From contig CAVWLP010000002.1 of the NCBI GenBank assembly GCA_963755915.1, positions 992,001 through 1,056,000 on the forward strand: DNA of 64,000 nucleotides, written 5' to 3'. Positions within the stretch are counted from its first letter, which is position 1; each line of letters opens with the position of its first letter. Below the pieces are notes generated by a model, which searched no databases, was not told where the DNA came from, and saw nothing but the letters and a program-made list of their open reading frames with translations. This document shows positions 1-64,000 of this stretch, one piece after another. Origin of the DNA: an uncultured Phycisphaerales bacterium. Its GTDB lineage: Bacteria > Planctomycetota > Phycisphaerae > Tepidisphaerales > Tepidisphaeraceae. A program made the position numbers and the translations under genes.

Positions 1-2
1 AC

Positions 3-1139
3 CGCAACGATTCCCAATTCGAAGAAGCGAGGAAATGCTACACCAAAGCCCTCGCCCTCCGCCCAAATTTCGCCGACGCCCAGCTCAACCTCGGCGTTAC
101 CCTCCAGGAAACCGAGCAAACCTTCGCCCCCGCCCTCGCCGCCTATGAAAAAGCCATCGCCATGCAACCCGACTTCGCCCTCGCCCACTGGAACCTCGGC
201 TTCGCCCTCCTCCTCCTCGGCGACTACACCCGCGGCCTCGCCGAATACGAATGGCGCTGGCGCACCAATACCGTCTCCACCCCGCGAAACTTCCACCAAC
301 CCCAATGGACCGGCGAAATCCTGCAAGGCCAGCGCATCCTCATCCACGCCGAGCAAGGCCTCGGCGACGCTATCCACATGGCCCGCTACATCCCCCAGGT
401 CGCCCAGCGCGGCGGCAAAGTAATCCTCGAATGCCCCGGCCCCCTCGTCCGCCTCTTCCGCCAACTCCCCGGCCTCACCGAAATCGTCCACTTCGGCGAC
501 CCCCTCCCTCCCTTCGACATCCACTGCCCTCTCATGACTCTCCCCCTCGTCTTCCACACAACGCTCCGAACCATCCCCGCCCAAATCCCCTACGTGAACG
601 CCGACCCGCAGCTCACCGCCCACTGGCAGCAAAAAATGCCCCCCGATCCCACTCGCCCGCGCATCGGCCTCGTCTGGGCCGGCGCCCCCGCCAACAAAAA
701 CGATCGCAACCGCTCGATGTCCCTCGACCACTTAACCCCGCTCGCCGAAATTAAATCGGCCCGCTTCTTTAGCCTGCAAAAAGGCCCCGCCGCCGCCCAA
801 ACCGCTCGCCCCTCGAAGGGCTTGACCCTGACCGACTTCACCCAGGAAATCACCGATTTCGCCGACACCGCAGCGATAACCGCCAACCTCGACCTCGTGA
901 TTGCCGTAGACACATCGGTAGCCCACCTCGCCGGCGCCATGGGCCGCCCGACCTGGATCATGATCCCCTTCATGCCCGACTGGCGCTGGATGCGCGATCG
1001 CTCCGATTCCCTGTGGTATCCCACCCTGAAAATCTTCCGCCAATCGCGCAACAGGACTTGGCGCGAAGTCGTAGAAAAAATCACCGAAGCCCTCAAAGCA
1101 TTTGCCGCAAGTTCGGCGACATCGTCTCCTCCCGTTTAG
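3..1139 (+). CDS. TPR-repeat protein with C-terminal GT9-like glycosyltransferase domain (5'-truncated by window)
   Basis: Frame is open from nt 3 (EARKCYTKALALRPNFADAQLNLG TPR). Motifs EYEWRW, AEQGLGD, RIGLVWAG, LDLVIAVDTSVAHLAGAMG and PDWRW are typical of this family. Confidence 0.85.
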   Translation, partial: RNDSQFEEARKCYTKALALRPNFADAQLNLGVTLQETEQTFAPALAAYEKAIAMQPDFALAHWNLGFALLLLGDYTRGLAEYEWRWRTNTVSTPRNFHQPQWTGEILQGQRILIHAEQGLGDAIHMARYIPQVAQRGGKVILECPGPLVRLFRQLPGLTEIVHFGDPLPPFDIHCPLMTLPLVFHTTLRTIPAQIPYVNADPQLTAHWQQKMPPDPTRPRIGLVWAGAPANKNDRNRSMSLDHLTPLAEIKSARFFSLQKGPAAAQTARPSKGLTLTDFTQEITDFADTAAITANLDLVIAVDTSVAHLAGAMGRPTWIMIPFMPDWRWMRDRSDSLWYPTLKIFRQSRNRTWREVVEKITEALKAFAASSATSSPPV

Positions 1140-1162
1140 CCGCGACCCGCAGGGAAGCGCTT
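1131..1162 (+). repeat. REP-like repeat family B, copy 1 (cccgtttagccgcgacccgcaggg(a/g)agcgc)
   Basis: Near-identical copies at 40968-40999 and 47334-47363, each just 3' of a + strand gene. Confidence 0.85.
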
Positions 1163-1170
1163 CCCCCCGC

Positions 1171-1295
1171 CCAACACCCCAAGGCCGCCCCGAACGTAAC
1201 CAGGACAGCCATGTGCTCCCGCACCGGAACCGCGCCGATATACGAGTGACCGCATTCCATCGTCACACAAACCATAACCGAAAAAAATCTTCCTC
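1171..1295 (+). repeat. ~125 bp dispersed repeat family C, copy 1 (empty)
   Basis: Aligns end to end with 32793-32920 and with the IS-split copy 60292-60362 + 61838-61895. Confidence 0.9.
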
Positions 1296-1357
1296 TTATT
1301 CTTCCGCCCCCAGCGCGATATCCTCCAAAAAAGCTTTCCGCCAGGAGGCATCAAAAA

Positions 1358-2033
1358 ATGACCCCCGACGACAAAAGATCCGCCGCCCGAAACCTCGCCG
1401 CGGAATACCAATCCCGTAACGACCCCTTAGGCTGGTTCGACGCCCTCTACAAATCCGCCGCCGGCAAACCGGAATCAATCCCCTGGGCCGAACTCCGCCC
1501 CAACCCATATCTCCTCGAATGGCTCGACACCGCAAGCTTTCCCCCCGCAAACGCCCCCGGAAACGCTCTGGTCATCGGCTGCGGCCTGGGCGACGACGCC
1601 CAGCTCCTCTCTTCCCGCTCCTGGACCACCACCGCTTTCGACATCTCCCCCGAAGCCATCAATTGGGCCCGCCGCAGATTCCCCAATTCAAACGTGAACT
1701 ATGAGGTCGCCAGCGTCCTGGACCCCCCACCCGCCTGGCGAGCCAAATTCGATCTCGTCGTAGAAATCTTCACCCTCCAGGCCATCCCCCGCCCGCTTCA
1801 TTTGCAGGCCATCCCCAAAATCGCCGCCCTCCTCGCCCCCTCCGGCCGTCTCTTCCTTTTCGCGGGCGAGAAACGATTCCGACCCCCCCGGCTCCATGCC
1901 CTGGCCCCTCACCGAGAAAGAGGTGCGCGAGTTTGAGAAACTAGGCTTGGAACGCGAATCCTTCGACGATTTCCTCGACGACGAAAATCCCCCCGTCCGC
2001 CGCTTCCAGGCAGTATTTCGCCGGCCAAACTGA
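1358..2033 (+). CDS. Class I SAM-dependent methyltransferase (thiopurine-MTase-like), frameshift near 1865
   Basis: ALVIGCGLGDDA and FDISPEAI motifs. C-terminus DPPGSMPWPLTEKEV...DDENPPVRRFQAVFRRPN* continues in another frame to 2033. Confidence 0.8.
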
Positions 2034-2055
2034 GCGTCAACCAGCCACGCTCTTT

Positions 2056-2096
2056 CCCCCGCCCCCGGTACTCCGGGGGAGGGCAGGGGAGGGGGT
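2056..2096 (+). repeat. REP-like repeat family A (cccccgcccccggtactccgggggagggcaggggaggggg)
   Basis: Hairpin plus G-rich tail. Other copies at 10092, 31062, 35869, 54332, 55532 and 57247. Confidence 0.9.
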
Positions 2097-2099
2097 TGC

Positions 2100-3044
2100 T
2101 CATGCCCCCAGCAAATCCGCCAGCGCCTCCGCGAGCCGCCCAAACCGAAATTCAAATCCCTCCTCACGCAATCGCCGCGACACCACATATCTCCCATAAA
2201 GCGCCAATTCCGGATCCGTGCCCATCAGCAGCGGCGCTCCCATCCGCACCATCCATTCAAACGCCGGCAACCCGATCGGCATCCTCATCCCCCTGCGCAG
2301 CTCCCGCATAAACTCCCGCTGTGAAACCGGATTGGGCGCCGTCGCGATGTACATCCCCTCCATTCGATCGTCGCTCAACGCCCGTTCGAATAGCCGGTTC
2401 ATATCGGTTTCGTGGATCCAGCTCATCCCCTGCGTCCCCGAGCCAACGACCCCGCCAAGGCCCAATCGAACCAGTGTCCGCAGCCGCGCCAGCGCTCCCC
2501 CTCCCGCGCCGCGATCGTGCCCAATCACGAAACTCGTCCGCAGGATCACCTTTCTCTGTGAGGCCAGCGCGCTGGCATTAAACGCCTCTTCCCACGCCCG
2601 CCCCACCGTCGGCGCAAAGCCGATCCCCAATGGCGAATCCTCCGAGCAGACGATTGTCGGCGGATCGCCGTAAATATGCGCAGTGCTCATCTGCACCCAA
2701 ACCCCCGGCGGAGCTTCAACTTTCCGCATCGCCTCCCCCAGCACCAGCGTCCCTTCAACGCGCGACCTCAAAATCTCATCCTGATGCTCCGGCGTCTTGA
2801 TGCAGTCAAAGCTCCGTCCCACAAGATTCCCCACTCCCCAGGCCCCATCCAGTGCCGCCGCCCAATCCCCCATCTTTCGTGCATCCCACGAAACATGCGA
2901 AACGCCCGGAATCGCCTTCGGCGCTCGCCGCGAAAGAATAACCACCTTCCGATTCGCCCCCACCAGGTGATGGGCCAGTGATACCCCCAAAAACCCACTC
3001 CCGCCGGCGATCACGACGCGCTGTGCCGGAAAGGATTCGCCCAT
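2100..3044 (-). CDS. TIGR01777/YfcH-type NAD-dependent epimerase family protein
   Basis: IAGGSGFLG Rossmann motif, [34 protein letters not shown]. Confidence 0.9.
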
Positions 3045-3229
3045 TGCGCCCGCGAGTATACCGATTCCGCAAATCCACAGCCCGCGCCCAACGCCTCAAT
3101 TGCAGCGACCCAACGAATTGCCCCGTACCCACCCCGTTGTCAAAAGCCCGACCATGGCCATGGGGGCCCCTACCAAAGCCGCGCGGTGCTTGCACCCGCG
3201 GAAATCCCCTTCTTCTCACCAACCCCCCC

Positions 3230-4288
3230 TCACCGATAAGCCGCAAAAAATCCAATCGTATAACCGTCGGGCGATCTCACCGTGAAATTACGCAGCGTCA
3301 CATCATCAAAAAATGCACTCGGCTTCAGACCCTGCGCCGCGATCGCGTCCCGCTGCGCAGTCAATCCCCCGGCGCCTCCCTCAATCCAAAAAAACAACGT
3401 CACCCCCGGCGTCGGACGCGTCCCCTCGACCTCGTCGGCTCGCCGAAGCCAGATCCGCGCCGTCTGCCCATCCCGAAGGCTCGCCCTGGGAACCCGCCCC
3501 ATCGCATCCGGCTGATCGATGAAATGCCGGCGGAAGCCAAGCTTCTCGAAGAAATCCAGGTTCGCTTCAACGTCCGTCACAACAAACTCCGCGCTCCATA
3601 CCGTGAAATCAGTCGCCTCGGCCTGCTGCATCATGGTCATCGCTCCTTTCGCTAAATCTGCGATCCGATCATTCCCCTTTGCCGACCGCACAATGCCCGG
3701 GCACGCCTCGGCCGGTGCCCGGATTTCACCCAGCAGTTCATCCGGAACAACATCCAGCCCGTCGTGTAACATCCATCCTCTCACGCTGCTCAGCGCCCTG
3801 CTGATCCTTTTCCGAACCGCATCAGCGCTACATCCCAGCTCCTTCCCGATCGCTTGATAATCCGCGCCCTGGTAGAAACGCCGAACGATTGCCTGCCGAT
3901 CCTCCCCCGGCAACTGCGCAATCGCATCCTCAAGCATCCCACGCAACTCATCACTCGCCAGATCGCCCGCGATTTCGCGGCACGCCTTCGCTTCCCGGCC
4001 TTCCCGCCGCCTCTGCCCGCGCCGCAGCCGGCTGCACGTTAGGTGCATCGCCCGGAACAGCCAGCCCGCTATTGACAATCCATCCGAATCAACCAGCGTC
4101 CGCGCTTTCGAAGCCAGCAGCAGAAAAACCGCTTGCCCGGCATCCTCCGCCAGATGTCCGTCCTGAAGTCTTCGTCGCGCCGCAGCGACAAGCCAACCCC
4201 CATGCCGTTCCACGAGCTGACCGAACGCACGATCATTCCCCTCCCGCGCATACGCCTCCAACAACTCCGAATCGCTTGCTTCCATCAC
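3230..4288 (-). CDS. ECF sigma-70 factor fused to a C-terminal VOC/glyoxalase-like domain
   Basis: SDSELLEAY, AFGQLVERHG, LAEDAGQAVF (region 2), LPGEDRQAIVRRFYQG...AVRKRISRAL (region 4). C-terminal VTDVEANLDFFEKLGF and FTVRSPDGYTIGF are VOC signatures. Confidence 0.85.
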   Translation of the reverse strand: MMEASDSELLEAYAREGNDRAFGQLVERHGGWLVAAARRRLQDGHLAEDAGQAVFLLLASKARTLVDSDGLSIAGWLFRAMHLTCSRLRRGQRRREGREAKACREIAGDLASDELRGMLEDAIAQLPGEDRQAIVRRFYQGADYQAIGKELGCSADAVRKRISRALSSVRGWMLHDGLDVVPDELLGEIRAPAEACPGIVRSAKGNDRIADLAKGAMTMMQQAEATDFTVWSAEFVVTDVEANLDFFEKLGFRRHFIDQPDAMGRVPRASLRDGQTARIWLRRADEVEGTRPTPGVTLFFWIEGGAGGLTAQRDAIAAQGLKPSAFFDDVTLRNFTVRSPDGYTIGFFAAYR

Positions 4289-4362
4289 ACTTCACCCGTA
4301 ACTGCCCGCCAAAACCCAAACCGGACATCATAAAATGAACCGCCCGCCTTTCCCCCCTCCCC

Positions 4363-4570
4363 AATCTGAAATCTCAAATCTCAAACCCCGCCCCGTTTCC
4401 CCCGAAAGCCCCACCATGGCATGGTGGGGCCCCACCCAAACCCGCCCCGCCCCCAATCTCAAATCTGAAATCTCATTGCGCTCACCACAATCAGAGACGC
4501 CCATTCGAACATTCGAATTTTGAATTTGACCTGTCCCGGCGCCGGGGTTCGTCATTCGAGTTTCGAATTT
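4363..4570. repeat. Intergenic cluster of 7-nt tandem repeats and a perfect palindrome
   Basis: aatctga/aatctca units at 4363-4385 and 4455-4475, attcgaa-type units at 4503-4570, palindrome gccccaccatg-g-catggtggggc at 4408-4430. Confidence 0.75.
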
Positions 4571-4628
4571 CTCTCTCGATCTACTGCTCTACTTTCCATT
4601 CTCAACTTTCTCGCGCAGCGAACCCCCT

Positions 4629-4670
4629 CCCCAAGGATCCACCACCTCCACCCCACACCCCTCCACCCCC
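4629..4670 (-). pseudogene. Duplicated 3' fragment of the vapC/fitB toxin gene
   Basis: 38/42 nt identical to 6698-6739. Translates GVEGCGVEVVDPWG versus GVEGCGIEVVDPWG. Confidence 0.85.
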
Positions 4671-4674
4671 CGAC

Positions 4675-4810
4675 CGCCCCCGCGCCCTCTCATGAATCGT
4701 CCGATCCGCGGCCCTAGGCGGTTTGCCAGGCAGACGCGGGTCTTTCCACTCCCGGTCATACTCCGCTGTCGCAGCGCGAAGCTGCTCACGCGTCATTTCC
4801 GAATAACGTA
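4675..4810 (-). pseudogene. Truncated fragment of a BrnA/RHH-like antitoxin
   Basis: YSEMTREQLRAATAEYDREW...PGKPPRAADRTIHERARGR resembles the N-terminal half of the antitoxin at 27087 (GKPLSAAQRREEKLARSVGRP) and lacks the DNA-binding half. Confidence 0.45.
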
Positions 4811-5471
4811 GACATTCGATGGAATCTTGACTCGTTCCGCAGAAATGAGGCCGGCATATGATCCAGGGCCTAATGTCAGGGGGTCCTTGCTCGTGTTCTC
4901 CTCCGCACCACCGCCCGCGACGACGTATCTTGCACCAGCACTCATGTCGTACGAACTCGGAGCTAAATGCGCGGCGCAAAGGGTGCGATTAGCTGGCGTG
5001 ACTGTGACAACTGCGTCAACTCTGGCCCCAAAAGAATCCTGCTGCCCTCAGGAAGATCGGCGAACATTTTTGCTTGGCTCGAGCGCGTCATTTGGTTTGT
5101 CGCCGTCTGAACATTACCCTAACTTGTCTTTATCGAGCGGTCAAGAGAGACCTCGCGCATGCCCCATCTGGACACTATTTCTTGGCTATTCTGAGCGGTT
5201 CGGGAGCAAAAGGTTACATCTGCCTCCAAGGGGCTCAATTAGACCCAAGCGCACCCCGCGCAACCAGCCGCGGTCGATTCTGCCCGACGCTCGACAAAAC
5301 ACGGGATAGCCACCAATTTACGCACGCCGGAGCACTGGAGAATGGCCAGCGAGCTGCGGACATTTGGGCGTTGCCTTGGAGGTTACGAAACGCGTTTATA
5401 TGCCGCCCGTTTGCGCCGCTTTAATTCGGTCACGTTTCGTTCGTCGACCGTTCCGGCGACCCGCCGCGATA

Positions 5472-6416
5472 TCACCACAAATTTCGAACAAAAACGCCTT
5501 GTGCTTTTTCGATTTGCCGTCGCGCTTCCTCCAAATCAATCGATGTAGACGAAGCGGAGGTGGGTTGCCACATGACGCCGATTCCATTTCCAGATCCTTC
5601 GCCTGTCGAGCAAAAGGCACCTACCGAAACCACGCTCATTTCTTCTTCCCAGCCCCACAATTGCTGATAAGCCGGATTCTCTAGCAGGCGGTTCATCTCA
5701 TTCGAGAGTGCTTCGTATCCCATGTTTAAAAGATTCAGCGTATCGCGAACCACCTCTCCGCTAACACTCCGCAATTCCTGCCAATGCGACGCATCACCCA
5801 GATGCCTTTTCTCGACCTCGGCCCAATCGACGTTGCCTTGACCTGCGAGGTATTCGCTTCGGAGCACGAACAGCGGACCATCGGGCCTGGTTTTTACGGT
5901 CATCAGGGATCCTTGGTGAGTTAGATAATCTCGATAGATAATCATTTGACTACGTGATTCATTCCATTTGGGAGAAATCTCCTTCGCTGTTCTGATCGGA
6001 GTTTGTAGTCGAGAGGACAAGGTATCTGGCTGATCCCCAGCAATGGTCCTCTCTAGTGCGTTGAATAGCGTCAGAGCTGTGCCCGAGTGCTCTAACGCCG
6101 AAACCAACTCACGGGAAGAACAATCTTCAGAAACTGCAAGGCTCTGAACGGCATACAAAATGCGCTGGAATACGGAGTAGCTCCTCTGAGCCATTCTGTT
6201 TATGATCCAATCAGCGTTTGGACGGATGCGAATCGACTCCGGACGGCCTGTGGCCGGCGCAACGTGATATCGCCAAAAAGCCTCATATCCCAAAAAGTAA
6301 TCCGGAAACGGAGACTCATGGAAAGCCTCCTGCTCGTGAACGTCACCATCCCGAGCTAAGCTTAGTCCGTCATAAAAGGATCGCATCTTTTGCCAAGCAT
6401 CTTTGCCAAGACTCAT
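5472..6416 (-). CDS. Hypothetical helical protein with HEPN-like RxxxxH motif, in lower-GC island
   Basis: Long ORF with atypical codon usage. Contains YRDYLTHQG (RDYLTH at 5916-5933). Confidence 0.6.
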   Translation of the reverse strand: MSLGKDAWQKMRSFYDGLSLARDGDVHEQEAFHESPFPDYFLGYEAFWRYHVAPATGRPESIRIRPNADWIINRMAQRSYSVFQRILYAVQSLAVSEDCSSRELVSALEHSGTALTLFNALERTIAGDQPDTLSSRLQTPIRTAKEISPKWNESRSQMIIYRDYLTHQGSLMTVKTRPDGPLFVLRSEYLAGQGNVDWAEVEKRHLGDASHWQELRSVSGEVVRDTLNLLNMGYEALSNEMNRLLENPAYQQLWGWEEEMSVVSVGAFCSTGEGSGNGIGVMWQPTSASSTSIDLEEARRQIEKAQGVFVRNLW

Positions 6417-6684
6417 AGTGCCTCTCAAAAACTGAAGCCAGGGTGATCGAAACAGGTTTCCGATTTCGCGATTCTAGGCGAGCAGTATACGCGTTGCGCT
6501 TGGCCAACGGCTAAAATCTTCAGAAGGGGCCTATTGCGGCCTTACGAGGAGGGAAACTTTTCAGGAACTTTTTATAAATGTTCCGGACAAACTGCGAGAC
6601 AAAACGCGGAAAACGCGATAGCCAACTGAAAACGATGTGAAAACGCAGGACAGGTACCTGTTTTCCCTCCCGACCCGCGCGCCC

Positions 6685-7107
6685 TCACCTCTCAAATCCC
6701 CACGGATCGACCACCTCAATCCCACACCCCTCCACCCCCTCCGCATTCTTCGTCGCCAGCTTCGCCCCGCGCAACCGCGCTATCCCCGCCACCATCGCAT
6801 CCAATTGCGCAATCCCCTTCCCCGCCGTCCGGCGATCAAAGATAATCTCCGCATACGCCGCCGCGGCGAAACTGTCGAACGGCAGCACCCGCCCCGCAAA
6901 ATCCTCCCGGAAAATCCCGTCGATAATCCCCATCATCTCCCCCCGCTTCCGCTCAGATAGAAGCAGCGCCGCCTGCCGCAGTTCCGCCTCGCCAATCGTG
7001 CTCACAAACACGCTCGCCGCCGGCTGCGCCGCCAGCCACGCCTCCACCTTGGGATCAGGCTTGGCCTTCAGCATTTCAACCAGAACGGAGGTCTCCAGCA
7101 GAATCAT
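6685..7107 (-). CDS. vapC: VapC/FitB-like PIN-domain toxin
   Basis: MILLETSVLVE, STIGEAEL, VLPFDSFAA, DAMVAGIA, LATKN, VVDPW. Confidence 0.9.
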   Translation of the reverse strand: MILLETSVLVEMLKAKPDPKVEAWLAAQPAASVFVSTIGEAELRQAALLLSERKRGEMMGIIDGIFREDFAGRVLPFDSFAAAAYAEIIFDRRTAGKGIAQLDAMVAGIARLRGAKLATKNAEGVEGCGIEVVDPWGFER

Positions 7108-7352
7108 TAATCAAACTCCGGCGGCGCCTTCATCTTCTGCCGCGATAGCGGCTGCGCCTCAATGATCGGCGCCTTCAACACCCGGCTCCGGATCGCCGCC
7201 GCCAGGTTCCCGGCCGGCGATTCCTGGGCATTCAAAACCACCTGCAAAATCTCCTTGGCCTCATCCTCCATCGAGTGCCCATGCCCCGCCGCCCGCACCC
7301 GCAGCCGCTCTTTCAGGTCCCCGCCCAATTCCCGCAGTACCAGGCTCGCCAT
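7107..7352 (-). CDS. FitA/StbC-like ribbon-helix-helix antitoxin
   Basis: MASLVLREL...LKERLRVRAAGHGHSMEDEAKEIL. Stop overlaps the toxin start. Confidence 0.9.
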   Translation of the reverse strand: MASLVLRELGGDLKERLRVRAAGHGHSMEDEAKEILQVVLNAQESPAGNLAAAIRSRVLKAPIIEAQPLSRQKMKAPPEFD

Positions 7353-7386
7353 GATATCAATGATATCAATGATATCATTGATATCA
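7352..7386. promoter_or_regulatory. Four tandem TGATATCA palindromes, probable antitoxin operator
   Basis: tgatatca at 7352, 7361, 7370 and 7379 (9-bp period), abutting the antitoxin start codon. Confidence 0.7.
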
Positions 7387-7487
7387 AGAAAAGTGCCTAC
7401 CCATTTTACCAGTCTTTCCTATTTGGTTATGGACTGTCACCTTTTGTACGCGATGCCCCCGGCTCAAAACCTCGCCTAGGATTGCCC

Positions 7488-8525
7488 ATGCAAATCGGCT
7501 TCGACAGCTTCGTCTCCACCGCCCCCGACCCCGTCACCGGCAAATCAACCCCCCCGGCGGACCTGGTGAACAACCTCATCGATGAAATCGAACTCGCCGA
7601 CCAGGTCGGCCTCGACGTCGTCGGACTCGGCGAGCACCACCGCCTGGAGTTCCTGGACTCAGCCCCGGCGGTCATCCTCGCCGCCGCCGCCGCGCGGACC
7701 AAGCGGATCCGCCTTACCAGCGCCGTCACCGTCCTCAGCGCCGCCGATCCAGTCCGGGTCTTCCAGCAGTTCGCCACCCTCGACCTCATCTCCCGCGGCC
7801 GCGCCGAAATGGTCGTCGGCCGCGGCTCATTCATCGAAGCCTTCCCCCTCTTCGGACTCGAGCTGGAAGACTACGACTCCCTCTTCACCGAGAAGCTGGA
7901 CCTCCTCCTGAAGATCCGGCAAAGCGAACACATCCACTGGTCCGGACGCCATCGCCCCACCCTCAACGGTGAAGGAATTTATCCCCGGCCACTCCAGCAG
8001 CCCCTACCGATCTGGCTCGGCGTGGGCGGCACGCCGGAATCCTTTGAGCGCGCCGGCAGGCTCGGTCTGCCCCTGATGGTCGCGATCATCGGCGGCGAGC
8101 CGCGGCGGTTCGCCTCCCTCGTCGACCTGTACCGCGAAGCGGGACGGCAGGCGGGGCACGCGGACGATGCTTTGCAGGTCGGCGTCCACGCGCTGGGACA
8201 TGTGGCCGACACGGACGAAAAAGCCGCCGAGGAATTCTTCCCGGGATACGCCCGCGAGTTCACCCGCATCGGCCGCGAGCGCGGCTGGCCCCCGGTAACG
8301 CGAAAGCAGTTCGAAGCCGTGCGCGGGGAAAACGGTGCCCTGATTGTGAGCGATCCAAAGGGCGTCGTGGAAAAGATCAGACATTACGACGAAGTGCTTG
8401 GCGGCATCTCCCGCCTCTCGTTTCAGATGAGCGTCGCCGGGCTTTCGCATGAGAAACTCGTGCGCTCAATTGAGCTAATCGGCAAAGAGGTCATCCCGGC
8501 GCTGCGCCAGAGGGTTAAGCGATAG
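7488..8525 (+). CDS. LLM-class flavin-dependent oxidoreductase (luciferase-like)
   Basis: GLGEHHR, SAVTVLSAADPVRVFQQFATLDLISRGRAE, IWLGVGGTPES. Confidence 0.93.
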   Translation: MQIGFDSFVSTAPDPVTGKSTPPADLVNNLIDEIELADQVGLDVVGLGEHHRLEFLDSAPAVILAAAAARTKRIRLTSAVTVLSAADPVRVFQQFATLDLISRGRAEMVVGRGSFIEAFPLFGLELEDYDSLFTEKLDLLLKIRQSEHIHWSGRHRPTLNGEGIYPRPLQQPLPIWLGVGGTPESFERAGRLGLPLMVAIIGGEPRRFASLVDLYREAGRQAGHADDALQVGVHALGHVADTDEKAAEEFFPGYAREFTRIGRERGWPPVTRKQFEAVRGENGALIVSDPKGVVEKIRHYDEVLGGISRLSFQMSVAGLSHEKLVRSIELIGKEVIPALRQRVKR

Positions 8526-8531
8526 GAAATC

Positions 8532-9712
8532 TCAATCAAATTCAAACGCATCCCGCGCAATCACCAGCGGCCGGTTCTGCCCGATATTCAGCAGAAATCC
8601 CGCCGCGATATAACTCGCCACCAAACTGCTCCCCCCATAACTGACGAACGGCAGCGTCACGCCGGTGACCGGAAAAAGCCGCATCACCACCGAGAGATTC
8701 AGGATCGCCTGCGCGGCCAGGATCGCCACGATTCCAATCGCCACCAGGCGCCGAACGGCTCGCGCGTCGAAGCGGCGATTTCGATGCCGGCGATGAAGAG
8801 CACGATATATGCCGCGAAGACCACGATCGATCCCACAAACCCGAACTGCTCGCCGATGATCGCGAAGATCATGTCGTTGTGGGCTTCAGGCACGTGGCGT
8901 CCGACGGGGATTTCGCCCGGCCCTTTGCCGGTCGCGCCGCCCGAGCCCATGGCGATGAGGGCGCGCATCTGCTGATATCCCGTCTCGCGCACCGTCTTGG
9001 GATCTTTGTTGAGAATCCCCGCAAGCCGGTCGCGCTGGTATGGCTGGACCACAGCCGGGAGATCCTGGAATAAGGGAACATTCGGATCGCCGCAGAGCCA
9101 AAGCAGCGGAATCAGCACCAATCCCATCCCAACGATGGCCAACAGGTGCTTGATCTTCGCCCCCGCGACAAAAAGCATGGTGAAGAGCGCCGGCACAAAC
9201 AGCGCCGCCACCCCCAGGTCCGGCTGGCGCAGGATCAGTACCACCGGAATGAGCGTCAGCAGAAATGGCGTAAGCAGGCCCGTCATCGTGCGGTAGTTGT
9301 CGCGAAAGCGCAGATATCGCGCCAGCACGAGAATGAAAGAGATTTTCATCAGCTCTGAAGGCTCAAAGCTGACGCCGCCCGGAAACGTGATCCAGCAGCA
9401 CGCCCCCTTGATGCTGTGTACGCCCGGGATGGTGTGGAAGTGCTTTTCGGCGAGGCCGCCCAGCAGCGTGTAGCCGATAAGGATGATGCTGACGAAAAAG
9501 AGCACCCAGGCATATCGCCCCAGGATGACATAGTTGACGCCCTGAATCGCCGCCATCACCGCGACGGCGACGGCCAGAAACACCAATTGCTTGGGCCCAT
9601 CCGCAGGGGAATCGACCCAGATGCTCATCACGCCCAGCGCCGAAAGCACGGTAACCGCCGCGATGATCGGCCAGTTCGACGCGATCGCGAGTTGTTGCCA
9701 AAGCTGGTTCAT
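8532..9712 (-). CDS. rodA: Rod-shape-determining SEDS protein RodA/FtsW, frameshift near 8750
   Basis: FEPSELMK, RQPDLG, PYQRDR, GYQ..RALIAMGSGG, PEAHNDMIF. C-terminal PVTGVTLPFVSYGGSS is in the second frame. Lies downstream of PBP2. Confidence 0.88.
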
Positions 9713-9751
9713 TTCGCCGCCGTGTTGGCGATAATGATGCCGGCAAAAGTT

Positions 9752-10756
9752 ATGTCAACAACCGGCGGGCGTTTATCAATATCTCTTTGCACGTTTAACG
9801 GAGCGCGGTTCCTGCCGGAACAGCTTGCCAGCCTCCTGGCCCAGACGCTCAAGCCTGATGAGCTGGTGGTGTGCGACGATCATTCCACGGATCAGAGCGT
9901 GGAAATCATCCGCCAATTCGCGGCCACCGCGCCGTTCGAAGTTCGCCTGCACATTCAGGAAAAAAATCTCGGCTGGGCCGCGAACCGCCAGGACAGTTAT
10001 TCCCGCTGCCGCGGGGAGTTCGTTGCCGTTTGCGATCAGGATGATGTGTGGGACGCCAATAAGGTGGAGGTGATGATGCAGGCGCTGGAAGCCCCCACCC
10101 TAACCCTCCCCCGGAGTACCAGGGGAGGGGATCGCTTGTTGGCGTTTTGCGACAGCCGGGTGGTGAATGAATCGCTGGAGGATCTGGGGTACACCACATT
10201 TCAGATCACCGCATTCGACAAATCGAGACAAAAGCTCGTGCAGGAGGGCCGCAGCCTCGAAGCGCTGATGGCGAACATTCCGCTGGCGGATGCGACCATG
10301 GTGATTCGATCGTCGCTGCTGAAATGGGTGCTGCCGATTCCTCCGCAGTGGCTGCCGGACGCATGGATGGCGATCGTCGCCGCGGCGACGGGCGGATGCG
10401 CCATCGTGCCGCGGGCGCTGCAATCCTATCGGCAGCACCCGCGAAATCTCTCCGGCGGGCAGCGGATGGGATTCGCGCAGCGATACCGCCGGATGCGGCA
10501 GCCGGGAGATTATTTTCTCGAGCAGGAAACGCGATTTTCGATTTTGCGGGAAAGGTTGGTTTCGCTGGGGCCGACAGTGGTAAGCGAAAAAACCTTCGAG
10601 CTGATCGACCGCAGGATTCGTTTCGCCGCCGCCCGGCGGATGATGCGCCAGCGCCCACTCACCCGGCCGTTTCTCATCTTACGCGAACTGGCGCGGGGAA
10701 ATTATCATCAATTGGGAACAGGGTTTCGAACCTTGGCAATGGATCTGGTGATCTAA
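9752..10756 (+). CDS. Family 2 glycosyltransferase
   Basis: SISLCTFNGARFLPEQLAS, VCDDHSTD, CDQDDVW, YRQHPRN. Confidence 0.92.
   Translation: MSTTGGRLSISLCTFNGARFLPEQLASLLAQTLKPDELVVCDDHSTDQSVEIIRQFAATAPFEVRLHIQEKNLGWAANRQDSYSRCRGEFVAVCDQDDVWDANKVEVMMQALEAPTLTLPRSTRGGDRLLAFCDSRVVNESLEDLGYTTFQITAFDKSRQKLVQEGRSLEALMANIPLADATMVIRSSLLKWVLPIPPQWLPDAWMAIVAAATGGCAIVPRALQSYRQHPRNLSGGQRMGFAQRYRRMRQPGDYFLEQETRFSILRERLVSLGPTVVSEKTFELIDRRIRFAAARRMMRQRPLTRPFLILRELARGNYHQLGTGFRTLAMDLVI
10092..10130 (-). repeat. REP family A copy inside the GT2 reading frame
   Basis: cccccaccctaaccctcccccggagtaccaggggagggg is the reverse-orientation REP-A. It is translated as part of APTLTLPRSTRGGD. Confidence 0.85.
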
Positions 10757-10757
10757 A

Positions 10758-11564
10758 TCACTCAAACGCGATCGCCGGCAAAACGCGGGATCGCTTCCCC
10801 TTCAGGCAGTAGACCCACAAAACGTCCCCAGCGGAAGCCTTTTTCGCGAAGGCGGCGGGAAGTATCACCGAATTGAGATCGTTGTCGTTAAACCCATATC
10901 GCGTGAACTGCGCCAGCTTCGATCGCGGCGCCAGCGCGGAACTGCGCAGCGAGACGATCTGAATCGGCAGCGAGTCGCCAAGGCGATAAATGCGCAGCAC
11001 CCGCTGGCGGATCAGATAGCTGACGCCGAGCGTGACTGCCCCGGTCAGCAGCGCCAGCCCGGCGCCCAGCATGCTGTGGATGAGCGGCTCCATATACGTC
11101 CGGCTGGTCCACTGGGTTGGGTCATTCGGATCGATGCGGATGGGAATCGTGGTGTTCTCCGTAGCCGATCGTTCCGGCCCTTCAAGCGCGCCGGAGACGT
11201 TGTAGGTCTGCCCGTTGTAGTCGAAGGAGAGATCCAGATCGCTTCCGGGCGGCCGCATGTGGTGCAGGCCTCCAATCATTGCCTGGACGACGACGCCATG
11301 CTCGACGAGATTCTTATCCGCGATCCAATCCGAGGTTTCGACGGCCGCTTCACAAATGGCGGCGATGAAAAGGCAAAGAGCCACGAGCCACCAGAACCGC
11401 GCGTGCGGCTCCATCCACCCGGCCCATTTGGCGGCGCGCGTCATCGGGCGCGGAGGAGGCGGGGTAGGGTCGGGAAGCTTGGAAGCCGCGGGCGCCCCGC
11501 CGCCGGCATAGGGAATCACGGGGGGTCTGCGGGTGGACGGGGGTTTACCGAGGGATTCTGCCAA
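10758..11564 (-). CDS. Two-TM membrane protein, DUF3592-like
   Basis: TM helix, LVEHGVVVQA, FDYNGQTY, IPIRIDPNDP, second TM helix. TTG start with GGAG upstream. Confidence 0.6.
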   Translation of the reverse strand: MAESLGKPPSTRRPPVIPYAGGGAPAASKLPDPTPPPPRPMTRAAKWAGWMEPHARFWWLVALCLFIAAICEAAVETSDWIADKNLVEHGVVVQAMIGGLHHMRPPGSDLDLSFDYNGQTYNVSGALEGPERSATENTTIPIRIDPNDPTQWTSRTYMEPLIHSMLGAGLALLTGAVTLGVSYLIRQRVLRIYRLGDSLPIQIVSLRSSALAPRSKLAQFTRYGFNDNDLNSVILPAAFAKKASAGDVLWVYCLKGKRSRVLPAIAFE

Positions 11565-11593
11565 TCGTCGCTCCGGAAAATTGCTGTGGGGCT

Positions 11594-13900
11594 CTACTTC
11601 GCAGCCGAAAGGTAACCGTGCTTGAAGCAGTCTACAAGCAGGTCGTGAGCGATGGGCCCCGCGACCCGGCCACCCGACGCACCGTACTCCACAAGAACGC
11701 AAAACGCGATCTGCGGATGGTCGGCGGGTGCATATCCCATAAACCAGGCATGAGCCAGGTGTTTTTCAGGCGGTGTATTGTCGGGTGAAGTCGGCTTAAT
11801 GTACCACCCCTCGGTTCCAGGGTCGCCGAAATGGATTTGCTGGAAGCCGATGAACTTGCCGCTGGCGTCGCGCTGCATAATCGACATGAACCCGCCCGTC
11901 TGGGCCGAGCCGGTCTTCCCCGCGATCGGAATATTAAGAAGGGGGTCCTGATCGAGCGGCGGATCATCGGGGCCGCGATCTATCCACTCCGGTCGAATCC
12001 AGTACCCCGAGCCGTCGGCACTGCACACTTCTTTCATGCCCAGTTGAACGGCATCGAGCGCCTCCCGCGAAAGATGCAGATCGACCCGGTCCGGCGTCGG
12101 ATCGTCCGATGCGCGCGAGCCAAATCGTCCCACGTCCGCATCTTCCACCAGCCGCGGGCGCATCCAGATTCCGTTGCGGGCAATGGTCGCGGCGACGTTG
12201 GCCATCTGGATCGGCGTGGCTTGAATGTGCCCTTCGCCGATTCCCAGCGACCACGTCTGCGTCTGGGCTTCGACAGAGAATTGTCCGTTTTGACCAAACA
12301 GCAGCCCGGGGCTCTCCTCAATGCCGATCCCGGTCCGCTGGCCCAGTCCAAAGTTTCTGAACCACTTGCACAAGTCGGCGATGCCCATCCGCAGAGCGAC
12401 CGTCTCAAAGACAACATTGCAACTGTCCTTGATGCCATCGGAGATGGTGAGCATATCAGAGCTAAGCTCCCTATCGCCCGCCGCATAATGGCTAATGGGA
12501 CCGCCGCTGTTCTTTAGCGCTGCGTTTATCCAGCAATGCCCATAGGACTGCGGGCGACCGTCGATCATAAGCTCGCCGTGGCACTCGATTCGATCGGTTG
12601 CCTTCATCACGTGGTCGGTGATCGACCCGCTGCCGACGATCGGCTTGGCAGTGGAACCGGGAACAACCGCCAGCTCGGTGGCGCGGTCGAGGAGGGGGCG
12701 GTCCAACTCATTCGATGCCAGCTCGGCATAGTGTACGTCGAGGTCTTTGGGGTCGTAGCCCGGGTTGGAAACCAGCGCCAGGACTTCCCCGGTGTCGACC
12801 TTGATGACGACGGCGGCGCCGTGCTGGTTCCAGCGGGTGTCGACGATCACCCCCTTTTCGCGATGAACGCGCGGCTTCATGAATTCGTTTTCGATGTCGT
12901 TCTGCAGCGATTCGTCGATGGTGAGCGAGACGTCCGTGCCGGGAATCGCCTCGATGCGGTCGACGACTTTCTCGGTGCCGGCGACGGTTTCGATTTTGCC
13001 GCGGGTGCCGCGCAGGGTGTTTTCGCACAGGGCTTCGATGCCGGCGCGGCCGGAGAGGTCCCCCAGCCAGTATTTGCGAAGCTCCGGCAAATCACAGGTG
13101 ATTTCGTCCGGGGCAGCGGCTTCTAGATATCCCAGCACGTTGCAGGCGACGCGCCCGAAGGGATAGTCGCGGTATTTGCTCGGCTGCAGGCTCAGGCACC
13201 AGAACCGGTCCTCCTCGCGGGCGAGCCGGGCCTGAATTTCCGGGGGAATGTTTTTCAGGATCACGTGCGGCTGCGTCTCGTCGCCTATGGGCGGATCGTA
13301 TTTGTCGAAATCGGAATCGGCCCCGCTGTCGGCAAGAAATTCGCGATACCACCTCGAGGAATTCTCCTCCTGGTTGTGCGCGGCCGTTTCGTAGTTGTGC
13401 CACCACTTGTAACGCTTTCGCATTTCCACGCGCTGGACGATGTCGCGGCGGATTTCGTCGATCTGATCCGGCGTCTTCCCGCCGGCGGCGGCGAGCTCAG
13501 TCCACATGTCGGCAATGTCAGCGCGGACGGCGTCGGATTGCGCGTCGAGCGTCTGCTGCCAATCGGATGAATGGGAGGCGGATTTAAACTGGTCGCCGAG
13601 TTTTTGTTTCAGAAGCTGGACGGCGCGGGCCTGGACGTAGAGGTCATCCACGTCTTCGGGAATGGCCGGATAATCGACGCAGGCGTCGATGCACGGCGCG
13701 TCGATGGCCAGCGTGCTGCCCTTGCGATCCAGGATCGCGCCGCGGGTGGTTTCGATGAACTCTCCCCGCTTCATGATTTCCGTGGCCTGGCTGCTCCAGG
13801 TGTTGTGCTGGACAATCTGGATCTGCCCGGCCCGGATCGCCAGGGCGGCCGAGGTCAGCAGAAGGATGACTAGAAGGATTTTGAGGCGGCGTTCGAACAT
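11594..13900 (-). CDS. mrdA: Penicillin-binding protein 2 (class B transpeptidase)
   Basis: N-terminal TM, RGAILDRKG, RDYPFG, GRAGIE, PGSTAK (SxxK), SCN (SxN), KTG, HAWFMGYAP. Confidence 0.9.
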   Translation of the reverse strand: MFERRLKILLVILLLTSAALAIRAGQIQIVQHNTWSSQATEIMKRGEFIETTRGAILDRKGSTLAIDAPCIDACVDYPAIPEDVDDLYVQARAVQLLKQKLGDQFKSASHSSDWQQTLDAQSDAVRADIADMWTELAAAGGKTPDQIDEIRRDIVQRVEMRKRYKWWHNYETAAHNQEENSSRWYREFLADSGADSDFDKYDPPIGDETQPHVILKNIPPEIQARLAREEDRFWCLSLQPSKYRDYPFGRVACNVLGYLEAAAPDEITCDLPELRKYWLGDLSGRAGIEALCENTLRGTRGKIETVAGTEKVVDRIEAIPGTDVSLTIDESLQNDIENEFMKPRVHREKGVIVDTRWNQHGAAVVIKVDTGEVLALVSNPGYDPKDLDVHYAELASNELDRPLLDRATELAVVPGSTAKPIVGSGSITDHVMKATDRIECHGELMIDGRPQSYGHCWINAALKNSGGPISHYAAGDRELSSDMLTISDGIKDSCNVVFETVALRMGIADLCKWFRNFGLGQRTGIGIEESPGLLFGQNGQFSVEAQTQTWSLGIGEGHIQATPIQMANVAATIARNGIWMRPRLVEDADVGRFGSRASDDPTPDRVDLHLSREALDAVQLGMKEVCSADGSGYWIRPEWIDRGPDDPPLDQDPLLNIPIAGKTGSAQTGGFMSIMQRDASGKFIGFQQIHFGDPGTEGWYIKPTSPDNTPPEKHLAHAWFMGYAPADHPQIAFCVLVEYGASGGRVAGPIAHDLLVDCFKHGYLSAAK

Positions 13901-14052
13901 TTGGATTTTTTAGCTGGCGTTTCGGGATGGGAACGTCCGTGTTTTGGGGTTCGGCATCCGTGCCGGGAGGGAGTATATCGCGGCGAATGGGGAATGCCGA
14001 ACGAAAGACGGGTGCTAATTGAAATTCTGCATGAAAGGGTAGAATTTAACTG

Positions 14053-14697
14053 ATGCCGCCGAGGCAAATCGCGCAACGAATCGCCAAGGTTGTATTGCAG
14101 GCCGTTATCTGGTCGGGCATTGCCGGGATTGTTTTTAATTCCGCGATGATTCTGGGACTTTTCGGCCCTGTGCACTGGGCAAATTACGGGCCTGGAGAGG
14201 AGACGGAAGCGGTTCAACTGCCGGATGGGCGATATGCAATTCTGCTGCAGCTTGTGATGCGGGTTCAGATTTATTCGCCGAATATGCAATTCCTCTATGG
14301 CTGGAACATTGGCCCGTCGGAATCGGAGCAAATCCGGCTTGCCGACGATGGCAATCTCAATCTCTACGCCCAGCTCGTAAGGCATGATCCCCAGGGGTGG
14401 GCGCACAAGGTCTACGATCTCAACGGCAATTTTATTTTGAAGGATGTCATTCCCGTCCCCAGCGGACCCGTAAATCCCGCAAAATTACCGGGAAGCGGCC
14501 CGCAACCGGTAACCGTACCCGGCGGCTCGCCGTGGTGGTGGACGTTCCCGTTCCGGAACGGAGTGTACGGTTTTGCCACCCTCTTCGGGGGTGCGCTCGT
14601 GGGCATAATAGCCAGTTATATCTTCTATACGCCGGAGGAGCGCCAAGCCTACCGCGCTCGCATGCGGAATCGCCGGCGGCAACCGGGATGGAGATAA
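14053..14697 (+). CDS. Hypothetical membrane protein
   Basis: Two hydrophobic segments flanking a beta-rich domain. No family recognised. Confidence 0.55.
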   Translation: MPPRQIAQRIAKVVLQAVIWSGIAGIVFNSAMILGLFGPVHWANYGPGEETEAVQLPDGRYAILLQLVMRVQIYSPNMQFLYGWNIGPSESEQIRLADDGNLNLYAQLVRHDPQGWAHKVYDLNGNFILKDVIPVPSGPVNPAKLPGSGPQPVTVPGGSPWWWTFPFRNGVYGFATLFGGALVGIIASYIFYTPEERQAYRARMRNRRRQPGWR

Positions 14698-14746
14698 AGG
14701 GGCCGTTTGCGGAAAAGGCGAAAAAGGGGTAGAGCGGGCTTAGGAA

Positions 14747-16606
14747 ATGGATAATGTAATCGATGCCGACTCTGCCCGTCTACTGGCTCGGCATCGTTTT
14801 CGATGGCCACATATCATTGCGTTAATTCTTTTGTTCTCTGCCGGCGCCGCAGTCCGGTTTTATCAATTGGGGAAACAAAGTCTCTGGCTTGACGAATATT
14901 GGGGCGTCTACAACTCCACCGGGTTTGGGCAGCCGGGCACTTCGGTTTTCCATGCGCCGGCCGGTGCGGTGTTAGACCCGCCTCCCCCGACCGGATTTGC
15001 CAATGCGCCGCCCTGGTGGCATATCTGGAACGGGTTGGATAATACGTTTCATCCGCCATTGTTCTACATATTGTTACGATTTTGGATCAAATTGTGGGGC
15101 GATTCGGATATTGCGGTTCGCTCGCTGTCAGCAATCTTCGGCCTGGGCGGCGCGCTACTGCTGCTGAAACTGATCCATCGCATTCACGGACCCTGGCGGG
15201 GGTTGATAGCCGCAGGGCTAATGCTCTTTTCCTGGGAACAGATCGATCAATGCCGTCAGGCGCGACCCTATACGCTGCTGGTTTTTATTGGCCTGATTTG
15301 CATTGATCTCGTGATGCGGATGAATCGTCGCGCTGCCACTCCACGTAAGGTATTACTGTTGTTCCTGTTCGCCGCCGCGATGGAATTGACACATTATTTT
15401 GCCGTAGGCTTTTTAGCCGGGCTGGGGATTTATGTGCTGATACATTTTCGCGGGCGTGATCGGGCGTTCATTCTGGGGGCGCTGGTGAGTGCCGCGGTGG
15501 TCGTGATCGCAGCATGGGGCTCATTTTTCTTCGGAGACCGTCAGATTTGGCAATACCAAACCGGTTATCCGGCGCCTGGAACAAATTCCCAGATCGCAGA
15601 GCAATTGCTTCAATTACCGACACGCATGGTGCTTTCACCCTGGCATTTCACCTGGACCGCGACGATTCCCTTGATGGTTTTGGTTTGTATTCTTCCGATT
15701 GTTCAGATGCACCGAAGCTCCGACACATTGTTCTGGTGGTTCTGGATGATGGCTGGTGAATTGCTCATTGCCGCCATTGATGTGTATCACCAAACCCTGA
15801 CGGTCTTTGTTTTGAAATATGCCCTTCCCGCTTCCGTCGGCATGTTCGCGCTGTTGGCGATCCAGCCGCCGCTCCAGGGACGAGAGGGGCGATTTCGCGC
15901 GCCCATTCTCATTTTTTTGTGTTTCGGGGCATTGTGGAGCGTGATTGAAATGATGCATTTCGAGAAACTGCTGCCGCCAGAACAATGGGGGCTGCTTCTG
16001 GTTCCGGCGATTTTGCTGGTTTTGATGGTCGGCTTGAGAAATTCATGGTGGCTTTGGACCGTAGCGGGGATGGTTTTGGCGGCATGCTCGAATCTATTTT
16101 TATTGTCGGCGAGTGGTTCGCATCCAATGCTTGCGCTGATCCTCGGGCCATTTATATTTATTCTTTTGGCGGGAACGGCTCCGCGCGGACCTGTCAATCA
16201 AAAGCTTCCGCTGGCCGCCGCATGGGCTCTGGTTGGTTGGGCGATCGTGATAGACGTTCAGTCTGTAATCTCCAACAGATGGGACGTCAGTAAGGTGGAT
16301 TGGCGGGCAACTTCGCGTGAGATTGACGAAAAGACCGGACCGCGCGATGTGATCGCCTTTATAGGAGATGGGAAAATCGATTCGGCTTTAATGTATATAG
16401 CTTACAAGCGATATTCACCGGATTCGAAGCGTCCGGTAATGATATTGGGCGATCATCCCGTCGATCCCAAGACACTTGGGAATTATCCTGTCGTGTGGGT
16501 TGCCGGGCGTGATGCGGACGCGGATACATCGCGATTTTTCCGGGGATTCCGGCATGGTCCAGTGACACAACTTTCGGCTTGCGAGATTTGGCCGGTGTTA
16601 CAATAG
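14747..16606 (+). CDS. GT39/ArnT-PMT-like integral membrane glycosyltransferase
   Basis: QSLWLDE, HPPLFYILL, VRSLSAIFG, QARPYTL, THYFA and many TM helices. Confidence 0.82.
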   Translation: MDNVIDADSARLLARHRFRWPHIIALILLFSAGAAVRFYQLGKQSLWLDEYWGVYNSTGFGQPGTSVFHAPAGAVLDPPPPTGFANAPPWWHIWNGLDNTFHPPLFYILLRFWIKLWGDSDIAVRSLSAIFGLGGALLLLKLIHRIHGPWRGLIAAGLMLFSWEQIDQCRQARPYTLLVFIGLICIDLVMRMNRRAATPRKVLLLFLFAAAMELTHYFAVGFLAGLGIYVLIHFRGRDRAFILGALVSAAVVVIAAWGSFFFGDRQIWQYQTGYPAPGTNSQIAEQLLQLPTRMVLSPWHFTWTATIPLMVLVCILPIVQMHRSSDTLFWWFWMMAGELLIAAIDVYHQTLTVFVLKYALPASVGMFALLAIQPPLQGREGRFRAPILIFLCFGALWSVIEMMHFEKLLPPEQWGLLLVPAILLVLMVGLRNSWWLWTVAGMVLAACSNLFLLSASGSHPMLALILGPFIFILLAGTAPRGPVNQKLPLAAAWALVGWAIVIDVQSVISNRWDVSKVDWRATSREIDEKTGPRDVIAFIGDGKIDSALMYIAYKRYSPDSKRPVMILGDHPVDPKTLGNYPVVWVAGRDADADTSRFFRGFRHGPVTQLSACEIWPVLQ

Positions 16607-16758
16607 AACCGCGCGCCGAATTAAAAACTCATCGCCGACTTTGAACTTTTCCCATCGCTCGTCGGTCTATTCGCGCGCTTCTGTTTAGTCATCAAAAGAG
16701 CACAATCGAATACAACCAATGCCAAAAGCCGGGAATTGGGTACCCCATTTCGCCCATC

Positions 16759-17409
16759 TTACCCATTTTGTTGCGGACTGTTACCTTTTGTACCTGATAG
16801 TCCTGCGTCAAATTTTTTTTCAGCCGCGATCGCATGAAACGCCCGGCCTTCCATCGCGTATTTGCGCTGAAAATTAGTTCCGACATCTCCAGGCGCGTAA
16901 GGGATTTCCGTGAGCGGCGATTTGCGGACTACGTCCTGAATCTGCTCAAAATATTCCGCGTGATCGGTGACAATCTGGAGCCGCCCCGCGGAACCAAGCA
17001 CGCGCTGGATTTCCAGAAGAAACGGCGGCTGGATGAGCCGGCGCTTGTGGTGGCGTTTTTTGGGCCAGGGGTCGGGGAAATAAATGTGCACCACCGCCAG
17101 CGAGGCGCTGGGCACAAACTCGCGCAGAAAATACGCCGCCTCGGCCCGGCAGGTGCGGACGTTCGTGCAGTTGTTCCGCCGCAGGCGGTCGCTGGCGTAA
17201 CGCCAGTACCAGCGGGCGTATTCGATTCCGAAAAAATTGGTCTGCGGCCGGGACTTCGCCTCGGCGGTCAGGAAGGTGCCTTTGCCGATGCCGATTTCGA
17301 ATTCGACCGGGTTGTCGTTTCCGAAGAGAACGGCCCAGTTGATCGGATGGGGAAGCGATTCCACATCCAGACCGATGGGCTCGACGATCAGGTCGGTGGA
17401 AGATTGCAT
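16759..17409 (-). CDS. trmB: tRNA (guanine-N7)-methyltransferase
   Basis: EIGIGKG, FFGIE, YFPDPWPKKRHHKRRL, TDHAEY, TNFQRK. Confidence 0.95.
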   Translation of the reverse strand: MQSSTDLIVEPIGLDVESLPHPINWAVLFGNDNPVEFEIGIGKGTFLTAEAKSRPQTNFFGIEYARWYWRYASDRLRRNNCTNVRTCRAEAAYFLREFVPSASLAVVHIYFPDPWPKKRHHKRRLIQPPFLLEIQRVLGSAGRLQIVTDHAEYFEQIQDVVRKSPLTEIPYAPGDVGTNFQRKYAMEGRAFHAIAAEKKFDAGLSGTKGNSPQQNG

Positions 17410-17415
17410 TGAACG

Positions 17416-18993
17416 TCAGTGTTTGAAATGCCGCCGGCCGGTAAGGATCAGGGCGGCGCCGCGCTGATTGATCAAATCGACGGTTTCGTGGTCTTTCACG
17501 GATCCGCCGGGGTGGACGATGGCGGTGACGCCGGCGTCGAGAAGAAGCTGCGGCGCATCGGGGAAGGGAAAAAACGCATCGCTCGCGGCGACAGCCCCGG
17601 CGGAGCGAGTGCCTGCTTTGGAGATCGCCAGTCGCGCGGCGCTGGGGCGGTCCATCTGGCCCGCGCCGGCGCCCAGGAGCATCTGGGACTTGCAGATGAC
17701 GATCGCGTTGCTCTTCACGTGCTTGCAGGCAATCCAGGCGAATTTCAGATCGAGCAGCTCGGCTTCCGTCGGCGGGCGGCGCGAGGCGACGTTCCACGTC
17801 GATTCGTCCACGCCGGCCAGATCGCGCTCCTGGAGCAGGTATCCGCCGACGATTTTGTGCATGTGAAGCTCGGTGGAGTCGGGGGTGCCGATGGGACCGA
17901 CTTTCAGCAGCCGGACGTTTTTCCAGCGGTCGCGGAGGATTTTCAGTGCGTCATCGGTAAAATCCGGCGCGACGACAACTTCCAGCAGCTTGTCGATGGA
18001 AACGATCGCCGAGGCGGTGGTTTGATCGACCTGGCGGTTGAGCGCCAGGATTCCCCCGAAGGCGGCGAGGGGATCGCTGTCGAAAGCGCGGTGAAAGGCT
18101 TCGGCAGGGGTTTCGGCAACCGAGCAGCCGCAGGGCGTGGCATGTTTGACGATGCAGGCCGCCGGCCGCGCAAATTCCTTGACGACGCCGAGCGCGGCAT
18201 CGCCGTCCAGAAGATTGATATACGAAAGCTCCTTGCCATGAAGCTGGGTCGCGGTGGTGACGGAAGCTTCCGCCGATTTGCGGCCATCGACATAAAGCGC
18301 TGCGCGCTGGTGCGGATTTTCCCCATATCGCAACTGCTGCCGGCGGGTGAGGCTGATCTGCAACTGCTCGGGCAGCGGCTCGGGATCGATCTGCCGGCGA
18401 AGGTAATCCGCAATGGCCGCGTCGTAAGCGGCCGTATGCGCGAACGCCCGAGCGGCCTGCTTAAACCGATGCGCCCCGCACGATGACCCGCCATGCTTGC
18501 GCAGATCACCGAGGATTTTCTCATACTGTCCCGGATCGACGGCGACGAGGACGAAGCGGTAGTTTTTCGCCGCCGAGCGGATCATCGCTGGCCCGCCGAT
18601 GTCGATATTCTCGATCGCCTCCTCGAGCGAAACGCCCGGCTTGGCGATGGTCTGCTGGAAGGGATAAAGGTTCACGCACAGCAGGTCGATGGGGGGAATT
18701 CCGTGGGTTGCCATCGCCTCGGCATGGCGTGGATTGTCACGCAGGGCCAGCAAACCACCGTGGATTTTCGGATGGAGGGTTTTGACGCGCCCGTCCATCA
18801 TCTCGGGAAAGCCGGTGACGTCGGAAACTTCGGCAACCTTCAGCCCCGCGTCGCGCAGGGCCTTGGCGGTGCCTCCGGTGCTGACAAGCTCAACCTTGAA
18901 TTCCCCGGCAAGTGCCGAGGCAAATTCCAAAAGTCCGGTTTTGTCTGACACAGAGAGGAGCGCGCGGCGAACTGGAATCAAATCATCGGGCAT
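17416..18993 (-). CDS. purH: Bifunctional AICAR transformylase/IMP cyclohydrolase
   Basis: RRALLSVSDKTG, GRVKTLHPKIHGG, IDIGGP, LRYGENPHQ, ASDAFFPF, RHFKH. Confidence 0.98.
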   Translation of the reverse strand: MPDDLIPVRRALLSVSDKTGLLEFASALAGEFKVELVSTGGTAKALRDAGLKVAEVSDVTGFPEMMDGRVKTLHPKIHGGLLALRDNPRHAEAMATHGIPPIDLLCVNLYPFQQTIAKPGVSLEEAIENIDIGGPAMIRSAAKNYRFVLVAVDPGQYEKILGDLRKHGGSSCGAHRFKQAARAFAHTAAYDAAIADYLRRQIDPEPLPEQLQISLTRRQQLRYGENPHQRAALYVDGRKSAEASVTTATQLHGKELSYINLLDGDAALGVVKEFARPAACIVKHATPCGCSVAETPAEAFHRAFDSDPLAAFGGILALNRQVDQTTASAIVSIDKLLEVVVAPDFTDDALKILRDRWKNVRLLKVGPIGTPDSTELHMHKIVGGYLLQERDLAGVDESTWNVASRRPPTEAELLDLKFAWIACKHVKSNAIVICKSQMLLGAGAGQMDRPSAARLAISKAGTRSAGAVAASDAFFPFPDAPQLLLDAGVTAIVHPGGSVKDHETVDLINQRGAALILTGRRHFKH

Positions 18994-20230
18994 GAGGCTG
19001 CCATTGGTTGGAGCCGGGACTCTGGCTGTCGACGAGCTGTCCGTAAGAGCCGGGCTGAAGCGTCGGTTTGAATGCGACCAGTAGGCCGCTTCGCGTCGCC
19101 CCGTAAATGAGGGCGGCCTTGGGCTGCGATGTCAGGAACTGAATGTCGGTGCGCTGGGTTTGGAAAGCGATCTGGCCCGTCTGTTTATCAACCGCCGCGA
19201 GGCCGACGGATCGGCCGCCCGTCGCCAGCGTGACGTAGAGATACGTTTCGTCCTCGCTGAGGACCCGCAGGCCGTTGGAAAGCGTCCACCGGGCAGTCCG
19301 CAGCGGGGAAGCGACGCTTTCCTGGTCGCCCAGCGTGAGCTTGTCTGATTTATCGATGGCGACCAGTCCCTGCGTGGGAACGTATTGATAAACCCCGCTG
19401 TCGCTCACCTGGGGCCCGGTCATGAGGGGCTGACCTGAGAAAAATTGCCACTGCAGCTTTCCGGTGTTTTTGTCCAGGCACAGGACTTTCCCGGCATCGG
19501 TGGAGCAGTAGCAATAGGCGTTATCGACGGCGATGGAGCCGAAGACCTTGCTCTGCGTGTCGAATGCGTCATCGGGGGGAAGCAGGGTCCAGACGGGGGT
19601 TCGGTCTTCCAGGCAGGCGCGGACTTTGCCGTCTTCGCTGCCGCAGTAGATCACGCCGTCGGATAGCCCGACCGCGCCGCCAATTTCACCGAACGTTAAG
19701 AACGTCCACTGGACTGGAAGGATGTCCTGGGTCACGTCAACCTGGGCGAGACAGCCCTGATTGAAATCGAGGCCCACGTAGACGCTGTCATCGTGATTTG
19801 ATCCGACGGCCTGGTTGGTGATGTTGTATTTGACGTCGACGGACCGGATGAAGTTTCCGGTGCGGGTGTAATATTCGAGGGTGTGATTGGTGGGGAAGAC
19901 GATGCCGTCGCGAACGAGGGTCGGAGCCCCGTGGAAGCTGACGTCCGGCGTGCCGACCTGGTTGCGGTAAAGCAGCTCGCCGCTTTCCCCTTTGACGGCC
20001 TGGTCGTAATTCTGTGCGCTGAGGACGTGAACGGCTCCGTCAAGGTAATAAATGCCTCGTACGGAATCGCCTGCGTGCATGGGGACGTGCAGGTCCCAGG
20101 CCTGTACGAAGGAAGGCTGGGAGATGGTGACGAAGGGACTTTCCGGGTTCTCGTTGGAGGACTGGCAGCCGGCAAACATGCCGCAGAGCGTCGCGACAGC
20201 GGCTACCAGAAAGGACGATTTTCGAATCAC
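18983..20230 (-). CDS. PQQ-like beta-propeller lipoprotein (BamB-like)
   Basis: Lipobox FAGC, repeats such as CLDKNTGKLQWQF and AVDKQTGQIAF. GTG start with GGAG upstream. Confidence 0.75.
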   Translation of the reverse strand: MIRKSSFLVAAVATLCGMFAGCQSSNENPESPFVTISQPSFVQAWDLHVPMHAGDSVRGIYYLDGAVHVLSAQNYDQAVKGESGELLYRNQVGTPDVSFHGAPTLVRDGIVFPTNHTLEYYTRTGNFIRSVDVKYNITNQAVGSNHDDSVYVGLDFNQGCLAQVDVTQDILPVQWTFLTFGEIGGAVGLSDGVIYCGSEDGKVRACLEDRTPVWTLLPPDDAFDTQSKVFGSIAVDNAYCYCSTDAGKVLCLDKNTGKLQWQFFSGQPLMTGPQVSDSGVYQYVPTQGLVAIDKSDKLTLGDQESVASPLRTARWTLSNGLRVLSEDETYLYVTLATGGRSVGLAAVDKQTGQIAFQTQRTDIQFLTSQPKAALIYGATRSGLLVAFKPTLQPGSYGQLVDSQSPGSNQWQPHAR

Positions 20231-20409
20231 AGGTTTCTCCTGGACACACAAGCGAAAAAGGCCGTTTTGCCGCCACGGCCTACGGCCCGGTGGGAAGCCC
20301 CAAGCATAGCCGATTGAGGCGTTTAGCGTCAATTGAATGCGGGTTCAATAACAATTCCCTGGCAATAATTGCTCAAGCAATGCGTTAGAAATGATGAGAT
20401 AGAGATAAG

Positions 20410-21789
20410 ATGAGGATGACTATGTTCAAGACAATCGGGCGGGTTCTTTTGCCAATGGTTGCGTGCGCGGTTTTGGCCGCGGCGCCGGGGGTCTTTGCAC
20501 AGGTGGCGACGCAGCCGTCGGGAACGGTTGGTCAGGGCCGGATGCGGCCGGGGCCGGCGCTCATCATCGCCAGGTATAAACACGCCGTTTCCCAACTCGA
20601 CCTCACCGACGACCAGCGCATGGAGATCGATGCCTTCTTTAACCAGGTGAATCAGCAGGGGATGGACCTTTCGCAAAAGCTCGCCGATGCCGACCCCTCC
20701 GACCGGTATCAGATGCTGGGAGATTTCGTAAAGCAGCTTCACAGCCAACTGGCCAATCTTCTCAGCGATGGACAGCTTGCCCAATTGGATAAAAACATCG
20801 GCCCGCTGACCGGCCGGCGAGTTGGGCAGTTTGGCGGCGGAGCAACGACGCAGCCGACCGCGGGGCCGGGTGTGGGGGCGGGCGTAGGTGCGGGGACGGG
20901 GCGGAATAATTTTGGGGGTGGCGCGGGGGGAATTATCCTGGCCATGCAGCAGGCGCTGGCGAAGGTGGACCTTTCCGACGATCAGAAACAGGAAGTGCAA
21001 GAACTGCTGAAGGATGCCGGCAGTCAGATCGCCGCGCTGCGGCAGAAGGCGCAGGGCGGGGCAAATGTTCAGCAGGACCTCGCCCAGGTTCGCCAGCAGG
21101 TGCGCGAGAAATTGCAGACGATTCTCACCGACGACCAAATGCAGCAGTTCGTCCAGCAGATGCAGCAATTGCGGCAAAACCGGGGACCCAGAGGAGGAGG
21201 CGGAGGCGATGGCCCGGGAGCGAGCGCGGATGTGAAATCACCCAAGCCCGATGATCTGAATTTCAACGGGCCGGAGGTCGGGTCGGCCGTTCCAGACGTG
21301 CAGATTACCGAAGCCAACGGCAGGAGCTTCACGCCGGCGAAATATAAGGGGCACGTCCTGGTGATCGAGTTTGGGTCCATGTCCTGCCCGGTTTTCCGCG
21401 AACACGCGGCGGCGATGGAGAAACTGAAAACCGCCGAGCAGGGCCGGGCATTTTTCCTGATCGTTTACACCAGGGAAGCCTTCCCCGCCGGCGATAAAAA
21501 CGCCGAGCGAAACAAGGAAGAGGGCGTTGCCGTCCCCGATGCGGCTTCCCTTGACGACCGCAAGGCGCAGGCCCTGGAGACCCAGCGCGAGCTGCGGATC
21601 ACCATCCCCATGGCCGTTGACAACATGGGCGACTCAATCTCCAAGACATTTGGCGGATTCCCCAACGGCGCGGTGGTGATCGGGAAAGATGGCGCCGTGG
21701 CGGCATATCAGCAGTGGACGAACCCCGACACGCTTCGCGAGGCGATTGATGATGCGGTCCTGGCGCCTCAAGTCGCGGAGAACCGTTGA
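20410..21789 (+). CDS. Secreted protein with Spy/CpxP-like helical repeats and an iodothyronine-deiodinase-like thioredoxin domain
   Basis: Signal peptide, LDLTDDQ/LSDDQKQ/ILTDDQ repeats, GSAVPD, VIEFGSMSCPVF, IVYTREAFP, MAVDNMGD..FGGFPN. Confidence 0.7.
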   Translation: MRMTMFKTIGRVLLPMVACAVLAAAPGVFAQVATQPSGTVGQGRMRPGPALIIARYKHAVSQLDLTDDQRMEIDAFFNQVNQQGMDLSQKLADADPSDRYQMLGDFVKQLHSQLANLLSDGQLAQLDKNIGPLTGRRVGQFGGGATTQPTAGPGVGAGVGAGTGRNNFGGGAGGIILAMQQALAKVDLSDDQKQEVQELLKDAGSQIAALRQKAQGGANVQQDLAQVRQQVREKLQTILTDDQMQQFVQQMQQLRQNRGPRGGGGGDGPGASADVKSPKPDDLNFNGPEVGSAVPDVQITEANGRSFTPAKYKGHVLVIEFGSMSCPVFREHAAAMEKLKTAEQGRAFFLIVYTREAFPAGDKNAERNKEEGVAVPDAASLDDRKAQALETQRELRITIPMAVDNMGDSISKTFGGFPNGAVVIGKDGAVAAYQQWTNPDTLREAIDDAVLAPQVAENR

Positions 21790-21835
21790 CGAGAACCGTT
21801 GACGGGGGACTGTCTCAACCGAACAATCTGGGGCA

Positions 21836-22684
21836 ATGAGCCAGTTCAACCAGGAGGTGGCGGCATCGCAGGCGTCGCGCCGTACGCTGGGGCCTTTTGC
21901 CCGCGCCATCCTCACGGTTACGCCGCAAGGCGTATATGCCGTGCCGGTCGAGGATATGTACGTCGGGGTTTGGCTTCGCCAACGGGGGTGCTACAACCCG
22001 GAAGAGCTGAATGTTCTGCGATCGATGTGCGATGCGCAGACGCGGCTGCTGGTCGTCGGCGCCCACATCGGGGCGCTGGCCATTCCGCTGGCGAAAATCT
22101 GCCGAAGCGTTGTGGCGGTCGAAGCCAATCCGCAGACGTCCGAGCTATTGCAGCTCAACGTGTCGCTGAACAATCTCACCAACTGCAAAGTGATTCGCTG
22201 CGCGGCGTCCAACCAGGCGGGGGAGATCGAATTCGTTATGAACCGCTCCAACAGTGGCGGAAGCAAGCGCAAGCCGGCGGTTCATCTGCAAAATTATTTC
22301 TACGACAACCCCGAAGTGGTGAAAGTGGAAGCGGGACGGCTGGACGATCTGCTCGCGGGGGAAGAGTTCGACGTCGTGCTTATGGACATCGAAGGCTCCG
22401 AATATTTCGCCCTTCAGGGGATGCAGCGGATTCTCGCCTCGGTGGGGGTACTGCAGGTGGAATTTCTGCCCCATCATCTTCTGTACGTGGCGGCGGTGCC
22501 GCTGAACGATTTTGTTTCGGTGATCGCGCCGCATTTTGCGTCGCTGTTTATTCCCACGAAGGGTCTGCTGGTGCCTCAGGATCAGTTCGCGGCGACCCTG
22601 GGCGGAATGTACGACCGGGGGGAGGGGGACCAGGGCCTGATATTTCTGAAAGCCGGCCGCGAGCTGCCGTTCATTCGAAAATGA
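21836..22684 (+). CDS. FkbM-family methyltransferase
   Basis: VVGAHIG, VAVEANP, RLDDLL, MDIEGSE. Confidence 0.88.
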   Translation: MSQFNQEVAASQASRRTLGPFARAILTVTPQGVYAVPVEDMYVGVWLRQRGCYNPEELNVLRSMCDAQTRLLVVGAHIGALAIPLAKICRSVVAVEANPQTSELLQLNVSLNNLTNCKVIRCAASNQAGEIEFVMNRSNSGGSKRKPAVHLQNYFYDNPEVVKVEAGRLDDLLAGEEFDVVLMDIEGSEYFALQGMQRILASVGVLQVEFLPHHLLYVAAVPLNDFVSVIAPHFASLFIPTKGLLVPQDQFAATLGGMYDRGEGDQGLIFLKAGRELPFIRK

Positions 22685-24628
22685 CCATGGCATGCCCGTC
22701 GATCCGGGGGATGACGGTTTCGGTGCGACCGTTGGCGTATTCGAAATCCAACGGCGATTCATCCGGGGCAAGGTATACGCGGGCGGGTTTGCGGGGGGTT
22801 TTCAGCGACAACTTGATGTTAAACAGCGGGACGATGTCCTCGACGATATCCAGCGACGGCGTACGCCGCTGGGGGCTGTAGTGCAGAACGTGGACAATCG
22901 AGCGGGCGCCTTGACGGGTGATCGTGGCTTCGGTCATCGCGGGAGCGTCAAGGCGAATCAGCGGCTCAGGGAGTATTCGCGACAGAATCGTATCGACCAG
23001 CCAGCGGCAGGCGAGGTTTCCGTTGTTGGCATAGGAATCGAAAACCGGCAGCGGGATATACCCCACGCGGCCTTTTAACACCGCGGCCGCGTATTGGGTG
23101 AGCTTTTGCGGCGGGGTTTGCCGATGGCTGCAAAAATGCACCCAGGTGCGCTCGAAATAAGGCTCAACGATTGAGGCGAGCTGTTTTGTTCCCGCTGCGC
23201 GCGGACGCGCACGCCGCGGTCGTACATGACGTGGTCGATCGCCGGGATATCGCCGGAAAATTCTTTCGCGAAGCGAACGTACGTGGCTGTAAATGGGGAA
23301 AAACCCTCCGGCTCGATGCCAAGTTGCGGAAGCGCCTTTTGGGCATTGTCTGAAAGGCCGGCCGTGCCCGTGGCCAGCATCGCGCCCCCCTGCCGGAGGA
23401 ACGCGGAGAGCCGTTTGGCCGTGGCGGCGTCGAGTTCGACGGCGTCGGGGAGGATCAGCAGTTCGTAATCCGAGAATTTGTGCGCGGGCGAAATGATGTC
23501 GAACTGATGCTTGAGCTGCGTGAGCATCTGCGTCACGCCCTCTTCCGTGCGAACGCCCGCGCCCGACGTCTGGAGAACGCCGATTTGGGTGATCGGAACC
23601 GCGCCCCGGAGCCAGGGTTCGCGTTCTTCAACGCGGCCGTAGGCTTTGCCGACGAGATCGTAGGCGGGTTGCTCCAGCTTTCCGCGGGGGTGGAGCTGGT
23701 CGCCGATGCTGCACGCCGCGGCGTGGGCCATCATCAGGCTGGTTTCATATTCGAGCGCCGCGTATGGCTTAATTCCGCCGAAATCCGCCCACGATTTGTG
23801 GAAGCGAGCCGTCTGTCCGAGATAGGGCCGGCCAAGCGTGCGCACGTGTCGGACGTGACGAGGAAAATAGAGATACCCCCAGCCGCCGGTTGGAAGCGCT
23901 TCAATCTCCACATGCGAAAACGTGGAGATTTCCGGGGCAAGTTTGTCCAGGCTCCGGGCGTTGAAAAAGACCGAGGCGCCGGGGCTGGAAGATTGCACCA
24001 TCCGGTAAAACCGCTTCATGTAATCGCGGGAAACCTGCAGGGCCAGGCGATCACGATCGGCGGATGATTCCGGATCGAGATGGGCGCGGCGCATCGCCTC
24101 CATGAAATATCGATTCGTCGACGGTTGGTCCCAGCACATATCGAAAAAGATTCCGTCGACCGGCTTGAAGAGCTTCAGCACCTCACTCGTTTGCTCGGCG
24201 AGATATTCCTGGTAGGGGGACGTCATCTCCAGGATTTGCCAGCCGGGGTTGAAGATTCCCGACGGGCGGCGCACCGGGGCTCCCTGCGCGTCGCGGGCGA
24301 TCCATTCGGGGTGCGTATTTGCCGCGTATTCGTCGCACAGGATGCTGATGTAGATCGGAGCCCGAATGCCGGCGCCGTGCAGCGCGTCAACCTGCTCGGC
24401 CAGCAGGTCCAGCGATTTGGGCAATCCCGGATGCCGCTCCGGGCGCGACGTTTTGTAATAAAGATGCCCGTGATGGCACTTGGCAAAGACGGTCACGCTG
24501 TCGATATGCGCCGCCTTGAACGTGGCCGCGAATTCTCGCGCGTTGAACTGCGCGCCGACATCAAAAATATCGGGGCCGGTGTGGAAATCGAGGTGGATTT
24601 GCCGGCGGGGAAAGTCGCGCAAAGCCAT
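22671..24628 (-). CDS. Glycoside hydrolase (GHL6/fucosidase-like TIM barrel plus beta-galactosidase trimerization domain), frameshift near 23185
   Basis: RQIHLDFHT, FAKCHHG, DGIFFD, RFHKSWADFGG, IGDQLHPRG. C-terminal part is in ORF 22671-23141. Confidence 0.78.
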
Positions 24629-25814
24629 CAGCGAAGCCTCGAGTCGCTGTTCCCAATGCCGCGCAGGGCCAGGTTGAGGGCATCGACGTTGCTCGCAAGC
24701 CGTTTGGCCTCGGCCACGTCGATGATCTGCTTCTGGAACAGCTCGGTGAGGTGCTGGTCGAAGCTCTGGCTGCCGCCCTCTTTGTTGCCCACGGTTCCCT
24801 TGAGCTTTTCGTATTCGCCTTCAAGGATGTATTTCCGCACCAGCGGCGAGGCCTGCATGATTTCGACCACCGGAACGCGCCCCTTCCCGTCGCGCCGCTT
24901 GGCCAGACGCTGACACACAACGGCTATGAGATTAAGGCCCAGCTGCGTCTGCTGAAGCTCTTTTTGATTCGGGTCAAACAGCGAGACCATTCGCTCGATG
25001 GTCATCGCCGCGTTGGTGGCGTGAACCGTCGTGAAAACCAGGTGCCCCGTGTCCGCCGCACGCAATGACGTCGACAGCGAGAACGAATCGCGCATCTCGC
25101 CGATCAGGATCGTGTCCGGATCCTGCCGCATCATCGAACGCAACGCATATTCATAGCTTTCGCTGTCGGTGCCGACTTCCACCTGGCTCACAAGGCTCTT
25201 GGCGTTCTCGTGCTGATATTCGATCGGATCTTCAACCGTGATGATCCGCTCGCGCGCGTGCGATTGATCTTGCCGATGACGGCCGCAAGCGTCGTCGATT
25301 TACCGGAACCCGTCGTGCCGGAAACGATGATGATTCCGCGGTGATGTTCGGAAAGCGTTTCGATCTGAGGCGGCAGGTTCAGATCGTCGAAACTCGGGAT
25401 CTTGGTGACGATCCGCCGCATGACGATCGCAAACTTCTCGCGGCTGTGAAAAATGTTGGTCCTGAACCGGGCCGCGGGCGTGATGTAGGCAACGTCGACC
25501 GCGCCTTTGTGGTCGAGCGTGCGCTTCCGTTCCTCCGGCTCCCCCTGCGCGTCGATGATCTGGGTGACGTATTCCTTCATCGCCTCATCCGAAGGCGGCG
25601 CGCAGTCGAGAAATCGTGCCCGCCCATCCACGCGGATCATGGGAGTGCTCCCCGCCTGGAGGTGCAGGTCCGACCCCCCGATCTTCACGCACGTTTTCAG
25701 AAAATCCTGCAGCGACAACTTGCGCTCTTCAACGTGAATGTTCGGCTGAGGCGTGTCACGATCGATGGCGGCATTTTCAACGATTGGGCCGGTCTGGGAA
25801 CTTTGAACGGACAT
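24628..25814 (-). CDS. pilT: PilT/PilU-family type IV pilus ATPase, frameshift near 25252
   Basis: SDLHL, RFRTN, GTTGSGKSTT (Walker A), MRQDPDTILIGEMRD, TGHLVFTTVH. Confidence 0.88.
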
Positions 25815-25929
25815 GGCTGGGAATTCCTCTCGCGCAACAAATTGGGCAGGCGGTTCATCCTTCGCTGGACGCATCCAATGTTAGGTCGCAAGGGGAGATT
25901 TCGCAACGAAAATCGGGTAGAGTTTGGTC

Positions 25930-26700
25930 ATGAAACCCCGGACATTGGTCCTTCGTGCCGCCGGCACTAACTGCGACGTAGAAACGGCTTATGCCTTCGA
26001 GCGGGCGGGGGCAAAATCGGATTCCATCCATATCAATCGAATTCTGGAGCAGCCCCGGATCCTCGATGATTATCAGATTCTGGCCTTTCCCGGCGGCTTC
26101 AGCTACGGCGACGACATCGCCGCCGGGAAAATCCTCGCCAACCAGATCGTCCATCACCTCGGCGATGCCGTGCGCAAATTCATCGACGCCGGCAAACCGG
26201 TGATCGGCATCTGCAACGGATTTCAAGTTTTGGTTAAGACGGATTTATTGCCGGGCCCCCTGGTTGGTAAAACGGGGCAGACAGCGACGCTCACCAACAA
26301 CGATTCGGGGCGGTTTATCGATCGCTGGGTGCACCTTGCGGGAAAGAGCGAGAAATGCGTTTGGACTCGCGGAGTCGGCGAAATCGATCTCCCGATCGCG
26401 CACGGCGAAGGCAAATTCGTGCCGGTGGATGATGCCGTGCGAGCCGCGCTTTGGGAGAGCCAGCAGGTAGCGATGGTCTACAGCGGCCAAAACCCCAACG
26501 GCTCGGTGGACGACATCGCCGGTGTTTGCGATTCAACAGGGCTTGTCTTCGGCCTGATGCCCCACCCCGAGCGGCATATCGATCCAACCCAGCATTACGC
26601 CTGGACCTCGCGCCCGAAGTTGCCGGCGGAGGGGGATGGGCTGAGGATTTTCCGCAATGCGGTGGCGCATGTGGGGGAAGCGGTGGGGGCGGGGGTGTGA
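25930..26700 (+). CDS. purQ: Phosphoribosylformylglycinamidine synthase glutaminase subunit
   Basis: AGTNCDVET, PGGFSYGD, IGICNGFQ, PIAHGEG, GLMPHPER. Confidence 0.96.
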   Translation: MKPRTLVLRAAGTNCDVETAYAFERAGAKSDSIHINRILEQPRILDDYQILAFPGGFSYGDDIAAGKILANQIVHHLGDAVRKFIDAGKPVIGICNGFQVLVKTDLLPGPLVGKTGQTATLTNNDSGRFIDRWVHLAGKSEKCVWTRGVGEIDLPIAHGEGKFVPVDDAVRAALWESQQVAMVYSGQNPNGSVDDIAGVCDSTGLVFGLMPHPERHIDPTQHYAWTSRPKLPAEGDGLRIFRNAVAHVGEAVGAGV

Positions 26701-26716
26701 ACGCAAAAGCGCCTGC

Positions 26717-26744
26717 TTGCCAATCGCGAATTTCGTTATATAAT
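26717..26744 (+). promoter_or_regulatory. Sigma70-type promoter TTGCCA-N16-TATAAT for the BrnT-like TA operon
   Basis: -35 at 26717-26722 and -10 at 26739-26744, 7 nt before the TTG start. Confidence 0.55.
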
Positions 26745-26751
26745 TTTATTA

Positions 26752-27084
26752 TTGTTCTTTGCATGGGATGACGCAAACCGCGACCACATCTCGAAACATG
26801 GCGTTGCGCCTACGGAGGCTGAGTTCGTGGTCGAGAATGCAACCCAACCGTTTCCGCAGCACATCGGCGATGGCAAGCGGCGCGTTTGGGGAGCAACGGC
26901 CGAAGGTCGCATGCTGCAAGTAATCTACGTGCTGAAGAAGCAAGAAGATGTGCAGTTTGAATCCGTTCCCGTTTTGGACTGGATCCAGCTTGAGAGCGAT
27001 CCACAGACGAGAATTGTGCGCGTAATACACGCGATGGAGCTCACAACTGACATGAAGCGACGATTGCGCAAGCTCAGGAGGTAA
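26752..27084 (+). CDS. BrnT-like (DUF497) toxin
   Basis: FAWDDANRDHISKHGV..EAEFV, GATAEGRMLQVIY, VRVIHAM. Confidence 0.82.
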   Translation: MFFAWDDANRDHISKHGVAPTEAEFVVENATQPFPQHIGDGKRRVWGATAEGRMLQVIYVLKKQEDVQFESVPVLDWIQLESDPQTRIVRVIHAMELTTDMKRRLRKLRR

Positions 27085-27086
27085 TC

Positions 27087-27416
27087 TTGAATATGAAATC
27101 AACAACTCGAAATCGCGGGCGAAAAATGAAGCGGACTCCCGATGAAAACGATTTTGCCGCCCTCGACGTCTGGGCCCGGAATCTCAAACTCTCTGATGGC
27201 AAGCCTCTTAGTGCTGCTCAACGTCGTGAGGAAAAGCTTGCCCGTAGCGTGGGCCGCCCCCGGATTCCCGAATCCGCCAAGGCCAAGAGGCTGATGATCA
27301 GCATGTCTCCCGCACTGATTAAGGCCGCAGACCATTTTGCAAAGCGAACCGGCCGCACCCTCTCCGGACTCATTGCGGAAAGCCTGGCTGAAAAAATAAT
27401 AAAGAAGGCTTCCTGA
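27087..27416 (+). CDS. Cognate antitoxin with C-terminal RHH (BrnA-like)
   Basis: GRPR motif followed by RLMISMSPALIKAADHFAKRTGRTLSGLI. Starts 2 nt after the toxin stop. Confidence 0.75.
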   Translation: MNMKSTTRNRGRKMKRTPDENDFAALDVWARNLKLSDGKPLSAAQRREEKLARSVGRPRIPESAKAKRLMISMSPALIKAADHFAKRTGRTLSGLIAESLAEKIIKKAS

Positions 27417-27445
27417 GGCGCAGAATTTGTTTCAGGCAATTGAGA

Positions 27446-28021
27446 TCAAATTGCCGCCGCCAGGCAGTGGTCCCACAAGATTTTCCACTCAAGCCGCTGC
27501 AACTGCATTACGATTTTGTCCCGCGAGTCCGATTCGTTTTCGCTGACCTCCTCGGCCAGATCGACAAACGCATTAGGATTCCACCCCGTCGCGGTCACGC
27601 GAAGAAGCGATTTATCCGCCGGCGCCGGATTCACGACCGCTGGCGCCTGAGCCGCGAGAACTTGCAGTGCCGGGTGGCTCGCACACCGCGCGTACCAATA
27701 TTTGCTGTTGGAAAAATCCCCCTCCCGGCGGTGCATGATCGCGTGCCAGAAGGCGTAGGTGCTGCCGCTCTTCTCATCCGGCGGATTCTGGACGATCCGG
27801 TGGCACTCCTCAAGCCCGTCATTCCAGAGCCATAGCCCGGCCAGAAGCGCGCTGGCGAAGGCAGGGGATTTCACGGGAACAGTCAGCAATTGCTCCGGGC
27901 GGGTCGTCTCCAGAATTTCGCGCGCGGCGGGAAAAGCCTCGCCAGTTACCACGAGGGCCTCATAGGCGCGTGGGTTGGCTTCGAGGATTTTAACGGCAAT
28001 GGATGAGCGGCTATCAGTCAT
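27446..28021 (-). CDS. Conserved hypothetical protein
   Basis: GLWLWNDGLEECH..Q, FWHAIMHRREGDFSNSKYW, LQRLEW. Confidence 0.75.
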   Translation of the reverse strand: MTDSRSSIAVKILEANPRAYEALVVTGEAFPAAREILETTRPEQLLTVPVKSPAFASALLAGLWLWNDGLEECHRIVQNPPDEKSGSTYAFWHAIMHRREGDFSNSKYWYARCASHPALQVLAAQAPAVVNPAPADKSLLRVTATGWNPNAFVDLAEEVSENESDSRDKIVMQLQRLEWKILWDHCLAAAI

Positions 28022-28039
28022 GAACTCCCGCGATTTTAA

Positions 28040-28321
28040 TCAAGCGACCTTGAGCGGCTTAATCCTGATTCGATTTGGGCGGATCTGGGCAAGGTCGTAT
28101 TGCGCCTGTTGAATCAGCCAACTCTCCGCACTGCCGCCAAACACTTTCGAGAGCCTGACGGCCATTTCCGCTGAAATTCCACGCTTCTTGTTAACGAGTT
28201 CGGAGAGCGTGGTGCGCGTCACGCCCAGCGCAGCGGCGGCCTCGGTAATGCTCAAGTTCAGCGGCTCGATGCACTGACGCAAAACGAAACCTCCGGGATG
28301 AGGCGGATTTTTCATGGGCAT
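28040..28321 (-). CDS. higA: HigA-family antitoxin (HTH)
   Basis: [47 protein letters not shown]. Confidence 0.93.
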
Positions 28322-28336
28322 CGCGAAATTCCTCTC

Positions 28337-28375
28337 TCAATGATAGTCAGTGTAATCGACCTCTAAAACATTCTG
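28337..28375 (-). pseudogene. higB: 3' stub of a deleted HigB toxin gene
   Basis: Reads QNVLEVDYTDYH*, the HigB C-terminal VDY.DYH motif, directly upstream of higA. No room for the rest of the gene. Confidence 0.75.
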
Positions 28376-28402
28376 GCTCTGATGCGCGGCCTCATCTCAA
28401 GA

Positions 28403-29752
28403 CTAGCCATCACCCCTGGCCTCCGCCGGAGTACCGGAGGAGCCAGCAGGGGACTTATCTCGCGGCCCCGTCTGCCGCATCGCCGTCACATGCTCCCGCC
28501 CCAGATCCACCTTGCTGATATCGGGCCGGAAAAACAACGCCACCGTCCAGTCGGCGACGATCCGCACGCGCTGCGCCCAGCGCGGCATCACGCTCAGATA
28601 GTAAGTCCGCCGCGCCCACCACGCGAAAAACCCGCGAATCCGAATGCCCAGCACCGTCCCCAGCCCCTTGTAATGCCCCAGCGCGGCCATCAATCCGAGC
28701 ATCTTGAATTCAAACGGCGCCGGCTGCCTCCCGTCCAGCACGGCCACGATGTTGTCCGCCAGCGTCACGGCCTGACGCATCGCGAACTGTGCCAGCTTAG
28801 GATACGGCTTGCCCTGTGCGTCAGGAACCGATGCACAGTCGCCCAGCGCCCAGATTTCCGGCCGTTCCTTGCACCGCATGGCGCCGTCCACGATCAGGTG
28901 CCCATGCTTGTCCCTGGGCAGCGGCAGATTCGCGACCACAGGGCTCGGCAGGATGCCGGCCGAAAGCAGAATCGTTCCGGCTTCGATCACCCGATCCTTC
29001 AGATGCACCCGGTCCGCCTCAATCGATTGAACCGGCGAAGACGTAAGAATCTGCACCCCCACCCGCCGGGTCAGAACCTTCACGGCATATTCCGAAAGAA
29101 CCTGCGGCACCTCCGGCATGATCCGCTCCGTGGCCTGGATGAGATAAAGCTGCATCTCATCCCGCCGCACGCGCGGATAATAACGCACGATCTCGTCCAT
29201 GAAGCTGCTCAGCTCCCCAAACGCCTCGGAGCCCACGAAACCCCCGCCGATGACGACCAGCGTCAACAGCCGCTTCCGTTCCCGCGGATCGTTCTCCACA
29301 TCCGCGCGCTCCAGGCATTCGATGACGTGATTCCGTAGAACGATCACATCCGCCAGCGATTTGAACGGCATCGCATTGTCGGACCCGGGAATCTGCCGTG
29401 TATTCGTAACCGCCCCCAGCGCAAGGACGAGCTGATCGTACGCAACCTCATGCTTCGTTCCCGGCCCCCACGCGGCATGAACGATCCGGCGATCGACGTC
29501 GATGCTGTCGATGATCCCCTCGATATATCGCGTCCTGCGCAGGAATGAGCGGATCGACACCGAGCAGTGGCGAAGCTCAAGTGTGCCCGTGCACGCCTCA
29601 AACATCAGCGGCGTCATCAGCAGAAAATTGTCCCGGCTGATCAGCGTGATTTGAACGTCGGCCCGATGTTTGCACAGCTTCTCCAGCCGCCGCGCCGCCA
29701 GAACGCCTGCGAATCCACCGCCGAGGATGAGGATCTTCTTCGGATCAGCCAT
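28403..29752 (-). CDS. ndh: Type II NADH dehydrogenase-like FAD-dependent oxidoreductase
   Basis: ILGGGFAG, YDQLVLALG, VIGGGFVGSE, IWALGDCA, AQFAMRQA. Confidence 0.85.
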   Translation of the reverse strand: MADPKKILILGGGFAGVLAARRLEKLCKHRADVQITLISRDNFLLMTPLMFEACTGTLELRHCSVSIRSFLRRTRYIEGIIDSIDVDRRIVHAAWGPGTKHEVAYDQLVLALGAVTNTRQIPGSDNAMPFKSLADVIVLRNHVIECLERADVENDPRERKRLLTLVVIGGGFVGSEAFGELSSFMDEIVRYYPRVRRDEMQLYLIQATERIMPEVPQVLSEYAVKVLTRRVGVQILTSSPVQSIEADRVHLKDRVIEAGTILLSAGILPSPVVANLPLPRDKHGHLIVDGAMRCKERPEIWALGDCASVPDAQGKPYPKLAQFAMRQAVTLADNIVAVLDGRQPAPFEFKMLGLMAALGHYKGLGTVLGIRIRGFFAWWARRTYYLSVMPRWAQRVRIVADWTVALFFRPDISKVDLGREHVTAMRQTGPRDKSPAGSSGTPAEARGDG

Positions 29753-29753
29753 G

Positions 29754-30969
29754 TCAGAACTCGACGAATTCGATGATGGAGCCGGCGGGTTGAGCGGGGT
29801 GGTTTTCGGGCAAAATCATTAGCGAATTCGCGCGGCTCAGTGTGAAGATGTCGGCGGAGCCTCTCCATTGCAAGGGCGTGAGGCAGCGCCCGTCGAAAAT
29901 CGCCGGACGATAGAAAGTGCGCGGGCCATTGGCCTCCAACGGTCCGGCCAAGGGTGCCATGCGCGTGGGTTCGTCGGCCGGACCGCCGGCGATCCGGCGG
30001 ATCAAACGCGAAACCAAGATTCTCGTGCAGACGAAAGCGCTGACCGGGTTTCCGGGGAGACCGAAGACAAATTTGCCGCTGGGCAGTTGGGCGAAGACGA
30101 ACGGCTTGCCGGGTTTGATACGAAGCTTTGTGATCTTCAGATCCGCGCCGAGTTTTTTCAGGACTCCGGGGACATAGTCCCGTTCCCCCATGCTCATGCC
30201 GCCGGTGATGAGGAGGATGTCCCAATGTCCTAAAGTGGGACTGACAACTTTTTGTTCAATGAGAACCGGATCATCCGAAACGATTCCACAACCACGTGCG
30301 ACACACGGAAGGTCGGTGAGCGCCCCAAATAACACTTCGGTGTTGCAAGCTCGAATTTGCGAGCCCGTTGGAATTTGATCTCGATCGACAAGTTCGTCGC
30401 CGGTTTCGATGATCCCGACGGCCACCCCGTCGTAGGTCAATGGATTGTGGCCCCCTGCGCTGTGGGCGACCGCCTGTTGAATTGATTTGAGGCGAGTTCC
30501 GGCCTTGAGCACAACAGAACCAGCCGCCGCTTCACTGCCGCGGTGCGCAATTGATTCGCCCGGCTTCACTGCCTGCTGCACGGCAATTCGGTTGGGAGAA
30601 CCGGCGGGTTTGGTCATCTCAATCGGCACGACCGCATCAGCGTTTTGCGGGAGAGGTGCGCCGGTCATGATGGCCACCGCCTGGCGCTCCCCTACCGCTA
30701 TTGTCGCCAACCCCCCTGCCGCTACCCGCCCTACCACTTCAAGCTCGCGTGGGACCGTTCGCACGTCTTGCGACCGGACTGCAAACCCGTCCATCAAGCT
30801 TTTGTCAAACGGCGGCGAATCACGATCGGCAAGCACATCCTCTGCCAGGTAACGCCCCCAGCATTTTCCCACCCTGTCTTCTCTGCCGGCGCGGATGGAC
30901 CGAAACTCCGTCAATGATTTCCATCGCCTGCTGCACGGTCATCAACTCCGAGACATCAAGTTCGGCCAT
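29754..30969 (-). CDS. moeA: Molybdopterin molybdotransferase, frameshift near 30890
   Basis: PPFDKSLMDGFAV, IMTGAPLP, TGDELV, TGGMSMGERDY, KPGKP, GLPGNPVSA. N-terminus MAELDVSELMTVQQAM is in another frame. Confidence 0.92.
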
Positions 30970-31061
30970 GGGAGGATTGTCAGATTTGGCGGCGGTTTTG
31001 TCATCCTGTGGAATCATTGGATAATTCGCCGACGGTCGGAATGCCTGATCTCCTCGAGAAA

Positions 31062-31101
31062 CCCCCTCCCCTGCCCTCCCCCGGTGTACCGGGGGCGGGG
31101 G
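31062..31101 (-). repeat. REP family A copy
   Basis: ccccctcccctgccctcccccggtgtaccgggggcggggg between divergent genes. Confidence 0.88.
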
Positions 31102-31115
31102 TAATAGTTCGAGGG

Positions 31116-32783
31116 ATGCTTCTGCCGATACTAGCGGCTCTCTGCGTGACGGCCATTTACGCCGCGGGATCGTGGTCAAATCAATTCGTCTACGACGACC
31201 ACGAAGTCATCGAAAACCAGTTCCCCATCCGCCACTTCAGCGACCTTCGCGCGATTTTCACCGAGCCCCACTATTTGAATTTTCCATACTATCGACCCCT
31301 GACTCGGCTCAGCTTCGCCGTGCAGGTGAATGCCAATGCCGGCCCGCGCGGGTTTCACTTGCTGAATGCAGTGCTGGCCGGCGCGGTTTTACTCGCCGCC
31401 TGCGCGCTGCTGCGGCGCGACGCGCTGGGGCTAGGCACCGGCGCCGCCCTGATCGCCGCCACATGGTTCGCCCTGCATCCGGCAGTCTCCGAATGCGTAT
31501 ATCCCGCCGCCTCCGGCAGGGAAACCCTCCTTCCCGCCCTTCTGATTCTCCTCGCAACCTGGGCCTACCTGGGCCGCGGCGCCGCCTGGTTTTTGGCGGC
31601 GATGATTTTCTTTGCCGCCGCCCTCCTCTCCAAAGAACAGGCAGCAGTTTTGCCCGGCATCTTTCTTCTCGCCGATTTTGCAGGTTTGACGCAGCGGCCA
31701 AGCAAACCAGCACGCTGGATCATCCGCTATCTCCCCATCGCCGCGATCCTGGGGTGCTATTTCCTCGTCCGGCAATTGGTGATCGGCAGCGGGAGCGTTC
31801 ACCTGACGTTGTTTGATCATCCCCTCGAACCCCTGAAATCGATCCTCTACGGCATCCAAACCGCCGTCATCCCCTTCATGGCCCTGCGTTACGAGCCGCC
31901 GTTTGACGTCTGGTTTGACTGGCGAATGAGCGTCGTCGCATGCCTTGTCGTTGGTCTGCTCATCGCTGGAGTAATCGCCGGAGGCAAACGCGCCCGGCTC
32001 ATCGGAATTTTCTGGCTCGGATGGTTTCTCCTGCTCCAGTTGCCCACGGCACACATCGTCACCCAGGAGGCCGGCTATTCCGAGCGATACGCCGCCCTGG
32101 CGATCCTCGCCCTCCCCGCCCTGGCGGGAATGCTTCTCTCCGCAGCCAACGGCGCGAGGCTGCGGCGCGCCGCCGGAATTGCCGCCTGCACGTGGATCGC
32201 CATCGAGGCGTGCGTCACTTTCTATCGCGGTGCCTATTACACTGACGATGCGTCGTTTTCCATCCAGTGGCGAAACACCAATCCCGACGCCGCCGGCCCG
32301 CATGACGGGCTGGGTCGTGTCGCCCAGCAGCGCTTGCAGTGGGAGACGGCGATCCAGGAATATCAGGCGGCTCTTTCGATCGAACCCAATGATTCAACCG
32401 CGCGAAACAATCTCGCCAATGTCTACTCCATCACCGGAGATTTCGCAGGCGCCACGCAGCAATATGAATGGCTCCTGAACCACAACAGCGTCGGCGCCGA
32501 CCCCGTGGCCGTGATGACCAATTACGCCCAGCTCCTCGCCCAGCAGGCCTTCGACCGGCACGACGCCGCGATGCGCGACAAAGCCCACGGCCTGCTCAAC
32601 GCGGCCCTGCAGCTTCGCCCCGATTATGCCCAGGCGCATCTGATTCTGGGCGAATGGAACCTGGCCTTCGGCTCACGCGAAGCCGCGATCCGGCAATTGC
32701 AAATTGCCCTGGAATTGAGGCCGGGATGGAAAGAAGCCGAAAGATTGCTGCGGGCGGCGGAGCAGTCAGACAGCTCAAAATAG
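31116..32783 (+). CDS. TMTC-like membrane protein (GT-C fold) with C-terminal TPRs
   Basis: FVYDDHEVIEN, YYRPL, FHLLN, FALHP..E, ALLSKEQA, SERY, followed by TPRs. Confidence 0.82.
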   Translation: MLLPILAALCVTAIYAAGSWSNQFVYDDHEVIENQFPIRHFSDLRAIFTEPHYLNFPYYRPLTRLSFAVQVNANAGPRGFHLLNAVLAGAVLLAACALLRRDALGLGTGAALIAATWFALHPAVSECVYPAASGRETLLPALLILLATWAYLGRGAAWFLAAMIFFAAALLSKEQAAVLPGIFLLADFAGLTQRPSKPARWIIRYLPIAAILGCYFLVRQLVIGSGSVHLTLFDHPLEPLKSILYGIQTAVIPFMALRYEPPFDVWFDWRMSVVACLVVGLLIAGVIAGGKRARLIGIFWLGWFLLLQLPTAHIVTQEAGYSERYAALAILALPALAGMLLSAANGARLRRAAGIAACTWIAIEACVTFYRGAYYTDDASFSIQWRNTNPDAAGPHDGLGRVAQQRLQWETAIQEYQAALSIEPNDSTARNNLANVYSITGDFAGATQQYEWLLNHNSVGADPVAVMTNYAQLLAQQAFDRHDAAMRDKAHGLLNAALQLRPDYAQAHLILGEWNLAFGSREAAIRQLQIALELRPGWKEAERLLRAAEQSDSSK

Positions 32784-32792
32784 CGACTCCAG

Positions 32793-32920
32793 CCAAACAC
32801 CCCAAGGCAGCCCCGGACGTCACCGGGGCAGCCGTGTGCTCGCGCAGCGGAACCGCGTGTTATATACGAGTGACTGCCTCTTCTCGTCACTAAAACCGTA
32901 ACCGAAAATACGCTTTCTTC
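32793..32920 (+). repeat. Repeat family C, copy 2 (empty)
   Basis: Aligns with 1171-1295. Intact site ccgcgtgttatatacgag at 32853-32870. Confidence 0.9.
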
Positions 32921-33017
32921 TCTTTCGGCCCCGAATAACGCCGTTCCCTAAATCCAGATGGTCGGTCACACCCACAGCCTGCGAGCGCGACAAGAGAGAG
33001 TAATACCTGCGGCTTCC

Positions 33018-34367
33018 CTACCGCGTATTACTCCCCATCGGCACCACCACATTCTTCGTCCCCCGCTTAATCGTCACCGGAACCGTGCTTTCCGGAATGC
33101 ATCGCGCCGCAAACTCATCGTAATATTTATTGATGAACGTCCGCGTCACCCACGCCGTCCCGTCCGCCAGGCCGCAGATCGTCGTGCCCGGCATGAGGCC
33201 CTGGGTCTTTTCAAGTTCCATCAGCATATCCAGGTCTTTAACCCGCCCGTAACCATCGACGATCCGGTCGAGGATTTTTCGCATCCACGTGCTCCCTTCC
33301 CGGCACGGGGTGCACTGGCCGCATGATTCGTGGGCATAAAACCGGACGCAGTTGCGCAGCGCCCGCACCATGTCGGTCTGCTCGTTCATGACGATCATCC
33401 CAGCGGTGCCCAGCCCCAGGCACCCGCCGCGAAAGCGCACGTCGTCGAAATCGAGCTTGATGTCGAGTTGCTCCGGCCCAAGCACCCCCATCGAGATTCC
33501 CCCGCAAATCGAGCCTTTGTGCTTGCCCCCCTTCATTCCGCCGGCCAACTTGTTGATGGCATAGTCGAGCGTGATCCCGAGTTCATCTTCGTAAACCCCC
33601 GGCCGATTAACGTGACCCGACATCCCATAAAGCTTCGGCCCCGGGCTCGACGGTGTCCCCATCGATTTAAACCACCCCGGCCCCCGCTCGATGATCGGCG
33701 GAACGCAGCAGAGCGTCTCGACGTTGTTGATCACCGTCGGCCGCGCAAATGCACCCGCAATCGCCGGAAACGGCGGCTTATTCCGCGGCCACCCGCGCTT
33801 CCCCTCCAAAGCTTCCAAAAGCCCCGTCTCTTCCCCGCAGATGTACGCCCCCGCGCTGGCATGCACGTAACACTCAAGCTTGTATTTGCTCCCAAAAATT
33901 CCGTTCTTCCCGAAAATCCCGTGCGCGTAGGCTTCTTTGAGCGCCTGCTCCGCCACCTTGATCTCACGATGAAATTCCGCCCGGACGTAGATGTAAGCCA
34001 CGTCCACCTGCGTGGCGATCGAAGCAATCGCGATCCCTTCCAGCAAACTGTGCGGATCGTAATCCATCAGATAGCGATCCTTGAACGTCCCCGGCTCCGA
34101 CTCATCCGCATTTACGGTCAGATAATGCGGCCCCTTCTTTTCCTTGGGGATGAACGACCACTTCTGCCCCGCCGAGAACCCCGCCCCACCGCGCCCGCGC
34201 AGGCCCGATTCCGTGACCGTCTTGATGATGTCGTCCGGCTTCATATCCAGCGCCTTGCGCAGCGCCAAATAGCCCCCCGTCGCGACATAATCGTCATACC
34301 AGTGCAGCTTGCGCTTAAAAGGGTCGGGATCGATGCGCTTGATCAGAACGGGTTCGTTGTAAGCCAT
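33018..34367 (-). CDS. nuoF: NADH-quinone oxidoreductase subunit F
   Basis: SGLRGRGGAGF, NADESEPGTFKD, GAYICGEET, ESCGQCTPCREG. Confidence 0.97.
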   Translation of the reverse strand: MAYNEPVLIKRIDPDPFKRKLHWYDDYVATGGYLALRKALDMKPDDIIKTVTESGLRGRGGAGFSAGQKWSFIPKEKKGPHYLTVNADESEPGTFKDRYLMDYDPHSLLEGIAIASIATQVDVAYIYVRAEFHREIKVAEQALKEAYAHGIFGKNGIFGSKYKLECYVHASAGAYICGEETGLLEALEGKRGWPRNKPPFPAIAGAFARPTVINNVETLCCVPPIIERGPGWFKSMGTPSSPGPKLYGMSGHVNRPGVYEDELGITLDYAINKLAGGMKGGKHKGSICGGISMGVLGPEQLDIKLDFDDVRFRGGCLGLGTAGMIVMNEQTDMVRALRNCVRFYAHESCGQCTPCREGSTWMRKILDRIVDGYGRVKDLDMLMELEKTQGLMPGTTICGLADGTAWVTRTFINKYYDEFAARCIPESTVPVTIKRGTKNVVVPMGSNTR

Positions 34368-34378
34368 AAATACTCTCT

Positions 34379-34756
34379 TTAACTGCCCGTAAATACCGTC
34401 TTTTCATCCACTAGACAAATCGGATTGCCGAACGGGTCCTTCGCGTAGAACGAGCGTTCCCCCCACGGCCGGCGTTCGATTTTCGCCTCCAGCCACTGGC
34501 ACCCCGCCTTTCCCGCTCGCTGATAAGCCCCCTCCAAATCCGAAATTGCGAAATAAACATGATCCGGATTGGGCTTGGCACTATTCGTATCCCCATCAGC
34601 TTTAGGATCGTAACATGCCAGGATCGTCCCCCCGCAGTCAAAATAATGCCGACCCGGCGAGACCCGCTTGCCTGCTATCCCCAGGAGCCGCGAATAAAAT
34701 CGCTCCGCCTCGGCGATATCGGAAACCGGCAAAATGACGCGATAAAGCCGCACCAT
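34379..34756 (-). CDS. VOC/glyoxalase family protein
   Basis: VSDIAEAERFY..LLG, PWGERSFYAKDPFGN. Confidence 0.9.
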   Translation of the reverse strand: MVRLYRVILPVSDIAEAERFYSRLLGIAGKRVSPGRHYFDCGGTILACYDPKADGDTNSAKPNPDHVYFAISDLEGAYQRAGKAGCQWLEAKIERRPWGERSFYAKDPFGNPICLVDEKTVFTGS

Positions 34757-34758
34757 CG

Positions 34759-35001
34759 TTAAGACTTATTCCTGGGCGATTTCCCTTTCCGCTCCACCAC
34801 AACTTCGTCGATCACCGTCCGGCGAAGCTTCACCTTGGGATCCTGCGGCAGCGGCTTCTCTTCGACTTTTTTATCCCGATAGACCGTCGTCGGCCCTCCC
34901 ACATCCGTTTTGATCGCCTTCCGCACATGCCCCACCTGTCGGCCCAGCCACCCGAGCACCCCTTTTCCAGGCTTCGGATTCTCGCGGTTTGGTTGCGTCA
35001 T
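34759..35001 (-). CDS. Small hypothetical protein
   Basis: MTQPNREN...LGWLGRQVG...LRRTVIDEVVV, tightly coupled to its neighbours. Confidence 0.6.
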   Translation of the reverse strand: MTQPNRENPKPGKGVLGWLGRQVGHVRKAIKTDVGGPTTVYRDKKVEEKPLPQDPKVKLRRTVIDEVVVERKGKSPRNKS

Positions 35002-35284
35002 GACGCCCCGTCCGGTTTCAGATCGATCCCAAACTCCTTTTTCACCTGCGAGAGTGCATCCTGCAATGTTCCATGCCACGTATCACCCACAAACCCCCCC
35101 GCATCGTCGAACCGATACAAAACCCAGTTGTCGAGCTGCGGTTCGATCACGATCCGATAAACCATCCCCGGCATCGGCCGGGTCCCCGACCCGCGCACGA
35201 ACCAAGATTCATCGCCGCATGCGGCAGGCAATCGTTGCCGGCAGGCATCGGGCGAGGCAGATTATGGGAAATCTTCCCAGCCAT
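34998..35284 (-). CDS. Hypothetical protein (DTWH motif), probable frameshift near 35240
   Basis: VLYRFDDAGGFVGDTWHGTLQDALSQVKKEFG. ATG at 35284 follows the upstream stop but is out of frame. Confidence 0.55.
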
Positions 35285-35285
35285 C

Positions 35286-35861
35286 TTATTCCACCGATTG
35301 CGGCAATTGCGAAGTCATTCGCTGCCCCTCTGGATCATAGGTCTCAATGAAACGCTTGATGTCGCCTGTCGTTCGCTCGCTGTGGCCAAATCCCTGAATG
35401 GCATCCAGTGCCTGGTCCTTAGAGAGCTTCAGCACGCTCAGTTCGTAGGCCGCCACCATCATCCCGGTTCTCCTTACGCCCTGCGCACAGTGTACCAGCA
35501 CCGGCTGCCGCGCCGGATCGTTGGCGATCGCCAGAAACTGGCTGATTTGATCATCCCCCGGCCAACCCCCCAGCGGCACCGGAATCCGAACCACGTCAAT
35601 TCCATGCGACTTACAGTACGCCAGCTCATCCGTAAACGGCTCGTGCCCGATCTCCTGCCCGTCCACCAGCGAAACAATCGTCTTCACGTGCGTCTTCTGC
35701 ATCGCCAAATCAAACTGGTGCATGGTCCGAACCCCATCCCGATAAAGCACTCCCTCCCGAACCGTCCCCAGGTGATAGGTATCAAACCAGTTCCAATAAA
35801 TCCACCACCCCAGCGCCGCCAGTATCACCACCGCAAGAATTATCGGACCAATCGCTTTCAT
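35286..35861 (-). CDS. Tyrosine/dual-specificity protein phosphatase with N-terminal TM
   Basis: PVLVHCAQGVRRTG (CX5R). Confidence 0.9.
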   Translation of the reverse strand: MKAIGPIILAVVILAALGWWIYWNWFDTYHLGTVREGVLYRDGVRTMHQFDLAMQKTHVKTIVSLVDGQEIGHEPFTDELAYCKSHGIDVVRIPVPLGGWPGDDQISQFLAIANDPARQPVLVHCAQGVRRTGMMVAAYELSVLKLSKDQALDAIQGFGHSERTTGDIKRFIETYDPEGQRMTSQLPQSVE

Positions 35862-35868
35862 GGATTTT

Positions 35869-35908
35869 CCCCCGCCCCCGGTATTCCGGGGGAGGGTTGG
35901 GGAGGGGG
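35869..35908 (+). repeat. REP family A copy
   Basis: cccccgcccccggtattccgggggagggttggggaggggg. Confidence 0.88.
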
Positions 35909-35933
35909 CAGTACCGCAGGCAACGGTAATTTC

Positions 35934-36344
35934 CTACTGAAGATCATATTCCTTGTTCTTCCCGCTGACGTCGTGCAGATCGATAAACCCCGAGTTCCCA
36001 TCCACGCTCACCGCCGCGCTGCACATCCCCTTGGGGGTCATCTCCGACACCAGGACATTGGCCGAATCCTTATCCGCCATGAGACGGATCACGGTTGGAC
36101 AGGTGGAAGACGAAAGCGTTATAGCCGCCTTGTCATTCATGCACGAAGCCGTGATAAACGCCCCACCCGCCCGGCTGCGAATCGAGATCGACTGCGCCGA
36201 GATATGCCCAAACTGCCCGTCCGGCAGAGCCGCAGGCTGCGCCGCCGCTCCAGTGAACGCAGCCGCAATCAGCAGCAAACATCCCAATTTCCACCGGCGG
36301 CACGACCGCTCCAGCCGCTCCACGCGCTGTTCTAACGTGTCCAT
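35934..36344 (-). CDS. Hypothetical membrane-anchored protein
   Basis: MDTLEQRVERLERSCRRWK coiled coil, then a TM helix and a beta-rich domain. Confidence 0.65.
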   Translation of the reverse strand: MDTLEQRVERLERSCRRWKLGCLLLIAAAFTGAAAQPAALPDGQFGHISAQSISIRSRAGGAFITASCMNDKAAITLSSSTCPTVIRLMADKDSANVLVSEMTPKGMCSAAVSVDGNSGFIDLHDVSGKNKEYDLQ

Positions 36345-36385
36345 AGGTTTTTCCCCAATGTGAAAGGTCAGCACTCACCAGGCTT

Positions 36386-36967
36386 TTAATGCCCGTCGCC
36401 TGTCTCCCACGTGACCGTGGGATCATGATAATCCGCCGCCTTCTGCGGCAGCTTGGCGATCAATTGATCGACGCGCTCGACAGTCAGATTTTCATGCAGC
36501 ACATCATTTACCAGCATCACCGGCGCCGTCCCGCACGCCCCGAGACATTCCAGCTCCACCAGCGTAAATCGCCCATCGGCGGTCGTCTCCCCCTCCTCGA
36601 CATTCAGCGTCTTCATCAGGTTATCCGTGATCTTCCGCGAATCGCAGATTTCACACGAAAGCGACCGGCAAACCTGGAGCAGGTACTGCCCCTTCGGCCG
36701 CAGCCAGTATTCCTCGTAAAACGAAGCGGTGTCCAGCACCTCGGCCGGCGACATTTCCAGAAACGCCGCGAGCTCCTCCATCGCCTGCGCCGGAATCCAA
36801 TTGTATTCATGCTGAATCGCATGCAGCGCCGGCAGCAGCACCGCCCGCTTGTTGGGATAACGCGGAAAATACTTCGCCGCGAGCTTCTGCTTCAGCTCCT
36901 CAGTGAGATAGGGCTCAGCGCGACGCTCGATGGTTTCGGTTCGACGGTTTTCGGAGATCCAGGCCAT
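36386..36967 (-). CDS. nuoE: NADH-quinone oxidoreductase subunit E
   Basis: VLLPALH, ASFY, VCRSLSC, ECLGACGTAP. Confidence 0.96.
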   Translation of the reverse strand: MAWISENRRTETIERRAEPYLTEELKQKLAAKYFPRYPNKRAVLLPALHAIQHEYNWIPAQAMEELAAFLEMSPAEVLDTASFYEEYWLRPKGQYLLQVCRSLSCEICDSRKITDNLMKTLNVEEGETTADGRFTLVELECLGACGTAPVMLVNDVLHENLTVERVDQLIAKLPQKAADYHDPTVTWETGDGH

Positions 36968-36999
36968 AGTGCAATTTATGTGCTAAGCCAGCAGCTAAT

Positions 37000-37233
37000 T
37001 CAAGTCTTTCGAGTTGGCATACGCCGGCGATCGCGCCGGCCACGCAATTTTTTCATTTCTTCCACCGTCATCAGATTCCTGAACGTGCCGAGCAACGCCC
37101 GGGCTCTTTGTATGTCATGTTGGCGGATGAATGAACGCAGCGCGAACAATACAGCCTCTTGTTTTGTCGCTGAGCGCGAATGTTTCACCGTTTGACGGAG
37201 CAGATCGGCGGGAATATCAAGCACTATCTTCAT
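37000..37233 (-). CDS. Orphan VapB-like (DUF2191-type) antitoxin
   Basis: MKIVLDIPADLL...TKQEAVLFALRSFIR...LLG. No toxin adjacent. Confidence 0.7.
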   Translation of the reverse strand: MKIVLDIPADLLRQTVKHSRSATKQEAVLFALRSFIRQHDIQRARALLGTFRNLMTVEEMKKLRGRRDRRRMPTRKT

Positions 37234-37249
37234 CTAACCTGGATCCGAT

Positions 37250-38524
37250 CTATCGATCCAATTCCGCCGCGATCACATTAATGCTCCCCAGCACCGCCAC
37301 CACATCCGAAATCATGTGCCCCTCGATCAGCTTCGGAAACACTTGGTAGTTGATAAAGCTCGGCGGCCGCGTGCGCACCCGCCAGGGAATATTTTCGCCC
37401 GCGGACACAATGTAATAGCCCAGCTCCCCGTTGCCGCTCTCGATGCAGCCATAAACCTCTCCCTTGGGCGCCACGAACCCGCGGTTCGTCATGATCAGTT
37501 CAAAATGCTGAATCAGCCCCTCAATGCTGCTGAAAACCTGGTCCTTCGGCGGAAGAACGTCCTTCCCTTCCGGACTCACGTTCACGTGACCCGGCGGAAT
37601 GTTGTCGATGAGCTGGCGAATAATCGCCATGCTCTGTTTCAACTCTTCCAGCCGAACGAGATATCGCGCATAAACATCCCCTGTCGTCATGACCGGCACT
37701 TTGAAATCCACCGCCGGCGCCCCCTGCCCATCCCAATTGTCTACAAAGCAAAGATACGGCTCATCCTTCCGGATATCCCGCCGAACCCCGCTGGCCCGCG
37801 CCATCGGCCCCGAGAGACTCCACGCAATCGCTTCCTCCCGGCTGATGATCCCCACGCCTTTCGTCCGGTCGATGAAAATCCGATTCTTATTCAGCAGCGC
37901 TTCCACATCCGCCGCCGCCTGTGGCATGTCCTCATCGACGAACTTCCTGACCATCTTCCTGAAAGTCGCCTCGTCCGGCAGATCCATGTTGAGCCCCCCC
38001 ACCCGCGTCCAGCTCGTGTGGAACCGCTGCCCCGACATATATTCAACGATGTCGTAAATCGTCTCACGCTGATTGAACCCGTAAAGGAACGCGGTGAACG
38101 CCCCAAGATCCAGCCCGGCCGCCCCGATGCACAAAAGATGCGACTGAATCCGCCCCAGCTCCCCCGCCAGCGTACGCAAAACCTTGCATCGCGGCGTCAG
38201 CTCGATCCCCATCAGCTTTTCAATCGCCCCATGCCAGGCAAGCTCGTTGTAAATCGGAGCCGAGTAATCCATCCGGTCGACGATGGTGACATACTGATTG
38301 TAATTAAGATGTTCCCCAAGCTTTTCAAAACCGCTGTGCAGATACCCGATATGCGGCGTGGCTCGGAGGATGCGCTCGCCGTCCAATTCCAGGACCAGGC
38401 GAAGGGTCGTATGCGTCGCCGGATGCTGCGGGCCGAAATTCAGCGTCCATCGGTTCTCACCAGAGGCTCCGCCCAAGTCTGGCGGCAAGTTATCGATATT
38501 CGGTTGGGTAAGCGTATAAGGCAT
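37250..38524 (-). CDS. nuoD: NADH-quinone oxidoreductase subunit D
   Basis: LNFGPQHPATH, GYLHSGFEK, DRMDY, SGPMARASG, GELGYY, RPPSF, AELDR. Confidence 0.97.
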   Translation of the reverse strand: MPYTLTQPNIDNLPPDLGGASGENRWTLNFGPQHPATHTTLRLVLELDGERILRATPHIGYLHSGFEKLGEHLNYNQYVTIVDRMDYSAPIYNELAWHGAIEKLMGIELTPRCKVLRTLAGELGRIQSHLLCIGAAGLDLGAFTAFLYGFNQRETIYDIVEYMSGQRFHTSWTRVGGLNMDLPDEATFRKMVRKFVDEDMPQAAADVEALLNKNRIFIDRTKGVGIISREEAIAWSLSGPMARASGVRRDIRKDEPYLCFVDNWDGQGAPAVDFKVPVMTTGDVYARYLVRLEELKQSMAIIRQLIDNIPPGHVNVSPEGKDVLPPKDQVFSSIEGLIQHFELIMTNRGFVAPKGEVYGCIESGNGELGYYIVSAGENIPWRVRTRPPSFINYQVFPKLIEGHMISDVVAVLGSINVIAAELDR

Positions 38525-38662
38525 AAGCCGGGGGATTATAGCCGTACCCATCCAACGCACCAGCAGCAAGCAAACTAGCGTCTGCTAACATATTTAACGC
38601 AATCTTGCTATCGCGAGCCTTTGCAGTCGTGCTGGGCGACTGATAGACTTTCTCCCGCACAT

Positions 38663-38678
38663 TGTTCCACGTGGAACG
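38663..38678. promoter_or_regulatory. parS site
   Basis: tgttccacgtggaacg matches the parS palindrome TGTTCCACGTGGAACA at 15/16, just upstream of parB. Confidence 0.88.
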
Positions 38679-38713
38679 TCGAACCCGCAACCAAGAGGAA
38701 AGGAGTCCTAGCC

Positions 38714-39634
38714 ATGTCCCAGGCAGTCAAGACCAAGCCCCGGTTGGGGCGGGGGTTGAGCAGTTTGATCTCCGTTTCAAGTCTCCCGGTCGAAGCCGAA
38801 ATCAGCAGCCATTCTGTTGAGGCCCCGAGTCGCGGTACCCCTGTTTCAGATGGGACCCCCCTTCTTGTCCCCGTCGATTCGATCCGCCCCAATCCGCATC
38901 AACCCCGAAAGACATTCAATGAAGCGAGCCTTTCCGAGCTGGCGGCCAGCCTGAAAACCTCGGGAATCATCCAACCCCTGGTCGTCCGAAAGACCACCGA
39001 CGGCTACGAGCTGATCGCCGGCCAGCGCCGCTGGCAAGCCGCGAAAAGGGCGGGTCTTACCGAAGTCCCCGTCATCCTCCGCGACGTAGACAGCTACACG
39101 CAAGCCCAGATGGCCCTGGTGGAAAACATCCAGCGCGAGGATCTGAACCCCATCGAACGCGCCCAGGGATACCGAGCCCTGATGGAACAGCTTGGCCTGA
39201 CCCAAGCCGAGCTGGCCACCCGCATGGGCGAAGACCGCAGCAGCATTGCCAATTTCCTCCGCCTTCTCGAACTCCCCGAATCGGTGCGAGCCCTGGTTCG
39301 CGACGGAAAGCTCTCCCTCGGCCACGCCAAGATCATCGCCGGGATCAGCGACATCATCGAGCAGCAGCGCCTCGCCGAAATGGTCGTCGCCCAGGAACTC
39401 TCGGTCCGGAACCTTGAGCGCGTCATCCAGGACCGCCCCGCTGCCACCCCTGAACGAAAAACTCCCGGCCTCTCGGCCCATTTGGCCGACCTGGAGAAAT
39501 CAATCTCCGGCCAGCTTGGCATGCGTGTCCAAGTCCGCTCCGGCCCCAAAGGCCGCGGCCGCCTGGTCATCCACTACAGCACCCTCGACCAATTCGATGA
39601 CCTCCTTCTGAAACTCGGCGTCAAAGCCGACTAA
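38714..39634 (+). CDS. parB: Chromosome partitioning protein ParB/Spo0J
   Basis: RLGRGLSSLI, PNPHQPRK, GIIQPLVVR, IAGQRRWQA, ENIQREDLNPIE. AAGGAG RBS. Confidence 0.97.
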   Translation: MSQAVKTKPRLGRGLSSLISVSSLPVEAEISSHSVEAPSRGTPVSDGTPLLVPVDSIRPNPHQPRKTFNEASLSELAASLKTSGIIQPLVVRKTTDGYELIAGQRRWQAAKRAGLTEVPVILRDVDSYTQAQMALVENIQREDLNPIERAQGYRALMEQLGLTQAELATRMGEDRSSIANFLRLLELPESVRALVRDGKLSLGHAKIIAGISDIIEQQRLAEMVVAQELSVRNLERVIQDRPAATPERKTPGLSAHLADLEKSISGQLGMRVQVRSGPKGRGRLVIHYSTLDQFDDLLLKLGVKAD

Positions 39635-39661
39635 GCCCCGCCGCTCTCTACGACGGAATTC

Positions 39662-39825
39662 TCACCGCCCGCTTCGCGAGGGATCGCTGAGAAGAACAAG
39701 AAGAAGCGAGAAACCGCGGATTACACAGATGACGCGGATAGGACCAATTCTTTATTATCCGCGCAATCCGCGGTTCTCTTTTTCTGCTCAGCGCTCTCTG
39801 CGATCTCCAGCGAAGCGGGCGGTGA
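39662..39825. repeat. Nested inverted-repeat element (long hairpin, MITE/REPIN-like)
   Basis: Perfect 16-bp outer arms 39662-39677/39810-39825, inner arms 39712-39722/39765-39775 and 39733-39740/39756-39763. Confidence 0.8.
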
Positions 39826-39829
39826 ACTG

Positions 39830-39845
39830 AGTTCCACGTGGAACA
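39830..39845. promoter_or_regulatory. parS site
   Basis: agttccacgtggaaca, 15/16 match to the parS palindrome. Confidence 0.88.
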
Positions 39846-39867
39846 GCGAAGTGTTTAATATTCATAA

Positions 39868-40916
<1,049 letters not shown>

Positions 40917-40967
40917 GGGGGTCATCTCCGATCTCGAAACCCGCAATCATCGTTAACCATTCCCTCT

Positions 40968-40999
40968 CCCGTTTAGCCGCGACCCGCAGGGGAGCGCTT
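40968..40999 (+). repeat. REP family B, copy 2
   Basis: cccgtttagccgcgacccgcaggggagcgctt. Confidence 0.85.
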
Positions 41000-41086
41000 T
41001 CCCCTCCGAACCCGCCCCTTCCGCAAATATCCCACGAGGTTTTTATGGGTCGACGCCCCCGGCGAGGTGGCGTATGTTAAGGCTCC

Positions 41087-41894
41087 ATGTCGGTTTGTCG
41101 CCGAATTCCGATCTGCTTCTTAACCCTCCTCTTGGGCCTCGCCCCGATATCCCACGCCCAGGCCACCCGCTCCGACCCGCCCGACGAGGTAATGGCCCAG
41201 GTCACCCGCAAGGGCCCGCTGCTCCTGCATCTGCCCGGAATCGGCGGCCCACGATGGTGCGATGAGCACCTGATGTCCGGCCTCCGCTTCGGCGGCGTCT
41301 TCGCCAACCAGGTCATCTACGACTGGACCGAAAGCCAGCCCGGAATTCACGCCCTCCAGGCCTACGAGCAAAACCATGACGAGGCCGCAAAGGTCGCCGA
41401 GATGCTCGCCGCCCACGCCTCCGCCGATCCCGATTCAACGATTTACCTCACCGCCCACAGCGGCGGCTGCGCCATCGCCGTCTGGGCCCTGGAAAAATTG
41501 CCCGACAATGTAAAAGTCCACACGGTCCTGCTCCTTGCTCCCGCTCTTTCCCCCGATTACGACCTCACCCCCGCCCTGCGCCACGTCAGCGACAAAATGA
41601 TCGTCTTCACCAGCACGCTGGACACGGTCGTTCTTTTCACCGGCACGAAACTCTTCGGCACCATGGACGGCCAGCACGTCCCCGCCGCCGGCTTCAGCGG
41701 GTTTGTCCAGCCCCCGGGCACCGACTCCGCCGAATATCGCAAGCTGCACCAATATCCCTATCGATATTCGTGGGAACAGTTTGGCGATTACGGAGAACAC
41801 ATCGGCGCTGACAGCGCCGCTCTTCGCCCAGTGGGTCATCGCCCCGCTGATCCTCGACCGCAACACCCCCGCAACGCAGCCTGCGGGGAGGTAA
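41087..41894 (+). CDS. Secreted alpha/beta hydrolase, frameshift near 41810
   Basis: Signal peptide, LPGIGG, AHSGG nucleophile elbow, LLLAPALSPDYDL. C-terminus FAQWVIAPL...PATQPAGR* is in the second frame. Confidence 0.75.
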
Positions 41895-42166
41895 AGGCGA
41901 CCGCCTGCCGCGTCAGGGCAGAGGGGCGGTCGACGGGTTAACAATTCCCCACTTTTCCCCAAATTTCCCCAAAAATTCGCGAATGTTTGTACCCATTTAA
42001 AGCGAGACGCAGGAGAAGCTTTATGCCTCTATAAACAGGTCCAAAAGGTGTACGTTTAGTACCTATTTTCAAAAATCCGGGAATTTTTCAGGTGCGATTA
42101 ATGAGAATGCAAAGAATCTGACAGGGAGCCCCTCCGGAACTATGCACTTGATAAAACTGGCCACAA

Positions 42167-42421
42167 TTACTGGCGGGTCGGAGGCTTGCGATAGATGACA
42201 AAGACACCCAAGACGATTACGGCCACTGCCGAGCAAACTATGAGTTCCCCGAACACTGGCGGCGCGCCAATTTCTCCCAGTTTGGCGCCCACCATATCAA
42301 CAATGGTCCCAGTGATCCCGACAAGCAAAAAGACCATGAACGCCTTGTAGCTTCGCTCCCGCCTGTTGGTCCCTTTGGCTGATGGCTTGACGCGGTAGTC
42401 CAGTGTTGGTGGCTTGTCCAC
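42167..42421 (-). CDS. Small two-TM hypothetical protein
   Basis: PTLDYR N-terminus followed by two hydrophobic helices. Confidence 0.55.
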   Translation of the reverse strand: MDKPPTLDYRVKPSAKGTNRRERSYKAFMVFLLVGITGTIVDMVGAKLGEIGAPPVFGELIVCSAVAVIVLGVFVIYRKPPTRQ

Positions 42422-42737
42422 GGCTACGCCTTCTTTCGGCTCCGTTTCGCCTTGTCCGCTTCGGCCTCCAGCTGCTTTACGTCCGCTGGCTTGACGCGCT
42501 GCCGCGCAGGGCTTCGTACGGCGATAGGGGGGCGAGGGAGATTGGGCTGCCCTTCTTGCTGTTGGTGTTCCGATTGTGGGCCTGCTTTAACATGCCACCA
42601 TTGTAGCACGTTCCGCCCTCGGCGTTAAAATGCGGGCGTCGGGAAAGCCGTCTGATCCACGGCTTGACGGTTCGGCGCAACGCGGCTGTTCACCAGTGGC
42701 CGCGATGCCCGGACCCACCCGGCAGAACTGGTGAAGC

Positions 42738-43361
42738 ATGGTTGACGGGACTTCGCGCGACGAAGAATCTGAACGACTTTCCTCCGATTGGCAAAGGCAC
42801 ACTGGATGCATAAGTGCGCATCGGGCGGCTCACCACCGCTTTAGTATGATTCATTATCAGCTGTACAGACTTTCTTCAAAATGCCCAAACGATCCCCCGC
42901 GAATGCTTTGTTGGAGACTGCGATCAGCAAAACATGTGGTAAGGCTTCGCAAGAGAATATTCGAAACACAAGCGCAATTACGGTCTGCGATCAAAATGCG
43001 AATCGAGTTCATGGAATACCTGGGATTGGACCCCTGCTATCTCAAGCTCCTCTTTCAAATGCGCCCGATATCCCTCCACGGTTTTACATCAAGAATTCAG
43101 GAGCAAACCGGAATGGCGATTCTTTCCATATTTGAGTGCGAAGAATTTCTCAGCAATCGCGGCAAACAGAAACAAATCACGGAAAACCAATTTTCTGACA
43201 CTTCGTTAACCACATCTTCCGCCATTCGTGAGATGAAAGACGAGATGGCCAGCACCCAAATTCCATCATATGAGCGCGATGCTTTTCGCAGCTTTGTTGA
43301 AGCGGTCAAAGAAAATCCTCTCTGGCGCGGCGCCCTCTCCGCGAGGTCTACCGCTGGATAA
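42738..43361 (+). CDS. Hypothetical, possibly degenerate, low-GC ORF
   Basis: 207-aa open frame in the island, no motif recognised. Confidence 0.35.
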   Translation: MVDGTSRDEESERLSSDWQRHTGCISAHRAAHHRFSMIHYQLYRLSSKCPNDPPRMLCWRLRSAKHVVRLRKRIFETQAQLRSAIKMRIEFMEYLGLDPCYLKLLFQMRPISLHGFTSRIQEQTGMAILSIFECEEFLSNRGKQKQITENQFSDTSLTTSSAIREMKDEMASTQIPSYERDAFRSFVEAVKENPLWRGALSARSTAG

Positions 43362-43993
43362 TAGAAAATGGCGTAACAATTGACGGCGAGAAATATATTC
43401 CGCCTCGCGACTTTGGAACGTGGGCGAAATATCGACGCTCCGGACGCGTCACGCCAAATAACCACTACCCCAGCGGAAAAATATTAAACTTCCGCCCCCA
43501 TTTCCGCCTCCGGAAAAGTAGTTCCGCGCGGCTTTCCGCGCCGTTCCGCACTTCCCCACCCCCAAGAGTCCAAAGCGACGGCTCGGTTTGAAAAAACGCA
43601 GGCCCCCAATAAAAGCGGCTTGCGGATGTTGAAGCATCCCAAGCCCGGTAGAGCCGTCGAGGAGATTCTTGTGAAGTACCATTACCTCAACGGGCGCTAC
43701 GCCCGCAATTCTATCCGTGCGCCACCACAGCCGCCACTCCCGGAGGGGAGCCGTCGCGGCCGTGGCGATGGACGCCAGGTATTGCCCGTTCGAATCGGGT
43801 CGGCCGTATTGAATGATTTATTCGCCAGGAGGAGGCGGTAATGCGGGCGGTGAATTTGGGGACATGGGAGGAGGACGGGGCAGAGGATGTGCGATTGACG
43901 AGAATGCAAAGAATCTGACAAGCCTCCCTTCCACTGGACGCGGCAGGGTCGGTCGGCTACCCTCGCGTTGCCAAAGCAAAGGAGTAGACGAAC

Positions 43994-44068
43994 ATGGCCA
44001 AGCCTCGGCGCCGACGGAAGATCGGCAGCAAGAAGCGCAAGGCGCGTCGCGATCGCCGCAAGCGATAA
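43994..44068 (+). CDS. 24-aa highly basic peptide MAKPRRRRKIGSKKRKARRDRRKR
   Basis: AAAGGAG at 43978-43984, 9 nt before the ATG, TAA stop. Below the ORF-track size cutoff. Confidence 0.7.
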   Translation: MAKPRRRRKIGSKKRKARRDRRKR

Positions 44069-44142
44069 CGACGTCGACGGATCGCGAATCGCCCGTATAG
44101 TCCCGGCTGGCTTCATTGTCCGGTCCAGACGCTCCATTGTTT

Positions 44143-46266
44143 ATGCATCGCAGTTCAACCGGACAAATTCCACCAGCATCCGGCCCATCGTCGCCTCCGA
44201 CCACCCCAGCCCCGACCACCCCCGCCGAAAAATATTTCAACCGCGAGTCGAGCTGGCTCAATTTCAACCGCCGGGTTCTGGAACTGGCGGAAGACCCCGA
44301 AGTCCCCCTCCTCGAACGCGCCCGATTCCTGGCCATCTTTTCCTCCAACCTCGACGAGTTCTTCATGAAGCGGGTAGGGGGGCTCCAGCGGCAGCAGCAT
44401 GCCGGCGTCACCGAGCGCTCCATGGACGGCCTCACCGCCGTTCAGCAGCTCGAGCTCATCCGCACCCAGCTTCTCCCCATGCTCGAAGAACAGGTCGCCT
44501 GCTGGCTCGACGAGGTGAAACCCGCCCTTGAGCAGCAGGGGATCGTCATCCACGATTATGAATCCCTCACCAAGCTCGACCGCGCCGAGGCCGACCACTT
44601 CTTCAGCCGAAACGTCTTCCCCATTCTCACCCCCCTCGCCGTCGATTCCGCCCATCCCTTCCCTTTCATCTCCAATCTAAGCAATTCCATCGGCGTAATC
44701 CTCGAGCATCCGACCCGCAAGGAAAAATCGTTCGTCCGCATCAAGGTCCCCGAAAATCTCCAGCGCTGGGTTCCCGTCACCGCCGAAAATCACTTTGTCC
44801 CTCTCGAACAGGTGATCGGCGGCAACCTTTCGCTCCTCTTCCCCGGCATGAACGTGCTGGAACATTCCCTCTTCCGCGTTACCCGCAACGCCGACATCGA
44901 AATGGACGCCGAAGACGCCGACGATCTGCTCATCCTCGTCGAGCAAGAACTTCGCGCCCGCCGAATGGCCCGCGCCGTCCGCCTTGAGCTGGCGCAGTCC
45001 ATGTCCCCCGCCTTGCTCCAGTACATCACGCATGGCGTCGACGTCGATCCCCAGGACATTTACCCCACGCGCGGCCCCGTCGATCTCTCCGACCTCGCCG
45101 CCCTCGCCAACCTCGATTTCCCGGAACTGAAATATAAACCCTGGCACCCCATCCGCCCCCCGCGGCTCGAAAGCGAAGACGCCGATATTTTCCACGTCAT
45201 CTCCGAAGGCGACATGCTCGTCCACCATCCCTACGAGGGTTTCGCCGACAGCGTCGAAAAATTCATCGCCATGGCGGTCATGGATCCCAAGGTGCTGGCG
45301 ATCAAGATGACCCTCTATCGCACCGCCGCGGATTCGCCGTTCCTTCTCTCCCTCATCCACGCGGCGGAGTCGGGAAAACAGGTCGCCGTGCTGATCGAAT
45401 TGAAAGCCCGCTTCGACGAGCGGCGAAACGTGCAGCTTGCCACCACCCTCGAAAACGCTGGCGTTCACGTCGTCTACGGCCTGATCGGCCTCAAGACGCA
45501 TTGCAAGATCGCCATGGTCGTCCGCGACGAGCCCGAAGGGTTACGCACCTACTGCCACATCGGCACCGGCAACTATAACTCCCGCACCGCCCAGCTCTAC
45601 ACCGACCTGAGCCTGTTCACCTGCAACACCCAAATCACCGACGACGTGATCGACCTCTTCCACTATCTCACCGGCCGCTCGCTGAAACGCGACTACCGCA
45701 AGCTGCTCGTCGCCCCCGTCATCATGCGCGAGCGTTTCATCCTCAAGATCAACCGCGAGATCGAGCACGCCCGCGGCGGCAAAGAGGCCCGCATCGTCGC
45801 CAAAATGAACGCCCTCCAGGACCCCGAAATCATCGAGGCCCTCTACGCCGCCTCCCAGGCCGGTGTAAAAATCGAGCTCTTCGTCCGCGGCTTCTGCTGC
45901 CTCCGCCCCGGGGTCGAAGGGATGTCCTCCAACATTTCCATCTGCGGAAACCTCGGCGTTTTCCTCGAACACTCCCGAATCTATTATTTCCTTAACGGCG
46001 GCGCCGAAGAATTCTACATCGGTTCCGCCGACTGGATGCACCGCAACCTCGACTGGCGCGTGGAAGCCATCACCCCCGTCGAATCCCCGCCGCTGCGCGA
46101 ACGCCTCCGCGAAATTCTCGACGCCATGCGCACCAGCAAGACCCACTCCTGGAAGCTGGGCGCCGATGGCGCCTGGCGCCCGCGCTGCCCCCCCGACGCC
46201 GCCGAAAAATGCGAAGACGTCCAGGCCGTCCTCATGCGGCGAACCCTGAAAAAACTCCGACCCTGA
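44143..46266 (+). CDS. ppk1: Polyphosphate kinase 1
   Basis: YFNRESSWLNFNRRVL, SSNLDEFF, HHPY, KARFDE, KTHCK, GTGNYN, FLEHSR, GSADWM. Confidence 0.97.
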   Translation: MHRSSTGQIPPASGPSSPPTTPAPTTPAEKYFNRESSWLNFNRRVLELAEDPEVPLLERARFLAIFSSNLDEFFMKRVGGLQRQQHAGVTERSMDGLTAVQQLELIRTQLLPMLEEQVACWLDEVKPALEQQGIVIHDYESLTKLDRAEADHFFSRNVFPILTPLAVDSAHPFPFISNLSNSIGVILEHPTRKEKSFVRIKVPENLQRWVPVTAENHFVPLEQVIGGNLSLLFPGMNVLEHSLFRVTRNADIEMDAEDADDLLILVEQELRARRMARAVRLELAQSMSPALLQYITHGVDVDPQDIYPTRGPVDLSDLAALANLDFPELKYKPWHPIRPPRLESEDADIFHVISEGDMLVHHPYEGFADSVEKFIAMAVMDPKVLAIKMTLYRTAADSPFLLSLIHAAESGKQVAVLIELKARFDERRNVQLATTLENAGVHVVYGLIGLKTHCKIAMVVRDEPEGLRTYCHIGTGNYNSRTAQLYTDLSLFTCNTQITDDVIDLFHYLTGRSLKRDYRKLLVAPVIMRERFILKINREIEHARGGKEARIVAKMNALQDPEIIEALYAASQAGVKIELFVRGFCCLRPGVEGMSSNISICGNLGVFLEHSRIYYFLNGGAEEFYIGSADWMHRNLDWRVEAITPVESPPLRERLREILDAMRTSKTHSWKLGADGAWRPRCPPDAAEKCEDVQAVLMRRTLKKLRP

Positions 46267-46349
46267 CGCGAGATTTCCCCCGGCTCGGTCCATTTCATTC
46301 GGCATTTGTCCTTCGGCATTCCCCATTTTCTGCTAACATTCCCCCCGCA

Positions 46350-47318
46350 ATGTCCAAGCGTGACCACGACTTCCCGTTGCTCAAATACACCGACTCCCTC
46401 GTCGAGAATCTCCGCGAGCTGATCCCCTCCGCGGTAGGGGGGCAGGACGAGGATGACGTCCACGATGCCCGCGTCATCACCCGCCGCCTCAAAGCCCTCA
46501 GCACCCTCGTCCAGCCGGTCGTCTCCAACAAATCGCGCCGCCCCTTCAATCGCGTCGGAAAATGCCTGCGCCGCCAGCTTGGCCCCCTGCGCGACATCGA
46601 CGTGATGCTCGAACACCTCGAAGAATTCAAGCACCCGAAATTACAACCCGCCATCCAATGGCTCCGCGATCGCCTCGGCGAGCTTCGCCGCCAGGCCATC
46701 GACTCCGCCGGCGAAAAAGCTCCGCCGGCGCGAATGCTCGGACGCCTCGGCGCCTGGTGGGGAATGCGCCACGAAATCGAGCAGGCCCGCGATTCCATCG
46801 AGCAACTTCTGGCCCAGTCCGTCCATTTGCAGCTCGACGCCTTCATCGAACAAGCCCAGGACCTCGCCGGGGAGAGACGAAACGACCCCCACCAGCTTCG
46901 CATCGCCGGCAAATCGCTCCGCTACACCCTGGAAATGGCCCGCGAGCAGGGAAACAAATTACCCGCCGCCGTCCTCTCCCTCTTCAAACGGATGCAAACC
47001 GCCCTGGGCCTCTGGCACGATTACGTGGTCTTGGCCGAGCGCATCATGCGCGAATCCGTCGAATGCGACCTCGCCCTGCACGATATGAAATTGCAATCGG
47101 ATCTTTTGCAGGCGGTCCAGATCTGTTTCCGCCGCTCCGAGGCCCAGCTAAAAAAAATGGCCGCCCTCTGGAAAACCCGCGGCGACTCGCTGACGGAAAC
47201 GATTCGCCAATCCTTCCCCCTGACACCGCACCCGCCCGAAGCCCCCGAATCACCCGATCCCGCGCCCCCCGAGGCCCCACCCATTGAAATCGAGCACAAC
47301 CCGGCGATTTCCGCCTAA
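46350..47318 (+). CDS. CHAD-domain (polyphosphate-binding) protein
   Basis: VHDARVITRRL, LGPLRDIDV, HQLRIAGKSLRYTLE, QTALGLWHD. Confidence 0.9.
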   Translation: MSKRDHDFPLLKYTDSLVENLRELIPSAVGGQDEDDVHDARVITRRLKALSTLVQPVVSNKSRRPFNRVGKCLRRQLGPLRDIDVMLEHLEEFKHPKLQPAIQWLRDRLGELRRQAIDSAGEKAPPARMLGRLGAWWGMRHEIEQARDSIEQLLAQSVHLQLDAFIEQAQDLAGERRNDPHQLRIAGKSLRYTLEMAREQGNKLPAAVLSLFKRMQTALGLWHDYVVLAERIMRESVECDLALHDMKLQSDLLQAVQICFRRSEAQLKKMAALWKTRGDSLTETIRQSFPLTPHPPEAPESPDPAPPEAPPIEIEHNPAISA

Positions 47319-47333
47319 ATCGCGCATCGGTTC

Positions 47334-47363
47334 CCCGTTTAGCCGCGACCCGAAGGGGAGCGC
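47334..47363 (+). repeat. REP family B, copy 3
   Basis: cccgtttagccgcgacccgaaggggagcgc. Confidence 0.85.
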
Positions 47364-47384
47364 GTTTTCTCTTTTACATTGCAT

Positions 47385-47424
47385 AAAAAAAGAACGCAGC
47401 CAGTGTCACTAACTCTGGCTGCGT
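47385..47424 (-). terminator. Intrinsic terminator of the LysM gene
   Basis: 10-bp stem acgcagccag/ctggctgcgt followed on the minus strand by a T run. Confidence 0.75.
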
Positions 47425-47446
47425 CCCGTCTTGCGTAGTGGCTTGC

Positions 47447-47818
47447 TTACGGCAGGGTGATCGTCTGCCCCACGCGCAGTTCGCTGGGAGTCAGACCAGG
47501 ATTCGCGTCCGCGATCTCACGCCACTTCTTCCCATCCCCATAGTGCTGGCTGGCGATCTTCCAAAGCGTGTCGCCCCGCTTAATCGTATAACTCCCGTTC
47601 GCCCCCGATGCCGACGCCATTTCCGTCGGCGCCGGCGAAGCCAGAGCCGGATCAGGCGTGCTCGTCTGCACCGGTGCGGGCGCGGAATACGCCACCGGCG
47701 TCGGCTGGGCACTCACATCCAGCGTCCCGGAGTCGGTCATAGGCTTGGAACCCTGCTGCTCCTGGCACCCGGCAGCAATCAAAAGCGCAACGGCAATGGC
47801 GGGAATCGCAAATTTCAC
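47447..47818 (-). CDS. LysM-domain lipoprotein
   Basis: Lipobox AAGC, YTIKRGDTLWKIASQHYG...IADANP..LRVGQTITLP. Confidence 0.92.
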   Translation of the reverse strand: MKFAIPAIAVALLIAAGCQEQQGSKPMTDSGTLDVSAQPTPVAYSAPAPVQTSTPDPALASPAPTEMASASGANGSYTIKRGDTLWKIASQHYGDGKKWREIADANPGLTPSELRVGQTITLP

Positions 47819-47954
47819 GACTTGCTCCTTATCTATCAGGACTTTATGCGAAAGGCCGTCCTGACCTTTCTTCTCTTCTCTTTTATCGGACCGATGAAGC
47901 AGCCCCCTTGAATTGTTGCGTTGCTCCCATCATTCCGGGCCTTATCATCACAGG

Positions 47955-48920
47955 ATGGCCCTGCGCTACTTGATCCTCGCGATCGTGATGATTGGCGTCG
48001 GCCTCGCCGCCGCCGCGGGAATGACCGTCATCCTCGCCTTCATGCTCCTACGTCCCAAGCGCATGACTGACGGCCGCGCCCTCGCCGCCCTCCGCCGACT
48101 TTCCCCGCGCGACCTCGGAATGGAATTTGAAACCGTTTCCTATCAGGTCATCGACGAATCCACCGGCGGGAAAATCAAAATCGCCGGCTGGTGGATTCCC
48201 ACGCCCGAATCGCGCGGGAAATCCGCCATCATCCTCCACGGATATTCCGACGCGAAAGTAGGGGGGATCGCCTGGGCGCCGATGCTCCGCTCGCTGGGCT
48301 TCAACATTCTCGCCCTCGATCTTCGCGCCCACGGAGAAAGCGGCGGCTCCTTCACCACCGCCGGATTCTGGGAACGCCACGACATCAGCCAGGTCATCGA
48401 CCAAACCAAATCCGAGCGCCCGCGCAATTTCGAGCAGGTGATTCTTTTCGGCGTCAGCATCGGCGCCGCCGTCGCCGCCGCCACCGCCGCCATCCGCACC
48501 GATCTCGCCGCCGTCATCCTCGAAAGCCCCTTCTCCGATTTTCAACACGCCGCCACGCGCCACGGAACCAACCTCGGCACCCCCGGACCCATGTTCCAGG
48601 ACCCCGCCTATCGTCTGGCCCAATGGATCGCCAAGGCCGATTTCAACGCCGTCCGCCCCGTAGACATCATTCCCAAAATCCCCTCCCCCGTCCTCCTCAT
48701 CCAATCCGGCGACGACCCCTTCGTCTCCCCCGAAGATCAGGCCGAGCTCAGGCGTGCCATCGCAACCTCCAAATCCAGGCCCCCAGGCCCCATCTGCTGG
48801 GACCTCCCCGGCGTCCACCACGTCTTCGGTTTGCAGCTCCTTCCCATCGAATATTCCCGCCAAATACAGGATTTCCTTTCCAGGGCCTTGCATTCAGCCG
48901 TGCACATATGCGAAAAGTAA
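47955..48920 (+). CDS. Membrane-anchored alpha/beta hydrolase
   Basis: N-terminal TM, ILHGY, DLRAHGESGG, FGVSIG, ESPF. Confidence 0.88.
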   Translation: MALRYLILAIVMIGVGLAAAAGMTVILAFMLLRPKRMTDGRALAALRRLSPRDLGMEFETVSYQVIDESTGGKIKIAGWWIPTPESRGKSAIILHGYSDAKVGGIAWAPMLRSLGFNILALDLRAHGESGGSFTTAGFWERHDISQVIDQTKSERPRNFEQVILFGVSIGAAVAAATAAIRTDLAAVILESPFSDFQHAATRHGTNLGTPGPMFQDPAYRLAQWIAKADFNAVRPVDIIPKIPSPVLLIQSGDDPFVSPEDQAELRRAIATSKSRPPGPICWDLPGVHHVFGLQLLPIEYSRQIQDFLSRALHSAVHICEK

Positions 48921-48936
48921 GATTTTCGGAGCAGCT

Positions 48937-51900
48937 TTGTTGAGGGCACTTCAGGCAATTCAAGCGGATTTCTCCCGCACCACCCGCCTCAAGGGCGAGG
49001 ACTATTTCCGCCGTGGCGCCGTCCGGATCCTCGAAAACGATTCCGGCCGCGTCGTCGCCCAGGTTCAGGGCGGCGACCTTTACGATGTCAACATCGGCTG
49101 GAACGGCAGCGAATACTCCTACTTCTGCACCTGCCCCCACTACTCAGACAACGGCGCCCTCTGCAAGCACATCTGGGCCACGCTCGTCGCTGCCGATGCG
49201 CGGAAAATTCTGCCCGGCGCAGACGAAATGCCCCGCCTCCGCGAATCCACTGATGAAACCGAAGACGATTGGGAAGACGACGAAGAAGATTTCGAGCCCG
49301 AAATCCGCTCGATGAATTTCGGCAACCGCAAGGTCGATTTCATTCACTACCGCGAAAAGCCCAAGCCCCCGCAGAATAAACCCAAATCCCACGCCGTCTG
49401 GCGCCGCCGCCTCTCCGAATTGCGAACCGACTGGAGTTGGGAAAACGATTCTCCCCAAAACCCCTGGCCGCCCGGCAAGCAGATCATCTACGCCCTCTCC
49501 CCCGACACCGACGGCGAAAGCCGCGAAATCTCCATCGAGCTCTTTACCCGACCCTCGGAAAAGTCGAAGGGCCTCAAGCAGCTCCGCTTGCCGATGGCGC
49601 AGATCAACTCCCTGCCCGATCCCGTCGATCGCCAGCTCATCGGCATGCTCGTGGGAATCGCCGATCAGCAATTTAACGCTCCTTATGGTGTCTCGGTTCC
49701 CCACGCGCTGAAGTTCCGCAACGCCCGCGATTCGGTGGCGCTGCTTCGATCGATGTGCCAGACCGGCCGCTGCGTCCTCATGACCGGAAACGCCGACGAG
49801 CATATCCCCCTCCAATGGGAAGAAGGCGAACCCTGGCGGATGGAGCTGGCAATCGCCCCCGATGCCAGCGGCAAATCCTACAAGCTCAAGGGCGTGCTAA
49901 AGCGCGGCGACCAAAAAATCGACGTCACCCAGCCCCAGTGGATCGCCCGCGGCGGCCTTGTCGCCATCGACGGAAAGATCGCCGAACTCGTCGACGACGG
50001 CGCCTTCCAATTCGCCCGCCTCCTGCGCCACGAGCAGAACCTCGAAATCCCCGTCGAGCAGGGCGACCAGCTCCTCGAAGAATTGCTCGATTTCCCCCGC
50101 GTTCCATCGCTCGAGCTACCGGAGTCGATGCAGATTTCACAGGCCCGAACGCCGCCGCGCCCGCGCCTGACCGTCTCCCACCCCAAACAGCGCGACCAGG
50201 GAGCCGAGGATCGCCTCGTCTGCAAGCTCACCTTCGATTACCAGAACGCCCCCATCGAGCACGGCGACAAGCGCACCGCCGTCTTCGATTCCGCCCAGCG
50301 AAAAATCGTCCATCGCGATCTCCACGCCGAGCACCAGGCCCTGGCCCTTCTCAACGAACTCGGCCTGCGCCCCAATCGCAATTGGGACTCCGATCCCACC
50401 GAGTTCACCGTCGTTCCCCGCCGGCTCCCTGCCGCCGTCCAGGCACTCACCGCCCGCCAATGGCACGTCGAAGTCAGCGGAAAAATCTATCGCCAGCCCG
50501 GAAAAATCCAGGTCCGCGTCTCCTCCGGCATCGACTGGTTCGAACTCGACGGCGAAGCCGACTTCGAAGGCGTCGACATCAAAATCCCCAAGCTCCTCCA
50601 GGCCATCCGAAAAGGGGAAACAACCGTCGTCCTCGACGACGGCACCGTGGGCATCCTCCCCGAAGACTGGCTCAAGCGCTACGGCCTTCTCGCCGCGGTA
50701 GGGGAGGTCAAGGACGAAGCGATCCAGTTCGGCAAAAACCAGGTCGGCCTCCTCGACGCCTTGCTCGCGGAAGTACCCCTGGCCAGCGTCGACGAAGCCT
50801 TCGCCAAGGCCCGCGATCAGCTTCGAAAATTTGACGGCGTCCGCGCCGTCGACCCCGTCGAATCCTTCACCGGCACCCTCCGCCCCTATCAATGCGAAGG
50901 CCTCGGCTGGCTCGGCTTTCTTCGCACCTTCGGCCTCAACGGCTGTCTCGCCGACGACATGGGCCTCGGCAAAACCGTCCAGGTCCTCGCCCTACTCGAA
51001 GAGCGCCGCACCCTTCGCGCCCGCTCCGGCGTTAACGGAAATTCCAAAATCGGCCCCTCCCTCGTCGTCGTCCCGCGCTCCCTCGTCTTCAACTGGCAGC
51101 AGGAGGCCGCCAAATTCACGCCCCAGTTGCGCGTCCTCAATCACGCCACCATCGATCGCCTCAAAACCCCCGACCACTTCCACGAATACGACCTGGTTCT
51201 CACCACCTACGGCACCCTCCGCAACGACGTCGCCGATTGGCGCGATATCCGCTTCGATTACGTCATCCTCGACGAAGCCCAGGCGATCAAAAACGCCGCC
51301 AGCGAATCCGCCAAGGCCGCCCGCCTTCTCCGCGCCGATTATCGCCTCGCCCTCTCCGGCACCCCCGTCCAAAACCACCTCGGCGAACTTTGGAGCCTCC
51401 TCGAATTCCTGAATCCCGGAATGCTCGGCGCCTCCCGTGCCTTTTCCTCGATGGTCGTCGGCGCCGATCGCGCCGCCAGCGCCGAAACACGTCAGTTCCT
51501 CGCCAGCGCCCTCCGCCCCTTCATCCTCCGCCGCACCAAGGAGCAGGTCGCCCGCGATCTCCCCGAAAAGTTCGAGCAGACAATTTTCTGCGAGCTCGAC
51601 AAGCCACAGCGCACCCTTTACGACGAGCTCAAGGAGCATTACCGCCAATCGCTGCTGACCAAAATCGAGCAGGAGGGTCTTGGCAAATCGAAATTGCAGG
51701 TCCTCGAAGCCCTTCTCCGTCTGCGCCAGGCCGCCTGCCATCCCGGCCTCCTCAGCAAAACCCGCCTCGACGACGCCAGCGCCAAGCTCGACACCCTCCT
51801 CCCGCGTCTCGCGGAAGTCGCCGAGGAGGGCCACAAGTCAATCGTCTTCTCCCAATTCACCAGCTTCCTCGCCATCGTCCGCAAAAAGCTCGACGAGCAG

Positions 51901-52284
51901 GGCGTCATCTACGAATACCTCGACGGCAAAACCCGCGACCGCCAGCAGCATGTCGAGCGCTTTCAGACCGACCCCAATTGCAAGCTCTTCCTCATCAGCC
52001 TGAAGGCCGGCGGATTGGGTCTGAATCTCACCGCCGCCCAATACGTTTTCCTCCTCGACCCCTGGTGGAATCCGGCCGTCGAAGCCCAGGCTATCGACCG
52101 CGCCCATCGCATCGGCCAGACCAGTCAGGTCTTCGCCTATCGCCTCATCGCCAAAGACACCGTCGAGGAAAAGGTCATCAAGCTCCAGCAAAGCAAGCGC
52201 GATCTGGCAGATGCCATCATCAACGCCGACAACGCACTCATCAGCCGCCTCGGGAAAGAAGATTTGGAACTGCTATTATCGTAG
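48937..52284 (+). CDS. SWIM zinc finger / SNF2-family helicase
   Basis: CTCP...CKH (SWIM), LRPYQ, LADDMGLGKT, DEAQ, SGTPVQN, FSQF, PWWNPAVEAQAIDRAHRIGQ. Confidence 0.95.
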   Translation: MLRALQAIQADFSRTTRLKGEDYFRRGAVRILENDSGRVVAQVQGGDLYDVNIGWNGSEYSYFCTCPHYSDNGALCKHIWATLVAADARKILPGADEMPRLRESTDETEDDWEDDEEDFEPEIRSMNFGNRKVDFIHYREKPKPPQNKPKSHAVWRRRLSELRTDWSWENDSPQNPWPPGKQIIYALSPDTDGESREISIELFTRPSEKSKGLKQLRLPMAQINSLPDPVDRQLIGMLVGIADQQFNAPYGVSVPHALKFRNARDSVALLRSMCQTGRCVLMTGNADEHIPLQWEEGEPWRMELAIAPDASGKSYKLKGVLKRGDQKIDVTQPQWIARGGLVAIDGKIAELVDDGAFQFARLLRHEQNLEIPVEQGDQLLEELLDFPRVPSLELPESMQISQARTPPRPRLTVSHPKQRDQGAEDRLVCKLTFDYQNAPIEHGDKRTAVFDSAQRKIVHRDLHAEHQALALLNELGLRPNRNWDSDPTEFTVVPRRLPAAVQALTARQWHVEVSGKIYRQPGKIQVRVSSGIDWFELDGEADFEGVDIKIPKLLQAIRKGETTVVLDDGTVGILPEDWLKRYGLLAAVGEVKDEAIQFGKNQVGLLDALLAEVPLASVDEAFAKARDQLRKFDGVRAVDPVESFTGTLRPYQCEGLGWLGFLRTFGLNGCLADDMGLGKTVQVLALLEERRTLRARSGVNGNSKIGPSLVVVPRSLVFNWQQEAAKFTPQLRVLNHATIDRLKTPDHFHEYDLVLTTYGTLRNDVADWRDIRFDYVILDEAQAIKNAASESAKAARLLRADYRLALSGTPVQNHLGELWSLLEFLNPGMLGASRAFSSMVVGADRAASAETRQFLASALRPFILRRTKEQVARDLPEKFEQTIFCELDKPQRTLYDELKEHYRQSLLTKIEQEGLGKSKLQVLEALLRLRQAACHPGLLSKTRLDDASAKLDTLLPRLAEVAEEGHKSIVFSQFTSFLAIVRKKLDEQGVIYEYLDGKTRDRQQHVERFQTDPNCKLFLISLKAGGLGLNLTAAQYVFLLDPWWNPAVEAQAIDRAHRIGQTSQVFAYRLIAKDTVEEKVIKLQQSKRDLADAIINADNALISRLGKEDLELLLS

Positions 52285-52288
52285 CCGC

Positions 52289-52762
52289 ATGAGAATTCTC
52301 GGCATCGATCCGGGGCTGCAAATCACAGGATATGGCGTCGTCGATTTCCGCGCTGCTCAACCCCAGCTCGTCGATGGCGGCGTGATCCGCCTGGCCCCAA
52401 AGACCACAATCCCCGAGCGCCTCGTCGAATTGGAATCCGAACTCGATGCCCTGCTCGCCGAATTTAAGCCCGACATCTGCGCCGTCGAACAGCTCTATTC
52501 CCATTACAAGCACCCGCGCACCGCCATCCTCATGGCCCATGCCAGGGGCGTGATCCTTCTCACCGCCCAGCGCCGCAACGTCCGCGTCAAGGAATTCTCC
52601 GCCAACCGCATCAAGCAATCTCTCGTCGGCTTCGGTCACGCCGGCAAAGCCCAGATCCAGCGCGGCATCCAGCAGATTTTCCGATTGAAGGAGCCCCTTC
52701 GCCCTCCCGACGTTTCCGACGCACTCGCCGCCGCTTTGTGTTGCGGCCAAAGCCTCCGTTAA
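52289..52762 (+). CDS. ruvC: Holliday junction resolvase
   Basis: ILGIDPG..TGYG, AVE, HARGV, K..I, DVSDALAAA. Confidence 0.95.
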   Translation: MRILGIDPGLQITGYGVVDFRAAQPQLVDGGVIRLAPKTTIPERLVELESELDALLAEFKPDICAVEQLYSHYKHPRTAILMAHARGVILLTAQRRNVRVKEFSANRIKQSLVGFGHAGKAQIQRGIQQIFRLKEPLRPPDVSDALAAALCCGQSLR

Positions 52763-52774
52763 GATGCCCTCCCC

Positions 52775-53398
52775 ATGATTTCCGCCATCACCGGAACTTT
52801 GCATCGCGTCGGCCAGGACCGCGTCCACCTCGCCTGCGGGCCGTTGCTCTACGAAATCCTCGTCCCCGCCTCCGACATCGGCCAACTAAAATCCCTCTCC
52901 AACACGGAAATCACCCTCCACACCATCTTCGATCTCGAAGGCGATGCCAGCCGCGGCGGCCTCACCCCGCGCCTGATCGGATTTCTCCGCCCCGAAGACA
53001 AACAGTTCTTCCAGCTCTTCATCACGGTAAAAGGCATCGGCCCCAAGCGCGCCCTTCGCGCCCTCGTCCAGCCCACCGGCCAGATCGCCGCCGCCATCGA
53101 AGCAAAAAACGCCCGCTATCTTGTCGAACTCCCCGAGATCGGCAAACGCATGGCCGAGCTGATCGTCGCCGAGCTCGCCGGCAAAGCCGCCCCCTTCGCC
53201 CTCACCGGCCACGCCCCCACGGCCATTTCCGCCCATTCCACCGACGAATCCGAAGCCATCGACGCCGCCGTCCAACTCGGCATCCCCCGCGTCGAAGCCG
53301 AACGACTTCTCGAGCGCGCTCGCCAGGTAAGCCCCACCATCAAATCCGCCGAATCCCTCCTCCGCGAAATGCTTAGACTTCGGACGACGCGGGGATAG
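52775..53398 (+). CDS. ruvA: Holliday junction branch migration protein A
   Basis: MISAITG, LIGF..EDKQFFQL..VKGIGPK, PEIGKRMAE. Confidence 0.93.
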   Translation: MISAITGTLHRVGQDRVHLACGPLLYEILVPASDIGQLKSLSNTEITLHTIFDLEGDASRGGLTPRLIGFLRPEDKQFFQLFITVKGIGPKRALRALVQPTGQIAAAIEAKNARYLVELPEIGKRMAELIVAELAGKAAPFALTGHAPTAISAHSTDESEAIDAAVQLGIPRVEAERLLERARQVSPTIKSAESLLREMLRLRTTRG

Positions 53399-53414
53399 CG
53401 AGCTAAAATACCTC

Positions 53415-54302
53415 ATGCCAAAAAATGGCTTCCGACTTTTTCAGGTCTTCGGAATCACGGTCTTCCTTCACTGGTCCTGGTTCCTCGTCGCCGCCTACGA
53501 CCTCATGCAGCGCCGCGGCGACTACACCTCCCCGCTCTGGAACGTCGCGGAACTCATCTCGCTTTTCGCCATCGTCACCATGCACGAATTCGGCCACGCC
53601 CTCGCCTGCCGCTCGGTAGGGGGGCGGGCCGATCGCATCGTCCTCTGGCCCCTTGGAGGCGTCGCCTACGTAAGCCCGCCTCTTCGCCCGGGCGCAATGC
53701 TCTGGAGCATCGTCGCCGGTCCGCTGGTCAATGTCGCTCTTTTACCCCTCACTCTCCCATTCCTTTTTCTCTCAGGAACCTCGGATTTCGATTTCTTTCT
53801 CCGCTCAGTCGCCATCATCAACCTCGTCCTTTTGATCTTCAATATGCTCCCCGTCTATCCCCTCGACGGCGGCAAGATTCTCTGGTCCCTCCTGTGGTTC
53901 GCGCTGGGAATGGGCCGTTCACTCATGGTCGCCAGCATCATCGGAATCGTCGGCGCCGTTGGCCTCGGCATTTTTGCCCTTTGGGTGAGCGGGCCGTGGC
54001 TCGGACTCATGGCCGCCTTCGCCGCATACCAGGCCTGGATGGGATTCCGCAGCGCGCAAATGGTCCTCCGCCGGCAATCCGCCCCCGTTCGCGAAAACGT
54101 CGCCTGCCCGGTCTGCCGCGCCCATCCACCCCTCGGCCCCTACTGGATCTGCTCCCAATGCAAAGCGCGCTTCGATGCTTTCGAGCACCAGATTTCCTGC
54201 CCCGGCTGCGGACGTCCCCATCTATGGAATACCTGTCTCGCCTGCCGAGCCAAAACCCCTTTCGCCGCCTGGACCCCCCAGCCGCCGGTGGTTCCCTCAT
54301 GA
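53415..54302 (+). CDS. Site-2 (M50) intramembrane protease with C-terminal Cys-rich zinc ribbons
   Basis: HEFGH, AGPLVN, FNMLPVYPLDGG, four CxxC pairs at the C-terminus. Confidence 0.9.
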   Translation: MPKNGFRLFQVFGITVFLHWSWFLVAAYDLMQRRGDYTSPLWNVAELISLFAIVTMHEFGHALACRSVGGRADRIVLWPLGGVAYVSPPLRPGAMLWSIVAGPLVNVALLPLTLPFLFLSGTSDFDFFLRSVAIINLVLLIFNMLPVYPLDGGKILWSLLWFALGMGRSLMVASIIGIVGAVGLGIFALWVSGPWLGLMAAFAAYQAWMGFRSAQMVLRRQSAPVRENVACPVCRAHPPLGPYWICSQCKARFDAFEHQISCPGCGRPHLWNTCLACRAKTPFAAWTPQPPVVPS

Positions 54303-54331
54303 CTCAGCGCCTCAATCACTAATTGCAAATT

Positions 54332-54371
54332 CCCCCGCCCCTGGTACGCCGGGGGAGGGTAGGGGAGGGGG
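54332..54371 (+). repeat. REP family A copy
   Basis: cccccgcccctggtacgccgggggagggtaggggaggggg. Confidence 0.88.
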
Positions 54372-54438
54372 TCGCATGTTTTTGGAGTCTCGCCTGCCGA
54401 CTTTGTGATAGCCGTACAAAGGGTTAAAACTGTATTCA

Positions 54439-55500
54439 ATGCCACGCGAACGCATCGTCTCCGCCGAACCCGCTTCCGAAGAAGAAAATCGCTTTAACTT
54501 CGCCCTCCGCCCCAAAAATTTCTCCCAGTACATCGGCCAGGAAACCCTCCTCCGCCGGCTCAAGATCGCCGTCGATGCCGCCCGCGGACGCAAGGAGCCC
54601 GTCGAGCACATCCTCCTCCACGGCCCCCCCGGCCTCGGCAAAACCACCCTCGCCCACGTCATCGCCAACGAAATGGCCGCTCAGGTCCATGTCACTAACG
54701 GCCCCGCCCTCACCAAGGGCGCCGACCTCGTCGGCATCCTCACCAGGCTTAATCAGGGAGACGTCCTTTTTATCGACGAGATTCATCGCTTGCCGGCAAT
54801 CGTCGAGGAATACCTCTATCCCGCGATGGAGGATTTCAAGGTCGATATCACGGTCGATAAAGGGATGCACGCGCGCACGCTCAACATGGACATCCCTCCC
54901 TTCACTCTCATCGGCGCCACCACCCGCATCGGCCTGCTCACCGGCCCCATGCGTAGCCGCTTCGGCATCTCCAACCACATCGAGTTTTACGCACCCGAAG
55001 CCCTCCACGAAATTCTCCGCCACAACGCCGAGCTCTTGAAAGTGAAGGCGGATGACAAAGCCCTCTGGGAACTCGCCCGCCGCAGCCGCGGAACCCCCAG
55101 GATCGCCAACCGCCTCCTCCGCCGCGTCCGCGATTTCGCCGCCGTCGAGGGGGACGGCCATCTCACCCTCCCCATCACCCAGGAGGCCCTGAAGCTCGAA
55201 GGCATCGACGACCGCGGCCTCGACGAGCAGGACCGTGCCTACCTCCGCACTCTCATCCAGGTCTACGACGGCGGACCCGCCGGCGTCGAAGCAATCGCCG
55301 CCACCCTCGGCGAGGAAGTCGACACCCTCGTCGACGTCGTCGAGCCCTTCCAATTGCAAACCGGCCTCGTCATGCGCACCCGCCAGGGCCGCCGCGCCGC
55401 CAAATCAGCTTACGAACACCTCAAGCTCAAATACGTGCCCCCCGCCCAGCCCCTCGACGAAAGCCAAAACGAGCTCTTCAACGAAGGCGAAAACTCGTAA
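54439..55500 (+). CDS. ruvB: Holliday junction branch migration helicase B
   Basis: LRP..F..YIGQ, GPPGLGKTTLA, FIDEIHRL, GATTR, SRGTPRIANRLLRRVRD. Confidence 0.97.
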   Translation: MPRERIVSAEPASEEENRFNFALRPKNFSQYIGQETLLRRLKIAVDAARGRKEPVEHILLHGPPGLGKTTLAHVIANEMAAQVHVTNGPALTKGADLVGILTRLNQGDVLFIDEIHRLPAIVEEYLYPAMEDFKVDITVDKGMHARTLNMDIPPFTLIGATTRIGLLTGPMRSRFGISNHIEFYAPEALHEILRHNAELLKVKADDKALWELARRSRGTPRIANRLLRRVRDFAAVEGDGHLTLPITQEALKLEGIDDRGLDEQDRAYLRTLIQVYDGGPAGVEAIAATLGEEVDTLVDVVEPFQLQTGLVMRTRQGRRAAKSAYEHLKLKYVPPAQPLDESQNELFNEGENS

Positions 55501-55531
55501 CATTATCGGCCCCAGATTCCTCCCCTCTTAT

Positions 55532-55608
55532 CCCCTCCCCTGGTACTCCGGGGGGTTTTGGAGGCTGAGCGAAGCGAAGTCCCGACTTGTCGGGAGCCAG
55601 GGTGGGGG
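55532..55608 (+). repeat. REP family A copy interrupted by a ~38 bp insert
   Basis: cccctcccctggtactccgggggg, then ttttggaggctgagcgaagcgaagtcccgacttgtcggg, then agccagggtggggg. Confidence 0.7.
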
Positions 55609-55724
55609 CGGTTTACTTCCGTACGGTCTTATCTATCAACACCGCACATATTTGCTCCGATATAAATATAACGCCGCGCGCATTTGATTCATTTTCAAAT
55701 GAACGCACCAGGTCCCGAGCGCCT

Positions 55725-57215
55725 ATGCACAGCACGATCAAATCCGACGTGGTCGTCGTTGCCGACGTAGAGGTCTCTCCCGACGGCATGACCGTCACGC
55801 TCAAGTGCAGCGAAACCCCCGACCGCGGCGTCGCCCCCGAAGATCTCGCCGCCCAACTCACCGGCATGGGAATCCTCGTCCCCGACCCCCAGCTCATCGC
55901 CAGCCACGCCGACCCCGACGGTAAAATTCGCGCCCACGCCGACATCCTCCTTCTCGAGGGCACCCGCCCCATCCACGGCAAGCCATCCTGGTTGGAAATC
56001 CTCGTCACACCACCCGACCCCAATCTCAAGCTCAGCCACTACGAGCGCATGGCCTACCTCACCGCCCGCCCCGGACAGGTCATCGCCAAAATCCATCCCG
56101 CCCTCAAAGGCACCGACGGCATCGACGTCTTCGGCAAGCCCGCCTCCCACATGAAGGCCCAAAGCCCCGTCTTCGACCTCGGCAAAAACGTCGCCCTCGA
56201 CCCCGATGGCATGATCATCCGCGCCACCACCCTCGGCAGAATCAATCACGAGGGCTATTCCCTCTGGGTCGAAGACGCTCTCGAAGTGCCGGGCAACGTC
56301 GATTTCGCCTCCGGCAACGTCGACGTCTCCGGCGACGTCCACATCCGCCGTGGCGTCCTCGACCTCTTCAAGGTCAAAGGCGCAAACGTCTTCGTCGGGG
56401 GCGCCGTCGAAGGCGCTGAAATCGTCGCCAACGGCAACCTCCACGTGAACGGCGGAATCGTCGGCAAGGAAAAAGGACACTGCTCCGCCACCGGCGATAT
56501 CTCCTGCAAATATTCCACCAACGCCACCCTCATCGCCGGTGGAAACGTCGTCGTCAACGGCACCGTCTCCAACTCCAATATCGCCTGTACCGGACGCCTC
56601 GCCGTCGATCGCGGCCCCCTCATGTCCGCCCACGTCACCGCCAACGGTGGTGTCTCCTGCCAGTCCCTCGGAACACCCACCAGCGAAAAAATCTTCGTCG
56701 AAGCCGGCATCGACGACGCCCTCCGCCAACTCGCCAAATCAAAGCTCCACATCGTCCTCGCCCGCCGAAAAAAAGCCGCCGACATGCGCACCAACGTCGA
56801 GCAGATGCTCAAGCAGATGCGCAACCCCACCCCCACCCAGAAGCAGCAGTCCACCGACATGCTCAATGAAGCCCTCGCCGCCGAAAAAGAAGCCGACGAA
56901 ATGCTCCGCGCCCTCCGCCAGGCCTACGACGCCAGCCGCGCCAAACGCTGTCCCGAAGTCGTCGTCCAGAACGTCGTCCACGCCGGCGCTTCCATCCGTT
57001 TCCCCGGCGTCGAAACCACCATCGAGACCGACTGGCAAGGTCCCCTTCGCCTCATCCCCAGCAAAACCGGCGAAGAATGGGAAATCCTTCTCATCGACCT
57101 CACCACCAACAGCAAGCAGGTCCTCCCCTCCCACGCCTGCACCGACCCCATCATGACCGCCCTGGAAAAAGCCATGGAAGAAACCCGCCCCCAGCCCCGC
57201 CATTCGTCAGATTAG
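55725..57215 (+). CDS. DUF342/FapA-family protein
   Basis: VSPDGMT, GTRPIHG, GTDGIDVFG, VPGNVDFASGNV..SGDV beta-helix, coiled coil, VHAGASI. Confidence 0.85.
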   Translation: MHSTIKSDVVVVADVEVSPDGMTVTLKCSETPDRGVAPEDLAAQLTGMGILVPDPQLIASHADPDGKIRAHADILLLEGTRPIHGKPSWLEILVTPPDPNLKLSHYERMAYLTARPGQVIAKIHPALKGTDGIDVFGKPASHMKAQSPVFDLGKNVALDPDGMIIRATTLGRINHEGYSLWVEDALEVPGNVDFASGNVDVSGDVHIRRGVLDLFKVKGANVFVGGAVEGAEIVANGNLHVNGGIVGKEKGHCSATGDISCKYSTNATLIAGGNVVVNGTVSNSNIACTGRLAVDRGPLMSAHVTANGGVSCQSLGTPTSEKIFVEAGIDDALRQLAKSKLHIVLARRKKAADMRTNVEQMLKQMRNPTPTQKQQSTDMLNEALAAEKEADEMLRALRQAYDASRAKRCPEVVVQNVVHAGASIRFPGVETTIETDWQGPLRLIPSKTGEEWEILLIDLTTNSKQVLPSHACTDPIMTALEKAMEETRPQPRHSSD

Positions 57216-57284
57216 GTAGAAACACTCAAGAGATTCCCGAGTATTTCCCCCTCGCCCGGTACTCCGGCCTTCGGCTCTGAGCCT

Positions 57285-58641
57285 TGTTTTGTTCCAGGAC
57301 ATAGATAACACCTCTCTCAGGACATAGGTAACACTTTTTGTGTGCTGTGCCGAGCCGGAGGGAGCGCAGCGACCGGAGGCTCGGCACAGCACACAACTCG
57401 CCGACGGCCTCGGCTGATTTCCTTCAGATTGACGCCCGCCACTGTTTGTCTGGCATAGACCACGGCCATTATTCCATCCGCCGCGGTCAACCGAATCGCT
57501 ACCGTCTCGCCCGCAAAGGCAATGCCCAAACGCCACTCGATGCTCCGGAAGGCGAACAGCCCATTGCGATCCACCTTTCTCACCTGGTCACCGGCAAGGT
57601 ACTCCACCTTGAGATCAGGCTCGTAAGCCCGAGGACTTTTGCCGTAGCGGCTGGCCGGAACCGCCAGACCCAACGCCTCGTGGGGACGCACGCAATTGTA
57701 CTGCTCACGCCAGGGGTCGAAATGCTTCTGGGCATCAGCCATATTGGCCAGCGGCTGACGCATCAGCAGCTCCTCTTTAAGCGTTCGATGCAGACGCTCG
57801 TCCTTGCCTTGTGTTTGCGGGTGACGCGGACGGCCGTGACATACTCCCACGTTCTGACGCAACAGCCACAGACCCAAACGCGTGTACCCTTGCCGTTCCT
57901 GCCCATGCCAGGTGCCCCACGGAGGACCGTTGTCGCACAAAATCCTCAGCGGCAGGCCATTTTGCTGGAATAGTCGCACCAATGCGGGCTTCACATCCTG
58001 CTCGGTCTCACCCGTGCATGCCTGCAGGCAAAGACAATAACGTGAGTGATCATCCAGCACCGTCAGGGCATGGCAACGCCGCCCGTTGCCCAAGGCGAAA
58101 TGTCCCTTGAAGTCCATCTGCCAAAGGTCATTGGGCTGATCGTGCTCAAAGCGTTGAAACGCCCGGTGCTGTGATGATCGAGCCGGATCGATCAGTCCAC
58201 CGCGAAATAAAATACGCCCGATCGTGCTCACCGCAGGCAACGTCGCCGGATCCCGACCCTGATTCTCCAGCAGCTTCCTCAGCTTGCGGCCTCCCCACAC
58301 CGGATGCTTCATGCGAAGCCTCACAACCGCCTGCCTCATCCGGCCGTCCACCTGTGCGGGACTGGCGTGCGGGCGACGCGAACGATCCAACAATCCCGCC
58401 TGACCCTCGGCACGATAACGCCGGAGCCATTTGTAACCACAGCGCCGGCTGATTCCGAACCGTCGGCAAAGCGCTGCCAGGTTAGCATCCGCCCGCATAG
58501 CCAGTTGCACAAACTCACCGCGAACTTCGTTCGTCACACATTCCTTCCAGGGCATCGGCCTCCTTTTTGGCCGTGATACCCAAAATGAAATGTGTTACCT
58601 ATGTCCTGAGAGACCTGTTACCCATGTCTCCGGTCTATACA
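57285..58641 (-). mobile_element. IS481-family insertion sequence
   Basis: TGT...ACA termini, imperfect 26-bp terminal IRs, and a perfect internal 21-bp inverted pair (ctctcaggacataggtaacac / gtgttacctatgtcctgagag). Confidence 0.92.
57317..58555 (-). CDS. IS481-family DDE transposase
   Basis: MPWKE, LCRRFGISR..GYKW, WQMDFKG, LDDHSR, CDNGPPW, HPQTQGKDERLHRTLK, RPHEAL. Confidence 0.95.
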   Translation of the reverse strand: MPWKECVTNEVRGEFVQLAMRADANLAALCRRFGISRRCGYKWLRRYRAEGQAGLLDRSRRPHASPAQVDGRMRQAVVRLRMKHPVWGGRKLRKLLENQGRDPATLPAVSTIGRILFRGGLIDPARSSQHRAFQRFEHDQPNDLWQMDFKGHFALGNGRRCHALTVLDDHSRYCLCLQACTGETEQDVKPALVRLFQQNGLPLRILCDNGPPWGTWHGQERQGYTRLGLWLLRQNVGVCHGRPRHPQTQGKDERLHRTLKEELLMRQPLANMADAQKHFDPWREQYNCVRPHEALGLAVPASRYGKSPRAYEPDLKVEYLAGDQVRKVDRNGLFAFRSIEWRLGIAFAGETVAIRLTAADGIMAVVYARQTVAGVNLKEISRGRRRVVCCAEPPVAALPPARHSTQKVLPMS

Positions 58642-58729
58642 AGGCTCAGGCTCGAAGAGGAGAGGGTCGGGGTGAGGGCCTGAAAAAAAACCAGCCCCGC
58701 ATCGTGCGTCGTTCGGCGAATAGCGCGCC

Positions 58730-59932
58730 TCACACGATCCGCTCAACCGCCTCCGGTGTACTGTCGCTCTCCATCCCCGAATCCCCACCCTTCCTCACCT
58801 CAAGATTCTCCCTCGACCTCCTCCGATACTGCCTAGGACTCAGCCCAAACCTTTCCTGAAACGCCGTGCTAAGCTGCCGCGTCTCCTTAAACCCGCAAGC
58901 ATCCGCGATCTCCCGCACCGGCCGATCCGTCCCCGCCAGCAGCAGCCGCGCACGCTCAATCTGCACCCGCCGGATTTCCTGGTAAGGCGATCTCCCCAGC
59001 GCCTTGCGAAACCGCATCTCCAGCGATCGCCGCGAGAGTGCCGTCCGCGCCAGCAAATCTTCCACGCTGATATCCCTACCTCCCTGGTCCCGGATGAACC
59101 GCATGACGGACGCCACCTCCCCATCCCCCAGCGCGATCACATCCGTCGATCGCCTGGTGATCACCTCCCGCGGCGGAATCAAAATCGGTTTTGCCGGCGC
59201 CGCTTCCCCCGCGATCAACCGCGCCAGCAGCGCCGCCGCTTCATACCCGATCTGTTCCGTATTCAGCCGAATGCTCGACAGCCTCACCCCCGAAAGCTCG
59301 CATTGAATGTCATCGTTATCCACCCCCAGCACCGCCACATCATCCGGCACAATCGCGCCGTTCCGAACCACTTCCCGCACGATCTCCCGCGCAAACGCGT
59401 CGTTGTAACAAAAAATCCCCAGCGGCCGCGGCAGCGATCTCAGCACCTCCTCGCGCTGCAGCGCCGAATCCTCCCCCGACATATCCATCGCCTGACACGA
59501 ATACGGCGCCACCGCCTCGCAAAACGCGTCCCGCCTGATCCGGCAGCACTCCAGCTCAAACGGCCCGCAAAACGCGAAGCTCCGCAAATGCCGCTCTTCC
59601 AGAAAATATCGCGCCGCCATCCGACCCGTCGCAACGTCATCGGGAAAAACCCCCGGCAATCCCGCCTCCGGATTCAAAATATTCGCGACATTCACCGCCG
59701 GCTTCCCCATCTGGATGAGGAAGTCCGCCTGCCCCCGATCCTTGATCTGGATGATGAACCCGTCGAAATCGTCCTTCGTCAGGCTCCGCGAAAAATCCCA
59801 GTCCGACATCGGATTGAAATCAAAGTCCCAGTTCCCATGGATCTTCGCGAAGTCCGCAATCCCGCGCAGAATCCCCCGGCTATACGCGTACGCAATGTTC
59901 GCACAAAGTCGGATTCGCAGGTTTTCAGCCAT
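58730..59932 (-). CDS. XylR-type regulator (periplasmic-binding-like domain plus AraC HTH)
   Basis: YSRGILRGI, LPRPLGIFCYND, PDDVAVLGVDND, GYEAA.LL, SRRSLEMRF, IADACGF, SPRQYR. Confidence 0.9.
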   Translation of the reverse strand: MAENLRIRLCANIAYAYSRGILRGIADFAKIHGNWDFDFNPMSDWDFSRSLTKDDFDGFIIQIKDRGQADFLIQMGKPAVNVANILNPEAGLPGVFPDDVATGRMAARYFLEERHLRSFAFCGPFELECCRIRRDAFCEAVAPYSCQAMDMSGEDSALQREEVLRSLPRPLGIFCYNDAFAREIVREVVRNGAIVPDDVAVLGVDNDDIQCELSGVRLSSIRLNTEQIGYEAAALLARLIAGEAAPAKPILIPPREVITRRSTDVIALGDGEVASVMRFIRDQGGRDISVEDLLARTALSRRSLEMRFRKALGRSPYQEIRRVQIERARLLLAGTDRPVREIADACGFKETRQLSTAFQERFGLSPRQYRRRSRENLEVRKGGDSGMESDSTPEAVERIV

Positions 59933-60435
59933 AAACCTCGACGTTGCGTATATTGTGAACATATTAGCAGCTTTTTGCACTGTCGCGAGCATACCCCAAC
60001 ATTTTCTAAGGAATATTCCCCCCAACTTATTGCCGGAAAACACGTTATCGGCTGTTAATCCCCCGAATCCGGGTTACTGCCCGACTCGCGTTCTGATACT
60101 TTTGCCGTTCGTGAGGTCTCTACGTTTTTTGCCGCTCGCCTTCCTCGTCGGACGAGAGGGTTTCGTCTTCTTCCTCCCGTTCCTTCTGGCCTGCATTTTC
60201 ATTCATTTAGTAGTTCGCGCCGCCCGGGGTTGATCGAAACCTCAGCCAAATCAGCAGCCAAAATTCTCGAACTTCTCCCCCGACTTTCTTCCCAACACCT
60301 CACAGCCGCCCCGAACGTCACCGGGGCAGCCATGTGTTATCGCGGCGGAACCGCGTTTTATAATCGCATGAAAGGCCATCTCCCTGCCGGAAGTTAACAT
60401 TCCGGTTTTGGTGTCATTCACACAAGGAGATAGCC

Positions 60436-61635
60436 ATGAAGTTATACGACAAGGTAGTTCAGGTAGGGCTGGACGTCCATCGGAAGTTCTCGTCCGCCAG
60501 TCTGCGCGACGCTTCCGGGAAGGTCATTGCTCGCGAACGCCTGGATCACCTGGATCGCCAAAAGCTTCGAGAGCGAATCGCTCAGTGGCCGCGAGGCACG
60601 CCGGTGATCCTGGAAGCGACATTTGGCTGGGGATGGCTCAGCGATGAGTTGCAGATTTTGAACATGCAGCCCCACCTGGCCTCGAGCCGCAAAGTGGCGG
60701 CATGGCGGGAAGGACGCGGGATCGCCAAGAGCAACAAGGTCGATGCCGACCTGCTCAGTGAACTCTGGAACGAAAAACCGATATTTAAGCGAGGCATCAT
60801 GAAGCGCTGGTGGGAAGTCTGGCTGGCCCCACGCGAGATTCGTGATCAGCGGGAGCTGCTGCGCCATCGGATGACCCTCGTTCAGGCTCAAACGCAGTTG
60901 AAAAATCGCATTCACGCGACGCTGCACCGCCATGGAATCGTCAGCGAGCTCACCGACCTCTTCGGTGTGCAGGGCCGGCGTTTCCTGTCGCTGCTCACCG
61001 AGGACAAGACCCTGAGCCTCTCAGGACGCCAGACGCTCAAGGAAGATCTCATGCTGCTGGATTCTCTGCGTCGCCTGATCGCACGGGCCACCCGCCGGTT
61101 CCGCGCGACCATGAAACGATCGGAGATCGGCCAGCGCCTGATGACCGTGCCGGGCATCTCCACCGTGCTGGGATATACGCTGGTCGCCGAGATCGGCCGA
61201 ATCGATCGTTTCTCCTCCAGTCGATGCCTGCTCCAATACAGCCTGCTGGCGCCGCAGGCCGACGACAGCGGAGAAGATCGCGATGCCAAGCCCATCGGCC
61301 GCCGACTTGGTCACGCCGGTCGCACTACCCTTCAGTGGGCCTTTATTCAGGCCGCCCACTCGGCAGTGCAAAGGGACGCTTTTTTGCGAGAACTTTTCAA
61401 TCGCCGTACCAACAACGGCAAACAGGACCGCGGTCGCGGCTACATCACCGTCGCCAACCGCATATGTCGGATCGTCTATTCAATGTGGAACAACAACCAG
61501 GATTATCAGGAGGTGCCGCCCCCAAGACCGGGAAGCAAAAGACATAAGGAACTGATCTCGTCCGGAAGTGGGCCAGCCCTGGCTCGAATTGGCCATGAGC
61601 CCGAAGCAATTCAGGCTCGAGAGGCCACGTTATAA
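60436..61635 (+). CDS. IS110-family DEDD transposase/recombinase
   Basis: VGLDVH, ILEAT, KSNKVDA, LRHRMTLV...KNRIH, LMTVPGI, AEIG.IDRF, LAP....SG. AAGGAG RBS. Confidence 0.95.
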   Translation: MKLYDKVVQVGLDVHRKFSSASLRDASGKVIARERLDHLDRQKLRERIAQWPRGTPVILEATFGWGWLSDELQILNMQPHLASSRKVAAWREGRGIAKSNKVDADLLSELWNEKPIFKRGIMKRWWEVWLAPREIRDQRELLRHRMTLVQAQTQLKNRIHATLHRHGIVSELTDLFGVQGRRFLSLLTEDKTLSLSGRQTLKEDLMLLDSLRRLIARATRRFRATMKRSEIGQRLMTVPGISTVLGYTLVAEIGRIDRFSSSRCLLQYSLLAPQADDSGEDRDAKPIGRRLGHAGRTTLQWAFIQAAHSAVQRDAFLRELFNRRTNNGKQDRGRGYITVANRICRIVYSMWNNNQDYQEVPPPRPGSKRHKELISSGSGPALARIGHEPEAIQAREATL

Positions 61636-61750
61636 TTGGGCCGCCCGCGCCGGATGAGATCATGTGCCGCTCGGCCAAACGCTGTTGATCGGGCCCGGCC
61701 AGCACGAATGGATATATGGACCGCCGAGAGGCCAGTCACCAGCCGGCAGA
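61570..61750 (+). ncRNA. Predicted bridge/seek RNA of the IS1111-type element
   Basis: Two stem-internal loop-stem units carrying segments that match the target flanks (61581-61589, 61630-61634) and the circle junction (61654-61660, 61708-61714). Confidence 0.75.
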
Positions 61751-61934
61751 CGGACGAAGAGGTCTCGGAATGAAAAAGAAGTAACCGCTTTTCGCGAGGA
61801 GAATTTTTTTGTTGATCGGGGAAGCCTTTCATGGATATTCGAGCCCCCGCCTCTTCTCGTCACCCAGACCGTAACCGAAAATACTCTTCCTTCTTCTCGA
61901 TCTAAATGTCTGACGATCTCGCCCGCCTATTCAT

Positions 61935-64000
61935 TTACGCAATCTTCTGCCGCGTCTCCCGCCGCTCTTCACCCAGCTTCGGCCCCAAATACTCCCCCGT
62001 ATAACTCCCTCTCACCTGCGCCACCTCTTCCGGCGTCCCCGCCGCCACCACTCGCCCGCCCCCCTCGCCCCCTTCCGGACCCATATCAATAATCCAATCC
62101 GCGCACTTAATCACATCCAAATTATGCTCGATCACCAGCACCGTATTCCCCAAATCCGCCAGCCGATTCAGCACGTTCAAAAGATTATTGAATATCCGCA
62201 AAATGCAACCCCGTCGTCGGCTCATCCAGCACATAAAGCGTATGCCCCGTCGCCGATTTCCCCAGCTCCGTCGCCAGCTTCACCCGCTGCGCCTCCCCGC
62301 CGGATAAGTTGCGTGCTCGGCTGCCCCAGCTTCACATAACTGAGCCCCACATCATTCAGTGCCTTCAGCAAGCTGCGCAATCCGCGGAAAATTCTCAAAG
62401 AAAACCAGCGCCTCCTCCACCGTCATGCTCAGCACATCCGCGATGTTCTTCCCCCGGTAATGAATCTCCAGCGTCTCCGCGTTGTACCGCGTCCCATGGC
62501 ACACTTCGCAATCCACATAAACATCCGGCAAAAAATGCATCTCGATGCACTTGTTCCCCTGCCCCTGGCAGGCTTCGCACCGCCCACCCTTCACGTTAAA
62601 GCTGAACCGCCCCGCTTCATACCCCCGAATCTTCGCTTCCCGCGTCTTCGCAAAAACCTTGCGAATATCGTCGAACACGCCGGTATACGTCGCCGGATTC
62701 GATCGCGGCGTCCGCCCGATCGGGCTCTGATCAATCTCAATCACCTTGTCGATCTTATTGACCCCATTCACCGCCTTATGCACCCCCGCCTTCACCTTCG
62801 AAGCATAAAGCTTCCGCTTAAGCACCGGCAAAAGCGTCTGATTCACCAGCGTCGATTTCCCCGACCCGCTCACCCCCGTCACGCAAACCAGCCCCCCCAG
62901 CGGAATCCGCACGTCGATATCCTTGAGATTGTTCTGCCGGCACCCCCGCAGCTCCAGCGCATTCTTATCCGGATTCACCGGCCGCCGCGCCTGCGGCGTC
63001 ACGATCGCATATTCCCCCGTCAGATATTTAATCGTCGTACTATGCGTATTCTCCAAAACATCCGGCATCGGCCCCTGCGCACACCACCTGCCCCCCATGC
63101 GCCCCGCCGCCGGCCCGATATCGATCAGATAATCCGCCGCCCGGATGCACTCCTCATCATGCTCCACCATCATGACCGTATTCCCGATATCCTGCAGCCG
63201 TCTCAGTGTCCGAATCAGCCGCGTGTTATCGCGCTGATGCAGCCCGATCGTCGGCTCATCGAGCACATAACACACCCCACCAGCCCGCTCCCCACCTGCG
63301 TCGCCAGCCGGATGCGCTGCGCCTCGCCGCCAGAAAGCGTCGCCGTCTTTCGATCCAGCGTCAGATAGCCCAGCCCCACATCCACCATGAACCCCAGCCG
63401 CGACGAAATCTCCCGCACGATCGGCTCCGCGATCGCCGCCCCTTCTTCGCTCAAGCGCAGATTCTCAAAAAACCGCTTCGCCGTCTCGACGGTCAAACTC
63501 GAAACATCATGAATGCTATACCCCGGCAGCTTAATCCCCTCCGCCCCCGGCAGCGGCGCCGCCACCGGCCCAGGCGTATCACTGTGCAACCGCACCGCCA
63601 GCGCTTCCTTCTTCAGCCTCGTCCCCCCGCAAACCTCGCACGGCTGCTCTGACATATATTGATGCAGCCGCGTCTTCACAAACTCGCTCTCGGTATTATC
63701 AAACCGCCTCTGCAAATTCGGCAGCACCCCCTCAAACCACGTCCCCGTCCCTCCATCCCCGCGCTTCTCCGTCCCCTCCATCAAAATCTGCTGAACCTTC
63801 TTCGGAATGTCCTTGAACGGCTGCGTATACGAAATCCCAAAATCCCGGCAAAATTGCCGCAGCACCCGGCTGTAAAAAATATTCATCCGCTTGCCGTTTT
63901 TCCGCCACGCCTCAATCGCCCCGTTCTCCAGCGACAGCGACTGGATCGGGAACGATCAGCTCCGGATCAAACTCGAACTTCGTCCCCAGCCCATGACACG
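61935..64000 (-). CDS. uvrA: Excinuclease ABC subunit A, 3' part, with several frameshifts
   Basis: [79 protein letters not shown]. Confidence 0.95.

Follow-up and report, generated by a model that had tools for sequence, protein, structure and literature searches.

An IS110-family insertion sequence with a predicted 3'-encoded two-guide RNA in guide-compatible copies of a dispersed repeat of a Tepidisphaeraceae genome

The stretch of 64,000 nucleotides analysed here (the window) carries an insertion sequence (IS) within one copy of a dispersed repeat and two empty copies of the same repeat, raising the question of what decides which copies are occupied. The first-pass annotation, made from the letters of the window alone, had proposed that a short guide in the element fits only the occupied variant. 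The answer favoured here, with a probability of roughly 0.87, is that an IS1111-like element of the IS110 family would carry an RNA with two guides at its 3' end and would be inserted at the TA core of permissive repeat copies. The element and the three repeat copies are as follows (in all strings, a slash marks the insertion point).

60363-61837, forward strand: IS110-family insertion sequence, 1475 bp including one copy of the core; four identical genomic copies
60283-60362, forward strand: left half of the occupied repeat copy, ending ...ggaaccgcgttttaTA (left target and core); nhmmer match C2:1052283-1052370, model positions 4-91
61838-61895, forward strand: right half of the occupied repeat copy, starting ttcgagcc (right target); nhmmer match C2:1053833-1053895, model positions 79-141
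32787-32923, forward strand: empty repeat copy B, site tgttaTA/tacgagtg; right guide 6/9, left guide 6/7
1163-1300, forward strand: empty repeat copy C, site gccgaTA/tacgagtg; right guide 6/9, left guide 3/7

Whole-genome BLAST of the 1475 bp detected four copies, each 100% identical over positions 1-1475. All four are located at the same position (the TA core) of the same repeat, with flanks that otherwise differ, and no IS copy was found at a site unrelated to the repeat; together with the Pfam and NCBIfam matches given below, this bears out the initial reading of an IS110 element within a dispersed repeat. Upon excision in silico of the window copy, the flanks were joined to ccgcgttttatattcgag, which agrees with the empty repeat copy C2:1267113 at 29/29 aligned positions; this string and those of the two empty copies in the window (32853-32870, ccgcgtgttatatacgag; 1230-1246, ccgcgccgatatacgag) had been quoted exactly. 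Both junctions of the window copy carry ATA, so that the ends are ambiguous by 3 nt, and the claim that they are fixed to within a 3-nt core holds. Insertion is thus site-specific, without target duplication and with a short shared core, as seen from both the excision and the comparison of junctions. In the latter, covering 17 elements (the window element and 16 relatives) with 14 readable right junctions, the left junction was TA/ATC in 17/17 and the right junction GATA/ in 13/14, the sole exception being GACA/ of L017. TA at both junctions, found in the window element and in 12 of the 13 relatives with both junctions readable (L017 being again the exception), points to TA as the probable core.

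60363-60376, forward strand: left end, 4-nt extension ATCG followed by subterminal inverted repeat CATGAAAGGC; motif kept in 16/16 relatives
61824-61837, forward strand: right end, subterminal inverted repeat GCCTTTCATG followed by 2-nt extension GA and core TA; from sequence reading and relatives
60436-61635, forward strand: transposase gene, 399 aa, DEDD/RuvC-like and Transposase_20 domains; from Pfam and NCBIfam

The subterminal inverted repeats, 10 bp in length, are located 4 and 4 nt from the drawn ends, the terminal extensions amounting to 8 nt with one core copy included. The 399-aa ORF matches PF01548 (E 7e-9) and PF02371 (E 2e-13) of Pfam as well as NF033542 ('IS110 family RNA-guided transposase') of NCBIfam, the last with 161.5 bits where the cut-off is 140, and has the N-terminal DEDD/RuvC-like and C-terminal Transposase_20 domains of the IS110 family. 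By phmmer, an alignment with the transposase of IS621 (8wt6, E 7e-4) was obtained for the C-terminal domain and takes in the serine motif (..P....SG..; LLAPQADDSG in the window transposase); the N-terminal domain was not alignable to that of IS621. The closest matches on annotated plasmids, labelled IS110 family, IS1328 and ISAtu7, share less than 30% amino acid identity. With these distant relatives and a literature search that gave no match (ISfinder being outside its coverage), the earlier supposition that this pair of repeat and IS is undescribed is plausible. The non-coding part measures 202 nt after the transposase stop codon and 73 nt before the start codon. Since all four IS copies are identical, recent activity can be argued, and 60363-61837 probably represents an active or recently active IS110-family insertion sequence of IS1111-like layout. 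DNA contigs of four soil runs reproduced the IS with its left junction; the four runs are not independent because the source sample is probably included. Among the contigs of the soil and RNA sequencing runs, neither an empty allele of the window locus nor a circle junction was seen.

The segment that would direct the element to its target spans the end of the transposase gene.

61554-61661, forward strand: predicted target-binding domain of a bridge/seek RNA; from MFE fold and covariation in relatives
61580-61589, forward strand: right target guide UGGCUCGAAU, 5' side of the loop; predicted to pair with top strand A/TTCGAGCC(A), and tracks the right flanks of relatives
61628-61636, forward strand: left target guide CGUUAUAAU, 3' side of the loop; same sense as left junction tt-aTA-AT

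The MFE fold of 61554-61661 consists of three stacked stems, an internal loop, a short stem and an apical hairpin, and the final 82 nt of the transposase ORF lie within this segment. The structure was compared among 13 elements with 55-90% transposase identity to the window element, 33 pairs being counted. Stem pairing was kept in 89.7% of cells, against 26-42% when the 3' partners were slid; eight pairs were changed on both sides, and the covariation score was reached by 0/500 shuffles. As expected of a bridge RNA or seekRNA, a structured RNA is thus kept in relatives, with loop bases that covary with the target flanks. An Rfam search of 59800-62300 with E up to 10 gave two chance-level matches only; the matches across this segment and the empty repeat copy at 32600-33100 (SNORA11, Ysr276, Xoo5 and raiA-hairpin) were far below the gathering scores.

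Within the loop, GGCTCGAAT at 61581-61589 is the reverse complement of attcgagcc (9/9), while both empty copies in the window (atacgagtg) match at 6/9, exactly as first noted. A lone 9-mer match of this kind is no more than chance: about 0.5 matches are expected by hand estimate when the IS is compared with a 50-nt target and both strands are counted, and a second 9-mer match lies inside the coding region (61096-61104). The right guide is credible because of its structural setting and its covariation with the flanks in relatives, and the proposal that it is a real guide in the target loop of a bridge/seek RNA is supported on both counts. Changes in the right guide are matched by the right flanks in L017, L001, L005, L006 and L023-L026. 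Guide GGCUCGAAU goes with flank ATTCGAGCC in the window element, AGCUCGUAU with ATACGAGC in L001, CAUCGCAU with ATGCGAT in L017 and ACCGCCCCU with AGGGGCGG in L005; the right guide of L006 goes with flank TAGGGTGG, and guides AAAAGCG and AAAUGCG of L023 and L024 go with flanks CGCTTT and CGCATT, respectively. Mismatches of the right guide are G:T or U:G wobbles in L021 (3/3) and L020 (1/2). The longest exact run averaged 6.7 against the element's own flank (n=14) and 2.5 against the flanks of others (n=139, maximum 6).

The left guide follows its junctions in the same manner: UUAUAAU with ttaTA/AT in the window element, UCAUAAU with tcaTA/AT in L017, UCCUAAU with tccTA/AT in L020 and CGUUUAAU with cgttTA/AT in L026, and UUUG of L006 is opposite CCCG, paired by wobble. 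Its mean run was 4.3 against the own junction (n=14) and 2.2 against those of others (n=146). The left-target position adjoining ATA is often mismatched (L016, L018, L021 and L022), and only five contiguous nucleotides (TTATA) are paired in the occupied sites. The transposase stop codon TAA (61633-61635) is located inside the left guide, the core-matching UAA of which doubles as this stop codon. In the order of guides, the complement of the top strand comes first and the match to the bottom strand second. Altogether about eight independent guide classes were recognized, in which both sides of the loop covary with the flanks and the surrounding stems are constant.

Under the favoured RNA-guided account, the transposase would have as its partner an RNA from the 3' end of the element, and in the target domain of this RNA (61554-61661) a single internal loop would display both short guides. 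The right guide, UGGCUCGAAU on the 5' side of the loop, would pair with A/TTCGAGCC, the top strand at the right target, and the left guide, (CG)UUAUAAU on the 3' side, with the bottom strand of the left target and the TA core; the left guide would also match 1-2 nt at the very start of the element itself. The element would then be inserted by recombination at this core, between ...GTTTTA-TA and TTCGAG..., without target duplication. Permissive copies would be those with the TA core and with both guides matching near the core, eight in the genome with four filled. By analogy with IS621, ISEc11 and their relatives, the RNA would be made and bound by the transposase, and a circular intermediate, a junction promoter and a donor-binding part would likewise be expected.

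The repeat, about 135 nt in length and intergenic, is present in 43 copies and 3 fragments in the genome (nhmmer) and was found in 11 of 12 genomes of the same genus. A copy was taken as fitting when it carried the TA core and when the guide runs were at least 8 on the right and at least 5 on the left. Eight of the 43 copies were fitting, and the IS is present in four of these. The remaining 35 copies are all empty, so that poorly matching repeats are not filled equally often; this group includes 23 copies with ATACGAG, five with a CA core, six with a left-guide run of 2-3, and C2:824065 with a right-guide run of only 7. The hypergeometric probability of this distribution is 70/123410 = 5.7e-4 by hand, a thin statistic given only four insertions. 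The proposal that the guide fits only the occupied variant is correct inside the window and fails genome-wide: attcgagcc is present also in seven empty copies (C2:1286436, 1267113, 4406567, 4138314, 1057514, 1215910 and C3:316668), and in the occupied copy C3:899527 (attcgagta) no more than 7/9 positions agree with the right guide. To tell the copies apart, the TA core and both guides have to be taken jointly, and on this joint test the fit of four empty copies is as good as that of the occupied ones. Because one of these, C2:4406567, has a left-guide run of 6, better than 5 of the occupied sites, guide fit gives no explanation for the emptiness of this copy and the three others. Six more copies with good right targets might be expected to be usable if the left-guide mismatch beside ATA is tolerated, and all six are empty. 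With four of eight fitting copies occupied, none of the 35 others, and one copy occupied at 7/9, guide fit looks necessary, but not sufficient.

One alternative, which we regard as unlikely, is that guide pairing accounts for only part of the specificity and that a second determinant in the target picks among the guide-compatible copies, the candidate being the GC-rich stem-loop CGCGG-CGGAA-CCGCG. This stem-loop directly adjoins the T-rich left target. All four occupied copies (4/4) share 22 identical nucleotides (GGAACCGCGTTTTATATTCGAG), of which the guides cover only about 5 + 9, and a terminator scan flagged CGCGGCGGAACCGCG followed by TTTTATA at 60341-60355, with a 5-bp all-GC hairpin. In ISPpu10, a GC-rich 5' stem-loop of the targets acts as an extra specificity gate, according to the accessible part of bioRxiv 10.64898/2026.03.19.712850, and the empty C2:4406567, which fits both guides, has ...CCGCCTGTTATA in place of ...CCGCGTTTTATA. 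However, GGAACCGC is nearly invariant across the repeat family, so that the shared extras shrink to about three variable positions, for which chance is possible with four events. The 22-mer is present unchanged in three empty copies, two of which (C2:1286436 and C3:805624) also have the perfect hairpin; the stem of ISPpu10 as described there includes the left target whereas the candidate stem here does not; and in three relatives with insertions outside the repeat (L017, L020 and L021), the left flank shows no hairpin of this kind.

Occupancy might also reflect descent rather than targeting, an IS-bearing repeat having been duplicated or flanks having been spread by recombination between IS copies. 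Over about 140 nt the left flanks of C3:899527 and C2:348428 hardly differ, while on the right the two copies are members of different subfamilies of the repeat, which suggests an exchange of flanks between IS copies, and the window copy and C2:348428 are adjacent in the repeat tree. We consider descent very unlikely as the explanation of the pattern. Beyond the repeat the sequence differs at all four loci; C2:2992798 is placed elsewhere in the tree, as is the right half of C3:899527; and in the tree with site columns removed, a short alignment with weak support, the occupied copies are spread over at least three separate parts and are therefore not one duplicated lineage. Furthermore, L016, L022, L001 and L002 occupy, in other organisms, the homologous position of the same repeat family and carry matching guides, and L017, L005, L006 and L023-L026, with different guides, are inserted in unrelated sequence that matches those guides. 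That the transposase protein reads the site like a classical site-specific recombinase, the loop complementarity being coincidental, would accord with the chance expectation and the meaningless second 9-mer noted above, but is hardly credible in the face of the covariation of both loop sides in about eight guide classes with constant stems, the three mismatches of L021, all in the right guide and of the wobble type that RNA-DNA pairing, but not readout by a protein, predicts, and the RNA guidance shown experimentally for relatives (PMC11208160 and the accessible part of PMC11187229).

The RNA-guided element is closest in layout to the IS1111 group (ISEc11, ISKpn4 and ISPa11; Siddiquee et al. 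2024, PMC11187229). In the accessible part of that report, as here, a DEDD transposase and subterminal inverted repeats (7-17 bp there, 10 bp here) are combined with a long non-coding region and a guide RNA downstream of tnp; one RNA domain makes two short target matches, the top-strand complement preceding the bottom-strand match in the seekRNA; and relatives are naturally retargeted, without target duplication. The same source gives transposases of 330-350 aa and terminal extensions of 7 (or 6) + 3 bp, whereas the transposase here is of 399 aa, outside that size range, and the extensions are 4 nt on the left and 2 nt plus the core on the right. The element differs from the group as described there also in its host, a member of Planctomycetota (Tepidisphaeraceae), and in its target loop, which is partly inside the transposase ORF with the stop codon in the left guide.

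IS621 (Durrant et al. 2024, PMC11208160; Hiraizumi et al. 2024, PMC11208158) likewise has an internal loop with two guides for opposite strands and a 2-nt core, is inserted in a dispersed intergenic repeat, and is alignable in the C-terminal domain and serine motif. The RNA is, however, at the left end in IS621 and at the right end here, the guide order is reversed, and the core is CT there and TA here. Guide bases that match the donor, published for IS621 as 'handshake' bases, are present here too, but here it is the left (bottom-strand) guide that carries the donor-matching extension, which in IS621 comes after the right guide. ISPpu9 and ISPpu10 of Pseudomonas putida are, as far as given in the accessible parts of PMC12288879 and bioRxiv 10.64898/2026.03.19.712850, multi-copy IS110 elements with all insertions in one conserved intergenic repeat, as here, ISPpu10 having a GC-rich hairpin beside the target, also as here, and a reported 'sequence-structure dual match'. 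Their REP target is about 35 nt in length with hundreds of copies, in contrast to the non-palindromic repeat of about 135 nt with 43 copies here, and the hairpin here excludes the left target.

Downstream of the target domain, two further segments may belong to the donor-binding part and to a junction promoter.

61708-61714, forward strand: AUGGAUA in the AAUGGAU stretch, candidate donor guide; same sense as the right IS end and core (CATGGATA)
61804-61817, forward strand: run of seven T followed by TTGATC (61812-61817); from sequence reading

The AAUGGAU stretch is identical in 12/12 aligned elements, with no variation on either side, and AUGGAUA may serve as the donor guide. RNAalifold of 12 relatives gave, downstream of the target domain, a hairpin flanked by conserved AAUGGAUA, and in this region no guide or complementary segment for the left IS end was found. 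GAUGAGAU resembles the complement of ATCNCAT and was rejected as a left-end donor guide, as it did not covary with ATCNCAT. In the circularized element, TTGATC would stand 16 nt upstream of a junction-spanning GATAAT and could thus form a junction promoter; the T run from 61804 may instead be an RNA terminator. TTGA(C/T) is present at the equivalent place in 13 of 14 aligned relatives and one base farther from the end in L006. The contigs of the single RNA library come from a relative about 92% identical and are assembled, hence neither ends nor strand are visible, and this cover is no proof of transcription. Two 'joints' in this RNA run, considered as excision products, contain 19-22 other letters between the two sides and represent empty repeat copies of another organism.

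As to the nature of the repeat itself, 42 of the 43 copies are outside ORFs (by our own crude codon-usage caller), and the empty copy C of the window has an orthologous copy in the sister genome G001. A promoter or leader function was rejected, the repeat being in the same orientation as the downstream gene in 21 cases and opposite in 22, and no sigma-70-like site being found in 60200-62000. A structured RNA was also rejected: RNAalifold on 22 copies showed compensatory change in 0/15 pairs with a covariation term of 0.03, and folds of 42 copies on both strands showed only one-sided G-U changes, the forward strand tolerating G-U better. The consensus fold reaches only -7.8 kcal/mol. A classical REP (an imperfect palindrome of about 20-40 nt in hundreds of copies) shares the intergenic location, but is contradicted by the size, copy number and weak fold. 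Two matches to PF01797 (RAYT, Y1 transposase) are present in the genome. The left-half match at C3:908914-908997, examined as a site of another IS, is merely a degenerate copy beside a gene.

It is conceivable, if somewhat doubtful, that the clade is mechanistically distinct from both characterized models (IS1111-type and IS621), with the IS and the repeat as a co-evolving pair. Three features speak for such a distinction: the overlap of the target loop with the transposase frame, the shared UAA of left guide and stop codon, and the donor-matching bases of the left guide. Owing to the overlap, retargeting of the right guide rewrites the protein tail, as seen in the change of ALARIG to ALHRIG, ALTRIG or ARARIG in relatives. 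If the donor match on the opposite guide is a true 'handshake', the order or geometry of strand exchange would be other than in IS621. Single guide bases of sister IS lineages are retuned to variants of one genus-specific repeat (TTCGAG against TACGAG), and the repeat, if co-evolving, would be a partner of the IS rather than a passive site on which an element lands now and then. Both the overlap of loop and ORF and the donor-matching bases of the left guide are small, testable features that could bear on mechanism.

To our knowledge, IS110-type elements are unstudied in Planctomycetota, and IS1111-type systems are less explored than IS621. The case is instructive yet expected for the IS110 family and does not overturn its current understanding. 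It provides a natural data set of guide-target pairing, with single-base changes of guide and target, wobble-only off-target sites and a census of permissive against occupied copies, useful for rules of guide length and mismatch tolerance in IS1111-type systems. For annotation, a genus-wide repeat of 135 nt is defined. The genome contains three IS110 lineages, at least two of them each confined to its own repeat.

The element (1475 bp, window 60363-61837) inserts precisely and without duplication at a single position of the main repeat, a dispersed intergenic sequence of ~135 nt, with its occupancy confined to compatible copies of this repeat, and it carries a conserved RNA-like structure, in which one loop side follows the right flank and the other the left flank, each on the opposite strand to the other. 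Upon re-reading of the sequence, the strings and coordinates listed for the element and the repeat copies in the first-pass annotation were found to be correct. The assembly under study, G000, consists of 6.6 Mb in three contigs, with the window at C2:992001-1056000.

Features of the element (window coordinates)
60436-61635: transposase (tnp) ORF, 399 aa, the sole long ORF in 1475 bp
61580-61589: 5' side of the internal loop in the MFE fold, UGGCUCGAAU
61628-61636: 3' side of the internal loop in the MFE fold, CGUUAUAAU

The element is a member of the IS110 family by the definition of that family. Its transposase matched the Pfam domains DEDD_Tnp_IS110 and Transposase_20 and scored 161.5 bits (cut-off 140) against NCBIfam NF033542 'IS110 family RNA-guided transposase', and the C-terminal domain could be aligned to the IS621 transposase of known structure, with the ..P....SG.. 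serine motif inside the alignment. The nearest public relatives of the transposase were from MAGs labelled Tepidisphaeraceae. The ORF is preceded by 73 nt and followed by 202 nt of non-coding sequence. In the fold of the tnp leader (window 60377-60440, z = -3.45), AUCUCC is base-paired to the GGAGAU in the ribosome-binding site, and a terminator-like hairpin (60386-60406) lies ahead of this pairing; such sequestration of the ribosome-binding site together with an upstream terminator-like hairpin is the usual protection of IS elements against read-through expression.

By whole-genome BLAST with the 1475 bp, exactly four copies were detected, all full-length and 100% identical, indicating a recent spread of the element. 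As first annotated for the window copy, all four are at one position of the repeat and none at unrelated sites. The left flank ...ggaaccgcgttttata and the right flank ttcgag... are common to all four, the flanks being otherwise different. Once joined, the flanks of the window copy matched the empty copy C2:1267113 without a difference over the 29 positions aligned, and therefore the insertion was precise and without duplication. From G000 alone the ends are set, as previously proposed, to within a 3-nt core, with ATA at both junctions. The junctions were compared among 17 elements (the window element and 16 relatives). On the left, TA/ATC-N-CATGAAAGG (slash, junction) was present in all 17; on the right, 14 junctions were readable and 13 had CCTTTCATG-GA-TA/, the exception being GACA in the relative L017. 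The core is thus TA. Subterminal inverted repeats of 10 bp, CATGAAAGGC and GCCTTTCATG, are present at the element ends.

Two irregular arrangements were noted at the ends. Between C3:901002-901140 and C2:349903-350040, the left flanks are near-identical for ~140 nt and the right flanks belong to different repeat subfamilies, which suggests that IS copies have recombined and exchanged flanks. In L001 (1380-1445), a relative with 83% identity, the right terminus with its flank recurs, inverted and without mismatch, as the left terminus with its flank (39 nt or more); the left terminus reads ...gctcgta/TATC-CATGAAAGG without the usual ATCG extension, as also in L004 and L019. The arrangement, found in a MAG and a separate metagenome contig, seems either to have arisen by rearrangement at the subterminal inverted repeat or to be an error of assembly.

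An nhmmer profile seeded with the three window copies of the repeat gave 50 hits on G000, including 39 full or near-full empty copies, eight halves flanking the four IS copies, and three fragments. The empty and the four interrupted copies add up to 43, of which 42 are intergenic according to our crude ORF caller, with no orientation bias relative to neighbouring genes (downstream gene in the same direction for 21 and opposite for 22). The mean column identity was 80% (22 copies). RNAalifold detected compensatory changes in 0 of 15 pairs and an Rfam search gave no match, and thus there is no evidence from these searches for the repeat as a structured RNA. Assignment as a classical REP was rejected for its excess length and too weak palindromy. 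Within the genus, a sequence-only covariance model detected the repeat in 11 of the 12 further genomes, often in at least 53 copies; beyond it, hits were confined to one of 24 genomes from other genera of the family (the unpublished genome G014), with none in 24 genomes of other families. G001 is a sister genome with flanking genes ~93% identical; there, the repeat is absent at the orthologue of the occupied locus (106 nt where G000 has 1699) and at that of the empty copy at 32787-32923, and present at that of the empty copy at 1163-1300. The repeat family is thus specific to the genus, with turnover of its copies. The second of these G001 loci (L067, G001:C5:1231600-1234300) holds a different insert of 2.3 kb with three ORFs of 126-232 aa. 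Immediately upstream of several main-repeat copies is a second module, ccccgtgtagccgccgNgcttgcNcggcgc (loci including C2:349983, C2:3689600, C3:901082, C3:909000 and C2:1780815), the hairpin stem of which shows the compensatory variants gtgc/gcac, gggc/gccc, ctgc/gcag and gagc/gctc.

All 43 repeat copies of G000 were scored against the right and left guides, the 5' and 3' sides of the internal loop.

Occupancy of repeat copies according to guide fit
TA core, right-guide run at least 8, left-guide run at least 5: 8 copies, 4 occupied
ATACGAG, mismatch two bases from the core: 23 copies, 0 occupied
CA in place of the TA core: 5 copies, 0 occupied
Good right target, left run 2-3: 6 copies, 0 occupied
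Right-guide run only 7 (C2:824065): 1 copy, 0 occupied

The ATACGAG class includes both empty copies in the window (right guide 6/9). Occupancy of four of eight compatible copies against none of the 35 others has a hypergeometric probability of 5.7e-4 (calculated by hand), and none of the poorly matching copies holds the element. The claim that the guide fits only the occupied variant was right in direction and too strong in wording; the 9-nt right match is also present in seven empty copies, one occupied copy matches the right guide at 7/9, and the left guide fits the empty copy C2:4406567 better than it does any occupied site. The first observation is confirmed, and its interpretation borne out in part.

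The four occupied sites have 22 identical bases in common, most of them invariant family-wide, leaving only about three positions unexplained. A GC hairpin, CGCGG-CGGAA-CCGCG, directly adjoins the left target and resembles the stem-loop 'gate' described for ISPpu10 (bioRxiv 10.64898/2026.03.19.712850), but its service as a second gate besides the guides is unlikely, and the hairpin is not sufficient either, because two empty copies carry it together with the exact site. Simple inheritance of one already occupied copy is argued against by the repeat tree, in which, after removal of the site columns, occupied copies fall into at least three parts.

The MFE fold of 61540-61840 includes a long stacked helix (61554-61661) with the internal loop, beyond which come a short stem and an apical hairpin. 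Sixteen relatives with 55-90% amino-acid identity were collected from genome and metagenome contigs, and in the 13 used for the helix test 89.7% of cells pair, against 26-42% with slid partners. Eight pairs, including all six of the apical stem, are changed on both sides, and the covariation score was reached by 0 of 500 shuffles. The target loops are the variable part of the domain, and their changes follow the element flanks.

Guides and flanks of the window element and relatives (L numbers; slash, junction)
Right guide, window: GGCUCGAAU; right flank ATTCGAGCC
Right guide, L001: AGCUCGUAU; right flank ATACGAGC
Right guide, L017: CAUCGCAU; right flank ATGCGAT
Right guide, L005: ACCGCCCCU; right flank AGGGGCGG
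L006: right flank TAGGGTGG
Right guide, L023 and L024: AAAAGCG and AAAUGCG; right flanks CGCTTT and CGCATT
Left guide, window: UUAUAAU; left junction ttaTA/AT
Left guide, L017: UCAUAAU; left junction tcaTA/AT
Left guide, L020: UCCUAAU; left junction tccTA/AT
Left guide, L026: CGUUUAAU; left junction cgttTA/AT
Left guide, L006: UUUG; left junction CCCG, by wobble

The mean longest exact run of the right guide was 6.7 with its own flank (n=14) and 2.5 with flanks of other elements (n=139), and that of the left guide 4.3 (n=14) and 2.2 (n=146), figures that represent roughly eight independent guide classes rather than 14 events, owing to common ancestry and some identical guides. L020 and L021 carry the guide of the window element, yet are inserted outside the repeat; their right-guide mismatches are of the G:T or U:G wobble type in one of two and three of three cases, respectively. 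The 9/9 right-guide match originally pointed out is real, but not significant alone, with ~0.5 expected by chance and a second 9-mer seen in the coding region; the guide is established by the conserved structure and the covariation with flanks.

The tnp ORF traverses the 5' half of the target loop (window 61554-61635), as also in L016, L017, L018, L021, L023 and L024, and right-guide changes thus alter the protein tail (ALARIG, ALHRIG, ALTRIG, ARARIG). In eight of 12 elements with a readable ORF (the window element and seven of 11 relatives), the TAA in the left-guide loop is the tnp stop; in the other four relatives the stop, TGA or TAA, is slightly earlier inside the same RNA domain. A 448-nt contig from a rhizosphere metatranscriptome library (X8), from a relative ~92% identical, aligns to window 61443-61886 and covers the tnp 3' end, the entire non-coding region and the right junction; as an assembled contig it is no proof of transcription. 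Its right guide differs at 61582 (G>A) and 61587 (A>T).

By analogy with IS621 and ISEc11 as described in the literature, the guide RNA would be transcribed and bound by the transposase, and a circular intermediate would be formed, with an RE-LE junction that would set TTGATC 16 nt ahead of GATAAT. The position of TTGA(C/T) is constant in 13 of 14 aligned relatives; in L006 it is displaced by one base away from the end. The conserved AAUGGAU(A) (61707-61714) may read the right IS end; a guide for the left IS end was not found in the element RNA.

IS110-family members such as IS621 and ISPpu9/ISPpu10 have long been known to insert in dispersed intergenic repeats, and no literature on this taxon with IS110 or REP was found. 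Possibly new features may be the overlap of the target loop with the tnp ORF, the tnp stop codon within the left guide, and a left guide with 1-2 bases matching the element's own left end. The subterminal inverted repeats, the downstream RNA and the guide order agree with IS1111, and the transposase length and terminal-extension lengths differ from its description. The top-strand complement stands first, as reported for IS1111-type seekRNAs (PMC11187229), and by analogy the element is regarded as working like an IS1111-type seekRNA/bridge-RNA element.

G000 contains two further IS110-family lineages, with nine copies (C2:2891645, C3:759529, C3:806218 and six more) and six copies (C2:148766 and five more). 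Most copies of the nine-copy lineage are inside a different palindromic repeat of CTTGGCG units, ttcttggcgctcttggcgtc ... gacgccaagagcgccaagaa, and therefore at least two IS110 lineages have their own repeat.

What the first reader, a model, noticed from the sequence alone, without database searches (positions are those of the whole stretch)
61570..61750. Bridge/seek RNA with all four guide segments readable in an IS1111-type element
Seen in sequence, target loop: outer stem gggccagccc (61570-79)/gggccgccc (61638-46) and inner stem tggcc..gagcc/ggctc..ggcca enclose ggctcgaat (61581-89) and cgttata (61628-34). The first is the exact reverse complement of the right flank attcgagcc (61837-45, 9/9). 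The last 5 nt of the second equal the left flank plus core (ttata, 60358-62). Donor loop: outer gccgg (61649)/ccggc (61743) and inner gtgc/gcac enclose atgagat (61654-60), a 6/7 match to the reverse complement of the left end atcgcat, and atggata (61708-14), identical to the right end plus core (61831-37). Established: IS110/IS1111 recombinases are guided by a non-coding RNA with target- and donor-binding loops, encoded 3' of the gene in IS1111 members. Inference: this is a new programmable recombinase with an ATA core. Its target loop overlaps the last ~20 codons of the transposase ORF.
Basis: partly seen in the sequence, partly recalled or inferred. Interest (0 to 1): 0.9.

Follow-up and report, generated by a model that had tools for sequence, protein, structure and literature searches.

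The report
Bridge RNA in an IS1111-type element
This is a real, apparently active insertion sequence whose 3' end encodes a guide RNA that matches its own ends and its insertion site; it is a well-supported new example of the RNA-guided IS110/IS1111 recombinases described in 2024, not a new kind of system.

Summary
All four segments sit at the stated coordinates. The element is 1475 bp (60363-61837) and has four identical copies in this genome. Three unoccupied sites define the insertion point. The ORF (60436-61635) is an IS110-family DEDD transposase, flanked by 10-bp subterminal inverted repeats.

Sixteen elements from related genomes share an RNA scaffold of about 200 nt (61557-61758) with variable internal loops.
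- The 5' strand of the first loop follows each element's right flank: own mean 8.4 nt, other elements 4.3 nt, 0 of 20000 permutations as good.
- The 3' strand follows the left flank: 4.2 vs 2.8 nt, 4 of 20000.
- Stems carry compensatory changes.
- The donor 3' guide changes together with the right end.

Corrections. The clade-wide core is TA; ATA is a local extension. The left-flank and left-end matches are not above chance in this window alone. The donor 5' guide is paired in a nearly isoenergetic alternative fold.

Verdict: a new member of a known kind. RNA expression, transposase binding and programmability are untested.

The parts
60341..60362 (+). Left half of the target. It holds a terminator-like hairpin (CGCGGCGGAACCGCG), a T-run, and the core TA at 60361-62 (ATA at 60360-62).
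   Evidence: Empty sites read ...GGAACCGCGTTTTATA|TTCGAGCC. The hairpin was found.
60363..61837 (+). The insertion sequence, 1475 bp, counted with one copy of the core at its right end.
   Evidence: Four copies are identical at 1475 of 1475 positions in the genome. Boundaries come from comparing occupied and empty sites.
60363..60376 (+). Left end: 4-nt extension ATCG (60363-66) and left subterminal inverted repeat CATGAAAGGC (60367-76).
   Evidence: An exact left repeat was found in 17 of 18 loci examined; L019 has no upstream sequence.
60436..61635 (+). Transposase ORF, 399 aa. It has D13, E60, D103/D105 and S278-G279 in LLAPQADDSG. The last 26 codons overlap the RNA.
   Evidence: The frame of the tail differs among homologues.
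61557..61758 (+). Structured core of the bridge/seek RNA, about 202 nt.
   Evidence: The scaffold is conserved in 16 elements.
61558..61564 (+). 5' strand of closing stem P1. It pairs with 61751-57. In the alternative fold P0, 61557-65 pairs with 61650-58 instead.
61569..61579 (+). Outer stem of the target loop, 5' strand. It pairs with 61638-47.
   Evidence: All cells are paired in 16 sequences, and 3 pairs have double changes.
61581..61589 (+). Target guide on the 5' side of the loop. It is complementary to the top strand of the right flank plus the core A (61837-45).
   Evidence: 9 of 9 here. Own matches are 7-10 nt in 12 of 13 elements; permutation 0 of 20000.
61590..61627 (+). Inner stem of the target loop (61590-94 with 61623-27) and its variable hairpin.
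   Evidence: The pair at columns 38/90 is C-G in 6 and U-A in 6 sequences.
61628..61634 (+). Target guide on the 3' side of the loop. It has the same sense as the left flank plus core, so it would pair with the bottom strand. The matching part is 61630-34.
   Evidence: 5 nt here. Anchored test: own 4.21 vs 2.84 nt, 4 of 20000.
61648..61653 (+). Outer stem of the donor loop, 5' strand. It pairs with 61743-48.
   Evidence: The pair at columns 118/264 is A-U in 10 and G-C in 4 sequences.
61654..61660 (+). Donor guide on the 5' side. It is complementary at 6 of 7 positions to the top strand of the left end (60363-69).
   Evidence: L028 shows two co-varying positions. The segment is sequestered in the P0 fold.
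61663..61706 (+). Inner stem of the donor loop (61663-67 with 61702-06) and its variable hairpin.
   Evidence: Double changes occur at two pairs.
61708..61714 (+). Donor guide on the 3' side. It is identical to the right end plus core (61831-37).
   Evidence: 7 of 7 in 11 of 13 elements. G to A in both guide and end in L030 and L031.
61718..61738 (+). Small hairpin in the 3' strand of the donor loop.
   Evidence: GGGC/GCCC exchanges with GGAC/GUCC.
61804..61817 (+). T-run (61804-10) and the -35-like hexamer TTGATC (61812-17). With 16 nt of spacer, GATA (61834-37) plus AT (60363-64) would form GATAAT in the circle.
   Evidence: Read. TTGAC is conserved in homologues. Junction promoters are described in PMC11208160. 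This is an inference.
61824..61837 (+). Right subterminal inverted repeat GCCTTTCATG (61824-33) and the extension GATA (61834-37).
   Evidence: An exact right repeat was found in 14 of 18 loci; the other four are cut off or interrupted.
61838..61849 (+). Right half of the target (TTCGAGCCCCCG).

Best explanation
Window 60363-61837 is an intact, probably active IS1111-type insertion sequence in a Tepidisphaeraceae-like (Planctomycetota) genome. Its 3' part (about 61557-61758) encodes a bridge RNA (long seekRNA).

Structure proposed: a closing stem (P1) carries two arms.
- The first arm is a hairpin whose internal loop holds the two target guides. [quoted passage not shown] - The second arm holds the two donor guides in the same geometry. 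[quoted passage not shown] It exchanges strands at the TA core (..GCGTTTTA-TA-TTCGAGCC..).

What is shown: the boundaries, copies and empty sites; the protein family; the conserved scaffold; the stem co-variation; the guide-to-flank co-variation.

What is inferred from the characterised relatives (ISEc11, IS621): the RNA is made, binds the transposase and is required; it is co-transcribed with tnp from a promoter formed at the circle junction; the core is exactly TA.
For: - Copies and sites: four identical copies and three empty sites.
- Protein family: Pfam PF01548 and PF02371; NF033542 'IS110 family RNA-guided transposase' at 161.5 bits against a cut-off of 140; 28% identity over 362 aa to an IS4321-family transposase, E 1e-20.
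- Inverted repeats: the 10-bp subterminal repeats are exact in every locus where that end is present.
- Scaffold: conserved in 16 elements with transposase identity from 83% down to 44%.
- Structure: 35 pairs, 91.9% of cells paired against 29.5-43.6% when the partner is slid by 1-3 columns. 11 pairs carry double changes; 0 of 500 shuffles reach this.
- 5' target guide against the right flank: own runs are 9, 8, 9, 9, 8, 8, 7, 9, 9, 9, 10, 9 and 5 nt. The mean is 8.38 against 4.32 for other elements; 0 of 20000 permutations as good.
- Natural retargeting: the 83% relative L010 has CGTAT where the window has CGAAT, and it sits at TACGAG instead of TTCGAG in the same repeat family.
- 3' target guide against the left flank, anchored at the core: 4.21 vs 2.84 nt, 4 of 20000. 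With G-U wobble: 5.07 vs 3.43 nt, 0 of 20000.
- Donor 3' guide: equals the right end in 11 of 13 elements. It changes with the end in L030 and L031.
- Guide lengths and order: the long 5'-side and short 3'-side guide lengths match those reported for IS621. The order, top-strand match first, is the one reported for IS1111 elements.
- ORF tail: read in three frames among homologues.
Against: - No RNA evidence for this organism. The only RNA-library signal is assembled contigs of a 90-95% relative in one metatranscriptome, and DNA carry-over is not excluded.
- No promoter-like site was found in the linear element.
- The donor 5' guide is fully paired in the window's MFE fold. 7 of 16 homologues fold that way. 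Its pairing partner P0 is as well paired as P1 (89.6% vs 84.8% of cells).
- The base of the donor 5' guide opposite left-end position 4 does not follow that position's variation.
- The left-flank match is only 5 nt here. One unoccupied repeat (C2:4406629) matches both target guides at least as well as the occupied sites.
- For ISEc11 a short RNA with the target loop alone was sufficient (PMC11187229 section 10). A role for the donor arm in IS1111-type elements is therefore not established experimentally.
- The homologues are kin, so the permutation figures overstate independence.
- Rfam 15 has no matching family.
Confidence: 0.85

Rival explanations
1. Only the first arm is functional. The active species would be a short seekRNA, the target hairpin closed by stem P0 (61557-65 with 61650-58, about 100 nt). 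The second arm would be a precursor or structural part. The element's ends would be recognised by the protein through the subterminal inverted repeats, not by RNA.
For: - P0 forms in the MFE fold of the window and of 7 of 16 homologues, and 89.6% of its cells are paired.
- For ISEc11 the 82-nt RNA sufficed and was even more efficient than the long form (PMC11187229 section 10).
- The ends are almost invariant in this clade, so co-variation can say little.
- The window's left-end and right-end matches are weak against shuffles: 2426 of 3000 and 177 of 3000.
Against: - The donor 3' guide changes G to A together with the right end in L030 and L031 (these two may share one event), and partly in L028.
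- Two positions of the donor 5' guide follow the altered left end of L028.
- The outer donor stem shows an A-U to G-C exchange, 10 to 4 sequences. It excludes P0.
- P1 shows compensatory changes in L032, L019 and L028 where P0 does not.
- The donor guides sit at the same distance from their inner stem as the target guides do from theirs.
Confidence: 0.2
2. The conservation reflects DNA-level or protein-level constraint and no RNA is involved. It would come from transposase-binding sites near the right end or from a coding C-terminal tail.
For: - The ORF runs through 61557-61635.
- No transcript has been shown.
- There is no Rfam match.
Against: - The tail is read in three frames among homologues while the nucleotides are kept.
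- Stems keep pairing through double changes.
- The least conserved parts are exactly the loop strands, and these follow each element's flanks. A fixed protein-binding site would not do this.
Confidence: 0.03
3. The four matches are chance resemblances in a G+C-rich 3' region.
For: Two of the four matches are within chance in this window alone.
Against: The same loop positions match different flanks in 12 of 13 other elements; 0 of 20000 permutations do as well.
Confidence: 0.01

Closest known systems
IS1111-family elements with seekRNA (ISEc11, ISPa11, ISKpn4; Siddiquee et al. 2024, PMC11187229; sections 6, 9, 10, 13 and 14 read)
   Same: - DEDD transposase.
- Subterminal inverted repeats with short terminal extensions.
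- Guide RNA encoded downstream of tnp.
- Top-strand match 5' of the bottom-strand match.
- Insertion in one orientation into a repeated sequence.
- Natural retargeting between close relatives by exchange of loop sequence.
- A junction promoter is expected.
   Different: - The ORF is 399 aa, against the 330-350 aa quoted for the family, and it runs 26 codons into the RNA.
- Transposase identity to an IS4321-family member is only 28%.
- The host is a planctomycete.
- The target is a ~130-nt repeat of unknown function.
- No experimental data exist for this element.
IS621 bridge RNA (IS110 group; Durrant et al. 2024, PMC11208160, section 6 and passages read; PDB 8WT6)
   Same: - Two internal loops, one for the target and one for the donor.
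- Each loop has a long guide (8-9 nt) on its 5' side and a shorter one (4-7 nt) on its 3' side. The two pair with opposite DNA strands around a short core.
- The circular form is expected to build a promoter.
   Different: - The RNA lies at the right end, not the left.
- Strand assignment is reversed: here the 5' side pairs with the top strand.
- The core is TA rather than CT (the IS621 core is recalled, not seen in a call).
- The subterminal repeats are long.
- The protein matches IS621 only over the C-terminal domain, E 6.8e-4.
- A closing stem joins the 5' and 3' ends instead of a separate 5' stem-loop.
Predicted IS1111 bridge RNAs in Durrant et al. 2024 (Fig. 6 and Extended Data Fig. 10; legends and text only seen)
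   Same: A bridge RNA was predicted in the right end of 93.0% of ISfinder IS1111 elements, with loops complementary to target, donor and core.
   Different: Those structures are in figures and supplementary tables that I could not see. I cannot say how close this scaffold is to any of them.

Membership tests
IS110 family (DEDD RNA-guided transposases) | [quoted passage not shown] | tested here: met
   PF01548 at E 7.4e-9 (residues 10-165). PF02371 at E 1.6e-13 (residues 233-318). Both are above their cut-offs.
IS110 family (DEDD RNA-guided transposases) | Score above NCBIfam's curated cut-off for NF033542 | tested here: met
   161.5 bits against a cut-off of 140, covering profile positions 2-342 of 343.
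IS110 family (DEDD RNA-guided transposases) | Catalytic D-E-D-D residues and the conserved Ser/Thr-Gly | tested here: inconclusive
   D13, E60 and D103 align with D, E and D of an IS4321-family protein. S278-G279 aligns with its T-G. The fourth acidic residue (D105?) was not assigned against a solved structure.
IS1111 subgroup | Subterminal inverted repeats of 7-17 bp with short terminal extensions | tested here: met
   CATGAAAGGC (60367-76) and GCCTTTCATG (61824-33), each 4 nt from its end. They are exact in all relatives where that end is present.
IS1111 subgroup | Long non-coding region, or the guide RNA, downstream of tnp; short left end | tested here: met
   The left end is 73 nt up to the ATG. 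The RNA lies at 61557-61758, partly overlapping the ORF end.
IS1111 subgroup | The segment complementary to the top strand lies 5' of the segment complementary to the bottom strand | tested here: met
   61581-89 is complementary to the top strand. 61630-34 is identical to the top strand, so it is complementary to the bottom strand. The criterion comes from PMC11187229 section 9.
IS1111 subgroup | Transposase related over its full length to IS1111-group transposases | tested here: met
   28% identity over residues 5-357 to an IS4321-family transposase, E 1e-20. IS621 matches only at residues 233-349. No tree with reference sequences was built.
IS1111 subgroup | Transposase length 330-350 aa and the motif GL-P----S(t)G | tested here: not met
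   The ORF is 399 aa, and similarity to relatives ends near residue 370. The motif reads LLAPQADDSG, with L in place of the first G.
Bridge RNA / long seekRNA | Two stem-loops with internal loops, supported by co-variation | tested here: met
   35 pairs, 91.9% of cells paired, 11 pairs with double changes. A competing stem P0 exists.
Bridge RNA / long seekRNA | Target-loop strands co-vary with the left and right target flanks | tested here: met
   Right flank: 8.38 vs 4.32 nt, 0 of 20000. Left flank: 4.21 vs 2.84 nt, 4 of 20000.
Bridge RNA / long seekRNA | Donor-loop strands complementary to the element's ends and co-varying with them | tested here: inconclusive
   The 3' guide is 7 of 7 in 11 of 13 elements and changes with the end in L030 and L031. 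The 5' guide is 5-6 of 7, with co-variation only in L028. The ends hardly vary in this clade.
Bridge RNA / long seekRNA | The RNA is transcribed, binds the recombinase and is required for recombination | not testable with these tools
   Only RNA-library contigs of a 90-95% relative cover 61443-61886. This is a weak hint, not proof.
Rfam families | Match to a curated covariance model | tested here: not met
   The only hit is a chance-level match on the other strand (Ysr276, 13.4 bits against a gathering score of 100).

The most novel reading that the evidence does not exclude
The RNA may be a two-state switch. In one state the 5' strand (61557-65) pairs with the donor 5' guide. This gives a compact hairpin, like a short seekRNA, that can read the target but not the donor. 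In the other state the same 5' strand pairs with the 3' tail (P1), the outer donor stem forms, and both donor guides are exposed.

The 5' strand is also the end of the transposase reading frame. Ribosomes finishing tnp would therefore decide which state forms, coupling translation in cis to assembly of a donor-competent complex.

The two states differ by 2 kcal/mol in the window. Both are kept across the clade.
Probability: 0.12. Interest if true: 0.6.

Novelty: new member of a known kind. Interest (0 to 1): 0.35.

Why it matters
- It adds a well-documented natural example of RNA-guided recombination from a phylum (Planctomycetota) far from the enterobacterial and pseudomonad model elements.
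- The evidence is unusually clean: four identical copies, three empty sites, and a series of relatives whose guides have been naturally retargeted to different sites.
- That series is ready material for working out the pairing rules of IS1111-type RNAs: a 9-nt plus 5-7-nt target guide, a TA core and wobble tolerance. These are less studied than IS621.
- It is also a candidate orthologue for recombinase engineering.
- It does not change the current picture of how these elements work.

Tried and rejected
- Rfam search of 60000-62200 and of an empty target copy: nothing above chance.
- Consensus promoter scan of the linear element: 0 sites, so no separate promoter for the RNA could be proposed.
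I did not build a shorter one. Structure was tested by pair counts on the MAFFT alignment instead. That alignment misplaces the 3' tail of L028, L014, L019 and L012, so it understates P1.
- RNAalifold on A1 recovered the target arm and the inner donor stem. It chose P0 rather than P1 and the outer donor stem.
- The search for related loci with the single protein found only 2 loci. The other relatives came from the genome search.
- Earlier notes of this scan: none for this genome.
- DNA-run contigs (X2, X4, X5) showed neither a circle junction nor an empty site at this locus. The two joints seen in X8 are other copies of the target repeat with other letters between them. A part without cover there says nothing.
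- A reading of the target repeat as an ECF-type promoter was considered by eye and dropped, because the spacing does not fit. Its function stays open.
- L017 was left out of alignment A1 and all counts because its scaffold is too diverged for my anchors. By eye its 5' guide also matches its right flank.
- L015/L022 (right end interrupted), L016 and L029 (contig ends) have no right flank and are absent from the right-flank test. L019 and L030 lack a usable left flank and are absent from the left-flank test.
Full report
**1. The observation**

- GGCTCGAAT (61581-89) is the exact reverse complement of ATTCGAGCC (61837-45).
- The last five bases of CGTTATA (61628-34) equal TTATA (60358-62).
- ATGAGAT (61654-60) matches the reverse complement of ATCGCAT (60363-69) at 6 of 7 positions.
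- ATGGATA (61708-14) equals 61831-37.
The single-sequence MFE fold of 61550-61840 gives the first hairpin with exactly that internal loop (-111.8 kcal/mol, z -2.31, 4 of 200 shuffles fold as well).

**2. The element**

The ORF 60436-61635 (399 aa) carries Pfam PF01548 and PF02371. It scores 161.5 bits against NCBIfam NF033542, 'IS110 family RNA-guided transposase', whose cut-off is 140.

A DNA search of the window's own genome finds four full copies and two short matches.
- The four copies are identical at 1475 of 1475 positions.
- All four lie in the same orientation inside copies of one repeat.
- Three unoccupied copies read GGAACCGCGTTTTATA|TTCGAGCC (two copies) or ..TTCGAGTC (one copy).
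- The element is therefore 60363-61837, with ATA present at both junctions.

Ten-base subterminal inverted repeats lie four bases from each end: CATGAAAGGC at 60367-76 and GCCTTTCATG at 61824-33.

**3. Relatives**

Protein searches gave the following.

| Search | Genomes searched | With a match (own genome included) | Threshold |
|---|---|---|---|
| Same family | 141 | 12 | E <= 1e-30 |
| Same class (sampled) | 401 | 10 | E <= 1e-60 |
| Named Tepidisphaeraceae MAG contigs | - | 2 contigs | tblastn E <= 1e-3 |

Transposase identity runs from 83% down to 44%, with one further locus, L020, at 30% that was not analysed further. Of the 18 loci examined:
- the left inverted repeat is exact in 17 (the 18th has no upstream sequence);
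- the right one is exact in 14 (the other four are cut off by contig ends or interrupted).

**4. The RNA scaffold**

Downstream of the conserved part of the protein, all relatives share long invariant blocks. Examples are CTCGTCCGGGAACGGGCCAGCCC, TGGGCCGCCCGCACCGGA, AATGGATAG and CCGGTGCA. Short hypervariable stretches separate them.

I aligned 16 elements (A1). L017 was left out because it is too diverged for my anchors. The structure I propose for the window is:
- closing stem P1: 61558-64 with 61751-57;
- target arm: outer stem 61569-79 with 61638-47; loop strands 61580-89 and 61628-37; inner stem 61590-94 with 61623-27;
- donor arm: outer stem 61648-53 with 61743-48; 5' loop strand 61654-62; inner stem 61663-67 with 61702-06; 3' loop strand with ATGGATA at 61708-14 and a small hairpin 61718-21 with 61735-38.

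Counted on A1:
- 91.9% of 558 cells form standard pairs, against 29.5-43.6% when the 3' partners are slid by one to three columns;
- 11 of 35 pairs show a change on both sides, and 0 of 500 shuffles reach this;
- informative pairs include C-G in 6 vs U-A in 6 sequences (inner target stem), A-U in 10 vs G-C in 4 (outer donor stem), and G-C in 6 vs A-U in 5 (small hairpin).

These sequences are relatives, so the shuffle figures overstate significance. The slid controls keep relatedness.

**5. Guides against flanks**

For each element I took the loop strands from A1 and the flanks from the inverted-repeat positions.

*5' target strand against the right flank.* I compared it with the reverse complement of the last three bases of the element plus 11 bases of right flank. 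The longest exact run with an element's own flank is 9, 8, 9, 9, 8, 8, 7, 9, 9, 9, 10, 9 and 5 nt in the 13 elements that have a right flank. The mean is 8.38 against 4.32 for other elements' flanks, and 0 of 20000 re-pairings do as well.

The targets differ: TTCGAGCC, TACGAGCC, GGGTGGGC, GCCGGCGG, GGGGCGGG, GCCGGGGG, GGATGGGG, GGGTCCGC, GGCCGGG, GCGCGGGG and TGGTGCCC. Three elements share GGGTGGGC.

The closest relative (L010, 83%) differs from the window by A to T in the guide and by T to A in the flank. It sits in the TACGAG variant of the same repeat family.

*3' target strand against the left flank.* Anchored at the core, the own mean is 4.21 nt against 2.84 nt for other elements (4 of 20000). 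With G-U wobble allowed it is 5.07 against 3.43 nt (0 of 20000). The earlier unanchored test gave 40 of 20000.

A long 5'-side guide and a short 3'-side guide is the length pattern reported for IS621 (8-9 and 4-7 nt; PMC11208160 section 6). The order, top-strand match first, is the one reported for IS1111-type seekRNAs (PMC11187229 section 9).

**6. Donor guides**

The ends hardly vary in this clade, so the test is weak.
- The 3' donor strand equals the right end plus core at 7 of 7 positions in 11 of 13 elements, and at 6 of 7 in L028 and L014.
- It carries the same G to A change as the end in L030 and L031. These two elements may share one event.
- The 5' donor strand is complementary to the left end at 5-6 of 7 positions in most elements.
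- In L028, whose left end is ATGAC instead of ATCNC, two guide positions change in step.
- The base opposite left-end position 4 stays A whatever that position is.

**7. A complication**

The 5' strand CUCGUCCGG can pair with either of two partners. One is the 3' tail (P1). The other is CCGGAUGAG, which is the start of the donor arm and includes the 5' donor guide (P0).
- P0 forms in the window's MFE fold, is chosen by RNAalifold, and has 89.6% of cells paired.
- Single-sequence folds of the 16 RNAs show P0 in 7, P1 in 6 and the outer donor stem in 5.
- In the window the two states differ by 2.0 kcal/mol (-88.6 vs -86.6).
- P1 and the outer donor stem have the better co-variation: the A-U to G-C exchange above, and compensatory changes in L032, L019 and L028. 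P0 shows only one-sided changes.

I therefore take P1 plus the donor arm as the form that exposes all four guides. P0 remains a real alternative. It would give a hairpin of about 100 nt, like the short seekRNA that sufficed for ISEc11 (PMC11187229 section 10).

**8. Chance within the window alone**

I ran 3000 shuffles of 61540-61823. The number reaching the observed match was:

| Match | Shuffles reaching it (of 3000) |
|---|---|
| 9-nt right-flank match | 26 |
| 7-nt right-end match | 177 |
| left-flank run | 955 |
| left-end run | 2426 |

Their support comes from paragraphs 5 and 6.

**9. The ORF overlap**

The ORF runs 26 codons into the RNA. Among 16 relatives the conserved block CTCGTCCGG... 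is read in frame 1 in 12, frame 2 in 3 (plus the window) and frame 0 in 1. The stop falls at different places in the target arm in all but L018, whose broken reading frame stops upstream of the block. The constraint is thus on the nucleic acid, not on a peptide.

**10. Expression**

No consensus promoter lies in the linear element. In the circular form, three parts would together give a sigma-70-like promoter:
- TTGATC at 61812-17 (TTGAC in most relatives);
- 16 bases of spacer;
- GATA (61834-37) joined to AT (60363-64), which reads GATAAT.

Junction promoters are described for this family (PMC11208160 passages; PMC11187229 discussion). This is an inference from reading the sequence.

In one rhizosphere metatranscriptome (X8), assembled contigs 90-95% like the window cover 61443-61886. 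They carry G>A at 61582 and A>T at 61587, which is the guide of the L010-type relative. DNA carry-over cannot be excluded, so this is only a hint.

**11. The core**

In 13 of 14 relatives with a left flank, the flank ends in TA followed by the four-base extension. In 12 of 13 with a right end, the end reads ATA. The base before TA in the flank varies; it is mostly G. The shared core of the clade is therefore TA. The window's ATA arises because its target has an A at that place.

**12. Comparison and verdict**

This is an IS1111-type member of the IS110 family with a bridge RNA / long seekRNA. That class was described in 2024.

Departures from the published description of the subgroup:
- the ORF is longer (399 aa vs 330-350 aa);
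- the first residue of the GL-P----S(t)G motif differs;
- the ORF and the RNA overlap;
- the RNA has a closing stem and a competing stem.

None of these is a new principle. Novelty: a new member of a known kind. Interest is moderate to low, and comes mainly from the clean natural retargeting series and from a possible two-state RNA.

Noticed in passing
window 60270-60362 and 61838-61900; also about 1169-1294 and 32783-32925; genome-wide in G000: The insertion target is a conserved ~130-nt repeat. blastn gives 47 hits in the genome, 37 of them at least 100 nt long. Four copies are split by the IS. The repeat has a hypervariable stretch exactly at the insertion point, flanked by small hairpins, one of them terminator-like. 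There is no Rfam match and its function is unknown. RNA-library contigs of X8 cover unoccupied copies.
   Followed up: partly
L010 (same contig as L007), left junction: In the 83% relative, the left junction is the exact reverse complement of the right junction for 53 nt beyond the inverted repeat, including the 4-nt terminal extension. The element is thus flanked by two inverted right halves of the target. This is either a recombination product or a MAG assembly artefact.
   Followed up: partly
L002 (C2:348405-349925) and L004 (C3:899521-901024): Two of the four copies share the same left flank for more than 100 nt, beyond the repeat, with single-base differences inside the repeat, but have different right flanks. 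This suggests a duplication or a rearrangement between copies.
   Followed up: no
window 61935-63886, minus strand: The uvrA-like gene next to the element is split over at least three overlapping or out-of-frame ORFs (99, 307 and 223 aa). The cause is either frameshifts or indel errors in the assembly.
   Followed up: no
G000 C2:4406629 (outside the window): One unoccupied repeat copy reads GCCTGTTATATTCGAGCC. It matches the 3' target guide over 6 nt, compared with 5 nt at the occupied sites, and matches the 5' guide fully. It is a predicted good target that is empty.
   Followed up: no
L015 and L022 (G112, two copies): In this 50% relative the RNA scaffold is intact. The region between the RNA and the expected right end is occupied by other DNA with a long reverse-strand reading frame, possibly a nested insertion.
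   Followed up: no
window 60386-60406: A terminator-like hairpin (GCCGGAAGTTAACATTCCGGT followed by a T-run) lies in the left end, between the predicted junction promoter and the ribosome-binding site of tnp. Its 5' part (CTGCCGGAAGTTA) is kept in close relatives. It may be a leader or attenuator.
   Followed up: no
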